64,000 nt of DNA from Erysipelotrichaceae bacterium (GTDB lineage Bacteria; Bacillota_I; Bacilli_A; RFN20; CAG-826): the NCBI GenBank assembly GCA_022777645.1, contig JALFFX010000055.1:2705-66704 (forward strand), written 5' to 3'. Below the pieces are notes generated by a model, which worked only from the letters and a program-made list of their open reading frames with translations, was not told the origin of the DNA and made no database searches. The number at the start of each line of letters is the position of its first letter. Position 1 is the stretch's first letter. Positions 1 to 64,000 of the stretch are shown in pieces. The position numbers and the translations under genes are program-made.

Positions 1-160
1 TACTAAAAAAGAAGTCTTAGAGGTCATTAGAAATGAATTAGAGCAACGTTTCAACAAATTAAGAGACGAAGCGCAAATGACTACAAATGTTTGGGATAGA
101 CATGACATTGAATGTGCGCTTAAAGAACTCAAATTCGTTTATGAGAATATCTTGAAATAA
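1..160 (+). CDS. hypothetical protein, C-terminal fragment (gene starts upstream of window)
   Basis: open frame from position 2 ending at TAA 158-160; immediately followed by strong RBS of next gene. Confidence 0.4.
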   Translation, partial: TKKEVLEVIRNELEQRFNKLRDEAQMTTNVWDRHDIECALKELKFVYENILK

Positions 161-175
161 AGGAGGAAGGATATA

Positions 176-340
176 ATGGAAGACAAAAAATTAAGACCTG
201 GTGACAAAGGATATAAAGGCGGTACATCATTTGCTGACGTGCATGCTTGTGGTCAAGACAAACGTGTATATTATGTGAAAGATGAAAATGGTAATATCGT
301 TTCTGTACATGAACGTCCACTCATCTTTGGTATCTTTTAA
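176..340 (+). CDS. small hypothetical protein (54 aa)
   Basis: ATG 176 preceded by AAGGAGGAAGG RBS; stop TAA 338-340 overlaps ATG of the next gene (TAATG coupling); below the 60-aa cutoff of the ORF track. Confidence 0.45.
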   Translation: MEDKKLRPGDKGYKGGTSFADVHACGQDKRVYYVKDENGNIVSVHERPLIFGIF

Positions 341-654
341 TGACACGCATTACTCCTGAACAAAGAGTCCAACAAGAAATTATTAGATGGCTCCATCCCT
401 ACTTATACGAGCAGGGGGGGCCTATTATTTTACATGTTCGTTCTGGCAACTCAGGTGAGCCCAAAGGTGCTGCTGACTTGTGGCTGTGCGTTAATGGAGC
501 TCATGTCGAAGTAGAAGTTAAGGCACCTAACGGCAAGCGTTCAACTGACCAAGAACGTTGGGAGCGCATTTGCAAGCAGACGGGGGCCTCATACTTAGTG
601 ACTGACAATCTACCCGAGTTCGTCGCGTTTATCACACCATTTCTTACAAAATAA
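340..654 (+). CDS. VRR-NUC domain nuclease
   Basis: motifs NSGEPKGAADLWL ... VEVEVKAPNGKRSTDQERW match the VRR-NUC (PD-(D/E)XK) pattern G.PDL / ExK / S..Q; the gene is a ~48% GC island in ~30% GC DNA. Confidence 0.65.
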   Translation: MTRITPEQRVQQEIIRWLHPYLYEQGGPIILHVRSGNSGEPKGAADLWLCVNGAHVEVEVKAPNGKRSTDQERWERICKQTGASYLVTDNLPEFVAFITPFLTK

Positions 655-690
655 AAAAAAAGAGGGGGGGTCATTATATACCCTACCCTC
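652..690 (-). terminator. rho-independent terminator for the minus-strand gene 726..1076
   Basis: A9 then GAGGGGGGG-loop-CCCTACCCTC hairpin; on the minus strand this reads as hairpin followed by T9. Confidence 0.4.
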
Positions 691-697
691 ACACACG

Positions 698-727
698 CCC
701 CCAGTTCAACCAAACAACTGGGGTTTT
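698..727 (+). terminator. rho-independent terminator after VRR-NUC gene
   Basis: CCCCAGTT-9nt loop-AACTGGGG perfect 8-bp stem followed by TTTT. Confidence 0.6.
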
Positions 728-1076
728 ATTTTAGTCTTGGTCCAAATGAACAATCTAACATTGAGTCTTTAATTTCGTCACTGTTATCTTCGTCATTGTT
801 AGTGTCATCTTCGTCTAACTCAGACTTTGACTTTTTCTTGCAGTAAACACCAATCCAGTTAATTAACTCATCACCTTGTTTAAGTTCAATATCTAGACGA
901 GGAGATTTCCAGATTTTGAGCAGCTCTTTATCATCGTATTCGAGCTGTTCTTTTACAAACTTTTTATATGCACTATAAGCTTTATCAAAGTTGTTAAATG
1001 TTTTCAATTTTTTCCATACAAATTTATCAGCTTCGAATGTTCCAAGCCATAAATCAATTTTTGTAAAGTCTGCCAT
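726..1076 (-). CDS. hypothetical acidic protein
   Basis: 116-aa ORF; RBS GAGGTGA upstream on minus strand; C-terminal D/E-rich tail. Confidence 0.6.
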   Translation of the reverse strand: MADFTKIDLWLGTFEADKFVWKKLKTFNNFDKAYSAYKKFVKEQLEYDDKELLKIWKSPRLDIELKQGDELINWIGVYCKKKSKSELDEDDTNNDEDNSDEIKDSMLDCSFGPRLK

Positions 1077-1189
1077 GATAGTTTCACCTCACAGTTTGAT
1101 TATACACAAAATGCAAAAATATGTAAACAAAAAGGTTTTTCTCTATTTTGACTCACTTTTACTCTTTTCTAAAAATAAAGAAAAATACC

Positions 1190-1859
1190 AAAAATTATAA
1201 TAAAAAGGAAAAAGAAATAAAATTTTGAAAATTGAATTATTAAGAAATTAAGTTAGTTCTCAGTCTTATGTATATATGTGTGCATGTATATATGTATATT
1301 TTATTGTAAGTATTTATCTTTAAAAATAAAAAATTTTGTTTATAGGAAATAACTTAATTTCTTAATAATTTTAACTAAAATCTCTTCGTCTATATATAAT
1401 ATAATATCTCTCTTCGTCCTCTAGTAAGTTGATGTAGTAAGTTTTTAGTAAGTCCTTCTGTGCCTTTGTGTGAGTTATATATAAATATATAAATGTCTAG
1501 TAAGTTTTTGTCATTGTAAAATTTTCCCGACTTTCTCGCGTTAAAAATCAGTTTTTATCTTTAAGTGTAAAATTAAGTTTTTTCAACGTCCCAAAACTGA
1601 AACTTACTAGAGCAACTTACTAGAATTTTTTGTCATACATTTCGTCCTCACTCTACACTTTACTTGTCGTGAAGTGAATAGTCTCCAACGCACTCACATG
1701 CGCTCACTCACATGTGCTTACACATGAGCAATATTATTGCTAAAATACACGCTTATGCATGAGCAATATTATTGCTAAAACACATATATAACTTTATTTA
1801 AAGATAAAAGTATCACATAATACTAAAATATGATACAATAACAACAAGGAGAGATGATT
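1190..1859. promoter_or_regulatory. large non-coding region with iterons (TAGTAAGT x6 in both orientations), duplicated 24-nt palindrome-containing element, (TG/TA)n tract; candidate origin of replication / early promoter hub
   Basis: no credible ORF across ~670 bp; repeats at 1423-1457, 1497, 1604, 1617; CATGAGCAATATTATTGCTAAAA at ~1722 and ~1757; promoter-like TTAAAGATAA + TACAAT at 1796-1845. Confidence 0.45.
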
Positions 1860-1940
1860 ATGAGATTAACAAAAAGTAATGTTAAAAAATATTATTCAGA
1901 AAACAATGATGAATTGTTTGTTGAAGGAGTATCTTTGTGA
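1860..1940 (+). CDS. small ORF (26 aa)
   Basis: AAGGAGAGATGATT-ATG context identical to other genes; TGA overlaps ATG of next gene (TGATG). Confidence 0.3.
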   Translation: MRLTKSNVKKYYSENNDELFVEGVSL

Positions 1941-2338
1941 TGACTAAACGTGAGAAATTAGAACAAGTAAATCGTATTTTTGAAAAGCATAATTTCTATT
2001 TACTTTCAGATGTATCATTAAACGAAATTTCTGATAATTTTGGCAGCAGTGAGCATGACACTTATTATTGGCAAGATTTGTGTTATACGAAACATTATGG
2101 TAAAAATCATGAGTATATTTTATTTGTCTATATTTCAACTCAACAAAATAAAAAATATCACACAAATCTATGTTTGAGTAGTCGAAGTTGGTTTGGCTCA
2201 AATATCAAAACAAATATGTGTCGAATTTTACCAGATGATATTCAAACTGAGTATGATAAATATTTCTTACAAGCAAGAAGAGCTTATAATTCATTAGAAC
2301 GTGCGCTTAGTAAAGTGAGTGCTGAAACGGACGATTAA
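1940..2338 (+). CDS. hypothetical protein
   Basis: ORF with GAAGGAG RBS; ATG at 1940. Confidence 0.6.
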   Translation: MTKREKLEQVNRIFEKHNFYLLSDVSLNEISDNFGSSEHDTYYWQDLCYTKHYGKNHEYILFVYISTQQNKKYHTNLCLSSRSWFGSNIKTNMCRILPDDIQTEYDKYFLQARRAYNSLERALSKVSAETDD

Positions 2339-2341
2339 ACT

Positions 2342-2650
2342 ATGACACAAGAAGATTTATTAAGAAAAATTTTAAATGATGATGTAGAGCAATTCTCAAT
2401 ACAAGAGATTTTTGAAATTTTTGTAATTATTTTTAATGGATTTGAGAAAAATAGTAGAACTGTCGAATCAATTAAATCAAAAATTACAAAGAATGAATGG
2501 AACTCATTTGTAAACGGATTGACTATCAGCTTATTTGCATCATTGTATGCATCTAAGTTAAGTGAAGAAGAAGCATTAAAATTAGGTGAAAAATTAGATG
2601 GTCTATTAAGTGTCATGGTCACTCAAAAGAAAATTAATCATGATGCATAA
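2342..2650 (+). CDS. hypothetical protein
   Basis: ORF tightly packed after previous gene. Confidence 0.55.
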   Translation: MTQEDLLRKILNDDVEQFSIQEIFEIFVIIFNGFEKNSRTVESIKSKITKNEWNSFVNGLTISLFASLYASKLSEEEALKLGEKLDGLLSVMVTQKKINHDA

Positions 2651-2789
2651 AGAAATGAGAGTATTAAAGTCTATCTTCGTTGCTATATTTTCATTGTGTG
2701 GCTTTATTTGTATTTTGCCTATCGCAATTTTATATTTTATGATAAAATTTATTTATACACCTATTGCTGATATATGGGAGAAAGAATAA

Positions 2790-3209
2790 ATGAAAAAATA
2801 CAAATGCGAGATATGGAAATATCATGTGAAAATTGATGAGTTTGAGTCAGATAATCCTGTGCTTGTCAATCATTGGTTTAATAAAAATTATAAACAAGCT
2901 GATGAGTGGGGAGAATGTACACATTATTTTTTCACAGATGGAATTGATGTTGAAGAATTAAGAGAAAAACAATATAAAGAAATGATGGATGCTAAAGCGA
3001 CGAATGAGCAATTTACATTAGATGAAAAATTATTATTGTTAAAAATATTTATTGCACATTCAACATTATCGACTGAAGTGATTAATAATGAGCCTCAAAT
3101 GAGATTACAAATGGACACATTGCTTAATACATTTAATGTTGGTGAGTTATATTTGGCAAAAATGACTAAATATATCATTAAAGAACAAATTAAATATAAT
3201 GGTAAATGA
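2790..3209 (+). CDS. hypothetical protein
   Basis: ORF with GGGAGAAAG RBS. Confidence 0.6.
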   Translation: MKKYKCEIWKYHVKIDEFESDNPVLVNHWFNKNYKQADEWGECTHYFFTDGIDVEELREKQYKEMMDAKATNEQFTLDEKLLLLKIFIAHSTLSTEVINNEPQMRLQMDTLLNTFNVGELYLAKMTKYIIKEQIKYNGK

Positions 3210-3228
3210 TTCTGAGTTGGAGTAATTG

Positions 3229-3375
3229 ATGTATAAAATAATCATTGAACTGCAAAACAATACTGTTGAAATTCATTTCAACACTCGTGATGAAGCTGTA
3301 GAATATGCTTCACTTTATATTAAAAATTGTCAAAAAGATAATACTTATACAATAAAATTAAGAGAGGTAAAATAA
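3229..3375 (+). CDS. small hypothetical protein (48 aa)
   Basis: ATG 3229 after GGAGT RBS; fills the gap between flanking genes. Confidence 0.35.
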   Translation: MYKIIIELQNNTVEIHFNTRDEAVEYASLYIKNCQKDNTYTIKLREVK

Positions 3376-3380
3376 AAAAA

Positions 3381-3842
3381 ATGAGAAAAGAAGTAATTGA
3401 TTTCAAAGGAAGAAAATTATTACTTAATGATGTTAATAAAATAGAACATACTTTTCCTGATGAAGGTAAAGCTGGTAAATTTATCATTAAGGCAATTTTA
3501 GCTGATAAAAATATCGTCATTTATCAAAGTGTTGGTACAGAAGATACATGGCACTATAATAAATTAGAAATAAGTTATGTGATGCATACATTAATAGAAT
3601 ATATTGAGTTAAGAGCTCAAAATGATACTGAGTTAGATTTACGTAAGACAATTGAGTTTTGCAGAACAGATTTATTTAAGTCATATGACAGAAAAGTCGG
3701 TGAATTAGAAGACACAATTGCAAAGTTAGAAAAGAAATTACAAGATGTTGCAAGTAAAATTGTAATTCCTGATGCACAAGAACATTCAGATGAAGTTGTT
3801 GATGCAGTTCAAGTTGAAAAAGAAAAACCATTAGCAGAATAA
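3381..3842 (+). CDS. hypothetical protein
   Basis: ORF with AGAGAGG RBS. Confidence 0.6.
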   Translation: MRKEVIDFKGRKLLLNDVNKIEHTFPDEGKAGKFIIKAILADKNIVIYQSVGTEDTWHYNKLEISYVMHTLIEYIELRAQNDTELDLRKTIEFCRTDLFKSYDRKVGELEDTIAKLEKKLQDVASKIVIPDAQEHSDEVVDAVQVEKEKPLAE

Positions 3843-3847
3843 AATAC

Positions 3848-4306
3848 ATGAATTTGAAAATTAGTTATTTTAACAATATTAGAAATTTTAATAAATATGA
3901 TATACCATTATCTACAGCTATGTGGGACCCTAAATGGTATACTCAACATATAGATAAAAATGAAGTTATTAATGGATTAAAATGTTCACCATTGGTATTT
4001 TCTTATAAAGAATATTCTCAATTGAAAAATGAATGTCAAAGACATTGTCAGCAAGTTCCATTTCATTGTGAATTTATGAGAAAATATCGAGAACATCTTA
4101 ATAAAATAGATTTTGCTTCATTAATGATGTGGTTTGAGTCAGTTATAGAAAAAATTGCTGAATTAAATAATGATTTAAAAAATAAAGACAAATATCAAAT
4201 TGTTCTTATAGTTCATGAAAAACCTGAGATACATTGTGCTGAAAGACCAATTTTACAAGAATGGTTTAAAGATAATAATATTGTTTTAGAAGAATATTGT
4301 TTATAA
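3848..4306 (+). CDS. hypothetical protein
   Basis: 152-aa ORF. Confidence 0.55.
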   Translation: MNLKISYFNNIRNFNKYDIPLSTAMWDPKWYTQHIDKNEVINGLKCSPLVFSYKEYSQLKNECQRHCQQVPFHCEFMRKYREHLNKIDFASLMMWFESVIEKIAELNNDLKNKDKYQIVLIVHEKPEIHCAERPILQEWFKDNNIVLEEYCL

Positions 4307-4384
4307 TTATTAATGACAATTAACAATATTAAAAATATTGAGAAAATTATATAATTTTTTCAAAATCATGTTTATAATTAAAAT

Positions 4385-4576
4385 ATGATATTAGATGTGA
4401 TTAAAAAATTTTTTCTTGGAAAACTATTTAAAAGAATTGTAAAAACTTGTTTATCAATAGTCATATGTGCACTAATCATTTTAGAAATCTTTTTTGCTAT
4501 TTATTACAAAGATACAAAATTTGCAGATTTACCAGATAAAGTCAAATGGTTATTATTTTGGAAGTATTTCTTATGA
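4385..4576 (+). CDS. small hydrophobic (membrane) protein
   Basis: 63-aa ORF with one predicted TM helix; weak RBS. Confidence 0.3.
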   Translation: MILDVIKKFFLGKLFKRIVKTCLSIVICALIILEIFFAIYYKDTKFADLPDKVKWLLFWKYFL

Positions 4577-4839
4577 TAAAAGTTGTTACGCAAAATCACA
4601 ATAATGAATATCTAATATCAACTATTAAAAAGGTTGCAAATGCAACTGAAGGTTATGACATACAGGGTTATGACACAGCATCAAAACAATATGTTTGGTT
4701 AGGAACATATATCAATGAATTAGTTGCTGAAAAAATATTCGCAATGTTAATTAAGCAACAACATGTTCAATTTGTTGGAGGTCCTTATTACAATATATTT
4801 GAGATGCCATATGATAGTGGTGAATATTTCATATTATAA
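4573..4839 (+). CDS. hypothetical protein
   Basis: start reassigned to ATG 4573 (GGAAG RBS) within ORF 4546..4839. Confidence 0.5.
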   Translation: MIKVVTQNHNNEYLISTIKKVANATEGYDIQGYDTASKQYVWLGTYINELVAEKIFAMLIKQQHVQFVGGPYYNIFEMPYDSGEYFIL

Positions 4840-4854
4840 AAGAGGTGATTAAAA

Positions 4855-5100
4855 ATGAGTGGAAAGAAAGCAATCGAAGTACTTGAAAAAGTGTTTAGTG
4901 GAGTTGAAACTGAAGAAATGCCAAATGAAATTGAAATCAAAGAAGCAATCAGCTCACTAAAACAAGTAATTGAAAGTAAAAAAGTTAAAGGTTATACTAT
5001 TGATGAGTTAGAAAAATATTATAAAGAAAAGAAAGCAAGACTCATCATGACACCAGATTTTTTGAGGGAGTTGAGACGAGATGATGAAAAAGTTAAATAA
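4855..5100 (+). CDS. hypothetical protein
   Basis: AAGAGGTGATT RBS. Confidence 0.6.
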   Translation: MSGKKAIEVLEKVFSGVETEEMPNEIEIKEAISSLKQVIESKKVKGYTIDELEKYYKEKKARLIMTPDFLRELRRDDEKVK

Positions 5101-5284
5101 ACAATTTACACTCACAGTAAATTATAACCCAGAAAATTCATTAAACATTTCTTATTGTGATGAGAAAAACATAATGATAGTTCAAACATTTCAATTAAAA
5201 TCAAAATTAACTGAAAAATCATTAGTTAAATTGATTAAAAAAGTTCAAAAAGAATTGGAGGAAAAAGAAAATGAACAACAATAA
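5081..5284 (+). CDS. hypothetical protein
   Basis: 67-aa ORF overlapping neighbours by a few codons. Confidence 0.5.
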   Translation: MMKKLNKQFTLTVNYNPENSLNISYCDEKNIMIVQTFQLKSKLTEKSLVKLIKKVQKELEEKENEQQ

Positions 5285-6734
5285 TAAATTAGCGCTTAAT
5301 GCAATAAGAGCATATAAAGCAAAAGCACTCAAAGACTCTAAAGATGCTAAACCAGAAGGCGATAAAGTGAAAGCCTATAATAATGCATTAACTTATGCTA
5401 AGAAAGAAAATAAACCGTTCATTTATGGCTATACTAATCGTAATGGTAAATTCTTTGCAATTGATACACCAATGAAAGTTTCAGTAAGTCCTGCAGATGC
5501 TGAAAAAGAATTTAGAAAAAGATATAAAAATTGCAGTGTAGTTTATATTGCATATCCAGATAAAGAATTTATTAAAGATGAAAAAATTGATGTTGAAAAA
5601 GAACTTTTAGCAAATCATTTTGAAAAACGTAAATGCAAACCAGGTATCAATGGAAATGATATTTGTTACTATGATTACAAAGGAACGGGATATTTTCCAG
5701 AAGTTGTTGCTAGATTACAAAATAAATTAGGCAAATTTGACTATGTTGGTGAAACTAATAGAATTGTTGGTATTAAACACAAGCATAAATCATTAAAAGA
5801 AGATGCAGTTGAATTATCACTTGGTGAAAAATTAGCAAAAGCAGTTGCAAAAGCATTCAAAGGTCAATGTGGTCCTTTTGGTGGAGAAAATCCAACTAAA
5901 TATGGAAATAAAGTCAGTTTATATTCTCAAGCTGGAGTCACTTGGTACATATTTAATGATGATGGCTCTGTTGATGTTGAACCAGATGATGAAACTATTA
6001 GTTTGGCTGAAGAAGATGGTGAAGAAATTACAACACATTATAATTCAGCAGATGAATTATTTAATGGTGAAGATGGTTGGTTCTATGATGCTCCATCAAG
6101 TTTAGAAAAACAATTTAGAGAAATTTTAAAAACACGTTCAAATGTTAAAGATGCAAATTTGTATATTTACCAATTCCCAGCAAGTATGACTAAAGAAGAC
6201 ATGAAAGAAGCTAAAAAATATGGTTTAGAAATTCTTGGTAAAGTCGGTGAAAATGGTTTTCAACCTGGTGACTGGATTATTCAAGGAACACTTAAACAAC
6301 TTGAAAAATTCTGTGATGAGTCATTAGGTTATGTTATGCACCCAGACTATTTATATAAGTCTAAAGAATTTGATATTGAAGATGTATTAGTCAAAGATGA
6401 AGCACTTGGTGAAGTGCAAGTCGACGAATTTGCTGAAGAAGAACCAAATGTTTCTAAAAAAATTGAACATCAAGGTAAATGGACAAAGAATGAAATCAAT
6501 GGTCAAGAAATGACAGTTGAACAATTCTTAGAAGAATATGATGCTGGAAATTTACCTATAGTAGATGCAATTTATCCAGAGTCAGGTGGTTTTAAAATAT
6601 CAATTGAAGAAGTTAGAAAATTACCAAAAGATACTATGGGTAGATTCTTAATCTATGACGATGAAGTTGAAGTTGATGATGAATTTGGTCCATATATTAG
6701 TCATTTGTTATGGTTTCAAATTGAAGGCATTTAA
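5271..6734 (+). CDS. hypothetical protein (487 aa, acidic C-terminus)
   Basis: long ORF, GGAGG RBS. Confidence 0.7.
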   Translation: MNNNNKLALNAIRAYKAKALKDSKDAKPEGDKVKAYNNALTYAKKENKPFIYGYTNRNGKFFAIDTPMKVSVSPADAEKEFRKRYKNCSVVYIAYPDKEFIKDEKIDVEKELLANHFEKRKCKPGINGNDICYYDYKGTGYFPEVVARLQNKLGKFDYVGETNRIVGIKHKHKSLKEDAVELSLGEKLAKAVAKAFKGQCGPFGGENPTKYGNKVSLYSQAGVTWYIFNDDGSVDVEPDDETISLAEEDGEEITTHYNSADELFNGEDGWFYDAPSSLEKQFREILKTRSNVKDANLYIYQFPASMTKEDMKEAKKYGLEILGKVGENGFQPGDWIIQGTLKQLEKFCDESLGYVMHPDYLYKSKEFDIEDVLVKDEALGEVQVDEFAEEEPNVSKKIEHQGKWTKNEINGQEMTVEQFLEEYDAGNLPIVDAIYPESGGFKISIEEVRKLPKDTMGRFLIYDDEVEVDDEFGPYISHLLWFQIEGI

Positions 6735-6823
6735 AGATAAGCATTAATTTAAAGCATTAAAAAATATATAATCGTATTGAGAAATCAATGCGATTTTATT
6801 TTAAAAGGAGAGAATTTAAAAAT

Positions 6824-6979
6824 ATGAAAAAAGGCTATTATACTGTAGTGTATGATGAAAACACTAATATTTATGCTAGTAAAACATGTAGAACAAAATT
6901 AGGAAGATGGTTCTATATTAAATGTATTGAAAGAAAAGTAAAAAAGGAAACAGGTAAATGTTTGAAATTGGGGATATAG
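6824..6979 (+). CDS. small basic protein
   Basis: start reassigned to ATG 6824 (AAAGGAGAG RBS). Confidence 0.4.
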   Translation: MKKGYYTVVYDENTNIYASKTCRTKLGRWFYIKCIERKVKKETGKCLKLGI

Positions 6980-7179
6980 TATTTATTAAATCTCTTGAAA
7001 AAGAGGGAATGATATTGAATGTAGGGACTGACTTAGAAACAAATGAAACTAAGTACTGTGTTGTTGATACTGAAAAAGTAATATATTTTATTAAAAATAA
7101 TGATATAATTAAAATAGATACTTTAGAAGAACGTTTAGAGGAATATGAAGAAGAAAACTCTAATCATTCACAAGCATAA
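6958..7179 (+). CDS. hypothetical protein
   Basis: 73-aa ORF. Confidence 0.5.
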   Translation: MFEIGDIVFIKSLEKEGMILNVGTDLETNETKYCVVDTEKVIYFIKNNDIIKIDTLEERLEEYEEENSNHSQA

Positions 7180-7206
7180 ATATTTAAGTAAAGGAAGGAA
7201 ATAAAT

Positions 7207-8655
7207 ATGAAAAGAAAAATTAGTGATGCTACTAAAAAATTAATTGACTCTTCAAATGAGTTAAAAAAGAAAATTGATGACGCTTTAGAACAACATCCTG
7301 ATTTAGTCGCTGGTAAAAAAGCATCAGTTGCTTATGATTTAGCAAAACATAAAAGTGAAATCAATGCAACAAAAAATTACAAACCTTTAAGAGATTTAGT
7401 TGTATCTATTTTAGAAAAATCGAGTCAACCAAAAGCAAAAAAGTATTTAGCAAAAATTGAATATGAATTTGATAAAAAAGTTGCTCGTGACCCAAGAGAA
7501 AATAGTTATAATGAACAATTTTGGTTTAATCAACTATTAGCATTTATTTACAACATTATATTAAAAGCTGATAATCTTGGTTCACCAGATGTTAAAGATG
7601 ATGTTAACATTTTAAAATCATTGCAAAAACGTCACTATCAACAAATGCATGATTCATGTGTCATTGATGAGAAAAAATTTAAAGATGCTGAAGAAGGTTA
7701 TGCTGAAAAAGTTTTTATTGATTTCGTAAAAGCATTTAAACAAACATTACCTAACTGGACATTATATCCTGATAAATGGATTCAAAAAGGTGAAAATTCA
7801 TTATTAAAATTTGAAGTAATAATTTATGAAGAAGATGTTGCAGTTGAAGATATGGATAAAGAATTCAATGATAAAGAAGTAAGAAATGTAATTTATCAAA
7901 CAGCTGAAGAAAATATAAAACAAATTTTACCTAGCAATGTTCAATATGAATTCAAATCATTACAAACAAATTTTAAAGCTGATGATGCAAGTTTTTTAAG
8001 ACTTGATAATCATGATATTGAAATGGATAGAAATTTTCTTGCAACATCAGTAAAAAATGGTGATAAAATTGATATGTCATTTTTAGATGATAGACAAAAA
8101 GTAATTGTTATCAATATTCATGATGATGTTGAAGATAAAAATAAATTGTTTGGTTCAATTACAAGTCAATTATATAAACGAGGTGCTCATATTTTTGATA
8201 AAAAATCTGAAAGACCAAATAAGATATTGTATGCATACGAAGATATGCAATTATTTGAATTAAATTTCAATTTATTATTAAATGGAATTTCTCAATGGTC
8301 AGTTGCTAGTGAAAGAGAAAATAGAAAAATTATTGATTTAGATGCATATACAATAAGAGGAACATTTGACTCTATTAAAGATGATGTAGACCCAATGCTC
8401 ATTCTTTGCAGATTACTTGGTGAAGCACATGATAAAGCTATGGAAGCTCTAGATTTAGCAAAAGATTTGATTGAAGAAGGTGAGTTACCATCTAACTTCG
8501 AATATGAATTAATTGATTTAAATGATGAACTTGATGAATTTGATTTTATGAGTGAAAATAACCCTGTTGATGCGTTTAAAGAAAAATTCGGCAAAAAAGA
8601 AGAATTTGATATTAATGATTCTGATTACGATTGGGATTATGAAGAAAATGATTAA
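7207..8655 (+). CDS. hypothetical protein (482 aa, acidic C-terminus)
   Basis: long ORF, AAAGGAAGGAAAT RBS. Confidence 0.7.
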   Translation: MKRKISDATKKLIDSSNELKKKIDDALEQHPDLVAGKKASVAYDLAKHKSEINATKNYKPLRDLVVSILEKSSQPKAKKYLAKIEYEFDKKVARDPRENSYNEQFWFNQLLAFIYNIILKADNLGSPDVKDDVNILKSLQKRHYQQMHDSCVIDEKKFKDAEEGYAEKVFIDFVKAFKQTLPNWTLYPDKWIQKGENSLLKFEVIIYEEDVAVEDMDKEFNDKEVRNVIYQTAEENIKQILPSNVQYEFKSLQTNFKADDASFLRLDNHDIEMDRNFLATSVKNGDKIDMSFLDDRQKVIVINIHDDVEDKNKLFGSITSQLYKRGAHIFDKKSERPNKILYAYEDMQLFELNFNLLLNGISQWSVASERENRKIIDLDAYTIRGTFDSIKDDVDPMLILCRLLGEAHDKAMEALDLAKDLIEEGELPSNFEYELIDLNDELDEFDFMSENNPVDAFKEKFGKKEEFDINDSDYDWDYEEND

Positions 8656-8697
8656 TCATTGACACTAAAACAGCAGTTAGTAGATATGATTATAATG

Positions 8698-8727
8698 AAG
8701 GTGACTTACAAGTCACCTTTTATTTTT
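8698..8727 (+). terminator. rho-independent terminator
   Basis: AAGGTGACTT-ACA-AGTCACCTT hairpin + TTTTATTTTT. Confidence 0.6.
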
Positions 8728-8775
8728 AAAGATGATTGTTTACTTTATTAAAAAACAGTTTATAATTAATAATAG
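8728..8775 (+). promoter_or_regulatory. promoter with TTAAAGAT element and TATAAT
   Basis: TTTAAAGATGATTG...TTTATAAT directly abutting the terminator T-run. Confidence 0.4.
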
Positions 8776-8882
8776 GAGTTATCTAAAGTAAAGAAATTAG
8801 AAATAATTATTGAGTTTGTAGCTTGCTACTTAGGAGATGATTATTGAAGGTTTCAAGAAATAGATAAATCTTAGAGCTCGAG

Positions 8883-8915
8883 AAAATGGTGGTTGCAAAC
8901 GCCATTTTTTATTTG
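8883..8915 (+). terminator. rho-independent terminator
   Basis: AAAATGGTG-loop-CGCCATTTTTT hairpin + T-run. Confidence 0.5.
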
Positions 8916-8920
8916 TTCTT

Positions 8921-8990
8921 TTTAAAGATAACAATGTATCTTTAACATAAAACAATATAAAATATAACATATATACAAGGAGAGATAATT
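8921..8990 (+). promoter_or_regulatory. promoter with palindromic AAAGATA-N6-TATCTTT element
   Basis: TTAAAGATAACAATGTATCTTTAAC then A/T-rich -10 candidates, then GGAGAGATAATT-ATG. Confidence 0.5.
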
Positions 8991-9629
8991 ATGAACGAAT
9001 TAATTTTAGAAACTCAATCAAACGTAGAACGTCAAGAAGAAGCAATTAAAGAAAAACAAAGATTAGTCAAAGAAGTAGCACATCATTATCATATTGATAG
9101 AGATGTAATTTATGCTTATGCTGATTATTTGCATTATTCTGGAAATGCATGGGAAGAAGGAAATCCATTAAAACTTGTTTCAGGAGAACATGTCAAAGAT
9201 AAAATATCACCTACATTTATTAAATTATTAAATATAATTAACGTATTAAGAGATGTTAGTGATTTAGAATTTTTAAGACCATATTTAACAGCATTAAGAG
9301 AACATGGTATTGATATTAAAATTGTTCCTCATGACTCATTAAGTGATAAAACTTTTTTAGAAGATAATATGGCTTTAATTGAAGAACAACAATGTATTAT
9401 TTGTGAAGAATCAGATTTCTTAAAATATAAAGGTGAAGAAGCTGAAGAAAATCAATTTAGTACAAAGAATAAATTTAAAGAACTTACTGAGTCTTACTAT
9501 AAAATTAATAATGGAATTAAATCTGAAAAAGTTATTAATAAATTAACAAAAGATATGTTTAAAAACCATATAAATAACAATGGTATTAGTGAAATTATTG
9601 GCGAACAAAAACATGAAGAGGAAGAATAA
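8991..9629 (+). CDS. hypothetical protein
   Basis: 212-aa ORF with consensus RBS. Confidence 0.7.
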   Translation: MNELILETQSNVERQEEAIKEKQRLVKEVAHHYHIDRDVIYAYADYLHYSGNAWEEGNPLKLVSGEHVKDKISPTFIKLLNIINVLRDVSDLEFLRPYLTALREHGIDIKIVPHDSLSDKTFLEDNMALIEEQQCIICEESDFLKYKGEEAEENQFSTKNKFKELTESYYKINNGIKSEKVINKLTKDMFKNHINNNGISEIIGEQKHEEEE

Positions 9630-11209
9630 TGTCTATTTATTCAAAATTATTTGAGTATCAGAAAAAGATAGTTGATAATAATATAAATAAAAATGCATAT
9701 GGGCTATTTGTAGACATGGGATTAGGAAAAACTCCCATGTCTCTTGCTTTTGCTGAAAAGCATAATTGTACAAAAATATTAATTATTACAACTGCATCAA
9801 AAGCAACTGAAGATAAAACAGTTCATGGGTCATTTTTCTATTGGGCTGCTCAATCATCAATTAAATATAATTTGTATGATAAAAGATATAATTTTGACAA
9901 TAAAGGAGCAAAAAAGTGGAGAGCACAAATTTCACCAGATACTGTTGACATATTTATGACTAATCATGAGTCAACATTTATCAGAGGTGGTGAAAATACT
10001 CGCAACACATCAATGCTAAATAAACAAGTATATGAATTTATAGAAAGTTGTCGAAATCAAAATGTTGCAATTATTGTCGATGAGTCTCACAAAATAAAAA
10101 GTAGAAGTTCAAGTAGAACAAAAGCTTTAATGAAAATTAAGTCACTCTGTGACACAATTAGCAAAAATACATATTTATATTTATTGACTGGGACTCCATT
10201 TACAAAAGGGTTTGAAGATTTATATACTCAATTAAATTTGCTTGGTTGGGATAAATCTTGGACAACATTTAAAGAAACATTTTGTGTTATGGGCAATATT
10301 CCATCATTAACATCTTGGCAACAACCAATTGTTGATTATAAGAATATACCATTATTATTTAATTTAGTGCACAATTATGCTGTGACAATAAAATCTGAAG
10401 AAGTGTTAGATTTACCAGAACAAATCTTTGTATATCATGAACTTCCATTAAATCAACAAATGTTATTGTTCACTTGTAAAAAGTTGCGTGCACAAATTAT
10501 TAATAAAGAATTAAACGCACGTCATATAAATGAATTTGTCAAGCCTGGTGAAAAAGATGGAAAAGTCAATAATATGTTTTATGCAAATATTGCTTATCCA
10601 AACTTAAATTGGCTTGCAGATAGTGTGACAAAGTTTTATACTAGAGCAAGACAATTGAGTATTGGATTCCAAGGTAATAGTGAAAATGCAATGTGGTTTC
10701 AAAAAGCTCGTTTAGCTGAACTTGAAAAACTATTAACTGAACATGAAGACAATTATATTTTGTTCTATAATTACACACCAGAGTTTGTCGAAATATATGA
10801 TATGTGTGAAAGATTAGGTTATAAAATTGATGTTTGTAATGGTTTGATTAAATCAGAAACATTTTATAACGAATATTGCAATTTGTCAGAAGGTCTTAAA
10901 TTAGTTGAAAAGAAACGAATAATGTTAGTCAATTATGGTAGTGGGTCAGAAGGTAAAAATTGGCAAGAATATGATAAATGTATCTTGTTTAGTCTCCCAG
11001 TATTTAAAGATTGGCAACAAGGGTTAAAACGAATTCATAGACCAGGACAAAAAAATAATGTTATTTATCATGTGTTTTATGAAAATAATTGGCTTGATAG
11101 AAGAATGATGGAGTCATTAAAAGAAAAGAAAATATATGATGAAAACATGTTTATGAATGATTTAGCTCGAATTGATAATTTAATTGCTGAAGATTTACAA
11201 GTAAAGTAA
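9629..11209 (+). CDS. SNF2/DEAD-like superfamily-2 helicase
   Basis: motif I FVDMGLGKT, motif II IIVDESHKIK, motif III LLTGTPF; ATG overlaps the upstream stop. Confidence 0.7.
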   Translation: MSIYSKLFEYQKKIVDNNINKNAYGLFVDMGLGKTPMSLAFAEKHNCTKILIITTASKATEDKTVHGSFFYWAAQSSIKYNLYDKRYNFDNKGAKKWRAQISPDTVDIFMTNHESTFIRGGENTRNTSMLNKQVYEFIESCRNQNVAIIVDESHKIKSRSSSRTKALMKIKSLCDTISKNTYLYLLTGTPFTKGFEDLYTQLNLLGWDKSWTTFKETFCVMGNIPSLTSWQQPIVDYKNIPLLFNLVHNYAVTIKSEEVLDLPEQIFVYHELPLNQQMLLFTCKKLRAQIINKELNARHINEFVKPGEKDGKVNNMFYANIAYPNLNWLADSVTKFYTRARQLSIGFQGNSENAMWFQKARLAELEKLLTEHEDNYILFYNYTPEFVEIYDMCERLGYKIDVCNGLIKSETFYNEYCNLSEGLKLVEKKRIMLVNYGSGSEGKNWQEYDKCILFSLPVFKDWQQGLKRIHRPGQKNNVIYHVFYENNWLDRRMMESLKEKKIYDENMFMNDLARIDNLIAEDLQVK

Positions 11210-11228
11210 AATATAATACAATAATATC

Positions 11229-11423
11229 ATGTTAACTTTAACTGAATGTCCTTGCAAATGTTGTGTACCACCAAAACGTACACCAACATGTCATCCGAGC
11301 TGTAAAGTATATTTGACTTGGAAAAAAGAATTAAATGAGTTTAATAAAAAACTCAGAGAAAAACAAAGATATGAAACTATAGCAGATAATTATCATAGAG
11401 TTAAAAAAGGAAGAAATAGATAA
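11229..11423 (+). CDS. small Cys-rich (zinc-ribbon-like) protein
   Basis: CPCKCC...CHPSC cysteine cluster; no clear RBS. Confidence 0.4.
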   Translation: MLTLTECPCKCCVPPKRTPTCHPSCKVYLTWKKELNEFNKKLREKQRYETIADNYHRVKKGRNR

Positions 11424-11440
11424 AACTTCCTTTTTTTATT
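11405..11440 (+). terminator. rho-independent terminator
   Basis: AAAAGGAAG-loop-CTTCCTTTTTTTATTT. Confidence 0.55.
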
Positions 11441-11500
11441 TAAAGATAATTGTGTATCTTTGTAAAAAATGTATTATAATTTTAAACAAGGAGAGATAAC
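11441..11500 (+). promoter_or_regulatory. promoter with AAAGATA-N6-TATCTTT palindrome
   Basis: TTAAAGATAATTGTGTATCTTT ... TATAAT ... AAGGAGAGATAAC-ATG. Confidence 0.55.
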
Positions 11501-13237
11501 ATGCCAGAAAAAGTCGATATTGAAAAGAAATTAGATAACATCGTTAAAGGTGTTGAAACAAATTACTGGAAAAACTTTACATTATCTGAATGGCGTTTAA
11601 AATTAGCATCTGAATGTCAAGTGTATGTTCATGATGAAAATTACCTTGCAAAAAGATTTGACCAAATAAACTATAAGTTTGTGTCACAAAAAACTGCAAT
11701 GGAAATTTTAAAAGATAATTTATATGCTATTTTGCGTTATAAATATCTAACAAAATCAACAGATGAAGTTGAACAAAGAATTAAAGAAATTGTTCGCTCA
11801 TTTTTAGATAATATTAAAACGTCATTAATTAGAATTAGTTTTAATCCTGATACTGAATGTAAATATGTTAGATGGTTGCCAGATGGTTGTGTTGCTTTCA
11901 GAAATGGTGTATTTGATTTTAGAGAAAATAAATGGTTATTTCAATATCAAAAAATTCGTATTGAAGAATTAAATAATAACATTTATATTTATGACCCAAC
12001 TTATATCATTCAATGGTATATTAATATTGAATTTCAACCGTTAGATGGTATATCAGTCAACAATATGTCTCTTGAAGATTTTACATTATTTATGAAAGAA
12101 TATGATAAAGTCTCAAGAAATTATTGTTTTGAATTAATGTATAACATGTCTCATGATTATGATAATAATTTTAGTAAATCACAATTTAAACATTTATGTG
12201 AAATACTTGGTTATTTGTGCAATCAGTCATTTTTACAATACTTTGTATTATTTATTGGTACTGGTCAAAATGGTAAAAACTCATTATTTGATGGATGTTT
12301 TCTATCAAGAGCAATTCCAATGGCTGCTAATAATGACTTAAATGCTATTGAAGAAGATAAGTTTGTGTCAGGCTCACTTGAAAATAAACCTTTTAACATA
12401 TATTTAGAAACTGATGCAGAAACAATTACAAAATCTAAAAATTTAAAAGCAATTACAGGTTCAATGTATCAAACAATTGAGCACAAAGGTGAAGATAAAG
12501 TATCAGGTATTATTAATTGTAAATTTATTTGGGCAGGTAATGACCAAGATAAAATTAAGTTTAGTGATAATACAACAGGATTTCGACGCAGAATTAACAT
12601 CTTTGAAACATATTACACATGGGATGCTAAAAAGAAATTCTTGTTAACTGGTGATTATTATGATACAACATTTTCACAAGATTTACATGAATTGAAAGAT
12701 GATATACTAAACACAATTGTATTTATTTATTTCGCAATGTTTGGTATTAAATCTGCAACAAACAATTTTACAAAACAATTCTCATTTACAAGCAACGATT
12801 GGAAGATGCAATATGTTGACGCAGACTTTGATTTAAAGGAAAAATTAGATAGAATATCACTTGAAAAAATCAATGATTGGATGTCTAAAACTAGAAATCA
12901 TGAAGCTGCAAAAACATTGTTCTATGATAAAACTCGTAAAAGATTATATGACTCAGCATCTATTAGAGAATTAGGAATTAATAATTTTGAAGAGTTTGTT
13001 GAAAAATTTATTAAAAATGATGAAGTGTTCTTACAATACTTTATTGATAATGATTACTGTTATATGTCTATTCGTCATATTCAAGAAATGAGTGGAACTG
13101 GTGATAAATATGAGCCAACTACATTCACTCAAAACTTAAAAAAGATTTATGGAGTAAGACGAACTGAAAATTTATTTAATAACAAACCTTATGTAAAAGT
13201 TAAGTTTGTTAATAATAAATTAAAAATTATGCAGTAA
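11501..13237 (+). CDS. D5/P4-type primase-helicase (SF3 NTPase)
   Basis: Walker A LFIGTGQNGKNSL typical of D5_N / P4 primase C-terminal NTPase; 578 aa. Confidence 0.6.
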   Translation: MPEKVDIEKKLDNIVKGVETNYWKNFTLSEWRLKLASECQVYVHDENYLAKRFDQINYKFVSQKTAMEILKDNLYAILRYKYLTKSTDEVEQRIKEIVRSFLDNIKTSLIRISFNPDTECKYVRWLPDGCVAFRNGVFDFRENKWLFQYQKIRIEELNNNIYIYDPTYIIQWYINIEFQPLDGISVNNMSLEDFTLFMKEYDKVSRNYCFELMYNMSHDYDNNFSKSQFKHLCEILGYLCNQSFLQYFVLFIGTGQNGKNSLFDGCFLSRAIPMAANNDLNAIEEDKFVSGSLENKPFNIYLETDAETITKSKNLKAITGSMYQTIEHKGEDKVSGIINCKFIWAGNDQDKIKFSDNTTGFRRRINIFETYYTWDAKKKFLLTGDYYDTTFSQDLHELKDDILNTIVFIYFAMFGIKSATNNFTKQFSFTSNDWKMQYVDADFDLKEKLDRISLEKINDWMSKTRNHEAAKTLFYDKTRKRLYDSASIRELGINNFEEFVEKFIKNDEVFLQYFIDNDYCYMSIRHIQEMSGTGDKYEPTTFTQNLKKIYGVRRTENLFNNKPYVKVKFVNNKLKIMQ

Positions 13238-13251
13238 GGAAAGGAGAAACT

Positions 13252-13503
13252 ATGGCAAAAGATGTATTCCCAGTTAGTTCTGAAGTAATTGCATCTGCAT
13301 TAAAAGATGGAATTATTGTTAAAGATGCTTCAACTGGCACTTGGAAACCTTTTATTGGAATTGTTATTTTAGAATATATTGTTCAATTTGAACAATTTGC
13401 TCTATTATATACAGGCAGAAATCCTCAAGATGCAAAATTAGCATTTTTAGCAGAATATAAAAAATCTTGGGATTTGAAAAAACCATTGAAAAAAGAAGAT
13501 TAA
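13252..13503 (+). CDS. hypothetical protein
   Basis: 83-aa ORF, AAGGAAAGGAGA RBS. Confidence 0.55.
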   Translation: MAKDVFPVSSEVIASALKDGIIVKDASTGTWKPFIGIVILEYIVQFEQFALLYTGRNPQDAKLAFLAEYKKSWDLKKPLKKED

Positions 13504-13505
13504 TT

Positions 13506-14258
13506 ATGCCAAGAACAAGAAAAACAAAAGCACAAAAATTAAGAGAAATGAGATTAAATTCTGTTCCCTTCAATGAATTGTCAGTTCTTGATAAAAGTTA
13601 TTTAAAAAGATTAGATGAAGATAAAAGATATTCATTAGAAATCGACCCTTATAATTTATATGAATTCGACGATGTACATAAACAATTTATTTATTATTAT
13701 GTACAACATCGAAATGTGCCACTTGCTGCAAAATTAGCAGGCATTAATGAAAACAAAGGAATTGAACTTTTTAGAGAACATGCTGTTAGAGAAGAGATAG
13801 ATAGAATCAACATTGCAATGTATGCTAGAAATTTCTCAACAAAAATGTTGACATTAGAAGAAATTGGTGCATATCTTAGTGCAATTGCTACAGACCAAGT
13901 ACCTGATGTTGATAAACTCTCAACAAAAGATAAAATACCAGTATTAAAAATGTTAGTTGACTTAAACGTTTTAAAGAAAGATGGATATGATAATCCTCAA
14001 GTAATTGAAGCAATTGAAATTGAAAAAGATGTAGAAAAATTATCTGTCAAAGCAATTAAAAATCTTATTGATGCAAGTTATGATACAACAGAAGCAGATA
14101 AAGATGATATTATTAAAAGTTTAAATGTTGATGCGTCATTATCTGAAGATGATATAACATTCTTAAAATCACTTTCAAAAGATGACTTATTAAAATTATT
14201 AAATGATTTATCAGATAAAAAAGAAAAAGGAGAAAATACAGATGGAAATGAAAACTAG
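13506..14258 (+). CDS. putative DNA-binding protein with terminase-small-subunit-like N-terminal HTH
   Basis: start reassigned to ATG 13506; segment QFIYYYVQHRNVPLAAKLAGI resembles TerS N-terminal HTH. This assignment is tentative. Confidence 0.3.
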   Translation: MPRTRKTKAQKLREMRLNSVPFNELSVLDKSYLKRLDEDKRYSLEIDPYNLYEFDDVHKQFIYYYVQHRNVPLAAKLAGINENKGIELFREHAVREEIDRINIAMYARNFSTKMLTLEEIGAYLSAIATDQVPDVDKLSTKDKIPVLKMLVDLNVLKKDGYDNPQVIEAIEIEKDVEKLSVKAIKNLIDASYDTTEADKDDIIKSLNVDASLSEDDITFLKSLSKDDLLKLLNDLSDKKEKGENTDGNEN

Positions 14259-14466
14259 AAGAAACTATCCTGAAAAACTCAAATCGCATAAAGAACATGC
14301 ATTTGAATTATATGGAATGTCATTTGAAGATTTTGAATTATATTGTGATAAAACTGGAAAACCATCATATAGTAGACAATCAAAAACTGATTTCTTCAAA
14401 GCATGTAATGATTGTGAATTAGTTAAAAAAGATGGCAAATTATTTTTAAAAGGAAGAGAACTCTAA
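14242..14466 (+). CDS. hypothetical protein
   Basis: start reassigned to ATG 14242 after AAGGAG. Confidence 0.45.
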   Translation: MEMKTRRNYPEKLKSHKEHAFELYGMSFEDFELYCDKTGKPSYSRQSKTDFFKACNDCELVKKDGKLFLKGREL

Positions 14467-14654
14467 TGCAAAAAGTAATTATTAAAATTTATATTAAGAA
14501 AAAAGTATCACCATTAGCAACAGTTGAAATTGAAGATGCAAAGAAATTTGATGAACTTTTTGATAATATTGAAAATGCAAAATCTGTTGTTAAGTTCGGT
14601 CAAATTATGTTCTTAAAAACTGAATTTAGATTTGCAACATTGACTTTTAAATAA
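14466..14654 (+). CDS. hypothetical protein
   Basis: 62-aa ORF, ATG overlaps the upstream stop. Confidence 0.45.
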   Translation: MQKVIIKIYIKKKVSPLATVEIEDAKKFDELFDNIENAKSVVKFGQIMFLKTEFRFATLTFK

Positions 14655-14680
14655 GTGCATTGAAAAATGCACTTTTTCTT
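14654..14680 (+). terminator. rho-independent terminator
   Basis: GTGCATTG-AAAA-ATGCAC hairpin + TTTTTCTT running into TTAAAGATAA. Confidence 0.55.
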
Positions 14681-14745
14681 AAAGATAATTATTTATATTT
14701 AAAACAGTATGTTATACAATATAATCAACAAAGGAGTGTAATATT
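14680..14745 (+). promoter_or_regulatory. promoter with TTAAAGATAA element
   Basis: CTTAAAGATAATTATTTATATTT ... TACAAT ... AAAGGAGTG. Confidence 0.45.
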
Positions 14746-14943
14746 ATGGATGTAGTATATTATGCAATAATTTATTTAAAAGATATGCAAGACGTTTTCA
14801 CTGAAATACACATGAAACCGTTTGAGACAAAAGAAGAAGCTCAAAAATGTTGCAGCAAAGTGAATAACGTGTATGGTGAAAGAGTTCTTAAAACAAAAAT
14901 TAGAAGAACTGACTTAGCAAAAACCGGTGAATTCTGGTTATAA
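14746..14943 (+). CDS. hypothetical protein
   Basis: 65-aa ORF with RBS. Confidence 0.5.
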   Translation: MDVVYYAIIYLKDMQDVFTEIHMKPFETKEEAQKCCSKVNNVYGERVLKTKIRRTDLAKTGEFWL

Positions 14944-14964
14944 ATTATTTAGGAGAGATAATTA

Positions 14965-16152
14965 ATGAAAAGTAAATTTATTACTCACATCGTTTTAGAA
15001 GGATGTGATGGAGTTGGTAAAGACTCAATTATGGCTGATTTATGGCCAAAGTATAATTTCAGATACAGAGTATTAATGAGAGGTGAACTTTCAGATTTTG
15101 TTTATTCAAGAAAATATAATCGCGAATTTATCTCAACACAAAGAGGTTTACCTTTTCTTTATGTTTTAATTACAAAAGATGTCAATGAAATTCGTAATCA
15201 AATTATCAAACGTGGTGAAGATGTTGAAAATGAATTGAAAAAATTAGCAGACCAAGAACTTTTTAAAACTTGTGCAAAAATCTTTGAACAAGATTATCAT
15301 ATCATAGTTGTTGATGTCACAGGATTGACAATTCAAGAAGGTTCTGAGAAGGTTTTTAATGAAACATTAAAATATATTAATAATTTAGATAAAGATGACG
15401 AGCCAAATGAGTTTAATAAAATGTATATCAAAGGTGCAAATAAACTTGGACTTAAATGGACAGTTAGAAATAATCAACCATTTTTAGATGGTGAAATGAT
15501 TATGGCAGATGCACAATTACACAATGGTCGATTTGAAACATACGATAATCGTGATATGCCTCATAACTTAATTTTTAGTATCGGATATGATTATCAAAAT
15601 GAAGATACAATTGATGAATTTATGTCAAGACCATATGATTTTGCTTATCCAATTAATAGTAAAATTTTAGTTCGTGGTGAAATATATGATTACATTGATA
15701 AACTCTGTCGAAACAATTTAACATTAGTCACAACTGACTCAAAGTATATTCCACCATTTGAAAACTTAATTAGAGTTGATAAAGTATTTGGCGATGATTA
15801 TATCAAAATGTTAACACAAGCAAAAGCAACATTTTATTGTTCAAGAGATTTAGCATATCTTGAAATGATGACAGTAAGATGTTATGAAGCAGTAAGAGCA
15901 AATCAATTAATATTTGTTGATAGATTGACTGACCCTGAATGTAAAATTTTAAAAGCAATTCATGGGACAAGTTTAGATGACATTATATTGAGTAAATTAT
16001 GGTGTACTGAAAATACATTGACAAATAATTATAAAGAAATTATTAAAAATAAAGAACTTGTTAAATTAATTTTGAAAAATCAAAGACAATGGTATCAAAA
16101 TTTATGCAAAGAGTTATATAATAAAAAAGTTAAAAAATGGCGAAGAAAATAA
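14965..16152 (+). CDS. P-loop (deoxy)nucleoside-monophosphate kinase-like protein with ~200-aa C-terminal extension
   Basis: N-terminal VLEGCDGVGKDS resembles the thymidylate/dNMP kinase P-loop (xEGxDGxGKxT); 395 aa is far longer than standard dNMP kinases. Confidence 0.5.
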   Translation: MKSKFITHIVLEGCDGVGKDSIMADLWPKYNFRYRVLMRGELSDFVYSRKYNREFISTQRGLPFLYVLITKDVNEIRNQIIKRGEDVENELKKLADQELFKTCAKIFEQDYHIIVVDVTGLTIQEGSEKVFNETLKYINNLDKDDEPNEFNKMYIKGANKLGLKWTVRNNQPFLDGEMIMADAQLHNGRFETYDNRDMPHNLIFSIGYDYQNEDTIDEFMSRPYDFAYPINSKILVRGEIYDYIDKLCRNNLTLVTTDSKYIPPFENLIRVDKVFGDDYIKMLTQAKATFYCSRDLAYLEMMTVRCYEAVRANQLIFVDRLTDPECKILKAIHGTSLDDIILSKLWCTENTLTNNYKEIIKNKELVKLILKNQRQWYQNLCKELYNKKVKKWRRK

Positions 16153-16338
16153 TAACTTACGCTGAAAAACAATATGAAGTTTTTAGAGCAATTATTAGAA
16201 ATCTAACATTTAGTTTATAGATTTGAGAGTCTTATACTGAAAAAGCACACAAAAGTCTCAAAGATGACAAATTTAGTGTAAATGTCTTTTAAAAACAAGT
16301 TAGACTCTTATAACACATAAAGGAGTAATTTAAATAAT

Positions 16339-17466
16339 ATGGAAAATATTGTCTGGTCACATAGTAAACTAAACACATTATTAAATAATCCTGCAGAATA
16401 TTATTTATATTATGTGCAAGGAATTCAACCAAAAATTGAAAAAACAGCACTCTCAATTGGAAGTGCTATTCACTGGGGTTTGGAAAATCAAACATCAGAT
16501 TTACAACCTTATTATAATGAAAAAGGAAGTTTTGCTCAATGGAATAATTATACTGATGAGCAATGCTTAGCTGAATGTATTGTTGAAGCATTTTTAAAGA
16601 GACAGAAAGAAGTTATTGATGATATTCTTAAAGATGATGAAACATTAGAAATTTTAGATGTAATGTCTATTGAAAGAGAATTAAGACTCACTGGACATTT
16701 AGACTCTAAATTATATCCTGATGGACATGACTTCTTGGGCATTATAGACCTTTTAATTCTTACTAATAAAGGATTTATATTAATTGACTATAAAACATCA
16801 TCTCGTGATGTTGAGTGGAAATCTTACAAAAGTCAATTATTCAAATATGATTTCTTATTACAATATAATTTTCCAGAAATTCCATTATATAAAGTTGGAA
16901 TTATTAACTTAAAGAAAACTGGTATTAAGCGTAAAAAAGGTGAAAGTGATATTGCTTTCAGACAAAGAATTAGAGAACAATACATTGTTGATGACACATT
17001 AATCAATTGGCATTGTTATTCAAAAGCAGAGTTCTCTGTTGAAGAATTAAATCATTTTAAAGAAGATTTATCTGGAATGTTAGATGTTGGTAGAGGAATT
17101 GTTGAAAATCAATTATTTTATACAAATCTTAGCAACATTCAAGGTATGTATGGTGAGTCACAATATGCTGATATTTTCTATCATAGAGATGACGCTTGGT
17201 ATAGTTATATTATTAAAGATACTATTTATGACTTAGATGAACAAGCAATGTTATCAAAACGCAATTGTGAAGACATTGACATGCTAGTTCTTACAAATAA
17301 AAATGTTTTAAATAAATATAATTTATTCAAATCAGCTGCTGATAAGATTTTCAGTATCAACAAATCAACAACAAAACAACAATTGTTTGATGAATTGAAA
17401 GAAAATTATATTTGTTCTGATAAATTATTAGAACAATACTTTATCACAATGGAACACGAAAACTAA
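16339..17466 (+). CDS. PD-(D/E)XK family nuclease (RecB/Cas4-like exonuclease)
   Basis: GIIDLLILTNKGFILIDYKTS matches the motif II/III D...(D/E)xK core; lies beside an AAA_24 ATPase as in phage recombination modules. Confidence 0.55.
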   Translation: MENIVWSHSKLNTLLNNPAEYYLYYVQGIQPKIEKTALSIGSAIHWGLENQTSDLQPYYNEKGSFAQWNNYTDEQCLAECIVEAFLKRQKEVIDDILKDDETLEILDVMSIERELRLTGHLDSKLYPDGHDFLGIIDLLILTNKGFILIDYKTSSRDVEWKSYKSQLFKYDFLLQYNFPEIPLYKVGIINLKKTGIKRKKGESDIAFRQRIREQYIVDDTLINWHCYSKAEFSVEELNHFKEDLSGMLDVGRGIVENQLFYTNLSNIQGMYGESQYADIFYHRDDAWYSYIIKDTIYDLDEQAMLSKRNCEDIDMLVLTNKNVLNKYNLFKSAADKIFSINKSTTKQQLFDELKENYICSDKLLEQYFITMEHEN

Positions 17467-17569
17467 AGAAAAACGTTTACATTTAAGTATGCATGATATA
17501 TAATGTATAATGTAAATGTAATTGGTCTTAATTGTGATAAATTACATTTATGAAAGGAGAGATAGTATA

Positions 17570-17914
17570 ATGGCAAAAAATCTAAGAGCATTAACTAATG
17601 AGGAATTAGAATATATTGTCAATAACTATATTTTCACTCTTCAAGGTGAATATATAGTTGTGCAAAGAAAAAATTATGGCTTGAAAACTTTGCATCCAAT
17701 TGATAAACCATTCTCAATTAGTACGAAGATGAGACGTGTCACTATTAGTAAACAAGCAATTGATTTATGGATGACACAATTCAAACAAGTATACTCATTA
17801 ATTGAAGTTCAAGCTGCTATTAACAGATTGACAGTCACATTCCAAGATTTGTCAACTGTTGAAATTGCTAAACAATTAAAAACATCGAGAGATGAAATTA
17901 AATTAGAAGAATAA
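17570..17914 (+). CDS. hypothetical protein
   Basis: start reassigned to ATG 17570 (GAAAGGAGAG RBS). Confidence 0.5.
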   Translation: MAKNLRALTNEELEYIVNNYIFTLQGEYIVVQRKNYGLKTLHPIDKPFSISTKMRRVTISKQAIDLWMTQFKQVYSLIEVQAAINRLTVTFQDLSTVEIAKQLKTSRDEIKLEE

Positions 17915-17928
17915 AGGAGAAAGTAATT

Positions 17929-18966
17929 ATGAGAAAAACTCTCAAAATGGTTCTTTATGGGGAACCTGGCGAAGGTAAATCAACATTTGTTAGTAAATCA
18001 AAAAACCCATTTTATATTTCTACTGATGGTAATTTTGAATGGTTAGATTTACCTGAACAAAACCATAAACAAATATTCAGTTTTACTGAATTTAAAAACA
18101 TTGTTAAAGACATGATTGACAATCCTGCAAAATATGCTCAATTTGATGTTATTGCAGTTGACTTGATTGAAGATGTCTTTAAATGGTGTGAATTCGAATA
18201 TTGCAAACGTAATAGAGTTGAACATGTTGGTGATATTGGCTATGGCAAAGGCTATGACATCAGCAGAAATGAATTCTATATTGAGATTTGTAAATTATTA
18301 GGATTAGACAAACATGTCGTCTTAATTGCACACGGTTTTACAAAGACTGAAACAAACAATCGTGGCGTTAACGTTACAAAATACTTACCATCTGATAGAA
18401 TTCCTTCTAAAGTTTGGGATATGATTGAAGGTCGTGTAAGATATTTCTTAAGAGCATTTAGTCGTGATGAAGAAACAAGTGAAGGTAAGTTTGTTAAACG
18501 TAGATACTTATCATTGATTCCAAAACAAGGTGAATATGGTATTTCTAGAGGTTTAAATGAAGCTGAAGTTCCTGAAGATATTGATTTAGACTGGAATACA
18601 TTTATCACAGTTATTGGTTTAGAAGATGATGCAACACCAGTTGTTGAAACACAAAAATCAAGAAAACCAAAAATTATTAAAACAGAACAAGTTAAAGAAG
18701 AACCAAAACTTAAAGCAGAACCAAAAGTTGAATCTGCACCTATTGTTGAAGAAAAACAAAAAGTTGTAGAAGAACCAAAAGTTGAATCTGCACCTGTTGT
18801 TGAATCTGCACCTGTTGTTAAAGAAGAACCAAAAGTTGTAGAAGAACCAAAAGTTGAAGAAAAACAAGCACCTATTGTTAAAGAAGAACCAAAAGTTGAA
18901 CAAGTTAAAGAAGAGTCTATGGCTGAAAGAATTGCTCGTATTAAAGCTCAATTTGGTAAAAAATAA
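17929..18966 (+). CDS. AAA_24 / Sak4-like ATPase with C-terminal PEK-rich tandem repeats
   Basis: Walker A MVLYGEPGEGKSTF; C-terminus made of repeated EEPKVE / ESAPVV units. Confidence 0.55.
   Translation: MRKTLKMVLYGEPGEGKSTFVSKSKNPFYISTDGNFEWLDLPEQNHKQIFSFTEFKNIVKDMIDNPAKYAQFDVIAVDLIEDVFKWCEFEYCKRNRVEHVGDIGYGKGYDISRNEFYIEICKLLGLDKHVVLIAHGFTKTETNNRGVNVTKYLPSDRIPSKVWDMIEGRVRYFLRAFSRDEETSEGKFVKRRYLSLIPKQGEYGISRGLNEAEVPEDIDLDWNTFITVIGLEDDATPVVETQKSRKPKIIKTEQVKEEPKLKAEPKVESAPIVEEKQKVVEEPKVESAPVVESAPVVKEEPKVVEEPKVEEKQAPIVKEEPKVEQVKEESMAERIARIKAQFGKK
18690..18900 (+). repeat. in-frame tandem 18-36 nt repeats (GAAGAACCAAAAGTTGAA / GAATCTGCACCTGTTGTT)
   Basis: directly visible as reiterated nucleotide units encoding EEPKVE/ESAPVV. 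Confidence 0.7.
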
Positions 18967-18978
18967 AGGAGATAATAT

Positions 18979-19572
18979 ATGTCAGAAATTAAAGATGTTG
19001 ATATTCAAAATATCGCTAGTAGTTTAGATGCATTACTTGGCGCATCTAACTTATCAAAAGTCACTGCTGATGGAGCAGGGTTTGAAGATTTACCAGCAGG
19101 TTTCTACCTTACTGAAGTTGCAATGACAAACTTAAAACTTAATAAAAATGGTGACCCAATGGTGTCATTCCAACAAAAAATCGTAGATAATGGCTGGAAA
19201 TATGACGAAGAAGCTGACAATTATGTTAGAGTTCCAGGCTCAAAAGGTAGAGTCATTTTCAAAAACTGGAATTTCGTCACAGAACAAGATGTCAAACGAT
19301 TTGTTTCAGATATGCTAAAGTTTGAAAATCCTGAAAAACCAGGTGAACCATTACTTGAAATGTTAAAAGAAAATCCATCTGATGATATTATGGATTTCTT
19401 CAAAAATACTACTGCATTACTTGAAGTCATTAAGTTCTTAGCAGATTTCAAATGTAGAATATATGTTCAAGTATCTGAATATACTAAAAATGGTGAAAAA
19501 AGAACATCTCAAAATCTTGTTAAATGGGCTGCAATTGAAGAAATTAGCCAACAATTTGGAATTGCAATGTAA
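18979..19572 (+). CDS. hypothetical protein (possible ssDNA-binding protein by position)
   Basis: 197-aa ORF between the Sak4-like ATPase and PrimPol; no motif recognised. Confidence 0.5.
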   Translation: MSEIKDVDIQNIASSLDALLGASNLSKVTADGAGFEDLPAGFYLTEVAMTNLKLNKNGDPMVSFQQKIVDNGWKYDEEADNYVRVPGSKGRVIFKNWNFVTEQDVKRFVSDMLKFENPEKPGEPLLEMLKENPSDDIMDFFKNTTALLEVIKFLADFKCRIYVQVSEYTKNGEKRTSQNLVKWAAIEEISQQFGIAM

Positions 19573-19578
19573 TCATTT

Positions 19579-20472
19579 ATGAGCGCGATAGATAGTTTAG
19601 AAAATATCGTAAATAATAAACATCTAACAGAGTTCCCATTCAAATATTGTTTAGCAAACAAGTTTAAAATACCATATACTGTCAAGGGCTCATTAGCCCG
19701 CCCAAATGAGTCAGGAGACTTCGTCAGTTTAGATGAATTAATAAACTGTGAGTCTCTTGACAAATATGAGGCAATAGGTATATCAATTCAGGCTTCAAAG
19801 ATTTGTGCACTAGATATTGATAAATGTTTCAGTAAACCATTTGATATAAGTACAGGTGATGATAGAGCAAAAGATATTATTCAAATGTTTAAAAATATTG
19901 CTTATATTGAATTCAGTTTTAGTGGTAGAGGATTAAGAATATTATTTATTGGAAATGATATAGTAAATTACTCAGACATATATTATATTAAAAATACAAA
20001 AACAGGATGTGAGTATTATCAACCATCAAATCCTGCAAGATATGTGACATTGACTGGTAGAACAATTTATGATAATTCATTATATTTAATGAAAGACATG
20101 ACTGTGTTATATCAATTTTTAAATAAATATATGTTAAAACCAGTTAAAACTGAACATAAAATAGTTAATAAAAATGATGAAAAATCATTGGAAAAATTAA
20201 TGAAAATGGTTCGAAAACATTATAGTTTAAATCATACATTCCAAGAATTATGGTTCAATAAAGAACATTATTTAGTAAACAATTTATCACAAGAGTCAGA
20301 TACAGATTTCAAATTATTATCTTATTTATATAGTCATATAACACAAGATGAATTGCTGCTAAGATTAGTATTTGAAGAAAGTCCTTATTTCAAAACAAAG
20401 GACCAAAAACATATGAAAAAGTGGACTGCTAGTGATTATAGATATTATAAATTTATGTATCAACACTTATAA
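19579..20472 (+). CDS. archaeo-eukaryotic primase (AEP) PrimPol-like protein
   Basis: ICALDIDK (DxD motif I) and SGRGLRILF (sGxGxH-like motif II). Confidence 0.45.
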   Translation: MSAIDSLENIVNNKHLTEFPFKYCLANKFKIPYTVKGSLARPNESGDFVSLDELINCESLDKYEAIGISIQASKICALDIDKCFSKPFDISTGDDRAKDIIQMFKNIAYIEFSFSGRGLRILFIGNDIVNYSDIYYIKNTKTGCEYYQPSNPARYVTLTGRTIYDNSLYLMKDMTVLYQFLNKYMLKPVKTEHKIVNKNDEKSLEKLMKMVRKHYSLNHTFQELWFNKEHYLVNNLSQESDTDFKLLSYLYSHITQDELLLRLVFEESPYFKTKDQKHMKKWTASDYRYYKFMYQHL

Positions 20473-20490
20473 TAAAATGGAGAGATAATT

Positions 20491-20973
20491 ATGTGCGACG
20501 AAGATTTAGATTTAATTAATGATGAGTCTCATTTAGAAGACTTAGAAAATGAAAGATATAATCGACCATCTTGGCAACAAACATTTATTGATGTCGCCAA
20601 AGTTGTTTCAAAACGCAGCAAAGACCCTCATACAAAAGTAGGTTGTGTTCTTGTTAAAAATAATTGTATTGTTGCAACAGGTTATAATGGTGACCCAAGA
20701 GAATTCAGATATGAGTTTAATTGGAATACTGAAGAAAAATATAATTATGTTGTTCATGCAGAAATGAACACAATCGCAAATGCTGTATATAATGGAGCAG
20801 GAAATAATATTAAAGATGGTGAAGTCTATTTGACATTATCACCTTGTAGTAAATGCATTTTATTGCTCATTCAATTCGGCATTAAAAAAGTTTATTATCT
20901 TGAAGAATATAAAGATTTTGAACTTACAAAGAAAATTGCAGATAATGCAAACATTCGATTAATAAAAATATAG
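20491..20973 (+). CDS. dCMP deaminase
   Basis: zinc-binding signature HAE (VVHAEMNTI) and PCxxC (SPCSKC). Confidence 0.8.
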   Translation: MCDEDLDLINDESHLEDLENERYNRPSWQQTFIDVAKVVSKRSKDPHTKVGCVLVKNNCIVATGYNGDPREFRYEFNWNTEEKYNYVVHAEMNTIANAVYNGAGNNIKDGEVYLTLSPCSKCILLLIQFGIKKVYYLEEYKDFELTKKIADNANIRLIKI

Positions 20974-20984
20974 GAGAGATAATT

Positions 20985-21719
20985 ATGAGAATATTTGAAG
21001 GAAACACTATTGCTGAAGTATATGGTGATGCTGTAAAAAGTCTTTTAACTGCTGATGTAGTTGGAAGTACTAGAGAAATTAACAACTGTGTTCTTATAGT
21101 TCACAATCCAACATTAGAAAACATTTCATTTCCATATCGTAAACCTTTATCATTAAAATATTCAAATGCAGAATTAAGATGGTATTATTCAGCTGATAAT
21201 TCTTGTCACACAATTGGTCAACATGCTAAAATGTGGTTATCATTATCAGATGATGGTGAAACAAACAATTCTGCATATGGTTATATTTTATTTAAGAAAT
21301 ATGGATTTAATCAATTAGAACAAATTATTGAATTATTGAAGAAAGATACAACTACTCGTAGAGCTGTATTGAATATATCAGACCCATCAATTAATCGTAT
21401 TACTACAAAAGATATGCAATGCACAATTGCTCTTGATTTCTTAATTCGTAATGGTGAATTAGAAGAAACAGTTGTGATGCGTTCAAATGATGTGTTTTTC
21501 GGTTTTCCATATGATTATATATTCTTCGTTAGTTTAGGACAATATATTGCTAAAAGATTAGGACTTAAATTAGGTTTATATACACATCATGCAATATCAT
21601 TTCATATGTATTTAAGAGATGTTGATAATTTTAATTACCAAAATTCAACAACATTTACAATTGACGCAGAATCTATTATTAAGGAGTGTTATGAATATGA
21701 AAAGAATAACACCAATTAA
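20985..21719 (+). CDS. thymidylate synthase (ThyA)-family pyrimidine-nucleotide C5-transferase, divergent (candidate dCMP hydroxymethylase/methylase)
   Basis: aligns by eye to ThyA core: MQC (PCH, catalytic Cys retained), MRSNDVFFGFPYDY (QRSCDVFLGLPFNI, Asp at the N177-equivalent position), ISFHMY (GDTHLY). Confidence 0.6.
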   Translation: MRIFEGNTIAEVYGDAVKSLLTADVVGSTREINNCVLIVHNPTLENISFPYRKPLSLKYSNAELRWYYSADNSCHTIGQHAKMWLSLSDDGETNNSAYGYILFKKYGFNQLEQIIELLKKDTTTRRAVLNISDPSINRITTKDMQCTIALDFLIRNGELEETVVMRSNDVFFGFPYDYIFFVSLGQYIAKRLGLKLGLYTHHAISFHMYLRDVDNFNYQNSTTFTIDAESIIKECYEYEKNNTN

Positions 21720-21963
21720 AGTTAGATATTTAGCAAATGAAATTCATGATTTATTCAATATTTGTTTAGATAATGCATTAGCATTATTAAATGATGATGA
21801 ATTAGGAAGATGTTTTGATGATAATAATGAAATTGATATGAATTATATTGAAGTAAAAGTTATCAATCCAAATGCTACATTAAAGATATTATATGATGCA
21901 GCAACATTATTAGATAAAATGTCAAGTATTTATGATAAGGAGAGAACAGTAAATGAAAATTAA
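21691..21963 (+). CDS. hypothetical protein
   Basis: start reassigned to ATG 21691/21697 after AAGGAG; overlaps the end of the ThyA-like gene. Confidence 0.4.
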   Translation: MNMKRITPIKVRYLANEIHDLFNICLDNALALLNDDELGRCFDDNNEIDMNYIEVKVINPNATLKILYDAATLLDKMSSIYDKERTVNEN

Positions 21964-22366
21964 ATTATTTGATAAAAATGTAAAAATACCTACTAAGTCA
22001 CATTCTACTGACTGCGGATTAGATTTATATTTACCAGAAGGTTTTATCATTAAACCATTAGAAACTATATGTCTTGGACTTGGTATTGGTTTCTCAGTTC
22101 CAGAAGGAGCTGCAGGAATATTTGTTCCAAGAAGTAGTATTGCTAAAAAAGGTTTAGTAATTACACCTGCAATTACTGACTGTGGCTATAGTGGAGAAAC
22201 ACATTTGATTTTGACAAATTGTTCAAATAATACTTATACATTTAACAAAGATGATAGAGTTTGCTCATTTGTTTGTTTCAATATCATAAATCCACTTATC
22301 GAAATAGTTGATGAATTACCATCAAGTGAACGTGGTGACAAAGGTTTAGGTTCAACTGGTAATTAA
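21953..22366 (+). CDS. dut: dUTPase (trimeric dUTP diphosphatase family)
   Basis: all five dUTPase motifs are present: DCGLDL, PRSS, ITDCGYSGE, DRVCSF, ERGDKGLGSTG. Confidence 0.8.
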   Translation: MKIKLFDKNVKIPTKSHSTDCGLDLYLPEGFIIKPLETICLGLGIGFSVPEGAAGIFVPRSSIAKKGLVITPAITDCGYSGETHLILTNCSNNTYTFNKDDRVCSFVCFNIINPLIEIVDELPSSERGDKGLGSTGN

Positions 22367-22368
22367 TT

Positions 22369-24186
22369 ATGAAAATAATTATTTGGGATTTTGAAGTATT
22401 TAAACATGATGTCTTATTAGGGACAATTATTGTTGACGGACAAAATCAAACTGTTTATCAAACATGGGATGAAGATGAAATTAGAGCATTCTATCAAGAA
22501 CATAAAAATGACATTTTTGTTGGACATAATTCTACATATTATGATGACCTTATATTAGAAGCAATTGTTCAGCATAAAAGTGCTTATGAAAAATCACAAC
22601 AAATAATTAATGGTGGAATTAGACGTAAAGCAAAATTTCATTTATACTCATATGATTTAATGTCAGTAAGTAGAACACCATTTAGTTTAAAATTAACTGA
22701 ATTGATTTGTGGTAAAAACATTCATACAACAGACGTTGATTTTAATTTAGATAGACAATTAACTGATGAAGAAAAAAAGTTGACTGAAAGTTATAATTTA
22801 GATGATTTAAAACAAACATTATATAACTTCAATATGTTCTTCAATCAGTTTAAATTAAGAATGCAAATTATTCAAAAATATAATTTAGATTTAATGCATA
22901 ATTTGAGAGTCACAGGAACACAATTGGCAGCTAATGTTTTAGGCGCACACAATGACCCTTCATTAAAACATAAACCAATTCCTGCTGAAATATATCCGAC
23001 ATTAAGATTAGAAAATAAACGTCTTCGTGAATTTTATTTAAATGAAGAGTTTAGACAAGGTAAATCTGATATAATTAATGTCGCTGGAGCAGAATTGACA
23101 ATTGCTGCTGGTGGAATTCATTCAGCAATTAAAAAATTTCATGCACCAAAGATATTTTATGCAGATGTATCTGGCTATTATAATCTTGTTATGATGAACC
23201 TTGATTTATTACCAAGAACAATGCCGACTGAATCAAAAGAAGCATATGAGTTTATGTATCATGAACAATTACGTTTAAAGAAACATCCGGAACTTGCTGA
23301 TGAACGTTCAATGTATAAGACAATTTTGTTGTCAGTATTTGGAGCAATGAATAATGAATATACAGATTTCTATGACCCTTGGAAAGCATTATTAGTTACT
23401 ATCAGCGGACAATTATTCTTAGTTGATTTATTAGAAAAAATGGAAGGACTTGTCACAGTTGTGCAAGCAAATACAGATGGTTTAATGCTAATACCAAATG
23501 ACTGGAATGATGAACCAAAACTTATTAAAATAATTGAAGAATGGGAAGCACGTACAGGATTTGTTATTAAAAAGGAACATGTGTATAATTTATGGCAAAG
23601 AGATGTTAACTGTTATATTTGTCAAGATGAAAAAGGTGGAGTAATTTTTAAAGGTGATACATTCAGAAATTATGTTGTTGATGATGTTCAATATGCATCT
23701 TGTCGATTATTTGATTGTAAAGAACCACCAATTATTGCACAAGGAGTAGGAGATTATTTGTTATATGGTAAATTACCAGAAGATACAGTAAAAGAAAAAG
23801 CTCAAAACTTAATTTTATTCCAATATGCATGTAAAAAATTAAGTTATAATTATATGACTGAAGATAAGATATTGTTATATAAAACAGAAAGAGGTAAAAT
23901 AAAAGAAGAGTTAATTTCATCTAAAGTAGTCAAACCATTAAATCGTGTATTTGCTGCTAAACCAGAATATGTTGAAGGTTTGCCAATAATCACAATTCTT
24001 ACAAAACATAAAGATGCTAATGGTAAACATAGTACATCGAAAGTCGCAAACTTACCTGACTCAGTATTTATCTATAATGAAGATATAACAAATGCTTATG
24101 ATAAATTAAAAGATAAAATAAATTGGCAATATTATATTGACCGTATTTACGAAAAAATATTAGATTTCATGCCGGAAGGAGATTAA
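22369..24186 (+). CDS. family-B DNA polymerase, compact phi29-like type (605 aa)
   Basis: ExoI DFE, ExoII HNSTYYDD (HNxxFD-like), motif A YADVSGYYN, motif B KTILLSVFG, motif C ANTDGLML. Confidence 0.55.
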   Translation: MKIIIWDFEVFKHDVLLGTIIVDGQNQTVYQTWDEDEIRAFYQEHKNDIFVGHNSTYYDDLILEAIVQHKSAYEKSQQIINGGIRRKAKFHLYSYDLMSVSRTPFSLKLTELICGKNIHTTDVDFNLDRQLTDEEKKLTESYNLDDLKQTLYNFNMFFNQFKLRMQIIQKYNLDLMHNLRVTGTQLAANVLGAHNDPSLKHKPIPAEIYPTLRLENKRLREFYLNEEFRQGKSDIINVAGAELTIAAGGIHSAIKKFHAPKIFYADVSGYYNLVMMNLDLLPRTMPTESKEAYEFMYHEQLRLKKHPELADERSMYKTILLSVFGAMNNEYTDFYDPWKALLVTISGQLFLVDLLEKMEGLVTVVQANTDGLMLIPNDWNDEPKLIKIIEEWEARTGFVIKKEHVYNLWQRDVNCYICQDEKGGVIFKGDTFRNYVVDDVQYASCRLFDCKEPPIIAQGVGDYLLYGKLPEDTVKEKAQNLILFQYACKKLSYNYMTEDKILLYKTERGKIKEELISSKVVKPLNRVFAAKPEYVEGLPIITILTKHKDANGKHSTSKVANLPDSVFIYNEDITNAYDKLKDKINWQYYIDRIYEKILDFMPEGD

Positions 24187-24189
24187 TTT

Positions 24190-24585
24190 ATGGAAAAGAA
24201 ATCAAAAACTTATTTACTTTACGAACTTAGAGATGGACTCAAAGATGGTAGAGAAAAAAATCAAGAACTACTTGCTATCGAAGATGATTTTATTGAAACA
24301 GTTAAAGCAACTGGTAAATTCGATAAATTTGCATTCATGTTTGATAATTGGCTAGTAGAAAAACAAAGACTTGAAGAAAGTATTAATAGAGTTCCAAAAC
24401 GTATTGCTGCTTGTAATAAGTTAATTGAAATGCTTGAAAAGAACAACAGCAAGACACCAATGGTTGAGATGATTTTTAACTTAGTAATTGATGCTCTTGG
24501 AATTGCTGAAACAGAAGAAGAAACTCAAGAAGAACAAACAGCTGAAATTGAACTTGAACTTCCAAAGTTTGAAGAAAACAACTAA
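24190..24585 (+). CDS. hypothetical acidic protein
   Basis: GGAAGGAGATTAATTT-ATG. Confidence 0.55.
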   Translation: MEKKSKTYLLYELRDGLKDGREKNQELLAIEDDFIETVKATGKFDKFAFMFDNWLVEKQRLEESINRVPKRIAACNKLIEMLEKNNSKTPMVEMIFNLVIDALGIAETEEETQEEQTAEIELELPKFEENN

Positions 24586-24596
24586 TTAATAATAAT

Positions 24597-24630
24597 AAAA
24601 CTCACAATTGATTATATTGTGAGTTTTTAT
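24597..24630. terminator. bidirectional rho-independent terminator at the convergence of + and - transcription
   Basis: AAAA-CTCACAAT-loop-ATTGTGAG-TTTTT. Confidence 0.65.
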
Positions 24631-24664
24631 TATGCGATAATTTTGACATCATCTTTATTTCAAA

Positions 24665-26743
24665 TTATAAATCACCATAATAATTTATTGCAGTTCTTAA
24701 ACAAGATACAAAACCATCATCAATAGTTTTTATTTTACCAATTTGTTTTTCATCATAACGGACATTTTCAATGTCAGCGATTGTTTGCTTACAATGTTGA
24801 TTTATTACAACATATTGTGAGCCAAATGCTTTATTTAATAACATTGTTGACTCTTCATAACTATCTGGAGTATAACGTTCAATAATAATATCATTATCAG
24901 CATCATACATTCCTGTCATACTCTCAATTTTACTTGAGTCAATATATACATTCTTATCAGGTGTAAATTCTTTCATCATCTTTAAAGCATCTTTAATATT
25001 GGCTCTAAATTTAGTCTCACGAATAACTTGAATTTGCGGATAAAGACCATATTTAACACCAATGTCTAAAACTTTCCAAGTATCACCTGTTCTAGCAAAG
25101 AAAGTTGTACTATAATCATAATCTAATTTATCTTCAGTAACAATATTAAGGTCTGTGAATGCTTTACCATAAGCAGCATATTTTTGTCCTTGGAAAACAT
25201 ATAATATAAGCATAGTAAATGCATCGACAATATCATCATGTTGAACAAATGGAAAAGCAATTAGACGTTGCTTAAGATTTTGCATGTTTTCTGTAAGAAT
25301 ATATTTATTTTGAGTTGCGTCCCATTTAGTTCTAACAAATACAACATTACCTGACTGTACATAATCTGATGCATATTGCATACGCTCAGACTTGTCCATA
25401 TTACCTGGGTTCCAAGCTCTCATACCTGGAACATCATCTTGTAATTCTGTCATTAATGGTGACCCATTTGCTTTATCTTCAATTATATTTATTATTCCTT
25501 CATAAACATTTTCTAGTGACATCAAATATTGCTTAGAACGTGTAAAATTTTGTTTTGCTTCTAAACAATCGACAATATAAATTGTTTTATTAATCTTATA
25601 TGCAAGTAAAGAACCCAAAAAGTCATTTTTTGATTTGTCTTTGACAGGGAAATCATGAGAACCATATATTACTGTTGCAACATTTTCATCAATTCGATTA
25701 TTATGTGTGTCCCACCCTGGAACATTAATACAATCTTCTTCTTTTATCATATCTTCCTTGATAATAGTTTGGTCAGATGCAATTGGATTTTGTAAATATT
25801 GTGTTTCCCATACTGTTGGTCCAACAAGTGCTTTGATACGAGAATAATCACCAAAACGTTCAGGCCATAAATAATCATCTTGTTTATATTCAATAATATC
25901 ACCTGATATAGGACATATTAAATAAGTGTGCTTTTTAAATTGTGCAGGTAAAACAACAAATATAAATTGTGATGCTAACACTTCATCATTTTTAATACGT
26001 CCAGTGACATCGTTTGGAGCCAATCTTTGTTGAATATTGAGAATAATATATTTATCAGGATTATTAACACGAGAAGGCAATGTATTACGGAAGAACGACC
26101 AAGCATTATTCATTTCTTCTTTATCTTTTCTTGCTGCTTCAGCATTTGTCAAGTCGTCACATATAAGAATATCTGCGCCATAACCTGTCATAGCATCTCT
26201 GTTCATAGAATATAATTCTGCAGCACGATTGTCAACAAGTTTAAATGCTGAGTTTGTGACCAATTGTATGTCAGGGAAAAAGAATTTAAAACGCTCACTG
26301 TTTAATACACGTTGACGAGCAATATTCATTTCACCTGCTAAACCTTGAGTGTGAGATATTGATGCTAACTTGATAGGGTCATTTAGCCACATCCATACAC
26401 CACCGAGAACATTAAATGTTTTTGATTTTGTATGACGAGGAGGTAAGTTGATATTACCATTTTGTTTATTTTGACGAACATCAATTATTTCTATATCATC
26501 CCATGTTTCATCGCCGACTGGCTCAGGCAAAATGATTTCTTTTTCAGGTCCATCATAACCTAACCAAGGTCGACAAAGATATTGAAAAAATTCACAGTAA
26601 AATTGAATTATCTTACCATCAATAAATGGAGCAGGGTCAGCTTCACACCAAAAATCTTTTACAAATGAATAAAAGTCTTTTTGATAGAGTTGACGATATA
26701 GAATTTTTTGAGTTTGCGATAGTGTTTTGTAATTATATAACAT
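24665..26743 (-). CDS. terL: terminase large subunit
   Basis: N-terminal ATPase with P-loop-like LPPRHTKSKT and Walker B ILICDDL, plus a C-terminal nuclease-sized domain; 692 aa. Confidence 0.65.
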   Translation of the reverse strand: MLYNYKTLSQTQKILYRQLYQKDFYSFVKDFWCEADPAPFIDGKIIQFYCEFFQYLCRPWLGYDGPEKEIILPEPVGDETWDDIEIIDVRQNKQNGNINLPPRHTKSKTFNVLGGVWMWLNDPIKLASISHTQGLAGEMNIARQRVLNSERFKFFFPDIQLVTNSAFKLVDNRAAELYSMNRDAMTGYGADILICDDLTNAEAARKDKEEMNNAWSFFRNTLPSRVNNPDKYIILNIQQRLAPNDVTGRIKNDEVLASQFIFVVLPAQFKKHTYLICPISGDIIEYKQDDYLWPERFGDYSRIKALVGPTVWETQYLQNPIASDQTIIKEDMIKEEDCINVPGWDTHNNRIDENVATVIYGSHDFPVKDKSKNDFLGSLLAYKINKTIYIVDCLEAKQNFTRSKQYLMSLENVYEGIINIIEDKANGSPLMTELQDDVPGMRAWNPGNMDKSERMQYASDYVQSGNVVFVRTKWDATQNKYILTENMQNLKQRLIAFPFVQHDDIVDAFTMLILYVFQGQKYAAYGKAFTDLNIVTEDKLDYDYSTTFFARTGDTWKVLDIGVKYGLYPQIQVIRETKFRANIKDALKMMKEFTPDKNVYIDSSKIESMTGMYDADNDIIIERYTPDSYEESTMLLNKAFGSQYVVINQHCKQTIADIENVRYDEKQIGKIKTIDDGFVSCLRTAINYYGDL

Positions 26744-26879
26744 TTATCTCTCCAATATTTTATTATATCAAAAATTAACTATAAATTAAATATATCATCA
26801 GTTATTTCTGATATTAAAATAAGGCATTTTTAGATGCAGAACTATTCAGCTAGTTATATCTAACATTATTACAGACTGT

Positions 26880-26960
26880 TAATATTTCATTAGAAGATTT
26901 TAATAAATTAAAAGTGTATAAATGTAATTATACACAATTATTAAGTTTAAATATCATTGA
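26880..26960. promoter_or_regulatory. inverted repeat GTGTATAAATGTAATTATACAC upstream of terL
   Basis: 8-bp arms, located in the 290-bp leader of terL. Confidence 0.3.
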
Positions 26961-27029
26961 GCAGATAGTGTAGTTTATGATAAACATTTTTGAAGTCGTC
27001 AGGTGTGACATATACCTTTTCTGGCTTAA

Positions 27030-27242
27030 TCATGACGCATCGCTCCTTTCGTTATCGTGTTCTTTGATTTCTATTTTATGATTAGTTTCTTCAAACTCAT
27101 CTTGATTTCTTGAATAAGGAATAATCGCTTCTTCGTATTCAACCCCCGTTGCGATTTCTCTTACATAAAAGTTGCTATCGCTATAAATCTTTTTAAGTGT
27201 TTTTCCATCAAGTTCATTGATAAAAGTTTCACATACTAACAT
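27030..27242 (-). CDS. hypothetical protein
   Basis: 70-aa ORF. Confidence 0.4.
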   Translation of the reverse strand: MLVCETFINELDGKTLKKIYSDSNFYVREIATGVEYEEAIIPYSRNQDEFEETNHKIEIKEHDNERSDAS

Positions 27243-27246
27243 ATAA

Positions 27247-28200
27247 CTATTCTCCTAATTCACTTAAACCTTTAATCTTACTTGCATAAGTCGACCAGTT
27301 TGTGGCTGTTTTATAACTTTCTACTAAATTATCAGGTACATAGATAAACCCTTCAGTGGTACTTGTCTTGATTGGCGTATAGCTAAAGACATTTGAACTT
27401 CCCAACGTTGCAACTTCATTTGCTCTTAAAATCAAGGTTGTTAATTTTTCACAATAATAAAATACTTCACTTCCTCCAACACGTTTTGCTTTTGGCAAAT
27501 CAACAGTTTTTAAATTTAAGCATTTATTAAAAGCCCAACCACCGATTTGCGTTACTTCTGGAAAAACTACTGTTGTTAATTTTTCATCCCCATCAAATGT
27601 ATTGTTTCCAATAGTTTTTAATTGTGGGAGATTTATTGTTACCAAATGTCTGCAATAACGAAATTCACTATTAGAGGTTGAAGTTAATAACGGAAAATCT
27701 ATTGTAGTCATTTGTCCTGCATTAAATGCATAGCCGCCAACTTTGGTTGCTTTGGGGAAAATAGCTTTTTCCCCTCTATAGCCATTAAATGCATAACTCT
27801 CAATTGTAGTCACTTCTGGAAAATTATATGATGTTAATTTATAACAATTAGAAAAGGCCCAATCACCAATAGTTGTAATATTGGTTGGAGAAAAATTTGC
27901 GATTGCTAAATTTTCACATTGATAGAAAGCATAAATAGGAATAGTAGAAATATTTGGAAGATTAACGGTTGTTAAGTTATTACATCGATAGAATGAATAA
28001 GGTCTAATACTTGCCACATTACTTGTTATTTCGGTTATGCTTCCGTCAATAAGTGCGTCAATATTGCCACCACCTATTTCAATACTGTCTATTTCGTTTG
28101 CCATATTTATTGGCTGTATCGTTCCGGTTGTGCCTTTTTTAGAACGGATAGAATTAGCAATATCACTAAATACTGCGTTTAGATTTATTTCGCTTGCCAT
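27247..28200 (-). CDS. leucine-rich-repeat protein (BspA/TpLRR-like); tail/receptor-binding associated
   Basis: ~10 tandem ~23-aa units of the form TTIxxYAFxxCxxLxxVxFP; stop/start abuts the fibre gene. Confidence 0.6.
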   Translation of the reverse strand: MASEINLNAVFSDIANSIRSKKGTTGTIQPINMANEIDSIEIGGGNIDALIDGSITEITSNVASIRPYSFYRCNNLTTVNLPNISTIPIYAFYQCENLAIANFSPTNITTIGDWAFSNCYKLTSYNFPEVTTIESYAFNGYRGEKAIFPKATKVGGYAFNAGQMTTIDFPLLTSTSNSEFRYCRHLVTINLPQLKTIGNNTFDGDEKLTTVVFPEVTQIGGWAFNKCLNLKTVDLPKAKRVGGSEVFYYCEKLTTLILRANEVATLGSSNVFSYTPIKTSTTEGFIYVPDNLVESYKTATNWSTYASKIKGLSELGE

Positions 28201-28201
28201 A

Positions 28202-29947
28202 TTAGAACTCCTTCGTCAAAACATTCGCAATTGCTTGTTGAATAGCATTATCTACATAAGTAATATCAGCTTTTGTTTCTTGCAAATGCTTTATGTTATC
28301 AGCATTTGCTTTTCCTTTATTACCAGGATATGCAGTTGAACCTGTTTCTCCAAGTATAAGTTGTTTAGAATCATTAATTAGTGTACATTTAACAATTGCT
28401 GATTTATGTCTTAAATAGCCTGTAGAAAATGATATAGAAGTAAAATAAATTGAATCATTAAGATATAAAATACCTTGAGTATTTGAATGTTCAACATCAA
28501 ATGTTTCACCTTCTGGGAAATCAATTCCAACACTTGCTTCTTCAGGGGTATAAGAAATGTTACTTGTGTACAAATATTCACCATCAATAGTATATACAGC
28601 AATTAAAGGATACATAATTCCATTACTTGTGTAGTTAGCAAATACACAGTTATCACTAATAGTCATACGAGTAAAGCTTACACCGTCAATTATTTTTAAT
28701 TTGAATGTACCAAGTAATGTGTTATTAGTTGTTGCACTAGCATCATTAGCATAAATGTAAACTGTATCAGTACCATCATATGGTTTTACATATAAACGAT
28801 TTAAATTTTTAGAATAGACTACATCTTGAAGTGGAGTAGTTGAATTAATTTCTGCAAATTTAAATCCAGTATATACTTCCCAATTAGCACCAAAGGTACC
28901 ATCTGCATTAATCGTGACTGATTTTTCAACACCACCATTTTGGAAAATAATTAATTTACCATCTTTAACGGTTAAACCACAACATTGTTCAAGTGTTGCT
29001 GATTCATTTAATTCTTTAGTAGCAATTAAATTACCATTTAAATCATATGAACAGGCAACAATATCTCTTTCTTGTTCTGCCCACTTTGATATGATTCCAA
29101 AAATATATTTTCCATCACTTGCAAGAGATTGCATATATGGATAGCCAGGCACTTCTTGAGTGTAGTTTCTAAATTTTGTTGGAGTGTTTGTTGTAAGAAC
29201 TTTACTATTACCAACTTCAATATATGTAGACCCAGTCCATCTATAAAGTTTATTATCATCTACTGTAACATAAAATGTACTTGCAGAACCTACTGTAGGA
29301 AGATTTAAAAATGAAGATACTTCTAAAAAAACATTCATTTTAGTTTTTAAACCATCATCAACATATTTTTTACTTGTAGCACAATCATCTGTGGCAGGAG
29401 CTAAAGGAACAACAACATTTCCATCCCCTGTTCTTTGAACTATACCATTATATCCAACTTGTTTTTGAAGAGGATAAATTTTATCAGCACCATTATAAAC
29501 ACCATAAAGATAATCTCCTTGATGGGAAACTACACGATTAACTTTACCATTTAATGCATGATTTACATATGTTTTTTCAGCATAATTACTTAGGTCAACA
29601 ATGCTACTTAATTTATCCCATTTCCAATCTGTTTCATCTTCATTCCAAATGATAGCAACATTATCTCCTTGTGTTACTTGAACTGAACCTTTTGTCAATG
29701 TTCCTGTACCTGATATATCATAAACATAGCCATTCATTTCTTTTGTAATGGTTAAACTATTTAAGATATCAACTGTTACTGTTCCTTGTGGTTTATAAAC
29801 TCTTGAAATAGCAGAAGCAATAGAATTATCTACATAAGTTTTTTCAGCATAGTAATTTGCAATATTTTTTCCGTTGCCGTCTCTAGTAGCAGCTTCAACT
29901 TTAATAGGATTACCATTTGGGTCTCTTAAAACAGTATATATAGCCAT
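28202..29947 (-). CDS. tail fibre / receptor-binding protein
   Basis: N-terminus MAIYTVLRDPNGNPI...YAEKTYVDNSI is typical of phage fibre anchors; YAEKTYVNHAL repeat; beta-rich; C-terminal ITYVDNAIQQAI. Confidence 0.5.
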   Translation of the reverse strand: MAIYTVLRDPNGNPIKVEAATRDGNGKNIANYYAEKTYVDNSIASAISRVYKPQGTVTVDILNSLTITKEMNGYVYDISGTGTLTKGSVQVTQGDNVAIIWNEDETDWKWDKLSSIVDLSNYAEKTYVNHALNGKVNRVVSHQGDYLYGVYNGADKIYPLQKQVGYNGIVQRTGDGNVVVPLAPATDDCATSKKYVDDGLKTKMNVFLEVSSFLNLPTVGSASTFYVTVDDNKLYRWTGSTYIEVGNSKVLTTNTPTKFRNYTQEVPGYPYMQSLASDGKYIFGIISKWAEQERDIVACSYDLNGNLIATKELNESATLEQCCGLTVKDGKLIIFQNGGVEKSVTINADGTFGANWEVYTGFKFAEINSTTPLQDVVYSKNLNRLYVKPYDGTDTVYIYANDASATTNNTLLGTFKLKIIDGVSFTRMTISDNCVFANYTSNGIMYPLIAVYTIDGEYLYTSNISYTPEEASVGIDFPEGETFDVEHSNTQGILYLNDSIYFTSISFSTGYLRHKSAIVKCTLINDSKQLILGETGSTAYPGNKGKANADNIKHLQETKADITYVDNAIQQAIANVLTKEF

Positions 29948-30043
29948 TATGCATCAACCTCCTCTACAACGATTTCATCATTTTTGCGAGCACAATAGAT
30001 GATTCTATCTTCAAGTTCAATTTTTTTCATAAATCTCTCCTTT

Positions 30044-30322
30044 TTAATCAGTTTCTTCGATTGTTTCTGTTGATGCTTGAAATAAATTAACAGTAGCAAC
30101 TGTTGCATTACTAGCATTTTTTAATGTAATAGTTAAATAACCATTTGATACAGAAGCACTTCCAGATGCAATTACTGTTTTATAAACTGCAGATGCTAAA
30201 GGAATTAATGTATCACTATTTGAAATATCAGTTGTCGTTGCAGTCACAGTAGTCGGAATGCGATAATCATAAATGTTGTAAGTAGTACCAGATTTAACTA
30301 CTTGAATAACATAATCATTCAT
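30044..30322 (-). CDS. hypothetical protein (T/S-rich, Ig-like?)
   Basis: 92-aa ORF. Confidence 0.4.
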   Translation of the reverse strand: MNDYVIQVVKSGTTYNIYDYRIPTTVTATTTDISNSDTLIPLASAVYKTVIASGSASVSNGYLTITLKNASNATVATVNLFQASTETIEETD

Positions 30323-30383
30323 AATACTTTTTCTCCTAACTTCTTATTTTTATTTTATAATAAATTTTATCAAAATGCATCAA

Positions 30384-30680
30384 TTATTCTTGCCATACAT
30401 TAAATGTAATATCAGCATCATTATTTGCAAAGCACATAAAGTAATATAAACCATCACTCATTCCTGCAAACACTGCAATTGCTAAATTTTTATCATCGTC
30501 ATTTGTTAAAATCATTGGTAAATGAAAATTGATACTACCAGTTTGAGATGATAAAGGTTGTAATGTAAATACTGATGTGCAACTAAGTGTTACTGTTCCA
30601 ACGTTTCTCATATTTAACTTTAATGCTCCTTCAACATTTGTTTTGAAAAATTTTGCAAATTCTACTAATTTAATACTCAT
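30384..30680 (-). CDS. hypothetical protein
   Basis: 98-aa ORF. Confidence 0.4.
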   Translation of the reverse strand: MSIKLVEFAKFFKTNVEGALKLNMRNVGTVTLSCTSVFTLQPLSSQTGSINFHLPMILTNDDDKNLAIAVFAGMSDGLYYFMCFANNDADITFNVWQE

Positions 30681-30683
30681 ATA

Positions 30684-33125
30684 TTATTTTTCTTCACGAA
30701 ATACTTTAATAATATGTTCAGCACCAAATGTATCACTACCTTCGTCTTCAGGATGTGTTTCAACAATAATTTCAACATCTAATCCTTTTTTATTAAAGAA
30801 TTTTTCAATTTCATTATCTAACCAGATGTGTTCTTTCCAGTCCATCATATCAACGTCAATTGAGAGATAATCTTCTCCATCAACTTTGTTGTTAACAAAG
30901 TATACATTTTCACTGAAATCAGTATTTAATGAACGTAAATGTTTTTCTAATTCTTTAGCAAAATCTTTCAATTCTTCATTAACTTTTATATATTTACTTG
31001 TATCTTTTAAATATTTCTTTGGAAGTAAAATACACATTACAACATTATTTTCCCATTCAAGTATTTCTGTAAAGCCATCTTGTTTAAGCGCTTTAGCAAT
31101 ATCTTCAAAAATATGGTCTTCATAATATTTTGGTTCTATACCAAGCTCTTCAGCAACACTTTGCATTTCGTAATTCATGTCATCTTCATAATTGATTGTA
31201 TATTCTTCATTTGCATCAAAAATTTCTAACATATCTTTATCAATACGATATTTGAAATCAAATAATGAGTCATATTCTTCACCATCAATTATACTTTTTT
31301 CATTGAGTTTTGTGAGTAATGCTTCTAAATGAGGGAATTTACCACTAAATTGAGCATCTTGTACTAAATTTTCATTTAATTGTTTATTTTTCATAATACT
31401 ATCCTTCTTTCTTCTTCTAGAATTATGTATACTTTGAGGCAATGAATAATTACCAGATAACACATCATCAGCAGTTAATGATTTAAACACATGTCTGCAA
31501 TATGGTCTTGTGCTTAAAAATGTAGGTTCACCTATAATATCTTGCACAGTTTGAATGTTGTGTTCTTTTATATATTTTTCAATTGCTTCAATTTTCTTTT
31601 TTTCTTTTGTCGGATTATATGCTGATTTCCATTTTGCATCAACATATATTTTCCCTTGTTTACTGATATGGTCATCTGCACTATCATCATGTTTACTACA
31701 AGCAAAGAAAATTTTTGGATTACCATAATTACGATATTTTTTAATTTCTTCTTCAGTCATCTTTGTAATAACTTCATCAGTTAAACTATCTTTGAATGAC
31801 ATTTCTTCACTTTCAACAATTAGTTTAAGAGTTTTTAATTTATCAAGATAACCTTTATGTCTAAATTCTTTAAAAATTTGATTTTCTTTACTATATTCAC
31901 CTTCAGTATCTAAACCTGAACGTCTAAATGAATATATTTTATCAATTAATTTATTAATGCTTTCTAGAGAAGGTTTATTTAAAATGCTGTTATATTCCTT
32001 AACTAATTCATTAACTTCATTAGAAACGTCAATTTGAATGATTTCTTCCTTACTTGGCTCTTTTATCCAACCTGTATATATAGAATATATACCTTTTGAA
32101 AATAAATCAGATGTATCATTTTGTACATATACTTCTACATTAATATTATTAAATTTAATATCATATGCATCATTAAACATAGATTTATATGCATCATAAA
32201 TTTTCATCATGTTTTCATCTGACTCATCAACAATGATATGAACATCAAAATCTGACTTTGATGTATAATTATATGATGCATTGCTGCCGATGACAATTAC
32301 ATCACTTATTGTAATATCAATATCTGCATCAGCTAACCATTCTTTATATTTTTCAACAATTAACTCAATATGCTCTTTAATTTCAGGTTTTAATGTACCA
32401 TCTTCATTCCACAATTTTGGATTGAGAGTTTTTCTAATTGCATCATGAACACTGACTGAATCATGCAATTCTTCATAACAATCTAATAAGAATTCTCTAA
32501 ATGATGGTTTGTATTTCTTTCCATTTGCATTTATTTCTTTTAATTCATTAATCAGTGCGATATTTAATCTATATAAATCATCAGCAAATTCTTTTATTTC
32601 ATCAACTGGTCGATATTCGATTAAACCTAAACCATTAGCATAAAATTGTTTTGCTGTTTTATTATATTCAATATTATTTTTAACTTCTTCATTTAATTGT
32701 TTAACAGCTGATGAAATAAATCTTACTAAATTCCAACCAAAGTTTGTAAGATTATTTACTTTATTACTTGTTTCTGTATTTTCTTCAGATGAATCCCAAT
32801 CAAGACGTAAAATTCTTTTTAATTGATTTAACTCATAATCATGTATTACATCTTCAATTTTACTATCTGTTGTTCGTTTTTCAAGTTGTTGTTTAAAATA
32901 TTGAACCCAATAAAAATTACTAAAACCTGATACTTTGAAAAAATTATCATTCACATCAGCTTTAAGTATTCTTTTTAAAAAAGATGCTTTTTCTTCAGGT
33001 AAATCTAAAAAACAAACATGATGATTTCTATCAACTAATTCATCATGATAACCATATTGTTTATAAAGTTTGGCAAATTGAACCATTCCAAACTGATAAT
33101 TATTTACTAAACATACAACTTTCAT
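30684..33125 (-). CDS. large protein with central Pol-beta-type nucleotidyltransferase motif (candidate virion-associated effector)
   Basis: start set at MKVVCL (TAATATG coupling with the upstream gene); IVIGSNASYNYTSKSDFDVHIIVD is the GS-x10-D-x-D minimal NTase signature. Confidence 0.5.
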   Translation of the reverse strand: MKVVCLVNNYQFGMVQFAKLYKQYGYHDELVDRNHHVCFLDLPEEKASFLKRILKADVNDNFFKVSGFSNFYWVQYFKQQLEKRTTDSKIEDVIHDYELNQLKRILRLDWDSSEENTETSNKVNNLTNFGWNLVRFISSAVKQLNEEVKNNIEYNKTAKQFYANGLGLIEYRPVDEIKEFADDLYRLNIALINELKEINANGKKYKPSFREFLLDCYEELHDSVSVHDAIRKTLNPKLWNEDGTLKPEIKEHIELIVEKYKEWLADADIDITISDVIVIGSNASYNYTSKSDFDVHIIVDESDENMMKIYDAYKSMFNDAYDIKFNNINVEVYVQNDTSDLFSKGIYSIYTGWIKEPSKEEIIQIDVSNEVNELVKEYNSILNKPSLESINKLIDKIYSFRRSGLDTEGEYSKENQIFKEFRHKGYLDKLKTLKLIVESEEMSFKDSLTDEVITKMTEEEIKKYRNYGNPKIFFACSKHDDSADDHISKQGKIYVDAKWKSAYNPTKEKKKIEAIEKYIKEHNIQTVQDIIGEPTFLSTRPYCRHVFKSLTADDVLSGNYSLPQSIHNSRRRKKDSIMKNKQLNENLVQDAQFSGKFPHLEALLTKLNEKSIIDGEEYDSLFDFKYRIDKDMLEIFDANEEYTINYEDDMNYEMQSVAEELGIEPKYYEDHIFEDIAKALKQDGFTEILEWENNVVMCILLPKKYLKDTSKYIKVNEELKDFAKELEKHLRSLNTDFSENVYFVNNKVDGEDYLSIDVDMMDWKEHIWLDNEIEKFFNKKGLDVEIIVETHPEDEGSDTFGAEHIIKVFREEK

Positions 33126-33126
33126 A

Positions 33127-33618
33127 TTAATCGTAATTCCCACTTCCTGGAACAGGATTACTTGTGACAACAAACATTGATGCAAGAGATTTTGTTGCTA
33201 ATAAATTCATTAAATCTCTACCAAATGCACTTTGGTTCCACCATACTTTATCATCACCAGAAATCATGCTTCTATCTAAATCATATGTTTTGCTAAATCC
33301 ACCAACACTAGCAGATGTCATAATGCCACCAGTCGTAGGACTGCCACCAGCAATATCTGCTAAGCTTGTTGCACCAGATTTTACTTTTGCTTGAGCTTGA
33401 CCAATTATCCATGCATAATGAGCAATTGCTAAACTCATTGCATATTTCCAGTCAACACCAAAAATAGAATAGAAAATTTTATTATTTGCAATTGGATATA
33501 AATTATTAAAAAGTGTATCTATATTAGAGACATTTGTAAATTGAGGCATCCAAAACAAAAAATCTTCTTTTGTGAATTCAGGATTTTCTCTATCAATAAG
33601 TGTTCCTAAAATAGCCAT
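33127..33618 (-). CDS. hypothetical protein
   Basis: 163-aa ORF. Confidence 0.5.
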   Translation of the reverse strand: MAILGTLIDRENPEFTKEDFLFWMPQFTNVSNIDTLFNNLYPIANNKIFYSIFGVDWKYAMSLAIAHYAWIIGQAQAKVKSGATSLADIAGGSPTTGGIMTSASVGGFSKTYDLDRSMISGDDKVWWNQSAFGRDLMNLLATKSLASMFVVTSNPVPGSGNYD

Positions 33619-33623
33619 TCGAA

Positions 33624-34055
33624 TTAACCTCTAGAGACTCTTTCTTTTAATTCCTTTAATTCTTTTAAATGCTCTTCTTCTTCACCTTTAATATGTTCGT
33701 AAATACCAACAGCTTCTTCAGATTGAGCTTCTTTAATTGCTTTGTCATAAGCTTCAATTGCTTCTACTTCATCTTCAATAAGAGCATCTAATGTAGTAGT
33801 ATCTGCATCATTCATGCAAGAGTCAAACATAACTTTTTCATGAATTTTTTCTTCATCATCATTTTCTTCTTTTTCCCAAAGTAAACCAATAGGACCAAAA
33901 TTACTGATTCCTTCATAAATTTCTTTGACTTTATCAGACTTTTGTAACTTTTTAATCATCATTTCTTTTGAAGTCTTAACTTCATCAAATTTAACATATT
34001 GAAGTTCATCATTATTTGTAATAACATATAACTTTTCCATAAATAAATACCTCAT
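33624..34055 (-). CDS. hypothetical Glu-rich helical protein (weak ferritin-like ExxH pattern)
   Basis: EAIEAY...EHIKGEEEEHL. Confidence 0.45.
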   Translation of the reverse strand: MRYLFMEKLYVITNNDELQYVKFDEVKTSKEMMIKKLQKSDKVKEIYEGISNFGPIGLLWEKEENDDEEKIHEKVMFDSCMNDADTTTLDALIEDEVEAIEAYDKAIKEAQSEEAVGIYEHIKGEEEEHLKELKELKERVSRG

Positions 34056-34129
34056 ATTAATTATATAACAAAATTTTTATAAGAATATAAAAAAAGAATT
34101 AGTTTTGAGCTAATTCTTTCTTTTTATAA

Positions 34130-34531
34130 TTATTCAACAACAGTTGGTCTAATAACTTTGACTTTTTGTTTAACCATTAAATCTTTAAAGTAAAGTTTAG
34201 CTTCTCTTTCTCCTAAGACTGATGTATCATACTCAACTTTTGTTGGATGTGAAATTGCAATATCACCATTTTCAAATTCAATAATCATATCAACTTCATC
34301 ACATTTGATTTCTTTACCGAATTCAACTTCAATTGGTAATACTCTTGAAATTTTAATTGGTTGATTTTCTGTTGGTAGAACTGGCATTTGTTTTAATGAA
34401 ACATTTTCAGAAACTTGAATTTTAACTGATTCTTTGATTTCTTTTTTGTCATCGACTTTTTCTGCATGAGATGAATGCATTCTATCAGAACATTTCATAC
34501 CTTTTCTAGAAGTATAATTCAATGTTGACAT
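34130..34531 (-). CDS. hypothetical protein (possible tail assembly chaperone by position)
   Basis: 133-aa ORF downstream of the tube gene. Confidence 0.45.
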   Translation of the reverse strand: MSTLNYTSRKGMKCSDRMHSSHAEKVDDKKEIKESVKIQVSENVSLKQMPVLPTENQPIKISRVLPIEVEFGKEIKCDEVDMIIEFENGDIAISHPTKVEYDTSVLGEREAKLYFKDLMVKQKVKVIRPTVVE

Positions 34532-34543
34532 AAATTAATCTCC

Positions 34544-35047
34544 TTATTCATAATAGAATATTTGACCACATGTGAATGTCCAGTCTTGAAGTTGAGCTGT
34601 ATCACCAAATGTAATATCAGCCATCTTTTTAATATAGCAGTCATTACATGTAGCAATAATGTTTGTACCTGATAAATTATCAACATATGCTGATGTGACT
34701 TGTAATTTTAAACCAGGAACATTTTCTTGAATAGACTCAAATATTGAACAAATTTGAGCTAATCTAATAACCATATCTGAGACTTGTCTAATTTGAACTT
34801 TACATTCACCAGTTTTATCATTATTTTTGTTATGAACCCATGAACCAGTGTAGTCACCTTCAGTTTCCCAAGCATCTTTATTACGAGTAAGAGAAATTTC
34901 TCCTAAGAAACTGCCGACTCCACCAGCTTCAATACCTGCTCCACCAATTGAGAATTGTTGTCCTCTGATTGACTCAGGAATATATTGATTATCTGGTATT
35001 GTTATTGTAAGAATATAATCCGTTAACGAATATCTATTAGTAGCCAT
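34544..35047 (-). CDS. tail tube protein (XkdM-like) candidate
   Basis: 167-aa beta-rich protein immediately after the sheath candidate. Confidence 0.4.
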   Translation of the reverse strand: MATNRYSLTDYILTITIPDNQYIPESIRGQQFSIGGAGIEAGGVGSFLGEISLTRNKDAWETEGDYTGSWVHNKNNDKTGECKVQIRQVSDMVIRLAQICSIFESIQENVPGLKLQVTSAYVDNLSGTNIIATCNDCYIKKMADITFGDTAQLQDWTFTCGQIFYYE

Positions 35048-35060
35048 ATATCAACCCTCC

Positions 35061-36437
35061 TTAGAAAACCTTTCCAACAATTTCGATTGTTCTAATTGAA
35101 TAACTATCAGCAATTACTAAATAAATTGATGGTAGCATATGATTTTGCAAATCTTCAGTAGATAATGAAGTAAATGGTAAAATTTTGAATAAATAACCTT
35201 GTGTCACTGGAGTATTTTTGCTGACAATTAAGTATCTACCTGTTGAGTCATATAAATCTTCAGTTGACCAGATTTTTTCTGTTGATAAATAACCAAATGC
35301 TTTATATCTTTGTAATTCATCAGACATTGCTGCTGAAACTAAACTTAAACCAACTTGATTATATCTTAGTTTATTTCTCAAAACACCAAGAATTCTATCA
35401 GTGACAGTTTGAGTGAGAACAATTCTAATAAAGTCATTTACTAAATCTGTTCCATTAGTCATATTGCCACCGTATTCCATAATACCATAAGATGATAAGT
35501 TAATATCACAATTGATATTGACTTTTTTAAGATTTTCAAATACACTATTATCATCAACAATTGGTGAAGTAAGAACACCTGTATTTTCAGTGATACCATC
35601 ACTTAATGTAGGTTTAAACATTGAAACAGTTTCTGGTGTGTAGCAATAATCTGCAATTGTTCCTCTATAAACGTTAATTTGTGATAAGTAAGCCAACACA
35701 GTCATTTCAATACCTTGAGGACCATATTTAACAATAATGTTTGATAAATTTGCAACACTATTTAATGGATTTTCATAATCATCATTACCAACATATTTCA
35801 TTATGTAATATGTTTTGTTTTCACTATATTCTGTAGCTAGTTTATATTCATTTGTATTATCTTTTAAATAACCAACTGAAATTGTTTTTGTTTGAGCAGT
35901 CGCTGTATAGAATGCACCAGCATTAATATCTTCTTGAGATGAAGGTTGAACAGCTGGACGAACAGCTTTACATGCTTTAGCACTGACTGTTAAACTATGT
36001 AAATATGTGACTAATTTCTTTTCACTAATTCCACTAAATAAAGAATTGTTATTCATCTTTGTTGCAACAATTTGCATAACAACATTTGAACATGTAGATG
36101 CAATAACAATTTCATCAGTTGGTAATTCAGCAATTGCTTCAACAATGGCTGTAGCATCTGATTCATTATTACCTGTAGCAGAAATTTTAACATAGTGAAT
36201 TTGTTGTCCACCATTGTTAAAGAATGCTAACACGTATGTATAAAGAACACTAGATGTAGAACCACCTTGGCTTGTAAAATCACTAATACTTGTGAAATAA
36301 GTATCAGTTCCATTTTCAAAATCAGTTATATTTGAATTACAGTCAATAAGAACGCCAATATTTCTAGAACCACTGACAGACGCACTTGTATAATGACTAA
36401 TGTTAACATTTACGAAATTTTTAGAACTGAGTGCCAT
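35061..36437 (-). CDS. tail sheath protein candidate
   Basis: 458 aa; sits after the head-tail connector genes and before the tube-sized gene. Confidence 0.45.
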   Translation of the reverse strand: MALSSKNFVNVNISHYTSASVSGSRNIGVLIDCNSNITDFENGTDTYFTSISDFTSQGGSTSSVLYTYVLAFFNNGGQQIHYVKISATGNNESDATAIVEAIAELPTDEIVIASTCSNVVMQIVATKMNNNSLFSGISEKKLVTYLHSLTVSAKACKAVRPAVQPSSQEDINAGAFYTATAQTKTISVGYLKDNTNEYKLATEYSENKTYYIMKYVGNDDYENPLNSVANLSNIIVKYGPQGIEMTVLAYLSQINVYRGTIADYCYTPETVSMFKPTLSDGITENTGVLTSPIVDDNSVFENLKKVNINCDINLSSYGIMEYGGNMTNGTDLVNDFIRIVLTQTVTDRILGVLRNKLRYNQVGLSLVSAAMSDELQRYKAFGYLSTEKIWSTEDLYDSTGRYLIVSKNTPVTQGYLFKILPFTSLSTEDLQNHMLPSIYLVIADSYSIRTIEIVGKVF

Positions 36438-36492
36438 AATTGTTTTCTTCCTTTCATATTAATTATAATCTATATTTTTTAAATATATAAAT

Positions 36493-37047
36493 TTATTGTA
36501 TTTTTGTAATTACAAATTCAACATCTTTTAATTGATATTTTTCATCAAAATAACCAGCTGATGTTGTTTTTTTAAAATTATGACGACATTGCAATTGTAA
36601 AGTTAAATCACAACGAGGCCATAATGTATTATTAATAAATTCCTTTTGGTCTATAGGAAATTCAATACCTTTAATATATACTCCTGCATTTCTTAATGTA
36701 GTAGCAACTTCACTTGTTTTAAATAATGCTCTAATTTGTTGAGCACACATATGACACATATTACCATATATTTTTAATATAAAGTTATATGTTGCAAGTG
36801 AAGTCATAGTATCATCTTCTTCTGGAATAATGACGTTGTTTTCATTTTCTTGTTCAACAACATCAAATGTCATAAACACATCAGTTAATTTAATTGAAAA
36901 TACATCAGTATTATTAAGAATTTCAGTTAAATCTGCTCCACGAACTGAAGCAGCATTTAAAATTCTATCACCTGAAATGCCTGTTTGTTCAATTAATTGT
37001 TCACGAACACGTATAATTAATGTATCATAATCAATTGAAGTAATCAT
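36493..37047 (-). CDS. head-tail connector / neck protein candidate
   Basis: position between major capsid and sheath. Confidence 0.4.
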   Translation of the reverse strand: MITSIDYDTLIIRVREQLIEQTGISGDRILNAASVRGADLTEILNNTDVFSIKLTDVFMTFDVVEQENENNVIIPEEDDTMTSLATYNFILKIYGNMCHMCAQQIRALFKTSEVATTLRNAGVYIKGIEFPIDQKEFINNTLWPRCDLTLQLQCRHNFKKTTSAGYFDEKYQLKDVEFVITKIQ

Positions 37048-37463
37048 ATAATTTTCTCACCATTAAGATATGCAATATAATCTTGAAAGTTTTTGTACTG
37101 TGCCAAATTGACCATTGTACATGTTCCTCTTCTAACTCCCCAACCATCATAAGGATGTACTCCATCAACATGTAAGAAATTACCTGTTTCATCTTGGAAA
37201 AAATCTCCAATATTAACACGATATTCTGCTTTACAATACCATTCATATTTTAATGATTGAGTATTTCCATCTTTTGATTGATTTAATGTAGAGTCTTGAG
37301 GCTGTAATGACATCATTATTTTTCTTTTGTCAAATGTATGAATTAAACGACCAAGACTATCAGCTTTTTTACCAACTTCAACATACCAGTCATATTCAAA
37401 ATGAAATTCAGCAATTGCTTCATCAAAATATGTTGGGTCTATAATGCGTCTAATATCTGACAT
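37044..37463 (-). CDS. head-tail connector protein candidate
   Basis: position; 139 aa. Confidence 0.4.
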   Translation of the reverse strand: MSDIRRIIDPTYFDEAIAEFHFEYDWYVEVGKKADSLGRLIHTFDKRKIMMSLQPQDSTLNQSKDGNTQSLKYEWYCKAEYRVNIGDFFQDETGNFLHVDGVHPYDGWGVRRGTCTMVNLAQYKNFQDYIAYLNGEKII

Positions 37464-37472
37464 AATAACTCC

Positions 37473-37775
37473 TTAAATAACAATATCTTCTATAACGTAC
37501 CAGTCTCTGTCACGTTTTGTGACCCACCAGTCGAATTTATCTGGGTCATTTTTATGCATATTGTAGAAATCAATAACTTCTTTACGAGTTTTGAATTTTT
37601 CAGTATGAGGGTTTCCTTGTGAATCATCTTCACTATACCATAAAGCTTCATATGCACAGAAATCATCATCTTTTAAAGTTTTAATCATTTCAACAACAGC
37701 TTTTTTGATTTCTTTTTTAGAAACATTATCACAATCTTCGACTTCAATTGTGTAATTACCATGTTTAAATTTCAT
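37473..37775 (-). CDS. head completion protein candidate
   Basis: position; 100 aa. Confidence 0.4.
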   Translation of the reverse strand: MKFKHGNYTIEVEDCDNVSKKEIKKAVVEMIKTLKDDDFCAYEALWYSEDDSQGNPHTEKFKTRKEVIDFYNMHKNDPDKFDWWVTKRDRDWYVIEDIVI

Positions 37776-37915
37776 ACTTCAATTTCCTTTCAATTAAATA
37801 AAGGGCGAACAAGCCGAATTGTTTTGAATTAATTCAGCTAATTCAGCCCTTCAGTGTATACTTAACTTAAATTACTTTGGAGAGATAATTAAGTCGATAC
37901 CTAATTATTAATTTC

Positions 37916-39007
37916 TTAGTTTGTGAAATCGTAGTATCTTACGATGCCAGCATCATTTGAGCTCTCATTGTATGGTAATTGAACTTGAGAAACTTGACCA
38001 ACGAAGATAGAAGTATAAGCAGCTTTATCAACGTTTGGTAATGTGACATAGTGTTGAATTGGATATGGCATATCCATTCTGACGTAATCTTTTTCTTTAC
38101 GATAAGCAACTACTCTACCTTTGCTATTAGTACCAATTGCATTTAAGTCTGGTCTACCAACAATTGTGAGTTTGAATTTTTCTCCACCTTGTGCTTTTGC
38201 TAAGTTATGTTCCTTAATGAAATCAAATAAGGAATTGCTGTACAATGCACTAAATCTGGAAACTAAGTCTGACATCATCCATGTTGGAACAAGGAGTGTG
38301 TCTGGTAATAAATTGACGTTCATGTTGCTATCATTTAAGACATCTAAGAAGATACCATTAATAAATGCAACAACGACATCATCATTATATCCTTCAAAAC
38401 CAGAACCAGTTGTAGCGGAGTTCGTGATTGAAGTGACTTTAACTTTTGTTGAGTTGAATAAACCTGTGTCACCATTAATACCTAAATAAGCAACGTTTTG
38501 GCAGAAGTAATCCCAACCAGCTCTAATACCATCTTGATAAATTTGTTCGATGGATTTAGAAAGAGCAGCTTTCTTCATTTTTTCTAATTCTACAAATCTT
38601 AAATCATAAGCGATTTCATATGTGTAGACTTTTGCGGTATTTTGTGTCATACCAGCATTGACTCTTGGAATAAGGTTTCCACCATTTCCGAAGAGATTTC
38701 TTGTATCATTCATAATACCAGCCCAGTTGACTGTGTAGTATTCAATGAAATCTACAAATCCACCACCAGTTTCGATTGGGACATCTTGAGCATAAGTGAA
38801 GAAGACTTTTGGCTCATATGTCTTTTGGTGTAATTTTGCTAATTTTGTTTGTAAGAAGGTGAAGTTAGCATCGAAAACTTTGGTGTCATTAACGAACATT
38901 CTCTTTTGCATGCCAGTTAATGGGACAGCTTTTCCTCTATGTTTACGAGCGATAGAGTCAGAAAATCTGTATTTTGTTTCACTAGATGTAAATACGTTAT
39001 TCATCAT
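37916..39007 (-). CDS. major capsid protein (DUF2184-like)
   Basis: 363 aa; preceded by a decoration-like and an acidic scaffold-like gene in the DUF2213-DUF2190-DUF2184 arrangement. Confidence 0.55.
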   Translation of the reverse strand: MMNNVFTSSETKYRFSDSIARKHRGKAVPLTGMQKRMFVNDTKVFDANFTFLQTKLAKLHQKTYEPKVFFTYAQDVPIETGGGFVDFIEYYTVNWAGIMNDTRNLFGNGGNLIPRVNAGMTQNTAKVYTYEIAYDLRFVELEKMKKAALSKSIEQIYQDGIRAGWDYFCQNVAYLGINGDTGLFNSTKVKVTSITNSATTGSGFEGYNDDVVVAFINGIFLDVLNDSNMNVNLLPDTLLVPTWMMSDLVSRFSALYSNSLFDFIKEHNLAKAQGGEKFKLTIVGRPDLNAIGTNSKGRVVAYRKEKDYVRMDMPYPIQHYVTLPNVDKAAYTSIFVGQVSQVQLPYNESSNDAGIVRYYDFTN

Positions 39008-39017
39008 TCATTCCTCC

Positions 39018-39500
39018 TTATTTAATCAAGATTTCAGCTAATTTAGCTGTTCCTTGTAATTCAGTGACTCCTGTGAATTCCCAACCAAGTGCAATATTGC
39101 TTGAACTTACAGTTGTTAATTTACCAGCAGCGGTAACATATACTGGAGCACCTTCAACAGCAGCTGCTAAATCAGCAGCACTGTCTAATTCAACTGCCAC
39201 GAAACCACGAACAATTAAATTGAATTGTTCACCAGCTTTTGTTGCGACTGAACCAGTTGCAGCTGGATAGGTATCAGGGACTTTAACGTTTGTGGCTAAC
39301 AAGACACCAGCAACTTGTGAAGCAACAGTTAAACTTGCAGCAACTTTATATAAGCTGTGACTTGTGCCATGCATCATAACATCACCGTTATGAGCAGTTC
39401 CGGATTCCAAAGTAGCTGGCGCAACATCATATTTGTCACTAACAGTAGGATAGCCAGCCATTAATTTTTGAATTCCGTTTTTTCCAAGAATTAAACTCAT
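39018..39500 (-). CDS. head decoration protein (DUF2190-like) candidate
   Basis: 160-aa A/G/V/T-rich beta protein immediately upstream of the capsid gene. Confidence 0.45.
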   Translation of the reverse strand: MSLILGKNGIQKLMAGYPTVSDKYDVAPATLESGTAHNGDVMMHGTSHSLYKVAASLTVASQVAGVLLATNVKVPDTYPAATGSVATKAGEQFNLIVRGFVAVELDSAADLAAAVEGAPVYVTAAGKLTTVSSSNIALGWEFTGVTELQGTAKLAEILIK

Positions 39501-39521
39501 GATTTGTTTCTCCTTTTCTTC

Positions 39522-40103
39522 CTATTTTCTGAGTTGATTTTTGTAAAATTTATCAAATGAGTCATCAATGTCTTCTTCATCATCGCTCTCATTTAATACA
39601 TCATTGTTTTGCTCGATTTCTTCAACAGAGTCTTCAAGTGCAATATCTTCTTCATCTTCGATTTCTTCGTCTGTGAGTCCATCTTCAGCATCTTCGTCTT
39701 CGTCGCCTTCATCGACATCGACTTCTTCTGAACTTTCTTCCATTACAATTCCTTTATTTTTTTCTTCATCTTCAATTGCTTCATCAACATCAACTTCGTC
39801 TTTTTCGACTTCTTCATCGACATCGACTTCTTCTTTAGCATCTTCAGACTTTGCTAATTTTAATAAATCAGGAATAAGTGGAATAAATTCTTTGAGAATT
39901 TGAATTTCTTCTTCAGATAATTCTTTATCTTTTTTCGCAGCATCATCGATATTTTCTTCAGTAACACATGTACAATCTTCTAAGTTTTTACCGCATTTTT
40001 GACAAAGTTCATCTTTTTCTTCATCAAATTCAAACTTTTTAAGTTTTTCACTATCAATGATACGTGTCTTTTTTGTTGAATTATTTATAATTTTAAATCT
40101 CAT
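39522..40103 (-). CDS. highly acidic protein, scaffold candidate
   Basis: D/E runs (EEVDVDEEVEKDEVDVD); CxxC...CxC near the N-terminus. Confidence 0.4.
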   Translation of the reverse strand: MRFKIINNSTKKTRIIDSEKLKKFEFDEEKDELCQKCGKNLEDCTCVTEENIDDAAKKDKELSEEEIQILKEFIPLIPDLLKLAKSEDAKEEVDVDEEVEKDEVDVDEAIEDEEKNKGIVMEESSEEVDVDEGDEDEDAEDGLTDEEIEDEEDIALEDSVEEIEQNNDVLNESDDEEDIDDSFDKFYKNQLRK

Positions 40104-40185
40104 AATTTACAAAACCATTTCCTTTCATAAATTATTATAATCTATATTTTTTATAAATATACAAATAATTTTCATTTTTTATACA

Positions 40186-40671
40186 TTAATTAACTTTAAT
40201 TAATTTACATTTCACATATTTTTGTAATTTTTTTAAATCATATAAATATCTGTTCTCGTCGTCCTGATTTAATAGGGTACCAAGATTATTCACATTGTGA
40301 ATTGTAGCAATGAAAACAGCTTTTACATAATATTCTATTTCAATAACAAACTCTGTAAGTTTGCTTTGAATTTCATTTTCACTAATATCTCTCTCAAGTA
40401 TGTCTGTGATAATTATATCTAATACACTATCTAATCGATCGTTTATATATATTAAACATTTATCTAATATATGTCGTCCTGGCAACATCATTGTACCTGT
40501 TTCAGTAAAGTACATTATATCTGCTATAGACATTTGAGTCGTTGATGTAGTTTCATCTGTATTTAAGACATCTACATCAACGACCTTTGTTCCATCTTCC
40601 TGGAAAATTCCAAACTCTATACGGAACTTATTTAATATATTTAATTTATCAATATTAATGAAATTGTCCAT
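40186..40671 (-). CDS. hypothetical protein
   Basis: 161-aa ORF. Confidence 0.5.
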   Translation of the reverse strand: MDNFINIDKLNILNKFRIEFGIFQEDGTKVVDVDVLNTDETTSTTQMSIADIMYFTETGTMMLPGRHILDKCLIYINDRLDSVLDIIITDILERDISENEIQSKLTEFVIEIEYYVKAVFIATIHNVNNLGTLLNQDDENRYLYDLKKLQKYVKCKLIKVN

Positions 40672-40674
40672 TAA

Positions 40675-41139
40675 TTATTTTTCTTCAATCTTGGTTTTTA
40701 TTGCTTCTTTTTGAGCAGCTGTTAAAACCATAACAGATTCGATTAATTCAATCATTTCATCGGCTTTTGCGCTTTTACCTTTGAATAGAGATAACACTTT
40801 AACAAATAATGCTCTTCCACCTAAATCACGATAGATAGGATAGAGTAATTGAGTGCAACTCCACACTGCAGAAAAATTACCAAGCAATAATTTCCAATCA
40901 GAAAAACCTAAATGAAAAATTCCATGATAAGCGCAAACAACACCTGCTGAAAATAATGGCACTAAAATTACATAAATATGACTCATGATTTTAGAAAGTT
41001 TTGCTTTCTTTTCATCATTAGCATTTTTGTTAGGAATAACTTTTGTGAAAATTTTAATAATTCCAATAAGAACCATAATAATTAATGCCATGAGAACAAT
41101 TGGCAATGCATATTTACTTAAAACTTCTTCAAATGTCAT
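40675..41139 (-). CDS. membrane protein, 2-3 TM helices (holin-like)
   Basis: hydrophobic helices ALPIVLMALIIMVLIGII and VILVPLFSAGVVCAY. Confidence 0.45.
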   Translation of the reverse strand: MTFEEVLSKYALPIVLMALIIMVLIGIIKIFTKVIPNKNANDEKKAKLSKIMSHIYVILVPLFSAGVVCAYHGIFHLGFSDWKLLLGNFSAVWSCTQLLYPIYRDLGGRALFVKVLSLFKGKSAKADEMIELIESVMVLTAAQKEAIKTKIEEK

Positions 41140-41219
41140 AACTTTTCACCTTCCTTATATTGCTTTTAATAACGCGCTAATTAGACTTAAAATTTTACAT
41201 AGAAAACTGGCGCCATTTT

Positions 41220-41591
41220 CTATAACCCCAATTTTTTTGACTCTTCAGGTAATAGAGTTTCAATTACTTCTTTCTTGTCTGCGAGTGCAGCCTTGAGTTC
41301 AGCAATTTTAGCGTCTAACTCTTCAATTAAAGCTTTTTGAGGTGCGATAGATGCTTCTTTCTTTTCTTTAACAGTATCAATTAAAGCTTGTAAACCATCA
41401 ATTTGTTTTTGATAATTTAAGATTTGACCTTCAAATTGACATTCTGTGTTTTTGATGCTAGCTTCAGCAACTGCTTTTTCTTTTTTAACTGCATCAACAT
41501 CAGCGATGACTTTTTCGACTTCTTCCTTTAAGTCGGAAACTTCAACTTCTTTGACCTCATAGACAACGCCGTCGATAACTTTGTATGCCAT
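41220..41591 (-). CDS. coiled-coil protein
   Basis: heptad-rich K/E sequence. Confidence 0.5.
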   Translation of the reverse strand: MAYKVIDGVVYEVKEVEVSDLKEEVEKVIADVDAVKKEKAVAEASIKNTECQFEGQILNYQKQIDGLQALIDTVKEKKEASIAPQKALIEELDAKIAELKAALADKKEVIETLLPEESKKLGL

Positions 41592-41612
41592 AATTTCTTC
41601 CTCCTTCCTTGA

Positions 41613-42281
41613 TTACCAGTCAATTATACCATATTTGTTTAAGAAGAACTTGATTACTAAGAAAATAACTCCTATTAATGCAAGTATCGCAACAAATATA
41701 ATAACTTTACGTGCAGATTTAGTAAATGCAGCAAATCTTTCAGTTATAGCATTTACACAATCCATTGTGACATTTATTACACCAGTGATAAAACCAACAA
41801 CTGTGTAATAAACAATTAATAATGGTATCAATATGAACATTAATGCTTTAAGCATTTTGTTAGGTAAAGGTTTTTTCAAACCAATTAAATCAGCAATGCC
41901 TTCATATATACCATAATTAGCATTTTGTAATTGTTTTTCTGTTTCAGAACTTTTAACTTGTTCTTGTTTTAATGAAGTATCAGCAGCAGTTTTTAATTCA
42001 TCTTTTTTCTTTTCAGTAATATTTTCTACTAATTCTTCATCTTCAACAGCACGACTTGTAGCAGCTAAACCAACTAAATCTTTAGCTTGTTCAGTGACTG
42101 ATTTACTTCTATCAAGTTCAAAATGAATGTCAGTTTTAGGGACATCGATAATGTGATGTTCTTTATCATCACTTGATGTAGTAGCTGGAACAGAAGTACT
42201 TGTGTCTTTTTCAACAGTGTCTTTTTCAACAGTGTCTTCTATCAATACTTCTTGTTTAACAATTTTTTCTTCTTCAGTCAT
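41613..42281 (-). CDS. membrane protein with two C-terminal TM helices
   Basis: LMFILIPLLIVYYTVVGFITGV and VIIFVAILALIGVIFLVI. Confidence 0.5.
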   Translation of the reverse strand: MTEEEKIVKQEVLIEDTVEKDTVEKDTSTSVPATTSSDDKEHHIIDVPKTDIHFELDRSKSVTEQAKDLVGLAATSRAVEDEELVENITEKKKDELKTAADTSLKQEQVKSSETEKQLQNANYGIYEGIADLIGLKKPLPNKMLKALMFILIPLLIVYYTVVGFITGVINVTMDCVNAITERFAAFTKSARKVIIFVAILALIGVIFLVIKFFLNKYGIIDW

Positions 42282-42301
42282 ATTTTACCTTCCTTAGAGT
42301 A

Positions 42302-44536
42302 TTATATAATTTCACCCTTTTCTTCTGCTATATTTAATTGTTCTTTAATTTCTTTTCTGAGTCGACCTTTTGACTTAGATTTTTCTTCCTCATTTTCTGA
42401 GTCTTCAGTATCTTCTCTATTTAATCTTTTCAATGCATTTTGTAATTTATGCATTGCTTTTTGATAAAAGTGTTGTGAATGTTCTTCATTAGATACAGAG
42501 TCTTTCCATTGTCTAATATCACCTAAACTTAAATTTGAGTCATGCCATACTTCAATATAATTTGTATTAGAATTTTTAATAGTCATTTGATTATCTACTT
42601 TAATTCCTAATTTTTCTAATGCAGAAATTAATCTTATTATATTTGCTTTTGCCATATAAGGTGTGACTTCTTCAGCATATCTGATAACAATATTTTGTCC
42701 TCTTGTACCGAAATCAATTTTTACATCTTCTCCCAATATATCATGAATTGATTCTATAATACGTGGGTCGAGTGCAGCTGCGTCACCTGTGTATTCCTTT
42801 TTAACTATATTATTTAGATATTCACGCTTCCAAGTTTCAACAGCAGCAATTAAATCTTCATATGTTTTGAAATTTCTACTAAATATTCTTTCTTGGTCAC
42901 TTCCATCTCTATTTTCTTCAATAATAGAAACATATAAATCTCTTGGTTGTTCAATACTTCCATGACCATAAATGAATATTGTAATTACTTTTCCATTTGG
43001 AGCAATTCTTACTGAGTTAATTGACTCTCCGCGTTTTTTCATTCTTAATACTAACTCTTCAATATCTAAATCTTGCAAATGACCATTAAACATTTCTTTA
43101 GATAAAGAATCGTTTACTATTTCTTTTTTATATTCAGGTGATAATCTACCTGTATCATATGAATTAAGATATGCAATTAGATAACCGCCCTGACCTTTCA
43201 CTCCATAAATATCAGCTGATGTGTACTCGTTTTCTTTATCTTCACTTTCTGTTTTTTCAAGAATTTCTTTTGCTTTCTTTTCAGCTTCTTCATATGTTGC
43301 AAATTCATTATCAGAATCTGATTTAAACCAGTCGTCGTTTCTATAAGAAGTTGCATTATATATTATTCCATCACGTTTAACAAGTCTATGATGTTCAACT
43401 CTAAGATGGAAATAATCATATTCTTCAGATTTAGGGTCTTTAACAATCACTCTATTTGTCATTTTATCTTTAATAGAGTCTTTCACTTCTGATTTTGTGA
43501 TTATAGCCCATTCAATATTTTCTTCATCTTTTTTAAACAACACAGTTTTACCTGTTTCAAGACTTTCAGCATAAATCACATTATTGACAATTTTACTAAC
43601 TTTATATTGTTTACCTTGTTTACCAAACTCTTGAATTAATGTTCCTTTTGAAACAGAATCTCTCATTTCAATTGTCATTGGTTTAGTATCACCAATTTCA
43701 CCTAAAGGAGAAGTGAAACTTTTCTTATAAACAATATATGGTTCAAATTCTTTAACAATTGTTGTATAGATTTTTTCACCATTTGCTTTAACAAATTCTT
43801 TTTCTTCAGGAGTTAATTGTCTATTAAATCTGTTAACTAAATCATGGAGAATAAGTTGGTTAATCCACTTTTTAGCAGTATCAGGTAATTCATAATCACT
43901 ATTTGCTTGTGTAAAACAAATATCATTCATAGCATGTAATAGTTTTTCAGAATCGAATGATGCTTTTTTATCTTTAATTGATTCAATGCCCCATTCTTTC
44001 TTTTCTTTTTTACTATCTTGAATGCGAGCAATGCCTGCTCTTCCTTGTTCACATAATGCAACATGGTTTCCACGAATATTAATTTGTGAATAATTTCCTT
44101 TTCCATCATCTTCAATATCACAATCATATCCACATGATAAATCAGTTCTTACACCATTTTCAATATCTTCAATTGTTGGTTGGTCAGTAATCAATAAATC
44201 ACCCAACATGACATCTTGACCTTCTGATTTTCCACGATGAATATTAAATGTATGACCAACAGCTAAATCAGCATAATTTTCTGGTCCAACATCAACATCA
44301 GGATGCTCAACACAAATTGGTTTATTCTCAAATGATGCCATTGTTAAATCATCAAATACTTCAGTTGCTTTTCTATCAACATCAACAATTTCATCTGACT
44401 CTTTATCTGGGAAAATTTCAGATAATAAATATTGTTGTTTGCCTGTACGAGATAAAACTGCATCTTTACAAATAAGATACCCTTCAGGTGTTTTATATTT
44501 ATGTTCGCTTAATTTAATAGTCGCTAACATTTTCAT
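42302..44536 (-). CDS. head morphogenesis protein (DUF2213-like N-terminus; prohead protease/scaffold candidate)
   Basis: 744 aa at the head of the capsid module; N-terminal ~190 aa of DUF2213 type. Confidence 0.4.
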   Translation of the reverse strand: MKMLATIKLSEHKYKTPEGYLICKDAVLSRTGKQQYLLSEIFPDKESDEIVDVDRKATEVFDDLTMASFENKPICVEHPDVDVGPENYADLAVGHTFNIHRGKSEGQDVMLGDLLITDQPTIEDIENGVRTDLSCGYDCDIEDDGKGNYSQINIRGNHVALCEQGRAGIARIQDSKKEKKEWGIESIKDKKASFDSEKLLHAMNDICFTQANSDYELPDTAKKWINQLILHDLVNRFNRQLTPEEKEFVKANGEKIYTTIVKEFEPYIVYKKSFTSPLGEIGDTKPMTIEMRDSVSKGTLIQEFGKQGKQYKVSKIVNNVIYAESLETGKTVLFKKDEENIEWAIITKSEVKDSIKDKMTNRVIVKDPKSEEYDYFHLRVEHHRLVKRDGIIYNATSYRNDDWFKSDSDNEFATYEEAEKKAKEILEKTESEDKENEYTSADIYGVKGQGGYLIAYLNSYDTGRLSPEYKKEIVNDSLSKEMFNGHLQDLDIEELVLRMKKRGESINSVRIAPNGKVITIFIYGHGSIEQPRDLYVSIIEENRDGSDQERIFSRNFKTYEDLIAAVETWKREYLNNIVKKEYTGDAAALDPRIIESIHDILGEDVKIDFGTRGQNIVIRYAEEVTPYMAKANIIRLISALEKLGIKVDNQMTIKNSNTNYIEVWHDSNLSLGDIRQWKDSVSNEEHSQHFYQKAMHKLQNALKRLNREDTEDSENEEEKSKSKGRLRKEIKEQLNIAEEKGEII

Positions 44537-44615
44537 AAACTTTCTCCTTTTTAATAAAAATTATTTTTTTTTTAACAAAAATATTATAAATCATATTTTT
44601 TGCAAATTGACAAAA

Positions 44616-45629
44616 TTAATTTCTTTGATTTAATGTTAATCGTAATAATTCATCAGAAGTATATGTTGTAACGACAGTAAAATCTAATAAATAGTTATGA
44701 TTTGATATTGTACTATTATAATAACCAATATTTGTGACATCAGGAACAGATGCTATCATTGAAATTGCAATCGCATCTAAAATACCTTTGTTTCTAATTT
44801 TATCAAAAATTGGTAAACCATAATCTGGACGATACCATAATTCTTTTTTAACCACAGAAATTCTTTGTGTAATATTATCTCTAACTCCACGTTGTCTTTC
44901 TGAATAATTGATATTTTGTTCAAACTTATAATAATTTAAGTTTGCATTCCAATCGCCAGGTTTTCTTAATGTTAATACATATTTACCTGTTGAGAAATTA
45001 TAAGCATACCAAGTATTAGATGTCCAGTCATCTGAGTATCTCACTTGTTCTCTTAAACTTAAATCTGGGTCTGGTAAAATTCTAGTATTTAAAATTTCAA
45101 CATAACCAGAATAAATTTCATCAGAAAAACGAATTTGATTTTCTGATACTGTAATAATATCTGAGTTTAAATATACTTTATTTTCAGACACAACAGCATC
45201 GTCATAATCTAATGTTAATTGATGATTGACAATCAAGTTATCTTTTAAAAATGCTTTTAAATAAATATATCGATTTGTAAAATCAAATCCATTTGTTGCT
45301 TTATTTGTATCAATAATAAAGTCAATAACTTCACCATCTTCAGTAGTATAAGATACAATTTTATTTTGTAAATCTATATACAATATAGCAAATTTTCCAT
45401 TAGTATCTTGTTTTGTTCTATATTCATATGTTGTTTCTGTTTCACTGTATTTGAAAAAGCCAGTCACGCGACAGTAAATATCATCTGATTTAGTAGTTAT
45501 ATCATTTTTTTCAATAAATGTTAAAGTTGCTTCATTTTCTTCAATAATTCCACCACTACCAAACCAAACTACATTTTTATGTAATTTATTGTTTTCATCT
45601 GTATATTCATATAACTTTCTACATCTCAT
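44616..45629 (-). CDS. baseplate / tail fibre-associated protein
   Basis: position after baseplate genes. Confidence 0.4.
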   Translation of the reverse strand: MRCRKLYEYTDENNKLHKNVVWFGSGGIIEENEATLTFIEKNDITTKSDDIYCRVTGFFKYSETETTYEYRTKQDTNGKFAILYIDLQNKIVSYTTEDGEVIDFIIDTNKATNGFDFTNRYIYLKAFLKDNLIVNHQLTLDYDDAVVSENKVYLNSDIITVSENQIRFSDEIYSGYVEILNTRILPDPDLSLREQVRYSDDWTSNTWYAYNFSTGKYVLTLRKPGDWNANLNYYKFEQNINYSERQRGVRDNITQRISVVKKELWYRPDYGLPIFDKIRNKGILDAIAISMIASVPDVTNIGYYNSTISNHNYLLDFTVVTTYTSDELLRLTLNQRN

Positions 45630-45635
45630 ATATTA

Positions 45636-46451
45636 TTATCCCCATAAATAATAGCTAACAGGAGTTTCAGGTTCTTCAGGAGTAGCAAATTTTGCATCAT
45701 CAAACATTGATAAATTGTCAATGTTTTGAATCGTTCTTTGATAAGAAATACCAAGAGACTCAATTGTTAAAAGTCCATTTAAAAACAAATATCTCATAGT
45801 TGGTGTAAATACTGGTGAAGCACCATTTGACCAATAAATTGTAACTGTAGCAGAATCAACATTTTGTTGTTCAGTCAAATTATATTGTGTGACATAATAT
45901 AAATTTATTTCATCTGCATTTTTTGAATTTTCAGCACCATATAAAGCAGCAAGTTCTTCACGAGTTCCATTAAAATATTGCTTACGAATTTGCATTTTAA
46001 TATATGTTAAAAATTCTTTATTATTCAATGTCACGAATTTTTTAGAAATTAAATCATCTTCTGTTGTAGGTGATGTATTAATATAATTTCCATTTTCATC
46101 AAGAGCAGAACATTTAATTGTTATATTTCTTGTACAGTTAAAAATTGCACCAACTTTATCTAACATTTCAATAGGAACAAAATAATTTCCATTACCATCT
46201 TTTATCGCACCCTTAGTTTTTGAAGATACATTGTCAGCATCTTTAAGATAATACGTATAATAATCTTTATCTGGATTGACAACATTTAAGATGTCATAAT
46301 ATTCAAAAAGTTTATTATAAAAAGTATCAATTGATGTAAGTATGTTCCAAAAAATTCTCATTCTATCTTCAAAGCCATGAGACTCATTCATAAATAGGCT
46401 CATGCGTTGTAAATAGTATTCAAGTTCAAGTAATTCTTTTTTAGCAATCAT
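45636..46451 (-). CDS. baseplate-associated protein
   Basis: position. Confidence 0.4.
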   Translation of the reverse strand: MIAKKELLELEYYLQRMSLFMNESHGFEDRMRIFWNILTSIDTFYNKLFEYYDILNVVNPDKDYYTYYLKDADNVSSKTKGAIKDGNGNYFVPIEMLDKVGAIFNCTRNITIKCSALDENGNYINTSPTTEDDLISKKFVTLNNKEFLTYIKMQIRKQYFNGTREELAALYGAENSKNADEINLYYVTQYNLTEQQNVDSATVTIYWSNGASPVFTPTMRYLFLNGLLTIESLGISYQRTIQNIDNLSMFDDAKFATPEEPETPVSYYLWG

Positions 46452-46452
46452 T

Positions 46453-48210
46453 TTAATCAGCTACCTTAATATAAATATAACCTGTTGAATAAATATTACC
46501 TGATGTTTCAGGAGTTTCAAAATAAATATCTGACTCAGTAAATTGTAAGTATGTGTTCTTTAAATTTAGCAATGTATCTGTTGCACCTTTGATAGAAGTG
46601 CCAATTGCAAAAAATGTTGACATAGCATTTTTATTAATATCAGCTTTTTGAACAACTGAGCTGATAGATGTTGCATTCAAATCTTCACCAAGACTAATAT
46701 TATTTAAGTAATACAATAAATCATTAACAATTGACTTTTCAACATCTGACTCAGCATGATGTAAAGTTCCATTTGTTCTATTTGTTGCAAAGTTGAATGA
46801 GTTATTAACTAACATTAATTGTACTTTAATGCCATATTTCACTGTTGTTTTACCATCAGTTTTTTCATCATATTGTAAGAATGTATAAGGTGTGCACTTT
46901 TTCCAATAAATATTATAAGTAAGATTTGACGCTTTATTAATTTGATAATTAACAACTTCACCTGTAATTTGATTTTTCTCACAAACATTTGTATTGTCTG
47001 TAAATGTTTCAACAGTTGCATTTTCTTGTAATTGATAATATTGTCCAAATGTTGTTGACCAGTTATCTGGTTGTGATGTTGTTAGAATATAAACATTATT
47101 GACTGAGTCATAACTGTAGATTGTATTAGCAGACCAAGTTGAACTTGTATTTGCTGTTGCAGTTAATTGAGTATATTTTGAATAATTTTGTATCCAGTCA
47201 GCTGGTTGAGTTAAAATTTTTGTATATGATAAACCAGCATAAGGAATAGTTGGAATTCCTGGAGTCATTTTATTATAAATTAATGAACCTAAAATTGATT
47301 TATCAATATGAGCATTTTCATCATATCTAACACAAATATAAGTACAATGTTGAGGAACAACAGTTCCATCATCCATAATTTCATCAGTTGTTGATTTATT
47401 ATCATAAGCCCAAACATCTTTAATTCCTTCGATATTAAGAATTGCACCTTCAAGTCCAGATAAAACTGTTGTAGCTTGATTGCCCATTGACTGAATTCTT
47501 CTACTGCGTAAACTTTCATCAGTTTCACGAACATTACCTACAACAGCATCAGTTTGTTGATATACTTTCCATTTACCATATTCAACTGTTTGATTAATAA
47601 ATCCTGAATTATCTTCATTTAAACTATTCCAGTCAACTTTTGAAATATCAGTACCATTACCTATTGCAATATTTGCACCAAGTTCTTGACATTCAACATC
47701 TGTTAATAATTGAATTGCTCCATCTCCTTCAGCATCCCATGAAATAACATTATTTGGTGAAATAACTGAACCATCTGCTTGATTAATACCTGGGTTTTTC
47801 CATAACCATTCTTTACCTGCTTTATCAATAAATGAGATAAATTTTACATTTGTTTGAGCAACACCAGAAATGTTTTTGACATATAACTGAGCAGTTGATG
47901 CAGTTTCATTGATACGAGAGATATTATTATATGAGCAAAGAATGTCTAAAAAGGAGCCTGTCGCAGATGCTGGGTCAAGCATATCATATGAATATTGAAT
48001 AACTTGACACATATTATTGATAATTAAAGCAATACTATTAATCCATTGACCATCAGCATTTGCTGAATTAACATCAATGTCATTACCGTAAATTCTCTTC
48101 ATTTGTTTAATAAGAGTGTCACGAATATCTGCGAAAGATGCGACCTGAATGCCGCCTTGTGTAATTTTTATAAAACTGCTAATATCAACATTTTGCTCAA
48201 ATATTGCCAT
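46453..48210 (-). CDS. baseplate J-like protein
   Basis: N-terminal ...DIRDTLIKQM...ASATGSFLDILCSYNNISR resembles the baseplate-J signature A.G..LD.lg...G..R. Confidence 0.5.
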   Translation of the reverse strand: MAIFEQNVDISSFIKITQGGIQVASFADIRDTLIKQMKRIYGNDIDVNSANADGQWINSIALIINNMCQVIQYSYDMLDPASATGSFLDILCSYNNISRINETASTAQLYVKNISGVAQTNVKFISFIDKAGKEWLWKNPGINQADGSVISPNNVISWDAEGDGAIQLLTDVECQELGANIAIGNGTDISKVDWNSLNEDNSGFINQTVEYGKWKVYQQTDAVVGNVRETDESLRSRRIQSMGNQATTVLSGLEGAILNIEGIKDVWAYDNKSTTDEIMDDGTVVPQHCTYICVRYDENAHIDKSILGSLIYNKMTPGIPTIPYAGLSYTKILTQPADWIQNYSKYTQLTATANTSSTWSANTIYSYDSVNNVYILTTSQPDNWSTTFGQYYQLQENATVETFTDNTNVCEKNQITGEVVNYQINKASNLTYNIYWKKCTPYTFLQYDEKTDGKTTVKYGIKVQLMLVNNSFNFATNRTNGTLHHAESDVEKSIVNDLLYYLNNISLGEDLNATSISSVVQKADINKNAMSTFFAIGTSIKGATDTLLNLKNTYLQFTESDIYFETPETSGNIYSTGYIYIKVAD

Positions 48211-48266
48211 AAATTTATCTCCTTACTATTTTAATTCTATATCATTTATTAATGATTTGAAATAAA

Positions 48267-48668
48267 TTAATCAACATGTGATGCCATTAATGGTATTACA
48301 ATACCATATTTTAATGAATGTGTAAGTGGGTCATTAGTCATTTTTGGTTTATAATCAATAGCATTTAAACTTGAAATAAAATTCAAATCACAAAACACAA
48401 TTAATACAATATCATTTACTGCATATTTATGTTTTTTATCAAAATAATATGCTTGTATCGCATATTCTTGTTGATTATAATTTAATGGAAAAGGTTTGAC
48501 TCTAAGACAACCATAAATACTACCTTCTGTTCCTGCTTCTAATACAATTTCTTGAACATATGCTAAAGTTGCAACATGTGTATCTAACATTGTTTTTTCT
48601 TTCATCACATTTAATACATCTAATAATGATGATGCTTTTGAAACTTTTCCTTCTAAATTTTCTCTCAT
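48267..48668 (-). CDS. small baseplate protein
   Basis: position upstream of the J-like gene. Confidence 0.4.
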   Translation of the reverse strand: MRENLEGKVSKASSLLDVLNVMKEKTMLDTHVATLAYVQEIVLEAGTEGSIYGCLRVKPFPLNYNQQEYAIQAYYFDKKHKYAVNDIVLIVFCDLNFISSLNAIDYKPKMTNDPLTHSLKYGIVIPLMASHVD

Positions 48669-48669
48669 A

Positions 48670-49734
48670 CTAATAATTTAATCCTAATGTTGATTTAATA
48701 ATACTTACTGCTCTTGCAATAATTTTTAATTCAAATGTTTCTCCTCTGTTTTCAAATGCATAATCAATTTGTCTAATCATATATGCACCAAGGTTTGGAG
48801 TATCTGTATTTACGAAAGTTGTATCAATATAATTTGAACTAAAATTTGTTTGTGCACCTTGAAGTGAATTTTCACTCATATTAAGTAATGAATTATCAAT
48901 AATGATAATATCACCTGTCTTAAAACAAAATGTTGGTATTAAATATATCTCAACACCATCTTTTGTAAGACGAGGATTTCCTTTTTTAAAACTAATTGTT
49001 TGTGAATTAATTCTAATTTGTCGTTTATCATTTATATTGCTCACATTAACTATTCCACCATCTATAGATGCATCTGCATTTACTGTAAAATCTGATGTTT
49101 GATTAGCAAGTGTTTCAGCTAATGTTGCAGGCGTTCCCCAGTTAGCACTCACTTCTGTTAAAAATTGATGTCTTAAGCTTTCATTAAGATGGCTTGAGTC
49201 AATTCCAGAAGTTAAGCATATATAATTTAAGGCTGCATATAAATTAATGCCTGAGTTAAGGTTAAAATTAATTCTACTTTGTGAATAACCAGCAACTAAT
49301 GTTGATGCAAATATAATATGACATTTATGGTCACGTCTCATTTGTATCTCATTAGAAATATATGCGATTTCACCACTAAAATAACATTGTAATTGTTGAG
49401 TCATATAACCAGCCCAGATTTCAATTTTATAATATTGTCCTAAAATAATTTGTGAAATTGTTGAATAAGTTAAGTTACTAATTTCACAAACACCATTATC
49501 TTCTAATGCTGTTAGTTTCTTTACACCTTTAACACTTATATTTAATTGGTCTGGAATAAATTCAGTTTCTAATATTGTATTACCATTTTCACGATATTGA
49601 TAATTTGTAATTTTACTACTACCAAAAATTAGAGGTTTAACTTTATACAACTTACTATAAAGTCGAACTTCTAATTGTCTCATCCAACAAAAATTGTTGA
49701 CATTTTTTCCTAAATTAGTAATATTATTAGCCAT
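48670..49734 (-). CDS. baseplate hub/spike-region protein
   Basis: position. Confidence 0.4.
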   Translation of the reverse strand: MANNITNLGKNVNNFCWMRQLEVRLYSKLYKVKPLIFGSSKITNYQYRENGNTILETEFIPDQLNISVKGVKKLTALEDNGVCEISNLTYSTISQIILGQYYKIEIWAGYMTQQLQCYFSGEIAYISNEIQMRRDHKCHIIFASTLVAGYSQSRINFNLNSGINLYAALNYICLTSGIDSSHLNESLRHQFLTEVSANWGTPATLAETLANQTSDFTVNADASIDGGIVNVSNINDKRQIRINSQTISFKKGNPRLTKDGVEIYLIPTFCFKTGDIIIIDNSLLNMSENSLQGAQTNFSSNYIDTTFVNTDTPNLGAYMIRQIDYAFENRGETFELKIIARAVSIIKSTLGLNY

Positions 49735-51206
49735 TAATTGTATCCTGCATCTTGAATTACTTTGTTGATAGCATCATATACTTTTTTGATATTTTTCGAA
49801 ATATCACCTTTGCTTACCCAAATTGTATAAGATGATAATTTTTTACGAACTGCATTAACTTCATCTTCTGTTCCATTATAAGAACTAGAAAGTGCTGGGT
49901 TCATTAAATATACTTCATATTGTTTTGTAGAGTCTTTAAACCACATGTTTTGATTTCTATCCATATCTGTAAAAGCAGCAACTGGACACCATTTTTCTTT
50001 TTGACCTGTGCCAATTGAACTACCGTCTAATGTTGTGACTTTTGATTCCCAACCATAACCATTAACATTATTTTGCTCAAAATTAATTACATAATAGTTA
50101 CCTGCAATATTAAGAACAACTTGATGAGGCTTATCTTCTTGAATATTATAAATTGTGATATTACTATTAATATTATTAACAACAATTTCAATATCATCTA
50201 AAAAGTTCATTAATCTAATTGTATCTTGTTTCGCACTACCATTAATTAATTTGAATGCTTTACGTTTCTTTTCTTCTTCTTTTCGTCTATTGAAAATTGC
50301 AGAAATAGAACAAATAATTGCACCAACAATAACTACTGCAGCAGCTACAATTGTACCAACTGGAAAAATTGCTGCGACTGCTGATGTCAACGAAGCAGCA
50401 ACACCAATAACTGATACAGCATAAATTGTACCAACTAATACTGCAGCAGCTACTACAATAATTGCTTGTGCAACTGCAATATCTTTCATATCTTTTAAAT
50501 ATTCAACAGATGCTGCTAAGAAGTCATTTTCAATATAACCACTATCATACAATGCTTTTGTGACAGTTTGAGCAAGTGCACCATTATCGGCAAGAACTGA
50601 ACCAAGACTTGAACCAACTGGATTTGATACTAAAGGTAAACCTAAATCAATGCGTTCAGCTTCTTGTAAATTTACATATTCTTGTTGTTCAACCATAATT
50701 ATTTGATAGAACTTAAATGTAAATTTAAGTGAATTTTGACGTTCAACCCAAGTGATTCCTTGTAAAGCCATATTTTTACGAATTTTAAATCTTGTTGAAG
50801 CATTAATAATTTTATCATTATCTAAACCATTAACATTATTCTTTTGAAGTGCATCACTATCAATTGTAATTAATGTACATAAGATACCTTCATCTTTAAT
50901 TTTTTCAAAAGCATGTTGAATGTTTGTAATTCTATCACCCATTTGAATAAAATCATAAGAATTGTCGCCCCAGTTCATACCATTTAAACTGAATGTGCCT
51001 GAAACACTATACTCAGTTGGAAGACGATACATATGGTCACTAACAGTATCACCAGATTGCATAGGTTGACGTGCAATTTCTGCATTTGTTGAAACTTGTC
51101 TATCATCGATATTGTCTAAAAGTAAATATCTGTTTGGCTCAAAATTTCCACCAACAGAGTCATATTGGTTAAAATTACATCCGATGATTAATCTATAAGC
51201 TCCCAT
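49734..51206 (-). CDS. tail protein with ~60-aa internal hydrophobic segment
   Basis: AVAQAIIVVAAAVLVGTIYAVSVIGVAASLTSAVAAIFPVGTIVAAAVVIVGAIICSISAIF; immediately after the tape measure gene. Confidence 0.45.
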   Translation of the reverse strand: MGAYRLIIGCNFNQYDSVGGNFEPNRYLLLDNIDDRQVSTNAEIARQPMQSGDTVSDHMYRLPTEYSVSGTFSLNGMNWGDNSYDFIQMGDRITNIQHAFEKIKDEGILCTLITIDSDALQKNNVNGLDNDKIINASTRFKIRKNMALQGITWVERQNSLKFTFKFYQIIMVEQQEYVNLQEAERIDLGLPLVSNPVGSSLGSVLADNGALAQTVTKALYDSGYIENDFLAASVEYLKDMKDIAVAQAIIVVAAAVLVGTIYAVSVIGVAASLTSAVAAIFPVGTIVAAAVVIVGAIICSISAIFNRRKEEEKKRKAFKLINGSAKQDTIRLMNFLDDIEIVVNNINSNITIYNIQEDKPHQVVLNIAGNYYVINFEQNNVNGYGWESKVTTLDGSSIGTGQKEKWCPVAAFTDMDRNQNMWFKDSTKQYEVYLMNPALSSSYNGTEDEVNAVRKKLSSYTIWVSKGDISKNIKKVYDAINKVIQDAGYN

Positions 51207-51218
51207 ATTTTCTCCTTC

Positions 51219-52550
51219 CTATTCTGTTGCACTGACAATTTGTTTTGCTAAATCTGACCACATTTTGTCTTGAGATGTCATTGCAGCGTTTGAACCATTA
51301 TTAGTCACATTAGCATTAATGTTAACATTATTAATTCTTGAATTATCAGTATTTACTGAATTTGAATTCCAAGTATCTGACCCAAATGCAGAATTTCCAT
51401 TTGATTGACCAAAACTAATAAGATTAATAATATTCATAATTAATTGAGCAATTCCTTTAATGAAATTGAAGATGCCTTTGATACAAGCCATAATAACATC
51501 TTTGTTTTCAGCAACCCATTGTAAGAATTCCATTGCAATTTCTTGTTTAAATTGCTCAAATTCTAATTGCATTTCTTGAACACTTGCAAGAACACCAGAA
51601 GACTGCATCTCTTCATACCAAGCTGAATATCTTTCCATATAACCCAACAAACGCTCACGTTGCTCACTATTCATATACATTAAATCTTCATCAGATTGTA
51701 TATTTAATAATGATTTTGCTTGTGTGAACCCATACGCTTGTGAGTCATTCATACCATATTTTAATTTAGTATCACGCGCACTTGCATTTGTAATAAGTGA
51801 ACTAGATGAAAATGAAGCAGCGCCTGTTTTCATATTTAAAATTGCTTTAGTTGCATCAACAACACCTGAAGCAAAATCTTTAATTGGCTTTACAAGAGTC
51901 CTCATTGCTTTGCCAACCATTTTAATTGCTTCGGCTGCAACTACGGCTTTACCAGTAGTTTTAGCTTGACTATCTTTAAGACCTTCACTTTCTTTTTGAA
52001 GAGCTACAAGTTCACCTTTTTTCTTATTTATTTGTCTTGTTTTAGCACCTTTTTTACCACCAGTCAAACCTTCACGTTCAGCTTCTAATTGAGCAATTTC
52101 TGCTTGTTTTGACTCTTGAGCAGCAGCATTAACTGCTATTGCATCAGAAATTTCAATTTGTTTATTAGCAAATAATCCATTCTTAAATAAATTAAATGCT
52201 TTAAATTGTTTCATATTTTTGACGCCAAGTGCACCTTGACTCCAAGCATCACGAATGTGTTGTGTTTCTTGTTGATAAGGTAAAGCTTGCAATTTTCTTT
52301 GAGCCTCAATTGCTTTTCTTTGAGCTTCTTTAACTTTTAAAATACTATCTTCAATTTTCTTTTGTTTAGCTAATTGAGCATTTAATTTATCTTGTTGCTT
52401 TTCAGCTTTAACAAGTTCTTTAACTACATCTTTAAAATTTGCAGAACTTGCGTCTAACCTTTTTAATCGATTTTGTAATTCACGAACTTCTGCATTAACT
52501 TTCTCAAGATTAGTTCTAAATGTAATGTTTTTAGTTAAACTTGTAGACAT
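51219..52550 (-). CDS. tail tape measure protein (short, 443 aa)
   Basis: coiled-coil N-terminus; sits directly downstream of the overlapping chaperone pair. Confidence 0.5.
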   Translation of the reverse strand: MSTSLTKNITFRTNLEKVNAEVRELQNRLKRLDASSANFKDVVKELVKAEKQQDKLNAQLAKQKKIEDSILKVKEAQRKAIEAQRKLQALPYQQETQHIRDAWSQGALGVKNMKQFKAFNLFKNGLFANKQIEISDAIAVNAAAQESKQAEIAQLEAEREGLTGGKKGAKTRQINKKKGELVALQKESEGLKDSQAKTTGKAVVAAEAIKMVGKAMRTLVKPIKDFASGVVDATKAILNMKTGAASFSSSSLITNASARDTKLKYGMNDSQAYGFTQAKSLLNIQSDEDLMYMNSEQRERLLGYMERYSAWYEEMQSSGVLASVQEMQLEFEQFKQEIAMEFLQWVAENKDVIMACIKGIFNFIKGIAQLIMNIINLISFGQSNGNSAFGSDTWNSNSVNTDNSRINNVNINANVTNNGSNAAMTSQDKMWSDLAKQIVSATE

Positions 52551-52553
52551 ATT

Positions 52554-52835
52554 TTATCTTTTTCTTTCTTCTTTTAAATTTTCTGTTATCTCATATTTAT
52601 TGTATAAATTAACCATACAAATCTCATATAAGTCAAGAAACTCATCAATTGTATATGCATCTTTTAACTCACGATAAGTTGCATATTTATTTGTGACTAA
52701 TACATAAATTGCATCATGTACACGAGAACACTTATGTATATAACTTGCACTTCCTCCAACGCCTAACAGAGTGTTCTCTTCATTTATTCGTTGGATACGG
52801 GAAAAAGTTTTGTAATAACCTCTGATAAGAACCAC
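52554..52835 (-). CDS. tail assembly chaperone, frameshift extension (GT-like)
   Basis: overlaps the upstream ORF by ~50 nt in the -1 frame, immediately before the tape measure gene. Confidence 0.5.
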   Translation of the reverse strand: MVLIRGYYKTFSRIQRINEENTLLGVGGSASYIHKCSRVHDAIYVLVTNKYATYRELKDAYTIDEFLDLYEICMVNLYNKYEITENLKEERKR

Positions 52836-53113
52836 ATAAACAATTCATTTAATGCAACAAAATTTTTATCAATTCCAAGAGGTTGATATACTTCTCTTCC
52901 TTTTACTTTAACTGGTAACCATTTATCACCAACTTTAACTTCTAAATTTTCTAATGCAAATAACAATGTAGTTTTTGTCATAGCATAATTTTCTAAGTTA
53001 ACTTGATAACTGATAGCTAACATATCGACAGGACTAACAGCTGCGACTCTAAAAGTCGTATCTTTCATGCTATTAATTGTAAATTCACGATGTGTGTAAT
53101 TTGTTTCTTCCAT
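52784..53113 (-). CDS. tail assembly chaperone (G-like)
   Basis: canonical position and overlap. Confidence 0.5.
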   Translation of the reverse strand: MEETNYTHREFTINSMKDTTFRVAAVSPVDMLAISYQVNLENYAMTKTTLLFALENLEVKVGDKWLPVKVKGREVYQPLGIDKNFVALNELFMWFLSEVITKLFPVSNE

Positions 53114-53187
53114 TTTATTTATCTCTCCTTCTAATATATTTTATTATAAAATCAAATGATTTTGAATAAAACATTAAAAATCATATG

Positions 53188-53232
53188 TTAAAAAAAATAA
53201 CATACAATGAAACGATTGATATGTTATTTTAA
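53188..53232 (-). terminator. rho-independent terminator (minus strand)
   Basis: on the minus strand: TAACATA-loop-TATGTTA followed by T8. Confidence 0.45.
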
Positions 53233-53278
53233 AAAGCTTGTTTTAGTTCTAATTTAATATCTATCGTATTGAAATATA

Positions 53279-54532
53279 TTAATCAGAAGATAATTTTCTA
53301 TAATACAAACGTCCAGATACTGATGCTGGAGTGAAAAATTTAATAGAACTAATTCCACCATAATCATGTTTAATTTCAAATCTCCAAGCATCTGATGTAG
53401 ATTTTAAATATATTTTTGCAGTGCGTTCTTCTCCAGGTTCTGCTCGTTTAATACCTAAAAATACAAGACCAAAGTTAACTATAACACTAGTATCTGACGA
53501 CATAAACGTCATGAAATAAAAGTTATTAACAGCAATAGCATTTGACGGTATAGATGTACCATTAGCATTGTAATTAATACTAATACCAGTTATGTTATCT
53601 ATTGAAGTAGTTTTATTAAATTTACTACAATTATCAGCGTTACGCACTGTTGCTTTATTATAAGAAGTTCCAGCAACAAGTTGACCATCTGAATTAACAT
53701 ACACAGGTTGTGTTAATGAGCCAATTGCAGGATGAGATGAGCTATTTCCTATCTTACTTGCATATTCAACATCATTGACAATTATTGACTCACCAAGAAC
53801 TGTGTTATTTTTATTCAATAATTTAATTGTATTGGTTCCATTACCGCTTAATGATGCACCATATGATGCTTTAATATTATTACCATCTTCATCTGATGTA
53901 GCATTATTAGCATTATCAGCAGTGCCATGTAAACTTGAAATATACGCATTTGAAACATGAGCTGATGCTGAACCAATTGTTGTTGCATAAATTGTTGTGC
54001 TGTTAAGTGTTGTAATATAACCTGTTGTAAACTTATTTGAACTGCTGCCAAGATTTATACCATAAAAATTAGTTGATTGAATGCTTGTAAAATTAGAAAG
54101 TGTACTACTTAATGTAATATCTTTTGTTGTACCTTGTGTTTGTAAAGTTGTTGTACCTATTGTCGTATTACTTGGGTCTTTAATGTTCAATGTAATAGCA
54201 CTAGACAATTGATTAGCATTTTGAACAATTGTATTTGTAATATATTGACTCATTGCACTATCTAATTTTGAACGTAATGCTGTATTATATATTGTTGATG
54301 GACTAATTGATAAATCTGAGTCTGTGATTTTATTTGAATTCTTCAACACTTCCATAAATGTATATGGGAGAATTGAAGAATTACGTAAGCCAGTGTTCAT
54401 ATGACTTGCGTAAATAATAGTACCAGCACTAAAACCATCTTGCTCAGACTCTTGTGTTGTTGTCCAAGTTTGGAAAGAATCAGTACCTTGTTTACCAAAA
54501 ATCTTCAAATTGTTTTGAATTTTATTTGCCAT
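53279..54532 (-). CDS. S/T/N-rich beta protein (major tail / fibre-like)
   Basis: start set at MANK (AAGAGGTG RBS); low-complexity S/T/N composition. Confidence 0.45.
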   Translation of the reverse strand: MANKIQNNLKIFGKQGTDSFQTWTTTQESEQDGFSAGTIIYASHMNTGLRNSSILPYTFMEVLKNSNKITDSDLSISPSTIYNTALRSKLDSAMSQYITNTIVQNANQLSSAITLNIKDPSNTTIGTTTLQTQGTTKDITLSSTLSNFTSIQSTNFYGINLGSSSNKFTTGYITTLNSTTIYATTIGSASAHVSNAYISSLHGTADNANNATSDEDGNNIKASYGASLSGNGTNTIKLLNKNNTVLGESIIVNDVEYASKIGNSSSHPAIGSLTQPVYVNSDGQLVAGTSYNKATVRNADNCSKFNKTTSIDNITGISINYNANGTSIPSNAIAVNNFYFMTFMSSDTSVIVNFGLVFLGIKRAEPGEERTAKIYLKSTSDAWRFEIKHDYGGISSIKFFTPASVSGRLYYRKLSSD

Positions 54533-54563
54533 AATGAACACCTCTTACGTTATATTCTTTTAA

Positions 54564-54962
54564 TTATTCTGCACCTGGACGATTTTTGTCAGCTTCTAAA
54601 ATTTTAGCATTTCTCTCAATGTCAGCATTATATTTAGCTTTTGCATTAGTGAGTTTTCTGCTCATTTCTTCAGCTTTTTCTAACCATTCAGATGGGACAC
54701 CAGATGCATCAGTTTCTACGCCGATTGTAAATTTATTTGTTTTAGCAAAACTTTTCACAGCGTCCCATTCTTTAATTTCAAGTGGGTACCAACCAACACC
54801 TGGAACAATATCAACTTTCATATTCATCCATGCAGGTTTGACATTGAGTCTATCCTTAACTGGCGAATACTTATTTGTCGCATCAATTAACATGATGCTT
54901 GGAATTACACCAATGACTGTTGGTGTGTTGTTAGAAATTTGAATGAACTTTGTTGTACTCAT
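54564..54962 (-). CDS. hypothetical protein (tube- or terminator-sized)
   Basis: 132 aa. Confidence 0.45.
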   Translation of the reverse strand: MSTTKFIQISNNTPTVIGVIPSIMLIDATNKYSPVKDRLNVKPAWMNMKVDIVPGVGWYPLEIKEWDAVKSFAKTNKFTIGVETDASGVPSEWLEKAEEMSRKLTNAKAKYNADIERNAKILEADKNRPGAE

Positions 54963-55148
54963 GTAATTATCTCTCCTTTCATCAAATTTTCATTTTTATC
55001 ATATCTATGAAATATGCATTTAATTCAGGTCCAAGTATCTTACACATTGGTGAGTTTTTTCAACAATGTTTTGGTTAACTAATACTGAATTTTGCATATT
55101 CATAGTTGTGACCGGAATTTGTTTATATCGATAAGGTAATACTTTTCT

Positions 55149-56906
55149 TTACTCTTCTTCAGCTCCTCTAGCTACTTCTGTCGACTCAGTTCTTTCAACT
55201 GGCTCAACATTACTTGCTGGCTCAATTTCTTCGGCTGTATTATCTCCTTCTTCTCTGTTATCAACATTCTCTTCTATATCAGTGTTTGTCTCGACTCCTG
55301 AACTTTCTATACTCTCAGTCTCACTCACAAACGGATTATTTGAAAATGTTGGTCTATTAATCTTAGCAGTTGGATGTTTCTTGCCAATTACATCAATTGA
55401 GTCAAGTATAGTTTGTTCTTCTTCTAATTTAAGTACACCTAACATGTTATCATCTATATTGATGTCGATTGCATCATTGTTAATATAATTCTTAATCGAC
55501 ATAGCATATTGATATTTACTAATAATACCATTATTGACTAACTCATTCAACATAGTTGATAATTCTCTAATTGATGTGACTTTGTCCTTGTTCTCTTCGT
55601 CTTTAACGAGTGAGATGAAGTCAAAGTCAGGTGAACCTTTAACATCATATACGATGAACAAAATCTTTAAGAACTTATTGAGCACTGGTCTGAAGAACTC
55701 ATTGCATCTGTTCTTGATTGTTATTGCATATCTCTTTAATGCGTCAGTTTCTTGACTAAGTCCACCTTTAAGGTCACCATAAAGTATGCCTTGCATTTCT
55801 AATGCTGCACTTATCAACCACATATTTTTTTCCATTAAATCAGATAAGCCACTCAATCCACTCATTGTAAATTGATTATACTCGTCATCTTTATCAAGGA
55901 ATGTTAATGAATTATATGTTCTACCATAATTAACCATTGCAAGTCTTTGTTCAAGTTGTTTCATTGAACCTTTGTCCATACCCATGAAGATACTTCTCAT
56001 ACCTTTCATCTTAACAACTTCTATTAACGACTTGTTAACTAAACTTGTAATTGAACTTTTTAACTGGTCATCTCTAGCTAACTCATTCAATATATGTGCA
56101 CCTTCAGCATAACCCCAACCTTGCAAATAACCCATCTTCAATAATCTTGGCGCATTACGATGCTCATATCTTAAAACAAAACTGTGATGGACAGTCCAAG
56201 ACTTACCATTAGCAAATGTCACTTCATATGAGTAAGGTTTGCCATAATCTATGTCCTTCATGCTACTAACTGTTCTTGTAGATTGTGAACAACCATACCA
56301 TCTATCAGTAACATAAATCTTAAAACGTTTACCTTTAATCATTGCAGGACTTAATGGCTTTGCATAATCCTCAACCTTAAATCCTTCAAACATTATGACA
56401 CCAATTGCACCACCAAATAAAGCTCCCCACTTTAACAAATTGATAAGCTCTGATTTATACTTCTCATATGCTTTGTATATTTCTGTATAATCTTCATTAC
56501 CATGTAAAGTAAAGCCACAGTTAACCTCATCTTGTGCTGGCTTATCAATTGCTCTACGAAATACCCATGAATCATTATATATTGCTAACCATAATGTATA
56601 ATTGAGTGTATCATTGCTAAAGCCATAGTTTGTAAATGACTGTACTTTATCATTAGTGCCAATTGCTGCTAATGAATTGCCATAACTATCTTTGAGTGTT
56701 GTTGCTGCATGATTAACAGGCTTACTTTTTGCTGCAATGCTATCATATCTTTCTGCAGTATCTTCAATTGACTCTCTAAGTGTTGGAACTTGAGATGCAC
56801 GACTTGCTTCACCTATTGTTGAAGCAAATATACTTTGCACTTGTCCGAACTCAGAGTCTGAAAGACCTGTAGATAAATTAGTTGTTGTCTTAATACTTTT
56901 CTCCAT
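55149..56906 (-). CDS. portal protein candidate (alternative: a second sheath-like protein)
   Basis: 585 aa with a long acidic C-terminal tail; first large gene of the late transcription unit. Confidence 0.3.
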   Translation of the reverse strand: MEKSIKTTTNLSTGLSDSEFGQVQSIFASTIGEASRASQVPTLRESIEDTAERYDSIAAKSKPVNHAATTLKDSYGNSLAAIGTNDKVQSFTNYGFSNDTLNYTLWLAIYNDSWVFRRAIDKPAQDEVNCGFTLHGNEDYTEIYKAYEKYKSELINLLKWGALFGGAIGVIMFEGFKVEDYAKPLSPAMIKGKRFKIYVTDRWYGCSQSTRTVSSMKDIDYGKPYSYEVTFANGKSWTVHHSFVLRYEHRNAPRLLKMGYLQGWGYAEGAHILNELARDDQLKSSITSLVNKSLIEVVKMKGMRSIFMGMDKGSMKQLEQRLAMVNYGRTYNSLTFLDKDDEYNQFTMSGLSGLSDLMEKNMWLISAALEMQGILYGDLKGGLSQETDALKRYAITIKNRCNEFFRPVLNKFLKILFIVYDVKGSPDFDFISLVKDEENKDKVTSIRELSTMLNELVNNGIISKYQYAMSIKNYINNDAIDINIDDNMLGVLKLEEEQTILDSIDVIGKKHPTAKINRPTFSNNPFVSETESIESSGVETNTDIEENVDNREEGDNTAEEIEPASNVEPVERTESTEVARGAEEE

Positions 56907-56982
56907 GTTTTAATTATATAATCATTAAATCAAAATGTAAATTAAATAAAGAATGCTGACGATGTTTCACAATAATCAACTG

Positions 56983-57426
56983 TTAAAATACTCTTAAACT
57001 ATCAAAAGCTCTATCTTCTATGCAACCATAACACAACAATAACGATAATGCTTTTAACTGTGCATCAGTTAAACGTGTCACATTGTGTATATTGTTATAC
57101 CACACATAAATAATGCCTAACTCACTCATCATCTTATCATAACAATCTGCATCATGTCTAAAGTGCTCAACACAATATTCTCGTGTCCAACCTTTTAACT
57201 TACAATATTCTAATAAGCATTTTTCTGAGTGTGAAGGAATAGCATACTCAATTGTGCCATCAGGCCAGATTATCACTTCGCAATAATTGACAAACACTTG
57301 ACTATGCACCTTATAACTAAAAGGCATATAAAGATATTTGTTGCTCAAATGATGTGGTGACTTGCCATTGTTGCGATATTCAGCAATTTCAAGCAATTGT
57401 TGATGTTCAATACTATTGTCATGCAT
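56983..57426 (-). CDS. hypothetical Cys-rich protein
   Basis: 147-aa ORF. Confidence 0.5.
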   Translation of the reverse strand: MHDNSIEHQQLLEIAEYRNNGKSPHHLSNKYLYMPFSYKVHSQVFVNYCEVIIWPDGTIEYAIPSHSEKCLLEYCKLKGWTREYCVEHFRHDADCYDKMMSELGIIYVWYNNIHNVTRLTDAQLKALSLLLCYGCIEDRAFDSLRVF

Positions 57427-57616
57427 AATACTTAACTATCTCACCATCATTTGTTAATACTATAACACGAAATGCTTGTGTAAACCTTTGCACTATTTTT
57501 GCAACTTTTAGTGTATCACTTGTAGTTAATGCTTTCTTATACTTAGTTGTAATTGACATATATTTATCGACCCAATATTGACGTTTATCTCGACGATTAA
57601 TAACAACTATTTGCAT
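57419..57616 (-). CDS. hypothetical protein
   Basis: 65-aa ORF. Confidence 0.4.
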   Translation of the reverse strand: MQIVVINRRDKRQYWVDKYMSITTKYKKALTTSDTLKVAKIVQRFTQAFRVIVLTNDGEIVKYYA

Positions 57617-57618
57617 AA

Positions 57619-57807
57619 TTATCTTTCCTTATGCATTAAACTGCTTGCACTCTCATCCCAGTTAGATGAATGTTTGTTTTCAAACTTATTAGCATCTGCC
57701 CAAGCATCACTACTATTAGAATACCACTTTGTAGTGTATTGATGCCATTTTCCATCACCAGTATATGGTGATTCTAAATATCTAATTCTTACTGCCCACA
57801 CTCTCAT
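57619..57807 (-). CDS. hypothetical protein
   Basis: 62-aa ORF. Confidence 0.35.
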   Translation of the reverse strand: MRVWAVRIRYLESPYTGDGKWHQYTTKWYSNSSDAWADANKFENKHSSNWDESASSLMHKER

Positions 57808-58051
57808 ACATTCTTCTTATTTGCCTAAGTATTTGTCTACCAGCGTGCTTATCACTTGGCGTATTGCTAACAACCATCATGCCAACAGGCATTACGATTT
57901 TCGAATGATTACTACCTTTGTTTACAATGAAGCCGACATTCTCTAACCTTTGTATGACATGCACACTTAAACCTTTATAATCAATAAATATGTCTATGAG
58001 TTCGCACCATATCTTATTTAATTCATTTGATGTAGTAGCTAATCTGCACAT
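57782..58051 (-). CDS. HicA/YcfA-like protein (candidate mRNA-interferase toxin fold)
   Basis: KGSNHSKIVMPVG....SNTPSDKHAGRQILRQI parallels HicA GSNH...P.H....ILKQ; RBS AAAAGGAG. Confidence 0.4.
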   Translation of the reverse strand: MCRLATTSNELNKIWCELIDIFIDYKGLSVHVIQRLENVGFIVNKGSNHSKIVMPVGMMVVSNTPSDKHAGRQILRQIRRMYESVGSKN

Positions 58052-58308
58052 TCATTGATACTCCTTTTAAGTTCTTCCAATTGTTTTTTCTTACTTTCAA
58101 TATCATATTCGATACTTATTGCTTCGAAGATGTTATCAGCTTTACCTAACACTGCTTCATAAACATCTAACATATCTTCTAAGTATTGAGTGTCTGCTTC
58201 TCTATTTTGATATTGATACTCAAATTCAGCATCCCATTCATAATTCATAAACCTGAGCAACCAAGTTTGTTGGTCTTCAGTCATTTCAATCTTAACTTTA
58301 TTTTTCAT
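58039..58308 (-). CDS. hypothetical acidic protein
   Basis: start reassigned to MKNKVK (GAGGAG RBS). Confidence 0.45.
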   Translation of the reverse strand: MKNKVKIEMTEDQQTWLLRFMNYEWDAEFEYQYQNREADTQYLEDMLDVYEAVLGKADNIFEAISIEYDIESKKKQLEELKRSINECAD

Positions 58309-58504
58309 ATGACTCCTCGCTTGTGCCATCAGCATAGTAGATGTTAATGCGTTGCCAACCATTGTGTTGTAATGTTCGTGTACAAGCACATTCTTTATCT
58401 ATACTAATAATGACATTTTCACCATTTGCATTTTTGCCTACAAGTGGCTCTTCAATATAACCATACTTTTGTAATAGTTCATTGTACATATATCTATCCT
58501 CCAC
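58298..58504 (-). CDS. hypothetical protein
   Basis: 68-aa ORF. Confidence 0.4.
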   Translation of the reverse strand: MEDRYMYNELLQKYGYIEEPLVGKNANGENVIISIDKECACTRTLQHNGWQRINIYYADGTSEESYEK

Positions 58505-58555
58505 ATTATTATTGTATCACATTCATGGTTAAAGATACGTATTTATCTTTAATGA

Positions 58556-58987
58556 CTATTTATCACTTCCTACTTTAAACCAATACTTGTGCATTGTGAC
58601 TTTACTTGCATCCCAAATATCTCTAACTTTACCGTCAACAATACAGCTGAGATGATGTGTGCCTGCAACAATTACAAATGTGCCTTTTGTGATTTGTTCT
58701 TCTATCATCCACTCTTTAACTGTCATCTTACGATTGTTAACATCTCTTGGCTCTTTGCATCTGATGAAACCATGTGTCTCTAAGTATTTCTCATATACAT
58801 GCCAGTCAATGAGAACAAAACCTTTTTTAATTCCAACTTCAGTGAGTTCACGTACTGTTTGTTCCCAGCTTTGTCCAGTTGCTAGAGCGATCGCTCTAAT
58901 AACACAATCACCGCCATATTTATCTTTTGGATTCACATTAGTATATTCATAGAAATCTGTGTTTTGAAACCTAAGCTCTTTTTTCAT
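58556..58987 (-). CDS. putative papain-fold (CHAP/NlpC-like) Cys-His peptidase
   Basis: GGDCVIRAIALA ... VAGTHHLSCIVDG spacing resembles Cys...His catalytic dyads. Confidence 0.3.
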   Translation of the reverse strand: MKKELRFQNTDFYEYTNVNPKDKYGGDCVIRAIALATGQSWEQTVRELTEVGIKKGFVLIDWHVYEKYLETHGFIRCKEPRDVNNRKMTVKEWMIEEQITKGTFVIVAGTHHLSCIVDGKVRDIWDASKVTMHKYWFKVGSDK

Positions 58988-59166
58988 TAATCATCAATCT
59001 CCTTCACATTATTATTGTATAATAAAAGAGTGCATAAGCACTCAGTTATCTTTAATAATAAATAATGGTCTTTTTTTTTTTATATTTCCCCAATATATTA
59101 TACTACATTTTGACTTAAATCTAACTAGTTATCTTTAAAATCATATGTAGTTAATTATTATTTAAA
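58988..59166 (-). promoter_or_regulatory. ~85-bp promoter cassette (palindromic AAAGATA-N6-TATCTTT, extended -10 TGGTATAAT-like, T11 tract)
   Basis: same unit recurs at 60016-60262 and 61768-61860. Confidence 0.5.
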
Positions 59167-59682
59167 TTAATGAATTTTGAAAACTTGATTTGCATCTGCT
59201 TTCATTATATCTCTAGTATGTTTATCAAGATTTGTTATTTCATCAATATTTTTATCTGGAAAATAAGAACATTCTTCACCTAATGCTGCTTGCACATATA
59301 CTGAAAATGGAAATGTCAGCATATGTTTAGAAACATTATTATCAATTAAATTTTTGGTAATCCATCTATCAGCCAAATATCCTTCATCAAAACTTTCAGG
59401 CCAATCATGATTAATATGATATACTTCAACATTTGAAAAATCTGATGCAATTTTTTCAACAGGTATTTGTAAATATAATGCTAAACATTTTCTAATATCT
59501 TCATTTGAATGAAAACAATCATAAAAATATTCATTTTCTAAAAAACCTTTTTTAATTCCTTCATAATTTTTATTACTGTCAAATTCATCAATATTATTGA
59601 TTGCTGGTTCCCATTTTAAGTTAATAGTATCTTTAAATTTTCTAATACTATCAATGATTTTCTTTTTTTCATTTTTATTCAT
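59167..59682 (-). CDS. hypothetical protein
   Basis: start set at MNKNEKK (AAATGGAG RBS). Confidence 0.5.
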   Translation of the reverse strand: MNKNEKKKIIDSIRKFKDTINLKWEPAINNIDEFDSNKNYEGIKKGFLENEYFYDCFHSNEDIRKCLALYLQIPVEKIASDFSNVEVYHINHDWPESFDEGYLADRWITKNLIDNNVSKHMLTFPFSVYVQAALGEECSYFPDKNIDEITNLDKHTRDIMKADANQVFKIH

Positions 59683-59728
59683 ATTAATTACTCCATTTCT
59701 ATATATATAATATAACATCAATATTGTT

Positions 59729-59956
59729 TTATAAAATTATTTTTTTTTCATTTTCAATTTCTTCAAACTCACTTATAAGAAATTTTCTAAAATCTTCATC
59801 TAAAAGTATATCTTCATCAGAACATCTTCTAATATTTTTAAATTCACAATATATATCAACGATGTCTTGATGTTTTTCTTTTAACATGAGTTGAATATAT
59901 TGTAGCATTTGTAATTCTTTATGTGAGAGTGTTTGTGTAGTAAATTTCAATTTCAT
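59729..59956 (-). CDS. hypothetical protein
   Basis: 75-aa ORF. Confidence 0.45.
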   Translation of the reverse strand: MKLKFTTQTLSHKELQMLQYIQLMLKEKHQDIVDIYCEFKNIRRCSDEDILLDEDFRKFLISEFEEIENEKKIIL

Positions 59957-60284
59957 TTTACATCATTCCTTATTTGCATTTATATTATACTATAAAACAA
60001 TACAAATCTAACTAGTTATCTTTAAGTAAAATAATACTCTTTTTTTTTTTTTATATATTTCCCCAGTATATTATACCACATTTTTACTTAAAGATACATA
60101 ATTATCTTTAAGTAAAATTCTTTTTTTTTTTAATATTCTCCAAATATATTATACCATATTTTTACTTAAATGTAATCAGTTATCTTTAATGATAAATAAT
60201 GGATTTTTTTTTATATATTTCCCTAGTATATTATACTATATTTTTACTTAAAAGTAATTAGTTATCTTTAATGATAAATAATCC
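59957..60284 (-). repeat. tandem array (~3.3 copies) of the ~80-87-bp promoter cassette
   Basis: unit boundaries at TTATCTTTA occurrences 60015, 60101, 60180, 60262; each unit contains a T9-T13 run and TATATT(T)CCCCAGTATATTATAC. Confidence 0.65.
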
Positions 60285-60545
60285 ATTCCAGTCTTCGTCT
60301 GCGTATGATTCAAATGTATCATGTTCAACAAGAAACTCTGCTGTTGAGATGATGACTTGAGCATACATGTTATCATGTGAATATTCAGCTGCTGGAGTTT
60401 CGCTGCCATCGGCTTCCAATGTTGCAGCATCGTAGCAATAATCTAAGAAGTCATCATCATAGTGTCCGTGTAAGTATGAATATTCAATGATGATATTATA
60501 ATAAGTTTTGAGAGTGCATGTCTCAAGATTAAGTTCATATCTCAT
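60258..60545 (-). CDS. hypothetical acidic protein
   Basis: 95-aa ORF. Confidence 0.5.
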   Translation of the reverse strand: MRYELNLETCTLKTYYNIIIEYSYLHGHYDDDFLDYCYDAATLEADGSETPAAEYSHDNMYAQVIISTAEFLVEHDTFESYADEDWNGLFIIKDN

Positions 60546-60547
60546 AA

Positions 60548-60799
60548 TCAGTCCTCATCATCGACGCCGAAGTATCTGTTTTCAAGTTCGTTAACTAAGA
60601 GTTCAGTATAAGCTTTTTCATCTTCTTCTCCGAAACAATTATCTAAGCCAACTCCCAACACAGCTAATAAAACTTCCTTTAATTGATAATTGCTCATATC
60701 TGTGTAATTGTCAGCAATGAAGTCATATAACACGCCTGCGCCTTCTGATGTCGCTTTCACTAATTCCTTTTCTAAGTTTTTCATCAATATTTCCTCCAT
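60548..60799 (-). CDS. hypothetical acidic protein
   Basis: 83-aa ORF; conserved leader TATAAT-ATATATGTAAAGGATGGAGG upstream. Confidence 0.5.
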   Translation of the reverse strand: MEEILMKNLEKELVKATSEGAGVLYDFIADNYTDMSNYQLKEVLLAVLGVGLDNCFGEEDEKAYTELLVNELENRYFGVDDED

Positions 60800-60850
60800 C
60801 CTTTACATATATATTATACTATAAGTTGAAGTAAAGATATATACTTATCT
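60800..60850 (-). promoter_or_regulatory. promoter + conserved 5' leader (AAAGATA...TATCTTT, TATAGTATAAT, AAGGATGGAGG RBS)
   Basis: leader identical in four genes. Confidence 0.5.
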
Positions 60851-61180
60851 TTACTTAACAACTTCAATTAACTCAAGTCCTAAACGTTTATCCCAGTAGT
60901 GAGCTGCATTGACAACAGTTGATGGCACTTTTCTATGTGAGTATAATCCTGCGTCATGTGTTTCTTTTTCTGAGTAATGTTCAATGAATGATTGTTCTAA
61001 ATCTTTGTATGATTCATCAGATTCAAAATCTTCCATACATTGCTCCCACGTTTCTCCATCAGGCCAGATGTAGAGCCAATCTGAGTAATAAGCTTCTTCA
61101 TCATTCATGTATATCATGATTTGTCCAAGCAACCAAGCCTTTTCACCATTATCTAATTTTAACCATTCTTCGTGTGTCAT
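60851..61180 (-). CDS. hypothetical protein
   Basis: 109-aa ORF with conserved leader. Confidence 0.5.
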   Translation of the reverse strand: MTHEEWLKLDNGEKAWLLGQIMIYMNDEEAYYSDWLYIWPDGETWEQCMEDFESDESYKDLEQSFIEHYSEKETHDAGLYSHRKVPSTVVNAAHYWDKRLGLELIEVVK

Positions 61181-61247
61181 TGAGATGTTCCTCCATCCTT
61201 TACATATATATTATATAATATTTATAAGTAAAGATATATACTTATCT
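61181..61247 (-). promoter_or_regulatory. promoter + conserved leader
   Basis: TAAAGATAAGTATATATCTTTACTTATAAATATTATATAATATATATGTAAAGGATGGAGG on the minus strand. Confidence 0.5.
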
Positions 61248-61712
61248 TTACTTAATACCATACCATAAAATATTACCACGATCTTTCAAACAATCATAAG
61301 CTTTATAAGCATCTTGTGCAGTAATTCCATCATGCATATAAGCACTTTCAACTTTGCACTTTCTTGACCATTCTAAGCCTTCTGTATAATCGTCTTTAAT
61401 TTCTTGTTTGATGATTTGTTTCACCTTATTTGCAAACCATTCTTTGATTTGTTGTTCATCCATATTACAGAACTTATTGCAGCGTGGTCTGTTAAAGTCC
61501 ACATCACCCCAAGCTTTACTAATATATATGACAACATCATCACCTTCGAGGTCACAGCATTCAAATAACCAATAACCTCTCATTGCAAATGAGTTTTCCC
61601 ACATGCCATCACTAAGTTGACCTTCAACACTTTGAATTATTGATAACATTTTTGTTCCCTTTAAGCCGGTGTGTATTTTTCTACAATTTGCTTTAATTTT
61701 TTCTGACCACAT
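61248..61712 (-). CDS. hypothetical protein
   Basis: 154-aa ORF. Confidence 0.5.
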   Translation of the reverse strand: MWSEKIKANCRKIHTGLKGTKMLSIIQSVEGQLSDGMWENSFAMRGYWLFECCDLEGDDVVIYISKAWGDVDFNRPRCNKFCNMDEQQIKEWFANKVKQIIKQEIKDDYTEGLEWSRKCKVESAYMHDGITAQDAYKAYDCLKDRGNILWYGIK

Positions 61713-61887
61713 TTTATGTATCCTCCATCCTTTACATATATATTATAATATTTTTTATCTTAAAGATATATGATTATCTTTAAGTAAAATAATGGTCTTT
61801 TTTTTTTTTTTTTTTTTAACAATTCCCCATTATATTATACCATATTTTTTCTCAAAGATACATAATTATCTTTAGGAGAAGAGAATA
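61713..61887 (-). promoter_or_regulatory. double promoter cassette with ~20-nt poly-T (poly-A on the transcribed strand)
   Basis: two AAAGATA-N6-TATCTTT elements each followed by TATAAT; T-run 61798-61817. Confidence 0.5.
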
Positions 61888-62256
61888 TCACCCGAGTTGG
61901 ATGATATTCTCAAGATGTTTAGCGAAGAAATCTGTGATGTTATAATTTTTATTATTTGCCTCATATTCACCTTTCTCAATTTCTTCACCTTGAGCATTGA
62001 AGTAAGTGACGTGTGTGATTTGTTTATTATTTTTAGTTATACGAGCAACAACATAATCATCACCTTGCTTATTAGTTTTTACTTCGATGTTTGTAAACCT
62101 TACAACACCTTTGGAAACTTTACGTCCATTATTAGTAATAGTCTCCCACATCATTGAAATATATGTGCCTTTTTTATATGTGGCCATAATACTTTCGAAC
62201 TCTTTTCTTGTCATAACATTTGTTCCTCCATCCTTGACATATATATTGTATAACAT
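61888..62256 (-). CDS. hypothetical protein
   Basis: 122-aa ORF with conserved leader. Confidence 0.5.
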   Translation of the reverse strand: MLYNIYVKDGGTNVMTRKEFESIMATYKKGTYISMMWETITNNGRKVSKGVVRFTNIEVKTNKQGDDYVVARITKNNKQITHVTYFNAQGEEIEKGEYEANNKNYNITDFFAKHLENIIQLG

Positions 62257-62506
62257 ATATGCTTAAAAGTAATTAGTTATCTTTAAATACAAATATTCAC
62301 TTATTTAAAGATAACAATGTACATATTAAGAATTTAGAGTTATTATATTTATGAACAAAAATTGTGATGTGTATTGACATTACGCTCCTTTGTGACTGGT
62401 AGTTATATCTCGCCAATATAACTACTTTTTTTATTGCTTAAAGATAACTAATTACATTTGAAAAATAACGTTATATAATAATAATGTCAATGATGGAGGA
62501 ACATAA
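62257..62506. promoter_or_regulatory. divergent promoter region at the -/+ strand switch, with several copies of the TAAAGATAAC element in both orientations
   Basis: 62270 AGTTATCTTTA (-), 62306 TTTAAAGATAACAATGTACAT (+), 62445 TTAAAGATAACTAATTACATTT (+), TATATAAT + GATGGAGGAACAT RBS. Confidence 0.5.
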
Positions 62507-62821
62507 ATGACAAACTTAAATGAAAATACAAAAGCAGCTCAATCAATGATTAGCCGCTACATCAATACTACTAAAGGTAGTAGTATTTATAATGCATATT
62601 GCAAACCTTCAGCAGCAAAAGTTGAGGCGTGCAATAAGATTAAAAAGGAAATGAATGAGGTAGGGGGGTATGGCTTCCGTATCACAAAAGCAGGGTCTAG
62701 CTTCTTTAGCTGTGCTTATCTTGTCAATCATATTGCTGATGGTGAAACTAAAGCAACTAAATATTTAATTTATCATACAGTGAATAATGTATATCGTATA
62801 AAATACGATGCTCAAAGATAA
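62507..62821 (+). CDS. hypothetical protein
   Basis: 104-aa ORF, GATGGAGGAACATAA-ATG; contains a G6 tract. Confidence 0.55.
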   Translation: MTNLNENTKAAQSMISRYINTTKGSSIYNAYCKPSAAKVEACNKIKKEMNEVGGYGFRITKAGSSFFSCAYLVNHIADGETKATKYLIYHTVNNVYRIKYDAQR

Positions 62822-62881
62822 ACAAGTCGTTAAACTTAAAAATATGATACAATATATTTGTCAATGAGGAGGAATGATTGG

Positions 62882-63691
62882 ATGGAACAAATTGACAACT
62901 TAATTGAATTAAAAAACAAACGTGAAATTGCATTTGAAGCATTTGAAGCAAATGAAAAAATTGTCATTGATGAACTGACAAAAATATTAAATGAAAAATG
63001 CTGTCCTGAAGGAGTCGAATTAGTAGTCGACTTAAAAATGCAAGTATGTCGCAGATATGATGAACAATATGGTCAATATTATTTCAATGGTGATATAGGC
63101 TTCAAGACAGATGATGAGGAGCGTCTTGCAAAAGGATGGAAAACAGACTTTGGCTCAGACTTTGATATTCGCATTTATCAAAATGGGGGTATTGAGATTA
63201 ACAAAGGAACGTGCGGCTCATATCGTCGTCAAGATAAGTTTCAAGTCGCTAGAGATTTATGCTTAGCTAAGATTTGGGAAAATGAAGAAGCATTGGTCAA
63301 TTGTATGAATTATCATTTCAAATATGACCTTTATAAGACACTTAAAGATATTGATAACAAAATTATACAAATTGAACAACAACAAAGATGTGATAATGCT
63401 TTAAAGGCATTAGGGGGGGCGGTTTATCTCTACACAGAAAATGTCTACAATAAATATGAATATGTCGGCGATAAATATGAAATTGCTAAAGCACACAGTC
63501 CAAGTGATATTTTCAAAATTGAAAAAATTACAGATAAAAATGTGCTTGGATACTATGTTGATTTTCCGTGGAAAAAGAAACGTCTTGACCGTAATATAAT
63601 TATGACCAAAATTATGAATAATTATTTAAAGACATCTGTTGAATTACCAACTGCATTCATAGTATCAAATGACGAGGAGGCGGGTAAATAA
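62882..63691 (+). CDS. hypothetical protein
   Basis: start set at MEQIDN (GAGGAGG RBS); G7 tract inside, C10 tract just after the stop. Confidence 0.55.
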   Translation: MEQIDNLIELKNKREIAFEAFEANEKIVIDELTKILNEKCCPEGVELVVDLKMQVCRRYDEQYGQYYFNGDIGFKTDDEERLAKGWKTDFGSDFDIRIYQNGGIEINKGTCGSYRRQDKFQVARDLCLAKIWENEEALVNCMNYHFKYDLYKTLKDIDNKIIQIEQQQRCDNALKALGGAVYLYTENVYNKYEYVGDKYEIAKAHSPSDIFKIEKITDKNVLGYYVDFPWKKKRLDRNIIMTKIMNNYLKTSVELPTAFIVSNDEEAGK

Positions 63692-63702
63692 CTACCCCCC
63701 CC

Positions 63703-63780
63703 CTCCTTTCTTAAAGATAACTAATTACATTTAAACATATTTGTGATACAATATAATTGTAAAATGGAAGGAAGATAATT
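63703..63780 (+). promoter_or_regulatory. promoter with TTAAAGATAACTAATTACATTT element
   Basis: near-identical to 62445-62466; followed by TACAAT and GGAAGGAAGATAATT-ATG. Confidence 0.5.
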
Positions 63781-64000
63781 ATGATTTACACACCAGATGA
63801 TATGAGGGAAATTATCAGTGACAATGTTGCTGATTTACAAATTGAAAGATTAAGTGATAATTTTCAATCATTAATGGACTACATTGATTTAGATACATTA
63901 GTTGCTTGGTTCGTAGAATGTATGTGCGAAAACGATCCTCATTACTACATGGAAAATGAAAATGATGCAGATGCAGTTTGTGATTGGTATCAAAAACACT
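63781..64000 (+). CDS. hypothetical protein, N-terminal fragment (continues beyond window)
   Basis: ATG 63781 with strong RBS; open to the window end. Confidence 0.5.
   Translation, partial: MIYTPDDMREIISDNVADLQIERLSDNFQSLMDYIDLDTLVAWFVECMCENDPHYYMENENDADAVCDWYQKH

What the first reader, a model, noticed from the sequence alone, without database searches (positions are those of the whole stretch)
58988..61887. ~85-bp promoter cassettes, a 3.3-copy tandem array, and hypervariable poly-T tracts up to ~20 nt
An ~85-bp unit occurs at 59044-59150, 61768-61860 and as 3.3 tandem copies at 60016-60284. On the transcribed strand it reads TTATGTATCTTTAAGTAAAAATGTGGTATAATATACTGGGGAAATATA-A(n)-…TTAAAGATAA. 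It contains an extended -10 (TGGTATAAT) and a second AAAGATA element. The A/T homopolymers are 11, ~13, 10, 9 and ~20 nt long (59071-59081, 60040-60052, 60121-60131, 60205-60213, 61798-61817). A tandem triple promoter before two tiny genes (59729..59956, 59167..59682) is unusual. It could be a very strong early promoter block, a sponge for a host or phage DNA-binding protein, or a recombination hotspot. Tracts this long slip during replication and would vary between isolates.
Basis: seen in the sequence. Interest (0 to 1): 0.55.

Follow-up and report, generated by a model that had tools for sequence, protein, structure and literature searches.

The report
Gene-less copies of a phage promoter cassette
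The repeats are five gene-less copies of the promoter cassette that an uncultured low-GC phage places in front of its early and replication genes, apparently spread by recombination between cassettes, with poly-A runs that differ between samples; this is a variant of a known phage genome pattern, not a new kind of system.

Summary
There is a 3.3-copy tandem array with an 82-bp period at 60013-60283, single copies at about 59056-59138 and 61784-61875, and pure T runs of 11, 13, 11, 9 and 20.

The unit is not a special element. It is a subtype of a promoter cassette with about 25 copies: TTAAAGATAA, 5 nt, a -35 zone (often the palindromic partner TATCTTTAA), 11 nt, then TATAAT. The copies always point with the genes, and 15 of the 24 copies tabulated run into a Shine-Dalgarno sequence and a start codon.

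Five copies have no gene. After the -10 box comes a G-start leader, then A(9-20), about 14 nt, then the next promoter.

Independent assemblies reproduce the 3+1 array. They also show tract polymorphism: A20, A13 or at least 24; A11 or A12; A11 or A10.

Related phages have different genes exactly where the gene-less copies sit. A strain-level mosaic breakpoint falls inside a cassette. The two genes bracketed by gene-less copies are compositionally foreign (GC3 9-12% against mostly 25-37%).

Best reading: these are PeSL-like mobile regulatory cassettes that are still active promoters, stacked four deep in front of an acquired two-gene module. Promoter activity, the role of the poly-A run and the factor that binds TTAAAGATAA are all inferred or unknown. 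Interest is moderate to low.

The parts
61784..61875 (-). Gene-less promoter cassette E. Upstream element CTAAAGATAA at 61866-61875, palindromic partner TATCTTTGA, extended -10 TGGTATAAT with the hexamer at 61834-61839, leader ATAATGGGGAATTGTT, A20 (T20 on the + strand, 61798-61817), tail GACCATTATTTTAC.
   Evidence: The tract is A13 in L039 and at least 24 at the ends of the Logan contigs. L043 has a promoter plus a 172-aa gene at this position.
61742..61783 (-). Gene-linked promoter of the 154-aa gene (61248-61712). TTAAAGATAA-TCATA-TATCTTTAAG, -10 at 61742-61747, then the conserved 5' UTR ATATATGTAAAGGATGGAGG and ATG.
60190..60271 (-). Tandem array unit 1 (no gene). TTAAAGATAA at 60262-60271 overlaps the last codons of the 95-aa gene. 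-10 at 60230-60235, leader ATACTAGGGAAATATAT, A9 (60204-60212), tail TCCATTATTTATCA.
   Evidence: L037 reads CTGGGG here.
60112..60189 (-). Tandem array unit 2 (no gene). -35 ATTACA, extended -10 TGGTATAAT (hexamer 60148-60153), leader ATATTTGGAGAATATT, A11 (60121-60131).
   Evidence: A12 in L045.
60026..60111 (-). Tandem array unit 3 (no gene). Perfect palindrome TTTTACTTAAAGATA-N6-TATCTTTAAGTAAAA, extended -10 (hexamer 60070-60075), leader ATACTGGGGAAATATAT, A13 (60040-60052).
59984..60025 (-). Gene-linked promoter, the fourth in the stack. TTAAAGATAA at 60016-60025, -10 at 59984-59989, then AAGGAATGATGTAAAATG, the start of the 75-aa gene.
59167..59956 (-). Two-gene cargo fed by the stack: a 75-aa gene (59729-59956; 72 aa in other assemblies) and a 171-aa gene (59167-59682). 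Both are ORFans with foreign composition: GC 21.5-23.6%, GC3 9-12%.
   Evidence: A9 versus A8 at 59740-59748.
59056..59138 (-). Gene-less promoter cassette A, immediately downstream of the cargo. TTAAAGATAA at 59129-59138, -10 at 59097-59102, leader ATATTGGGGAAATAT, A11 (59071-59081), tail GACCATTATTTATTA.
   Evidence: A10 in L046.
59014..59055 (-). Promoter/terminator cassette of the 143-aa gene. TTAAAGATAA at 59046-59055. The GC-rich hairpin GAGTGCTTATGCACTC plus TTTTATT (59028-59043) sits where the -35 zone would be. -10 TACAAT at 59014-59019.
   Evidence: This is the only canonical terminator in 58400-62600.
60813..60854 (-). Gene-linked family member (type I: palindrome GTAAAGATAAGTATATATCTTTAC plus the conserved 5' UTR). 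Shown for comparison. Near-identical copies lie at 61210-61251 and 62245-62286.
   Evidence: (family D1, 81-91% identity).
62812..62853 (+). Family member on the + strand. Homology with strain L038 ends within its -10 box, at 62848.

Best explanation
The ~82-bp units are gene-less copies of the phage's own early and replication-gene promoter cassette.

The cassette is: the upstream element TTAAAGATAA at about -48 to -39; 5 nt; a -35 zone that is often the palindromic partner TATCTTTAA; 11 nt; and TATAAT, often with an extended -10. About 25 copies lie in the window. Each points the same way as its genes, and 15 of the 24 tabulated run into a Shine-Dalgarno sequence and a start codon.

Five copies belong to a subtype whose transcript would begin with GGGG and contain an A run. 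These five are followed by another promoter instead of a gene.

I infer four things.
(1) They are still recognised by the host's primary-sigma RNA polymerase. With no terminator between them, they read through into the next promoter and gene. The 60026-60271 block plus the gene-linked promoter is therefore a four-deep promoter stack, spaced 78-86 bp, about one polymerase footprint. It feeds a horizontally acquired two-gene module.
(2) They were created and moved by homologous recombination between cassette copies, as described for PeSL cassettes of T4-type phages. That process inserts, deletes and swaps genes at cassette boundaries and can leave empty or duplicated cassettes.
(3) The A runs are part of the transcribed leader, not coding sequence.
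(4) The runs expand and contract by replication slippage.

Shown: the sequence family, geometry, orientation, pattern of conservation, strain polymorphism, mosaic breakpoints and composition anomaly. Inferred: promoter activity, the polymerase used, read-through, and recombination as the cause.
For: Family and geometry. 22 aligned copies keep a fixed 26-nt distance from TTAAAGATAA to the -10 box. Information peaks at the upstream element and the -10 box. 27 matrix hits exceed all shuffles, and all follow gene orientation apart from palindrome echoes. In a table of 24 copies, 15 are followed by a Shine-Dalgarno sequence and a start codon.

The gene-less units are intact. All five keep a perfect TATAAT and four of five keep a perfect TTAAAGATAA, although the units are only 76-88% identical overall. 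Their differences cluster in the spacer, the -35 zone and the tail.

There is no terminator between the stacked units.

The same cassette family occurs in relatives L040, L043, L053 and L054.

In L043 the same GGGGAAT-A9 leader sits directly before a 61-aa gene, and an A10 run sits directly before a Shine-Dalgarno sequence.

Synteny. L043 has a promoter plus a 172-aa gene where the window has gene-less unit 61875. After the homologue of the 95-aa gene, the window, L043 and L040 each carry different genes.

The window-versus-L038 breakpoint lies in cassette 62812.

The cargo at 59167-59956 has GC3 of 9-12% against 25-37% in all but one of the other genes tabulated, and it is bracketed by gene-less units on both sides.

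Units in different places are more alike (61875 and 60111, 88%; 60271 and 59138, 88%) than neighbours within the array (81-83%). This points to exchange between sites.

Tract lengths differ between assemblies.

PeSL precedent: PMC2839356 and PMC4122927.
Against: No transcription data exist, so every promoter call is sequence-based.

A generic sigma-70 consensus scan is not enriched in this AT-rich region (35 found against 32.9 expected). The case rests on the family-specific motif.

The -35 hexamers are weak.

Recombination does not explain why all five units, and two L043 leaders, keep an uninterrupted A run of at least 9 at the same position. That suggests a function I cannot name.

Tandem gene-less units were seen only in this phage lineage. 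That fits recent accidents as well as it fits function. Short-read assemblies also break at such repeats, so their absence in relatives is weakly established.

The window's own tract lengths may contain homopolymer errors. Its coding A9 is A8 in three other assemblies.
Confidence: 0.55

Rival explanations
1. Neutral scars. The gene-less units are leftovers of gene deletions or unequal crossovers between cassettes. They have no selected role, and any residual promoter activity is incidental.
For: They are lineage-specific. No same-strand promoter pairs closer than 160 bp occur in L040, L043, L053 or L054. They sit exactly at sites where relatives gain or lose genes. The tail of unit 1, CCATTATTTATCA, duplicates the 3' end of the upstream 95-aa gene, GGATTATTTATCA.
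Against: The core elements (TTAAAGATAA, TATAAT, the G-start leader and a pure A run) are intact in all five units despite 12-24% overall divergence. The five are the best matches to the family consensus.
Confidence: 0.2
2. Tract-length rheostat. Slippage in the A/T run changes the helical phasing between neighbouring promoters or upstream elements and so tunes transcription, as the promoter-proximal T-tract does at Helicobacter pylori sabA.
For: Tract lengths do vary between samples. The run ends at a fairly fixed 14-15 nt (9 nt in one unit) upstream of the next TTAAAGATAA. Precedent: PMC4081817.
Against: The run lies outside the segment between the next promoter's upstream element and its core. 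A change in length therefore does not alter that promoter's internal geometry, only its distance from the promoter upstream. At sabA the tract lies between the UP-like elements and the core promoter.
Confidence: 0.1
3. Operator array or sponge. The TTAAAGATA-N6-TATCTTTAA palindromes are sites for a dimeric host or phage regulator. The gene-less units add extra sites that titrate it or bind it cooperatively.
For: The upstream element carries far more information than a generic AT-rich UP element. Eight of 22 copies have a clear palindromic partner. Five upstream elements lie within about 340 bp in the array.
Against: Pfam found no HTH or sigma protein in 30 window proteins. Most copies have only one good half-site. 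The half-site centres are about 15 bp apart, which is unusual for a dimer binding one face of the helix. The element sits at a fixed distance from the -10 box, as a promoter element would.
Confidence: 0.1
4. Transcription-primed origin or R-loop element. [quoted passage not shown]
For: The architecture matches the minimal T4 origins described in PMC3016281. The leader plus A run is unstructured as RNA.
Against: Five copies at three sites is odd for an origin. The units are lineage-specific. A better origin candidate exists at about 1100-1860: a 750-bp non-coding region with iterons next to the replication module. In L043 the same leader simply precedes genes.
Confidence: 0.07
5. Each unit encodes a small RNA or a micro-peptide.
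For: A transcript from unit 59138 would end at the terminator at 59028-59043, giving an RNA of about 70 nt. Some units have short frames such as TTG/CTG-GGG-AAA-TAT-(AAA)n (read from the sequence).
Against: Only one of the five units has a terminator. The would-be start codons differ (TTG, CTG, CTA, TTT, ATG) and the frames differ. There is no Rfam match and no fold beyond the palindromes.
Confidence: 0.04
6. Assembly artefact.
For: Short-read contigs often break at the units (L037, L038, L039, L046). Many homologous contigs are shorter than 1.5 kb.
Against: L036 and L045 span the whole array with the same unit order. The units differ by 12-24%, so k-mer assemblers can resolve them.
Confidence: 0.02

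Closest known systems
PeSL (promoter-early stem-loop) mobile regulatory cassettes of T4-type phages (Arbiol et al. 2010, PMC2839356; Comeau et al. 2014, PMC4122927)
   Same: A repeated intergenic cassette of about 70-100 bp. It has a strong host-type promoter, an AT-rich upstream part, a stem-loop-capable sequence that can overlap the -35 or lie between -35 and -10, and then a Shine-Dalgarno sequence and a start codon. It is concentrated in a variable region of small ORFan genes. Gene gains, losses and replacements between relatives coincide with the cassettes.
   Different: The phage is unrelated: an uncultured 28% GC clade whose portal is at most 27% identical to that of any cultured phage. 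The stem-loops are AT-rich palindromes with no U-run, so they are probably not terminators. Only one copy, at 59028-59043, has a GC-rich terminator hairpin. The highly specific TTAAAGATAA element has no PeSL counterpart. Gene-less tandem copies and long poly-A leaders do not appear in the PeSL abstracts and sections I read. Mini-circles were not testable.
Tandem strong early promoters of lytic phages, such as T7 A1/A2/A3 (from memory, not checked here)
   Same: Several host-polymerase promoters in the same orientation, stacked upstream of early genes.
   Different: Here the stack is one site among about 25 dispersed copies. Its spacing is one polymerase footprint (78-86 bp). Its position relative to the genome end is unknown, and its strength has not been measured.
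[quoted passage not shown]
   Same: About 100 bp made of a promoter followed by an easily unwound A/T-rich stretch, needing no gene.
   Different: There are multiple copies. There is no evidence of R-loops or replication initiation. The same leader precedes ordinary genes in relative L043.
Promoter-proximal T/A-tract rheostats of Helicobacter pylori, such as sabA (PMC4081817)
   Same: An intergenic homopolymer near a promoter whose length varies by slipped-strand mispairing.
   Different: The run lies downstream of one promoter's start site and upstream of the next promoter's upstream element, not between an UP-like element and its core promoter. Any effect on output is untested.

Membership tests
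PeSL-type mobile regulatory cassette | A conserved intergenic motif of about 100 bp repeated many times in one genome | tested here: met
   About 25 copies. Family D1 has 11 copies of 68 nt. 27 weight-matrix hits exceed all shuffles.
PeSL-type mobile regulatory cassette | Contains a host sigma-70-type early promoter with an AT-rich upstream region | tested here: inconclusive
   The TATAAT and extended -10 are excellent and the upstream TTAAAGATAA is conserved, but the -35 is weak. A generic scan is not enriched. There are no transcription data.
PeSL-type mobile regulatory cassette | Contains a stem-loop that acts as a terminator or attenuator | tested here: inconclusive
   Three of the AT-rich palindromes were folded and give -11.5 to -14.4 kcal/mol, but they have no U-run on the sense strand. 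Only 59028-59043 fits a terminator pattern.
PeSL-type mobile regulatory cassette | Ends in a Shine-Dalgarno sequence and the start codon of the downstream gene | tested here: met
   Met for 15 of the 24 copies tabulated. Not met, by definition, for the five gene-less copies that are the subject of this finding.
PeSL-type mobile regulatory cassette | Lies in variable regions next to ORFans, with gene gains, losses and replacements between relatives coinciding with cassettes | tested here: met
   Synteny with L043 and L040. L038 breakpoint at 62848 inside a cassette. ORFan cargo with foreign GC.
PeSL-type mobile regulatory cassette | Occurs in T4-like myoviruses; formation of encapsidated mini-circles | tested here: not met
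   The phage is not T4-like: its portal belongs to family PF06381 and is at most 27% identical to that of any cultured phage. Mini-circles cannot be tested with these tools. I therefore say it works like PeSLs, not that it is a member by descent.
Transcription-primed origin (T4 oriF/oriG type) | [quoted passage not shown] | tested here: met
   A promoter followed by a leader and A(9-20). This is architecture only.
Transcription-primed origin (T4 oriF/oriG type) | A persistent R-loop and replication initiation at the site | not testable with these tools
   Needs R-loop footprinting or origin mapping.
Simple-sequence contingency locus or rheostat | A homopolymer whose length varies within or between populations | tested here: met
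   A20, A13 or at least 24; A11 or A12; A11 or A10.
Simple-sequence contingency locus or rheostat | The tract lies inside a promoter (spacer, or between UP element and core) or inside a reading frame, so that its length changes expression | tested here: not met
   The five cassette tracts lie at about +9 to +30 of one promoter and upstream of -62 of the next, outside both promoter cores. A separate coding A9/A8 run at 59740-59748 does change the C-terminus of the 75-aa protein.

The most novel reading that the evidence does not exclude
The gene-less units are dedicated functional elements, not by-products. A strong promoter would fire into a GGGG cluster and a pure polypurine A run kept at +9 to +30. 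There it would either form an R-loop that primes replication or recombination (as at T4 oriF/oriG), or hold polymerase in a slippage-prone paused state for a regulator. Slippage in the tract would tune the element between strains. The strict purity of the A run across diverged copies and across phages is the observation that keeps this reading open.
Probability: 0.08. Interest if true: 0.7.

Novelty: new variant of a known kind. Interest (0 to 1): 0.33.

Why it matters
If correct, cassette-mediated modular shuffling, so far described for T4-type phages of Gram-negative bacteria, also shapes an unrelated, uncultured low-GC phage clade. Here it uses a different and very specific promoter module, TTAAAGATAA-N26-TATAAT.

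The finding gives a ready promoter model for annotating early and replication genes in this clade. It explains why short-read assemblies of these phages fragment: the contigs break at the cassettes and at the long A run. It also marks a site where foreign genes are captured and immediately placed under strong expression.

The conserved pure A run and the unknown factor that recognises TTAAAGATAA are small open questions that can be tested. None of this is surprising enough to rank high.

Tried and rejected
- Close relatives in GenBank phages: megablast of 58900-62300 found none. tblastn of the portal gave at most 27% identity.
- IMG/VR and JGI metagenomes searched with the gene-less-unit pattern and the general cassette pattern: no true relatives. 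One IMG/VR relative, L001, lacks the motif.
- GTDB genomes searched with the portal: nothing, so no host clue.
- Rfam on 57000-64000: nothing relevant. No tRNA genes.
- RNA folding of the unit transcripts: only the palindromes fold.
- Antisense-terminator idea (palindrome plus T run on the + strand): fits only one unit, 60082-60131, and was rejected as a general feature.
- Micro-ORF idea: start codons and frames are inconsistent; rejected.
- I first assumed that a Sigma70_r4 gene followed the window's end. This was wrong. That gene belongs to strain variant L038, which is mosaic with the window.
- Search for a regulator: Pfam and PHROGs on the 10 neighbouring proteins, and Pfam on 20 further window proteins, gave no HTH or sigma hit.
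- Function of the cargo: the 171-aa protein is an ORFan in 5.8 billion and 1.8 billion protein searches. The single-sequence AlphaFold model is unusable (pLDDT 37), so no fold search was run.
- Copy-number variation: the L037/L046 break in SRR14369134 fits either a SNP in unit 1 or a recombinant of units 1 and 3. It could not be resolved without reads.
- DNA curvature profile: not computed. Long pure A runs are poorly handled by wedge models, and I did not want to rely on parameters recalled from memory.


Full report
CONTEXT. The window is most of an uncultured tailed-phage genome with 28% GC. It carries a replication module on the + strand (helicase, primase, DNA polymerase) and structural genes on the - strand (large terminase, sheath, major head protein, protease, portal). 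A block of small genes of unknown function occupies 57000-62290 on the - strand. This block diverges at about 62300 from + strand early genes. No GenBank phage is close.

TRF reports an array at 60013-60283 with period 82, 3.3 copies and 80% matches. Dispersed copies lie at about 59056-59138 and 61784-61875. The pure T runs on the + strand are 11 (59071-59081), 13 (60040-60052), 11 (60121-60131), 9 (60204-60212) and 20 (61798-61817). The raw number of A/T runs is not unusual for this composition. Their placement is: five of the window's eight runs of at least 9 sit at the same position in the five units.

WHAT THE UNIT IS. Read on the minus strand, the strand of the genes, each unit begins with TTAAAGATAA. 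After 5 nt comes a 10-nt -35 zone, which is either the palindromic partner TATCTTTAAG or TTACATTTAAG-like. After 11 more nt comes TATAAT, preceded by TGG in three of the five units.

The same architecture, with the same fixed 26-nt distance, precedes genes all over the early and replication regions on both strands. On the + strand: 4266, 6731, 8726, 8922, 11440, 14679, 17463, 62438, 62812 and 63711. On the - strand: 58552, 59055, 60025, 60854, 61251, 61783 and 62286. Most of these run into a strong Shine-Dalgarno sequence and a start codon (15 of the 24 copies tabulated). The copies at 4266, 6731 and 8726 showed none within the stretch scanned.

A weight matrix built from 22 copies gives 27 hits above the best of 20 shuffles. 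All follow gene orientation except reverse echoes of the palindromes.

Relatives with 66-74% portal identity (L043, L040) and two more clade members (L053, L054) use the same module. Three more distant ones (L047, L052, L001) do not. L049 gives only weak matrix hits of 17-26 bits.

WHAT IS SPECIAL ABOUT FIVE COPIES. Units 61875, 60271, 60189, 60111 and 59138 have no gene. After the -10 box comes ATAYTGGGGAAATATA. This is probably the start of the transcript, with the G cluster falling 6-8 nt after the -10 box. Then come A(9-20), then about 14 nt (GACCATTATTTTAC or similar), then the TTAAAGATAA of the next promoter.

There is no terminator between the units. The only canonical terminator in 58400-62600 is the hairpin at 59028-59043, which sits inside the next cassette between its upstream element and its -10 box.

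Gene 59729-59956 is therefore preceded by four promoters spaced 82, 78 and 86 bp apart. This spacing is roughly one polymerase footprint, a figure I take from general knowledge.

The five units are the best-scoring members of the family (45-51 bits). They keep TATAAT, the upstream element, the G-start leader and a pure A run intact, although they are only 76-88% identical overall. That argues that they are live promoters rather than decaying remnants. It is still an inference.

INDEPENDENT ASSEMBLIES. Logan contigs L036 (SRR14369274) and L045 (SRR14369156) span the array with the same unit order, so the copy number is not an artefact of one assembly.

Tract lengths differ between assemblies.
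- Long run: A20 in the window, A13 in ENA contig L039, and at least 24 at the ends of three Logan contigs, where the first 31-mer is A24 plus GACCATT.
- Array unit 2: A11 in the window and L036, A12 in L045.
- Unit 59138: A11 in the window, L036 and L045, and A10 in L046.

A coding A9 at 59740-59748 is A8 in three contigs, which shortens the 75-aa protein to 72 aa. Either this run also slips, or the window carries homopolymer errors. The exact lengths in the window should therefore be read with caution.

Short-read contigs often end at the units (L037, L038, L039, L046). Many contigs that carry homologues of the 154-aa gene are shorter than 1.5 kb. This is as expected for a dispersed repeat.

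EVIDENCE FOR CASSETTE-MEDIATED SHUFFLING.

(i) Strain L038 is 97.5% identical to the window from 61857 to 62848, and the homology stops inside cassette 62812, at its -10 box. Beyond that point L038 carries a sigma-70-family gene where the window has an unrelated 277-aa gene.

(ii) L043 is syntenic with the window. However, it has a promoter plus a 172-aa gene exactly where the window has gene-less unit 61875. After the homologue of the 95-aa gene, the window, L043 and L040 each carry different genes.

(iii) The two genes fed by the array, 59729-59956 and 59167-59682, have GC of 21.5-23.6% and GC3 of 9-12%. The other genes tabulated have GC of 29-37%, and GC3 of 25-37% in all but one. These two genes are ORFans, and they are bracketed by gene-less units upstream (the array) and downstream (59138).

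(iv) Units at different sites are closer to each other (88%) than neighbours within the array (81-83%).

(v) The tail of unit 1 repeats the last 13 nt of the upstream 95-aa gene with one mismatch.

Together these match the PeSL picture described for T4-type phages. There, repeated promoter plus stem-loop cassettes in variable regions act as portable homology for insertion, deletion and replacement of ORFans (PMC2839356, PMC4122927). I say the window works like PeSLs. It is not a member by descent, because the phage is unrelated, most of the stem-loops are AT-rich palindromes without U-runs, and the TTAAAGATAA element is specific to this clade.

WHAT REMAINS UNEXPLAINED.

The A run. All five copies keep an uninterrupted run of at least 9. 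L043 has A9 and A10 runs at the homologous leader position, but there they sit directly in front of a gene or a Shine-Dalgarno sequence. The run therefore belongs to a leader subtype that predates the gene-less copies, and it may have a function. Candidate roles are an A-rich initial transcribed sequence that favours promoter escape, a translational enhancer, a far-upstream A-tract for the next promoter, an R-loop or unwinding element, or a pause site. None of these can be tested here.

The factor that recognises TTAAAGATAA. It could be the alpha C-terminal domain of RNA polymerase or a specific protein. Pfam found no HTH or sigma protein in 30 window proteins.

RIVAL EXPLANATIONS. They are ranked in the rivals section:
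- neutral scars (0.2);
- rheostat (0.1; precedent PMC4081817, but the run is outside the promoter cores);
- operator array or sponge (0.1);
- T4 oriF/oriG-like origin (0.07; the architecture matches PMC3016281, but there are five copies, the units are lineage-specific, and a better origin candidate lies at 1100-1860);
- small RNA or peptide (0.04);
- artefact (0.02).

VERDICT. This is a new variant of a known kind of phage genome feature. Interest is about 0.33.

Noticed in passing
window 59167-59956 (-): The 75-aa and 171-aa genes downstream of the array have GC3 of 9-12% against 25-37% for all but one of the other genes tabulated. The 171-aa protein has no homologue in two very large protein searches. 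This looks like recently acquired foreign cargo.
   Followed up: partly
window 59740-59748: A coding homopolymer is A9 in the window and A8 in three Logan contigs. This changes the C-terminus of the 75-aa protein and gives a 72-aa product. Either the run really slips or the window has a homopolymer error.
   Followed up: partly
window 62812-62853 (+) versus L038: Strain L038 (ENA ERZ28564292) loses homology with the window at 62848, inside a promoter cassette. From there it carries a sigma-70-family gene (region 2 in a 195-aa ORF, region 4 in a 75-aa ORF, possibly frameshifted) in place of the window's 277-aa gene.
   Followed up: partly
window 62305-62432 (+): A weaker cassette copy (-10 box TATTAT) is followed by an ORF-free, structured stretch of about 85 nt that ends in an 11-bp stem plus U7 (-19.8 kcal/mol, z = -3.4). 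This is a candidate small RNA in the divergent control region, and the sequence is conserved in strains L038 and L039.
   Followed up: partly
window ~56904-56925 (-): The portal gene appears to start only 6 nt after a TATAAT box (TATAAT-TAAAAC-ATG), with no Shine-Dalgarno sequence. The late mRNA may be leaderless.
   Followed up: no
window 1100-1860: A non-coding AT-rich region of about 750 bp contains TAGTAAGTT-type short repeats and a 35-bp tandem repeat (1716-1784). It lies immediately upstream of the replication module and is a plausible origin of replication.
   Followed up: no
window 414-420, 653-670, 63413-63419, 63695-63703: G7, A9+G7, G7 and C9 homopolymers in a 28% GC genome. The C9 run lies directly upstream of promoter 63711.
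   Followed up: no
window 20491-22366 (+): dCMP deaminase, a thymidylate-synthase-family protein and dUTPase lie side by side. This could be ordinary nucleotide metabolism or a modified-base pathway.
   Followed up: no
window 61888-62256 and 60548-60799 (-): The longest ORFs overrun their own -10 boxes. The likely true starts are 62214 (108 aa) and 60784 (78 aa), which agrees with the gene calls in related contigs.
   Followed up: yes
L043 6686-6785: A 100-N scaffold gap lies in relative L043 at the spot syntenic with the window's tandem array. An unassembled repeat may be hidden there.
   Followed up: no
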